Source of the DNA: a virus
Lineage: Duplodnaviria > Heunggongvirae > Uroviricota > Caudoviricetes
Reading direction: 5' to 3' (one strand)
Length of the DNA stretch: 4,564 nucleotides
Virus record (IMG/VR): IMGVR_UViG_2645727676_000015
The position numbers and the translations under genes were made by a program. Below are positions 1 to 4,564 of the stretch, piece by piece; the first letter of the stretch is position 1, and the number at the start of each line of letters is the position of its first letter. The notes beneath the pieces are model-generated. The model did not search any database. It saw only the letters and a list, made by a program, of their open reading frames with translations, and was not told the origin of the DNA.

Positions 1-168
1 AAAGAGGTTACTGAGTCGGATTTACTTAAATATCCAGTCTCTAAAGGTCGTAAACACATCCGAATTACTCAGGACGCTTTAGATACTTTGAAGGCACTTA
101 ACAGCTTTAAAATTGATATTGCCCGTCTAATGAGTCTCAAGATTCACAAACTGTCTCTGGAGGTCTGA
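1..168 (+). CDS. 3' end of a CDS that begins upstream of the window; hypothetical protein (C-terminal 55 aa ...KGRKHIRITQDALDTLKALNSFKIDIARLMSLKIHKLSLEV)
   Basis: Frame 1 is open from base 1 to a TGA stop at 166-168. The next gene starts 2 nt later, which fits a packed operon. I recognise no motif. The ORF track omits it because it has no start codon inside the window. Confidence 0.45.
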   Translation, partial: KEVTESDLLKYPVSKGRKHIRITQDALDTLKALNSFKIDIARLMSLKIHKLSLEV

Positions 169-170
169 TT

Positions 171-443
171 ATGAAGCAATGGCGAGATGATATTAAACGG
201 TTCTTTGCAACTTATTTCATGATTAATTACGAAACAGGAATGCTTGAATGGATTGATGGTGGAGAGGTTAAGACAAGAGATGACGCTTACGGTAATCCAA
301 TGATTCGTTATGGCACTCGTGATTATTATCTGAAGTATGTCATCTGGTTTTTGCATCATGAAGTTCAGGCAACTAAAAAGATTATCTTCAGGGATGGTAA
401 TAAAAGAAATTGCCACCCAAACAATTTACTCCTGGAGATTTAA
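171..443 (+). CDS. HNH-like (HNH_3-type) endonuclease domain protein, possibly degenerate
   Basis: ATG at 171, with GGAGG at 155-159 upstream. The C-terminal motif FRDGNKRNCHPNNLLL resembles the DH-x-DGN-x-x-NN-x-x-x-NL signature of phage HNH_3 endonucleases, and YLKYVIWFLHHEV resembles the preceding conserved strand. The position usually held by the catalytic His in the D-H dipeptide is R here. The TAA stop at 441-443 overlaps the next start. Confidence 0.5.
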   Translation: MKQWRDDIKRFFATYFMINYETGMLEWIDGGEVKTRDDAYGNPMIRYGTRDYYLKYVIWFLHHEVQATKKIIFRDGNKRNCHPNNLLLEI

Positions 444-643
444 TGTTATGTATTAAATTCGAATATTTGACAGATAAAATGATTAAGTATGTATCAGACC
501 TGCTCATCAAAGAAGGTGGTTTCGGTGATGCTTGCAATCCAAAAGATATCTTCATTCATGCCACCAGCCCAAACGCAACACTAAAGACAGCAGTTACAGC
601 GGAATGGTTTGAACGAAATAAAGCGGAATTAGGTTATTGGTAG
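443..643 (+). CDS. hypothetical small protein (66 aa from ATG 443; the track's TTG at 410 is less likely)
   Basis: ATG at 443-445 overlaps the upstream TAA (TAATG), suggesting translational coupling. GGAG at 433-436 gives a spacer of about 6 nt. The ORF runs to TAG at 641-643. No motif recognised. Confidence 0.5.
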   Translation: MLCIKFEYLTDKMIKYVSDLLIKEGGFGDACNPKDIFIHATSPNATLKTAVTAEWFERNKAELGYW

Positions 644-820
644 TCCGAGACTTTAAGAGAAATTAGAAAAACAGCTTCTCAGACGCTCTCAATCGCATTC
701 TAACGCAAAAAACTATCTTATTTTAGGGTGGGTAATACACACTACAGGCTACCCCTGAAAAAGACTGTTTAGCTCGTTACAGAGCGATTGAGGAGGTCTG
801 GTAAAAAGGAGATTTTAAAA

Positions 821-1144
821 ATGAACAATTACCCAATGCAAATTATGGTTGATGCCGACACCGCTATGATGGTGCAAAGCTTCGCTGATGCAGATATTAG
901 CATTGACTTTGACAGGCTGTTAAAACTAATGGCTGAGAACTCAGAAGCAATTGAAGATTTTATTCAGGAAATTGAAACTGGTGACCCACGTTTTATGTTT
1001 CCTGTTAGCGACTTAAACATGAAGCGTCTTATTATCGAAGAAACGAACAAATACAGCGTTAGCCCTGAACAATATCTCAAGGCGGCTATAGCAATTTTGT
1101 ACGCTGACAATATTTTGGTTACGGATTCTGTGAGGGTTCACTAA
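821..1144 (+). CDS. hypothetical strongly acidic small protein (107 aa)
   Basis: ATG at 821 is preceded by AAAGGAG at 805-811. The track's TTG at 788 lies inside the ribosome-binding region and is less likely. By hand count there are about 19 Asp+Glu against about 8 Lys+Arg. Stop is TAA at 1142-1144. Confidence 0.6.
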   Translation: MNNYPMQIMVDADTAMMVQSFADADISIDFDRLLKLMAENSEAIEDFIQEIETGDPRFMFPVSDLNMKRLIIEETNKYSVSPEQYLKAAIAILYADNILVTDSVRVH

Positions 1145-1221
1145 TGACGTTAATTGTATTATGGACGCTATTAGGGCTATTGGTTGGTTGTATTATTAAC
1201 AATGCGGTAAATAAGAATTGA
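1144..1221 (+). CDS. putative 25-aa hydrophobic (single transmembrane-like) peptide MTLIVLWTLLGLLVGCIINNAVNKN
   Basis: ATG at 1144-1146 overlaps the upstream TAA (TAATG). GAGGG at 1132-1136 gives a 7-nt spacer. Stop is TGA at 1219-1221. It is below the ORF-track length cutoff and was found by manual translation. The hydrophobic core with a polar C-terminal tail is typical of small membrane peptides. Confidence 0.35.
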   Translation: MTLIVLWTLLGLLVGCIINNAVNKN

Positions 1222-1244
1222 TGTTATCAATCTGTTAAAAGCTG

Positions 1245-1273
1245 TTGACAAATAACCTTACGCATGACATAAT
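1245..1273 (+). promoter_or_regulatory. sigma70-type promoter: -35 TTGACA (1245-1250), 17-bp spacer, extended -10 TGaCATAAT (1265-1273)
   Basis: The -35 hexamer is a perfect consensus, the spacing is optimal at 17 bp, and the -10 is CATAAT with a TG extension one base upstream. An AT-rich tract lies just 5' of the -35. The predicted transcription start is near 1279-1281. Confidence 0.6.
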
Positions 1274-1286
1274 TGTATATATGGGG

Positions 1287-1313
1287 GAGAGCAATTCTCT
1301 CTTATTTTTCTTT
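1287..1313 (+). terminator. intrinsic-terminator-like hairpin (GAGAG-caatt-CTCTC) followed by a U-rich tract
   Basis: 5-bp stem at 1287-1291 / 1297-1301, then ttatttttcttt. It lies 66 nt after the small-peptide stop and just after the predicted start of the 1245 promoter. It could terminate the upstream operon or be the first structure of the leader. Confidence 0.4.
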
Positions 1314-1440
1314 CAATAATCCGATGGATGGATATTCTGAATTGGAAAGGTGCAATGCTTTTCGTCATGGCCTATTTAGCCCACACTAGATAGGCTATCT
1401 CAAAAAGTCTTTGTTCATTCGTTTGAATCCTTTACAGATT

Positions 1441-1469
1441 GCCCTAATCATGAGTTAGGGCGTTTCTTT
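1441..1469 (+). terminator. stem-loop GCCCTAA-tcatgag-TTAGGGC followed by GTTTCTTT (terminator or attenuator-like)
   Basis: Perfect 7-bp stem at 1441-1447 / 1455-1461 with a 7-nt loop, followed by a U-rich tract that is interrupted by G and C. Confidence 0.45.
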
Positions 1470-1541
1470 AAGAGTTTTTAAACAGAGCTTTTAAAGAAAG
1501 TTTTTCCTGAAACTTCGTTAACGTTATAAAGCAAACCTTCA

Positions 1542-1575
1542 AAGCCCTTCACAGATTATGTTTAGGGCTTTTTTC
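1542..1575 (+). terminator. stem-loop (GCCCT ... AGGGC) followed by T6 (terminator or attenuator-like)
   Basis: GC-rich 5-bp stem at 1545-1549 / 1565-1569, with possible inner pairing aca/tgt and a 15-nt loop region, followed by TTTTTT at 1570-1575. It shares the acagatt and ttagggc motifs with the 1441 hairpin. Confidence 0.4.
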
Positions 1576-1691
1576 CAATTCATAAAAGCACACTTGGCAG
1601 GTTCTTGTTCAGTCAGACTCTTCACCTCTGATTGCTGAGTGTGCTTCTACGAATTTGAAAATAAGCAATTACACTAAAGAGGTGAAAAATA

Positions 1692-2396
1692 ATGTCTATC
1701 CGTGATGAACATGAAATGATTGTTGAGAACAGACCAAGTGCACTTGATATTCACGAATTAAGTTTGCGTGAATCTTTTGATAGAGCTTGGCGGGAATCAC
1801 ACGAAGTAAATAAAGGTCCATATATTCCACCAGAACCACTCGAGATTCCAAGAGTTGAAATTGATTTTTCTATGAACGAACGGTGTGAACTTGATTTGAA
1901 GTTGAAGCTACAACGCCGATATTTCCAAGCTATTAAAGACTCTCAAGAAGCAATGAGAAGTGTTTACGAGAAAATTCAGTCCAAGCTTGAAGACGAAATT
2001 GACGAAATGGTTATTTCGATGGAGCTTCAAACCAATTCTTATGCTTATTTCTCTCGACTAGACCGTGACGGTTGGGGGTATGACCCTGTAGAGATTGGTA
2101 AAGTGATTGCAGATTTACCAGAAGGTCAAAGAGTTATTCGTACAGAAAGAGCTGTCAGAGCACCACATCGACTGTCTCTAATTGTTGCTGATAAATCACA
2201 AGCTGAGCTTGAAGAAATTGCCAAAGAGAAACTGATGAAAGCAAGAGAAAATGAGATTAATTTGCTGAAATCAAGACTGGCTAAGCTGATTAGTGACCAT
2301 CAAGCGTTGGCTAAGGAGTACCGTCAAGAGTTGGCACAGATTATCAGCTTCAATGATTTTCTGAGTGTTCCACGAGAATTTAGCAAGGCTGTTTGA
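1692..2396 (+). CDS. hypothetical protein, 234 aa, with an acidic N-terminal half and a predicted coiled-coil C-terminal region
   Basis: ATG at 1692 is preceded by AGAGGTGA at 1677-1684 with a 7-nt spacer. A 705-nt open frame in AT-rich DNA is unlikely by chance. I recognise no conserved catalytic motif and no reverse-transcriptase YADD. The C-terminal heptad-like segment is QAELEEIAKEKLMKARENEINLLKSRLAKLISDHQALAKEY. Stop is TGA at 2394-2396. Confidence 0.7.
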   Translation: MSIRDEHEMIVENRPSALDIHELSLRESFDRAWRESHEVNKGPYIPPEPLEIPRVEIDFSMNERCELDLKLKLQRRYFQAIKDSQEAMRSVYEKIQSKLEDEIDEMVISMELQTNSYAYFSRLDRDGWGYDPVEIGKVIADLPEGQRVIRTERAVRAPHRLSLIVADKSQAELEEIAKEKLMKARENEINLLKSRLAKLISDHQALAKEYRQELAQIISFNDFLSVPREFSKAV

Positions 2397-2406
2397 TTAT
2401 GCAATA

Positions 2407-2530
2407 TGTGAGGTGATGTAATGTTTGAAGAACGTTTAGAGACTATTCGGTCTGTTTGCGAAAGACTCCAGCTACAACCAAATAGACAAAAGCTACGAAT
2501 TAAGAATAACCGTCATTACATCACCTCACA
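2407..2530 (+). repeat. perfect 17-bp inverted repeat, arms at 2407-2423 (tgtgaggtgatgtaatg) and 2514-2530 (cattacatcacctcaca), separated by 90 nt
   Basis: Confirmed base by base as exact reverse complements. The left arm contains the Shine-Dalgarno site and ATG of the 70-aa ORF. The right arm lies inside that ORF and carries a caccuc anti-SD-like core. Confidence 0.9.
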
Positions 2531-2633
2531 CAAACCAAAAACACGCAAGATTCCAAAGTGGTGTATTGACCGTATTCCTTCTGATGCTCAAATTATAGGT
2601 GAAACGGAACTACATTATCTTGTCCGACATTAA
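2421..2633 (+). CDS. hypothetical small basic protein (70 aa, Lys/Arg-rich; possible nucleic-acid binder)
   Basis: ATG at 2421 is preceded by GAGGTGA at 2410-2416. The central segment RQKLRIKNNRHYITSHKPKTRKIPKW is very basic. Stop is TAA at 2631-2633 and a terminator follows. Confidence is lowered because the start region is part of a long inverted repeat that may be the real functional element. Confidence 0.5.
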   Translation: MFEERLETIRSVCERLQLQPNRQKLRIKNNRHYITSHKPKTRKIPKWCIDRIPSDAQIIGETELHYLVRH

Positions 2634-2656
2634 AAAAGAATTGGTTGGGTAAATAC

Positions 2657-2698
2657 GGGGAGAGATTAACCTTAATTGGTTGGTCCTCCCCTTTTTTG
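2657..2698 (+). terminator. rho-independent terminator
   Basis: GGGGAG (2657-2662) pairs with CTCCCC (2686-2691), with an inner extension gattaacc/ggttggtc around a ttaatt loop, followed directly by TTTTTT at 2692-2697. It sits 24 nt after the 70-aa ORF stop and 18 nt before the tape measure start. Confidence 0.65.
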
Positions 2699-2715
2699 TA
2701 TGAGGTGAAATATGA

Positions 2716-4564
2716 ATGGCACAATTTAAAGTTGATGATTTTCTGATTGAGTTAAGTTTTAACTCTCAGAAAGTTTTAAAAGGCTTGGAAAAAGCCGAGA
2801 AACAAACGATGCAGGTAGCATCACGAATTGAGAAGCGGATAAATAAAGCTTTTAAGGTCAATCCTACGCCTTTAAATGATTCTCTCAAGGTTATGGAAAG
2901 AAATGTCGATAAAACTGTTTCCAAGATTGAGCAGCGTCTTAAAAACACTAAAGCGTTTAAGATTAAAACGGAAATTGAGGATACTTTAAAGCCACTTAGA
3001 CAGCCAAGACAGCCACGAATTAGCGGAAACAGAGCAATTACAGCAGCGCATAGCGTGAATATGAGCAAACTTCGTGACTTTAATCCTATGCTTGAGAAAT
3101 ATTTTAGAAGCCAGTATTACAGCTTAAGCAGTAAATCCAAGACACTTGGAAATGAAGCTTTTAATCGTGAGTTGGCAAAATTAAATCAAAATCTACGTGA
3201 AACACTTTCTAAGTTTAACAAGACCACCAGCAAAAATAATCACAGTGAAAATGCTTCAAATGGTTTAGATGTACTAGCTTCAAGTGCAATTAAAGCGGGT
3301 ACGGCTATTTACACTTTTCAAAGTGCTTTGGCAGCTTATCAGCGAGTAATGGAAGTTGGTTTACAGCGTGCAAGTGCTGAACGTTCAATTGATTTCGTAT
3401 TTGAAAAAGATGCAGGCCAAGTGAAAGAGTTCACAAAGTCATTAGCTCAAACAACGGGTTTAGATATCGCTGAACTGCAATCACAGTTTGCTGGTTTTGG
3501 TGCTTCAGCTAAAGAGTCTATGGGTATTCAAGGTTCTGAAGAACTTTTTAAAAGTATGATTGGCTATGCTCGTCTGATGGGGAGAAGTGAGGAAGAGATT
3601 AAGCGAGCACTGACAGCATTATCACAGATGGCTGGTAAGGGTCAGATTATGGCTGAAGAGCTTAAGGGGCAACTGGCTGAAGCTGTTCCTGGTATGGTTC
3701 AGGTATTCGCTAAAGCAACCGGAAAGACTGAACAGGAATTATTTGATGCCATGAAGAAGGGGGCTTTAAAATCTGCCGATACTCTTCAGAAGGTCACTCA
3801 GGAACTGAATAAACAAATCACAGCTAAAGGTGGCTGGAAAACTATTTCAGAAAGTACTCAGGCACAACTAGGGAACCTGAAAAACTCTTGGAATACCACG
3901 CTTGATAGTATCTTCAGAGGTTCTGAAAATGGTCTGCAAGATTTTACAAGAAGCCTAACAACGCTTTTGAATAGTTTAGGTGGGAGTGGTAAGAGTCTTG
4001 GTGAAGCTCTTGGTAGCTTGATGAGCGATATGTCAAGTGGTGTGGATAGTCTGACTGATATCAGCTACAGGGTAAGAGCGTTCTTCGATGAGGTGACATT
4101 AGCTTACCGTGGTTTAACCGATGAACAAAAGAAAGTAGTTGATGCTTTAGGTTCTGGCTTGATTAATAGTTTAAAAGTCTTGGCTGGTGTTATTGCTGTG
4201 AATAAAGTTGTTGGTGTAACCAGAAGTATTTACGGGCTTATGACTGCTATCACAAGATTAGGTCAGGTCGCTGATACTACAGCGGATAACGTGAATAGAA
4301 AGAATGGGAAACCATCAAGACTAAACCCTATGAATATGCTATTAGCTGGTAGTGCTATCTATGCAGGTTATGAGAGATTAGCTTCTACACCTGAACGAAT
4401 GGAAGCACAAGCTAAATTACCAGAGCTAGCTAAAGAGTCTGGACTTAAACCAGTGTTCACTATGGATGATGTGAAAGGTTGGTTTAATAGTGCAGCTATG
4501 AATCTTGCTAACTTCCAGCATCCAGAATTAATCACCATGAGACAAGATGCGGCATTAACGAATA
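2716..4564 (+). CDS. phage tail tape measure protein (lambda gpH-like), 5' portion of 616 codons; continues past the window end
   Basis: ATG at 2716 with GAGGTGA at 2702-2708 and a 7-nt spacer. The frame is open to the window end; I translated every codon by hand. The N-terminus MAQFKVDDFLIELSFNSQKVLKGLEKAEKQ resembles the lambda H N-terminus as I recall it. The segment MAGKGQIMAEELKGQLAEAVPGMVQVFAKATGKTEQELFDAMKKGALKSADTLQKV matches the conserved tape measure N-terminal domain. Later hydrophobic and Gly/Ser-rich stretches are typical of tape measure proteins. Confidence 0.85.
   Translation, partial: MAQFKVDDFLIELSFNSQKVLKGLEKAEKQTMQVASRIEKRINKAFKVNPTPLNDSLKVMERNVDKTVSKIEQRLKNTKAFKIKTEIEDTLKPLRQPRQPRISGNRAITAAHSVNMSKLRDFNPMLEKYFRSQYYSLSSKSKTLGNEAFNRELAKLNQNLRETLSKFNKTTSKNNHSENASNGLDVLASSAIKAGTAIYTFQSALAAYQRVMEVGLQRASAERSIDFVFEKDAGQVKEFTKSLAQTTGLDIAELQSQFAGFGASAKESMGIQGSEELFKSMIGYARLMGRSEEEIKRALTALSQMAGKGQIMAEELKGQLAEAVPGMVQVFAKATGKTEQELFDAMKKGALKSADTLQKVTQELNKQITAKGGWKTISESTQAQLGNLKNSWNTTLDSIFRGSENGLQDFTRSLTTLLNSLGGSGKSLGEALGSLMSDMSSGVDSLTDISYRVRAFFDEVTLAYRGLTDEQKKVVDALGSGLINSLKVLAGVIAVNKVVGVTRSIYGLMTAITRLGQVADTTADNVNRKNGKPSRLNPMNMLLAGSAIYAGYERLASTPERMEAQAKLPELAKESGLKPVFTMDDVKGWFNSAAMNLANFQHPELITMRQDAALTN

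Follow-up and report, generated by a model that had tools for sequence, protein, structure and literature searches.

In type I toxin mRNAs (hok, tisB and dinQ), the Shine-Dalgarno (SD) sequence of a small open reading frame (ORF) is sequestered by long-range intramolecular pairing, and in MS2 and Qbeta the coat and replicase genes are connected by the "Min Jou" pairing, while the SD of the maturation gene is masked except on nascent RNA. Hairpins that sequester the ribosome-binding site (RBS) are also known from homing-endonuclease and late genes of T4, namely I-TevI, segB and mobE (reviewed in PMC2988022), in which the complementary strand lies upstream and a late promoter within the hairpin provides a way round it, giving temporal control (PMC2988022). 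In Bacillus subtilis reporters, anti-SD-like 12-mers at most 90 nt from the start reduced translation efficiency about 10-fold and protein about 30-fold through SD pairing (Gill et al. 2025, bioRxiv, PMC12697547). Intragenic anti-SD-like sequences also destabilise the mRNA, and anti-SD-like 8-mers are depleted from the genes of both B. subtilis and E. coli (PMC12697547).

Here we describe the initiation region of a gene for a 70-aa basic protein in a window of 4,564 nt, which is the whole stretch of DNA that was analysed (IMG/VR record IMGVR_UViG_2645727676_000015, Caudoviricetes). The setting is a phage-like, capsid-less E. coli island of about 12 kb in yecE, with a tail-gene operon for a 234-aa protein, the 70-aa protein, the tape measure protein and Dit; GB089 and 2014EL-1345-2 are among the strains that have it. 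No paper on the island was found in the literature, and the lambdoid Stx prophages reported at yecE are different from it (PMC8112680).

The element resembles the system of Gill et al. in that an intragenic pyrimidine-rich 8–12-mer would pair with the gene's own SD over tens to hundreds of nucleotides, block initiation and speed decay, and its position (+93 to +105) and length (8–17 nt) are among those described there as strongly repressive (PMC12697547). That work concerned engineered insertions in B. subtilis and genomic depletion (PMC12697547), whereas the present case is a natural gene of an E. coli mobile element. As such 8-mers are depleted from genes, the retention of one is notable, and retention of one motif across a whole gene family would imply use rather than avoidance. 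The likeness to T4 lies in a consensus SD about 8 nt from the AUG that is buried in a stable hairpin of a phage mRNA, so that a strong site is poorly translated; unlike in T4, the partner is downstream within the ORF, so that both arms are on every transcript, and an internal promoter was not found. With MS2 and Qbeta the locus shares a long-range pairing that hides the RBS, access being set by folding kinetics or ribosome traffic (cf. PMC2978339), but the MS2 partner lies in the upstream translated gene (true coupling) or in the upstream leader, and not within the regulated ORF. In comparison with type I toxin mRNAs, the 70-aa product is basic, hydrophilic and without a membrane segment, and there is no pairing of 5′ and 3′ ends. 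For an antisense sRNA, a non-exhaustive consensus scan of the minus strand at 2400–2640 found no promoter-like site, and there was no Rfam match.

Table 1. Positions of the features in the window that are discussed in the text.
Feature	Position	Strand	Remarks
Long leader hairpin of the 234-aa gene	1567..1665	+	Predicted fold, z = -3.39; apex 1621-1629 = TTCACCTCT
SD region of the 234-aa gene	1678..1686	+	AGAGGTGAA; predicted partner of the leader apex
234-aa ORF	1692..2396	+	Acidic, coiled-coil C-terminus; 5′ neighbour of the 70-aa ORF
Left arm of the perfect 17-bp inverted repeat	2407..2423	+	TGTGAGGTGATGTAATG; carries the SD and ATG of the 70-aa ORF
SD, conserved core of the left arm	2410..2417	+	GAGGTGAT; nearly invariant in 46 haplotypes
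Allele-specific inserted G	2418..2418	+	Pairs with C2519; makes an 11+5-bp quasipalindrome a perfect 17-bp repeat
70-aa ORF, putatively regulated gene	2421..2633	+	Basic protein; ATG 2421-2423; frame conserved with synonymous variation
Right arm	2514..2530	+	CATTACATCACCTCACA; within the 70-aa ORF, codons 32-37 (H32 Y33 I34 T35 S36 H37)
Right-arm core	2520..2527	+	ATCACCTC; codons ATC ACC TC-; 8-nt mimic of the 16S rRNA anti-SD tail
Intrinsic-terminator-like hairpin and U tract	2657..2697	+	Hairpin 2657-2691, TTTTTT 2692-2697; between the 70-aa ORF and the tape measure gene
Tape measure protein gene	2716..4564	+	phrog_4036 3e-73, PF20155; continues past the window end

A Perfect Inverted Repeat at the Start of the 70-aa Gene

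As the preliminary description had reported, the left arm is the exact reverse complement of the right arm (17/17), with the SD and ATG of the 70-aa ORF in the one and codons of the same ORF in the other. The arms are separated by 90 nt, and the perfect match stops at both ends (2406 A versus 2531 C, and 2424 T versus 2513 T). The repeat in the window is non-random: when the window was shuffled 300 times with dinucleotides preserved, a perfect inverted repeat of at least 17 nt occurred twice at any distance and once within 300 nt. The earlier phrase "essentially impossible by chance" was, on the same count, an overstatement.

The core of the left arm, GAGGTGAT, is an 8-nt match to the 3′ tail of 16S rRNA and is well spaced from the ATG. 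Its counterpart ATCACCTC lies 93–105 nt into the ORF, in codons 34–36. TCACCTC occurs only twice on the coding strand, both times opposite an SD. The complementarity of the right arm to the GAGGTGA sites of the 234-aa and tape measure genes, pointed out earlier, is also correct, because all three genes share one SD type.

When the segment 2380–2560 was folded with RNAfold (−41.6 kcal/mol, z = −3.07), the MFE and centroid structures both contained the 17-bp stem, which appeared again in both structures in the longer context of 2380–2740. The probability that the SD is unpaired in the window allele was 0.00 in the predicted fold. The helix of the window allele was also considered as an RNA thermometer, and this candidate was rejected, since a perfect 17-bp helix of about −28 kcal/mol would be too stable for melting at 37–42 °C. 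No promoter-like or terminator-like site was found on the + strand between 2397 and 2530, with both arms in one cistron and its 5′ flank, and a search of the whole window on either strand with the covariance models of Rfam 15 gave no match at E ≤ 1.

Conservation of the Predicted SD-Masking Helix

Comparison of the homologous sequences indicates that the family-wide feature is a shorter pairing, of GAGGTGAT with ATCACCTC, and not the perfect 17-mer. The SD was predicted to be paired in 60 of 61 distinct homologues (49–100% protein identity), which agrees with the earlier proposal that the stem hides the SD and start codon. The mean probability of an unpaired SD was 0.02 over the 61 homologues versus 0.29 in synonymous-recoded nulls, and the predicted partner in most homologues was the right-arm region (probability at least 0.97). 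The sole consensus helix found by RNAalifold in 55 sequences was GAGGTGA/TCACCTC. Complementarity extended over 6–17 bp in all 46 haplotypes, the 8-bp core being about 97% paired, and nearly all homologues had just 8–11 contiguous pairs. Homologues that keep the ORF and lack the repeat, which the preliminary description had named as evidence against its reading, were thus found in one sense: nearly all homologues lack the 17-bp repeat and yet retain the shorter, predicted SD-masking helix.

Pairing was conserved or covarying in the homologues as judged from the alignments, distant homologues retaining it through compensatory or G·U-preserving changes. The formal covariation was modest. Counted on an anchored arms-only alignment (a MAFFT-based alignment masked spacer covariation behind gaps), the covariation score was 0.094 versus 0.079; the shuffle statistics for the pairing were modest, with 10 of 500 shuffles reaching 0.094 and 21/500 in the other count, and pairing dropped to 31–56% in slid registers. 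Classical covariation is sparse because the right-arm core is almost invariant, its codons among distinct ORF sequences being ATC in 52/52, ACC in 54/54 and TCA in 53/54. Changes from A-U to G·U were present in 8–11 haplotypes, and one homologue (L020) has a compensatory change of U-A to C-G. In another (L116), the peptide differs (LSTSS) and the arms AGGAGGTGG/CCACCTCCT have two compensatory changes and 9 perfect pairs, a duplex energy matched by none of 120 recoded nulls. Two rare variants that alter the amino acid, ACC>AUC and UCA>UUA, arise through C>U and retain G·U, and the synonymous AUU>AUC converts G·U to G-C. Of the four substitutions seen family-wide in the right-arm core, one A>G and two C>U preserve a pair, whereas ACC>ACA in L111 breaks a core pair; directly outside the core, TCA>TCG in L084 keeps G·U.

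With the furthest homologues only about 0.4 synonymous changes per identical residue away, three unchanged codons are weak evidence alone and the synonymous-site test is underpowered. Part of the signal is inherent, since a strong SD is complementary to any 16S-like motif. In the most divergent homologue (L113), whose SD is weak, pairing does not go beyond chance level (0.12), and this homologue was left out of the evidence.

Origin of the Perfect Allele

The comparison of alleles covered about 105 related loci and 5,426 complete E. coli genomes, with 120 complete genomes matching the repeat-bearing segment. Besides the window, E. coli GB089 (L108) was the sole carrier of the perfect 17-mer. 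The common allele of close relatives is without G2418 and forms 11 bp, a bulged C2519 and 5 bp. This pair-completing G is the sole difference between the two alleles across 66 nt, and it is missing from all loci except GB089, even from loci that encode a 100% identical protein. In-silico deletion of G2418 changed the MFE from −46.1 to −38.9 kcal/mol, and synonymous recoding of the right arm (CAT TAC ATC ACC TCA CAC to CAC TAT ATT ACA AGT CAT) changed the predicted value to −32.2 kcal/mol. The perfect 17-bp version is therefore, by the predicted energies, a rare, strengthened allele that has gained about 7 kcal/mol.

The perfect allele probably arose by template-switch correction of a quasipalindrome, with or without selection for tighter repression; G2418 is the base predicted from copying the opposite arm, which makes this origin the likeliest. 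Allele comparison points to an older imperfect repeat and a change that raised its complementarity and matches the other arm. Template-switch mutations associated with quasipalindromes were reportedly described by Ripley in 1982 and by the Lovett laboratory. The likeness to them is an imperfect repeat perfected by the base predicted from the other arm, here G2418 opposite C2519; classical cases have a spacer of a few nucleotides, whereas the spacer here is 90 nt and the event is read from the comparison of alleles. Template switching that makes quasipalindromes perfect is documented in E. coli (PMC7202029, PMC5941160).

The 70-aa Protein

The 70-aa protein has 173 homologues, in Escherichia, Citrobacter and Kluyvera, and retention of the reading frame in all homologues, with synonymous variation, upholds the CDS call that the preliminary description had left conditional. 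It has a pI of 10.0, a GRAVY of −0.94 and a top 19-residue hydropathy of −0.08, with no hydrophobic segment, and no match was obtained in PADLOC, Pfam, PHROG or NCBIfam and no fold match. These properties speak against the toxin-like product suggested earlier. An AF2 model (pLDDT 79) has an N-terminal helix, a disordered basic linker and a small beta domain; the right arm encodes part of the linker, which is of low confidence in the AlphaFold model, and the ITS codons lie within this otherwise variable, low-pLDDT region. In all homologues, even in those with only 8 bp of complementarity, the 90 nt that separate the arms code for 31 conserved residues of the N-terminus. Fusion of the 234-aa and 70-aa ORFs by frameshifting or readthrough was rejected for both alleles, which have in-frame stops just 5′ of the ATG (TGA at 2409–2411 in the window, and TGA at −6 to −4 in the common allele).

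Neighbouring Genes and a Second Predicted SD Mask

The 234-aa and 70-aa genes are co-oriented, with an intergenic gap of 24 nt. The stop codon of the 234-aa gene (2394–2396) lies 10 nt 5′ of the helix in the window and 13 nt from GAGG in most homologues, the distance from stop to helix being conserved. Sequence comparison indicates that the same operon has another SD mask of similar design, in the leader hairpin of the 234-aa gene: complementarity of 8–12 nt between the hairpin apex and the SD is retained in at least four different sequence types, with clear covariation. Both putative masks sit 3′ of a strong promoter, which several terminators follow. The SD of the tape measure gene (GAGGTGA, 2702–2708) is complementary to the right arm as well. 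The tape measure protein shares just about 30% identity with proteins of Felix-O1-like myophages, and a near-identity search against 50,697 phage records gave no match.

Proposed Mechanism and Alternative Explanations

The best reading of these data, to which we assign a probability of roughly 0.6, is that the initiation region masks itself and acts as a cis-acting translational attenuator of the 70-aa basic protein. The gene has an intrinsically strong SD and, about 100 nt downstream on the same mRNA, the rRNA-tail copy ATCACCTC, so that intramolecular pairing of GAGGTGAT with ATCACCTC would compete with the 30S subunit for the SD. With the SD contested in this way, initiation would be throttled and the mRNA would probably be less stable, and the helix may be expected to lower expression. 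Ribosomes might enter by a kinetic route. The SD would be free for about 2 s, until RNA polymerase completes the right arm, and could be briefly free again as a translating ribosome covers codons 30–40; translation would then be limited to short bursts, on nascent or already-translated mRNA.

It is conceivable, though we regard it as unlikely, that the helix is a by-product that was never selected, the I-T-S motif merely happening to be encoded as ATCACCTCA. Nearly all homologues share the residues encoded by the right-arm codons, the probability of unchanged codons at a synonymous divergence of about 0.4 is about 0.2 per lineage, and the covariation statistics are modest, with L111 breaking a pair and L113 lacking significant pairing. 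This coincidence would nevertheless have to account for L116, which altered its peptide and both arms and still has 9 perfect pairs (0/120 nulls), for the compensatory change of L020, for the three of four core substitutions and the G·U of L084 that preserve pairing, and for the position of ITS within a variable, disordered linker. The normal depletion of anti-SD-like 8-mers from E. coli genes and the independent, covarying SD mask of the 234-aa gene also argue against it, and the helix, selected or not, would physically repress translation. Translational coupling, in which the 70-aa gene is silent until ribosomes translating the 234-aa ORF open the left arm and so link both syntheses, is quite improbable. 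The conserved proximity of the 234-aa stop to the helix would suit it, as would the common orientation of the genes with no promoter-like or terminator-like site found between them, but the masking partner is downstream, inside the regulated ORF and off the path of upstream ribosomes. A ribosome at a stop codon covers roughly 12–13 nt beyond the A-site codon, which would bring it no further than the first 2–4 bp of the 17-bp helix and, in most homologues, leave the 8-bp core untouched. The partner is thus not within the translated upstream cistron, as it is in coupling of the MS2 coat-replicase type, and the 24-nt gap is long for termination-reinitiation (PMC10666635).

The remaining alternatives take the repeat as a site of another kind. 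An RNase III or other dsRNA-specific processing or decay site, at which the duplex would be cut and the message destroyed or the cistrons separated, is very unlikely. Phage mRNAs often have RNase III sites that govern translation, as in the lambda N leader and the T7 early RNAs, and the duplex of the window allele is perfect over 17 bp; typical E. coli substrates, however, are roughly 20–22 bp, longer than this duplex, and there was no Rfam match. With only 8–11 contiguous pairs in nearly all homologues, such cleavage cannot be the family-wide function. That the true partner of the right arm is the tape measure SD (2695–2708), so that the element regulates the tape measure protein and not the 70-aa gene, is highly improbable: TCACCTCACACAAA and TTTGTATGAGGTGA are complementary at 13 of 14 positions in the window, and the GAGGTGA SD of every homologue's tape-measure gene is complementary to TCACCTC, but complementarity beyond 7–8 nt is confined to loci with a window-type terminator, the spacer varies from 73 to 213 nt and holds a stable terminator hairpin, no covariation was seen, and the 70-aa SD, which is nearer and transcribed earlier, wins in all folds. 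A DNA-level element, whether a pair of recombinase or repressor sites or the ends of a small insertion, as raised in the preliminary description, or an intragenic invertible switch, is extremely unlikely. The perfection of the inverted repeat in the window would suit such an element, some island copies encode a Hin/Gin-type DNA invertase (L021, 15125–15676), and a flipped 90-bp spacer would place a 7-codon ORF (MTVILNS*) behind the SD, turning the gene off. However, the perfect repeat is present in only two of more than 100 genomes, and the arms, which are not conserved as a DNA repeat, stay paired in many other lineages only through G·U, which is not DNA complementarity. The flipped orientation was found in none of 196 matching complete E. 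coli genomes with a flanked query (a short flip pattern is misleading here, since an arm followed by the flipped spacer reads the same as the unflipped right junction in reverse complement), and a spacer that encodes the conserved N-terminus in all homologues is not an insertion.

The self-masking of the 70-aa initiation region might also be part of a larger arrangement. A distinctly speculative and quite improbable extension is that the two SD masks act together as a coordinated gate on translation of the tail-gene operon, by which a satellite-like element would time its tail contribution to a helper phage. Such a gate would be closed in the lysogen and would open only through a trans-acting factor, for instance an RNA helicase, a product of the helper phage or RNase III cutting the long leader stem.

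Implications

Intragenic SD masking is a known kind of translational brake, and its perfect 17-bp form is a rare allele. The 70-aa gene family would be a natural E. coli counter-example to the general purging of intragenic anti-SD-like sequences from genomes, with an 8-nt copy of the 16S rRNA tail kept family-wide about 100 nt inside a gene, beside a second covarying SD mask. It may thus offer a compact system for asking whether long-range self-masking serves as a deliberate brake and how ribosomes load on such messages. The perfect allele would be a clean natural case in which one predicted base has perfected a repeat within a regulatory RNA helix, and in which mutation bias and selection may act in the same direction. 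If true, the two-mask gate would give a satellite-like element a post-transcriptional switch for timing what it adds to the tail of its helper phage. Genome annotators may note that a conspicuous, perfect inverted repeat can be an extreme allele of a conserved RNA element that is itself much shorter.

A perfect inverted repeat over the start of the 70-aa ORF

The exact complementarity of the two arms confirmed that a perfect 17-bp inverted repeat covers the Shine-Dalgarno (SD) sequence and start codon of the 70-aa ORF, as claimed in the preliminary description. The left arm (2407-2423, TGTGAGGTGATGTAATG) is the exact reverse complement of 2514-2530 (CATTACATCACCTCACA), the spacer is 90 nt, and the repeat is bounded by mismatches at A2406/C2531 and T2424/T2513. 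The repeat is real and non-random, but a chance origin is not "essentially impossible", as had been stated, since a perfect inverted repeat of at least 17 nt still arose in 2 of 300 dinucleotide-preserving shuffles at any spacing and in 1 of 300 within 300 nt. The proposed folding of the RNA from 2380 to 2560 was run (-41.6 kcal/mol, z = -3.07), and both the MFE and the centroid structures contained the 17-bp stem, which was retained when the context was widened to 361 nt. The window had no match in Rfam.

Features of the window and their coordinates
Feature	Position	Remarks
90-aa ORF	171-443	HNH_3 22.7 bits, below the cut-off of 24.8; PHROG HNH-endonuclease matches
Near-consensus sigma-70 promoter	1245-1273	TTGACA-17-CATAAT, TG extension
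Terminator-like hairpins	1281-1305, 1440-1462, ~1541-1571 + U tract	Between promoter and first gene
Leader hairpin of the 234-aa gene	1567-1665	z = -3.39; about -36 to -38 kcal/mol
Leader apex TTCACCTCT	1621-1629	Complementary to AGAGGTGAA at 1678-1686 (SD region of the 234-aa gene)
SD of the 70-aa ORF GAGGTGAT	2410-2417	Inside left arm
70-aa ORF	2421-2633	ATG at 2421, inside left arm
Right arm	2514-2530	Codons 32-37 of the 70-aa ORF
Terminator	2657-2697	Upstream of the tape measure gene

The related loci gathered (11 viral-contig, 73 metagenome, 2 genome and several E. coli loci) encode 70-aa proteins of 49-100% identity. All loci with a 100% identical protein, the window excepted, read GAGGTGATTAATG instead of GAGGTGATGTAATG, so that in their helix a bulged C (2519) separates 11 bp from a further 5 bp, and the duplex energy is -21.2 kcal/mol versus -28.4 kcal/mol for the window allele. 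Within a 66-nt segment, the sole difference between the two alleles is a G inserted in the window (2418) opposite the bulged C2519, which adds one base between SD and ATG and makes the local fold 7.2 kcal/mol more stable. Among 120 complete genomes matching 2385-2450, the extra G was found in strain GB089 only, which also carries a right arm matching that of the window; over 1690-2702 the identity between GB089 and the window is just 87.5%, indicating an independent genetic background and no sequencing artefact. The additional 6 bp (GTAATG/CATTAC) also need the lineage-specific peptide RHY, which elsewhere is HHV, RQV or HQI. Homologues with the ORF but without the repeat had been named as evidence against translational control; nearly all homologues do lack the perfect 17-mer, but a shorter predicted helix on the SD is kept.

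The inserted G2418 is the exact product that would be expected if replication had copied the opposite arm. Such perfecting of quasipalindromes by template-switch mutation has been documented in E. coli, and over-conservation of perfect repeats has been described for Proteobacteria (PMC7202029, PMC5941160). Mutation bias of this kind is the likeliest origin of the perfect allele, and selection for tighter repression may have contributed.

Conservation of the core pairing

The SD of every lineage (GAGGTGAT, or GAGGTGGTGA, GGGGTGAT, GAGGTGAGA or GAGGTGACA) lies opposite an anti-SD-like partner, ATCACCTC or GTCACCTC, at ORF positions 93-105. ATCACCTC exactly matches part of the 3' tail of E. coli 16S rRNA, 5'-GAUCACCUCCUUA-3', so that the 70-aa mRNA contains a sequence that competes for the mRNA's SD. 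The predicted folds upheld the view that an mRNA helix hides the SD: across the ensembles of 61 distinct sequences, the mean probability of an unpaired SD was 0.02 (below 0.2 in 60 of the 61), compared with a mean of 0.29 once codons 5-57 were synonymously recoded. The right-arm region was the partner of the SD with a probability of at least 0.97 in most of these sequences, and RNAalifold on 55 aligned sequences gave a single consensus helix, GAGGTGA/TCACCTC.

The evidence that the core pairing is under selection is mixed and leans towards yes. Among distinct ORF sequences, the right-arm codons are near-invariant (ATC 52/52, ACC 54/54, TCA 53/54), which leaves scant scope for covariation. Synonymous divergence from the most distant members is only ~0.4 per identical residue, at which level a run of three unchanged codons has a chance of about 1 in 5 per lineage. 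The ITS codons fall within an otherwise variable basic linker of low confidence (AlphaFold pLDDT 54-63, residues 21-40), so that constraint on the protein alone is not an obvious explanation.

The compensatory covariation that had been proposed as a check was found, although sparsely. A-U pairs changed to G·U with pairing kept in 8-11 haplotypes, and G·U was likewise kept after C-to-U changes in the related loci L109 (Thr>Ile, ACC>AUC) and L112 (Ser>Leu, UCA>UUA); a synonymous AUU>AUC change in L112 improved G·U to G-C. Locus L020, from Citrobacter, has C-G in place of a U-A pair, the U·G intermediate being seen in L102 and L105. Locus L116 differs in its linker peptide (…LSTSS…); its arms, AGGAGGTGG/CCACCTCCT, pair perfectly at nine positions, and two compensatory changes set them apart from the main family. 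This pairing was equalled by 0 of 120 synonymous recodings. Anchored alignment of the arms alone from 40 haplotypes showed the 8-bp core to be ~97% paired; the covariation score was 0.094 versus 0.079 shuffled (reached by 10 of 500 shuffles) and further pair types numbered 19 versus 15.7 (21 of 500), these being counts and not probabilities. Sliding the register lowered pairing from 72.8% to 31-56%. Two exceptions were L111, where ACC>ACA breaks one core pair, and L113, the most divergent homologue, with a weak SD (GAGGA) and pairing at chance level (0.12); the latter, a single case, fits low expression via another route. In L113/L114 (1456-1689), the product is 62 aa, the ITS motif is absent, the SD is the weaker GAGGA, and the mask is not significant.

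A second, predicted SD mask ahead of the 234-aa gene

TCACCTC occurs at two sites only on the + strand of the window, 1622 and 2521, and six times on both strands versus 0.52 expected, a count reached in 0 of 200 shuffles. The site at 1622 lies at the apex of the leader hairpin, 50 nt upstream of the SD of the 234-aa gene. The leaders of related loci differ, yet every apex fits its own SD region, with the apex/SD pairs CTCTTCTAAG/CTTAGAAGAG, CCTCTTCTAAG/CTTAGAAGAGG and CTTCTAAGTGTG/CACACTTAGAAG; the last also occurs in a form that contains G·U, and an unrelated hairpin carries TTCACCTC. The complementarity spans 8-12 nt in at least four sequence types (seen with L034, L079, L109, L110, L111 and L116), with shuffle fractions of 0.000-0.007 in the strongest cases. 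These pairs covary clearly, which suggests that the apex acts as a pseudoknot-like SD mask. The predicted pairings show SD masking as a design repeated in the operon of the 234-aa and 70-aa genes, and the covarying leader mask makes it a priori more likely that the 70-aa mask has a function. The leader stem, of 20-30 bp, would also be a plausible RNase III substrate.

Genomic context

No near match to the window was found among deposited phages, and megablast matched it in 479 of 5,426 complete E. coli genomes. In two complete genomes (L021 13186-25032; L106 15874-27301), the locus lies inside a ~12-kb island splitting yecE, of which the window is the middle portion. Its last genes are the tape measure gene, located downstream of the 70-aa ORF (phrog_4036 at 3e-73; PF20155), then one for a Dit-like "baseplate" protein and one for a large serine recombinase; the other content comprises several unknown genes, an HNH endonuclease, sometimes a Hin/Gin-type invertase, and the 234-aa and 70-aa genes. 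Capsid, terminase and tube genes are absent from the island. It may represent a satellite-like element or else a prophage remnant that is widespread; no description of it was found in the literature searched.

Homologues of the 70-aa protein, from Escherichia, Citrobacter and Kluyvera, are annotated solely as hypothetical proteins. The 90-aa ORF is annotated in RefSeq as an HNH endonuclease and is short for an active enzyme. The 234-aa homologue is labelled "transposase" in many RefSeq genomes (L107 2810-3520; genome matches H86-H100), probably a propagated misannotation; the name has no Pfam or NCBIfam support for the window protein and no NCBIfam support for the L107 copy. The promoter and serial terminators (1245-1580, 2657-2697) suggest antitermination-dependent expression.

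The locus is strongly mosaic, with N-terminal, linker and C-terminal parts that recombine independently. Directly 5' of the right arm, codons 26-31 (2496-2513) form a hypervariable patch (KNNRHY, KNKHHV, KNKRQV, KTKHQI, GNQRRV…) with many nucleotide changes between loci whose remaining ORF is near-identical. The 63 nt at 2654-2716 (terminator and tape-measure leader) are 100% identical to unannotated sites (matches H123-H125) in E. coli genomes otherwise without a match to that part of the window, and may be a recombination joint or shared module boundary. IS21-family elements interrupt the tape measure gene in some genomes (H27, H28, H58), and L106 has internal stops in the 234-aa homologue and tape measure gene (21633-22337, 22665-24713), indicating that the island is decaying in part of the population.

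Interpretation of the repeat

Several readings offered earlier were not borne out. A toxin-like product is disfavored by a basic, hydrophilic protein (pI 10.0, GRAVY -0.94) with no hydrophobic segment and no match in PADLOC; family and fold searches also gave no match. A recombinase or repressor site is not supported, since in many lineages the arms are "paired" through G·T only and are then no DNA repeats. The arms are not the ends of a small inserted element either, because the spacer encodes the conserved N-terminus in all homologues; its inverted form, queried as the properly flanked flipped spacer, occurred in 0 of 196 genomes. A short-pattern match to the flipped spacer was spurious, being due to the symmetry of the repeat itself. 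A further reading, translational coupling to the upstream 234-aa gene, is unlikely, because the masking partner is located downstream and a ribosome terminating at 2394-2396 would touch only the first few pairs.

The repeat is best explained as the most extreme allele of a conserved mRNA helix that acts in cis to mask the SD. SD masking by an intragenic anti-SD-like sequence is already known: in B. subtilis reporters, coding-sequence anti-SD-like 8-12-mers pair with the SD in vivo, as seen by DMS-MaPseq; a 12-mer in the first 90 nt lowered translation efficiency ~10-fold, mRNA ~3-fold and protein ~30-fold; synonymous weakening of the motif eased repression; and such motifs are depleted in B. 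subtilis and E. coli genes (PMC12697547). Like these reporters, the 70-aa gene carries an anti-SD-like sequence complementary to its SD inside the coding region. The helix would throttle synthesis of the 70-aa protein and probably shorten the lifetime of the untranslated message. Ribosomes would gain access mainly before the right arm is transcribed, a window of ~100 nt (~2 s if elongation runs at a typical rate), and again while a translating ribosome covers codons 30-40. If the twin masks form a coordinated gate on the island's tail-gene operon, the finding would gain interest.
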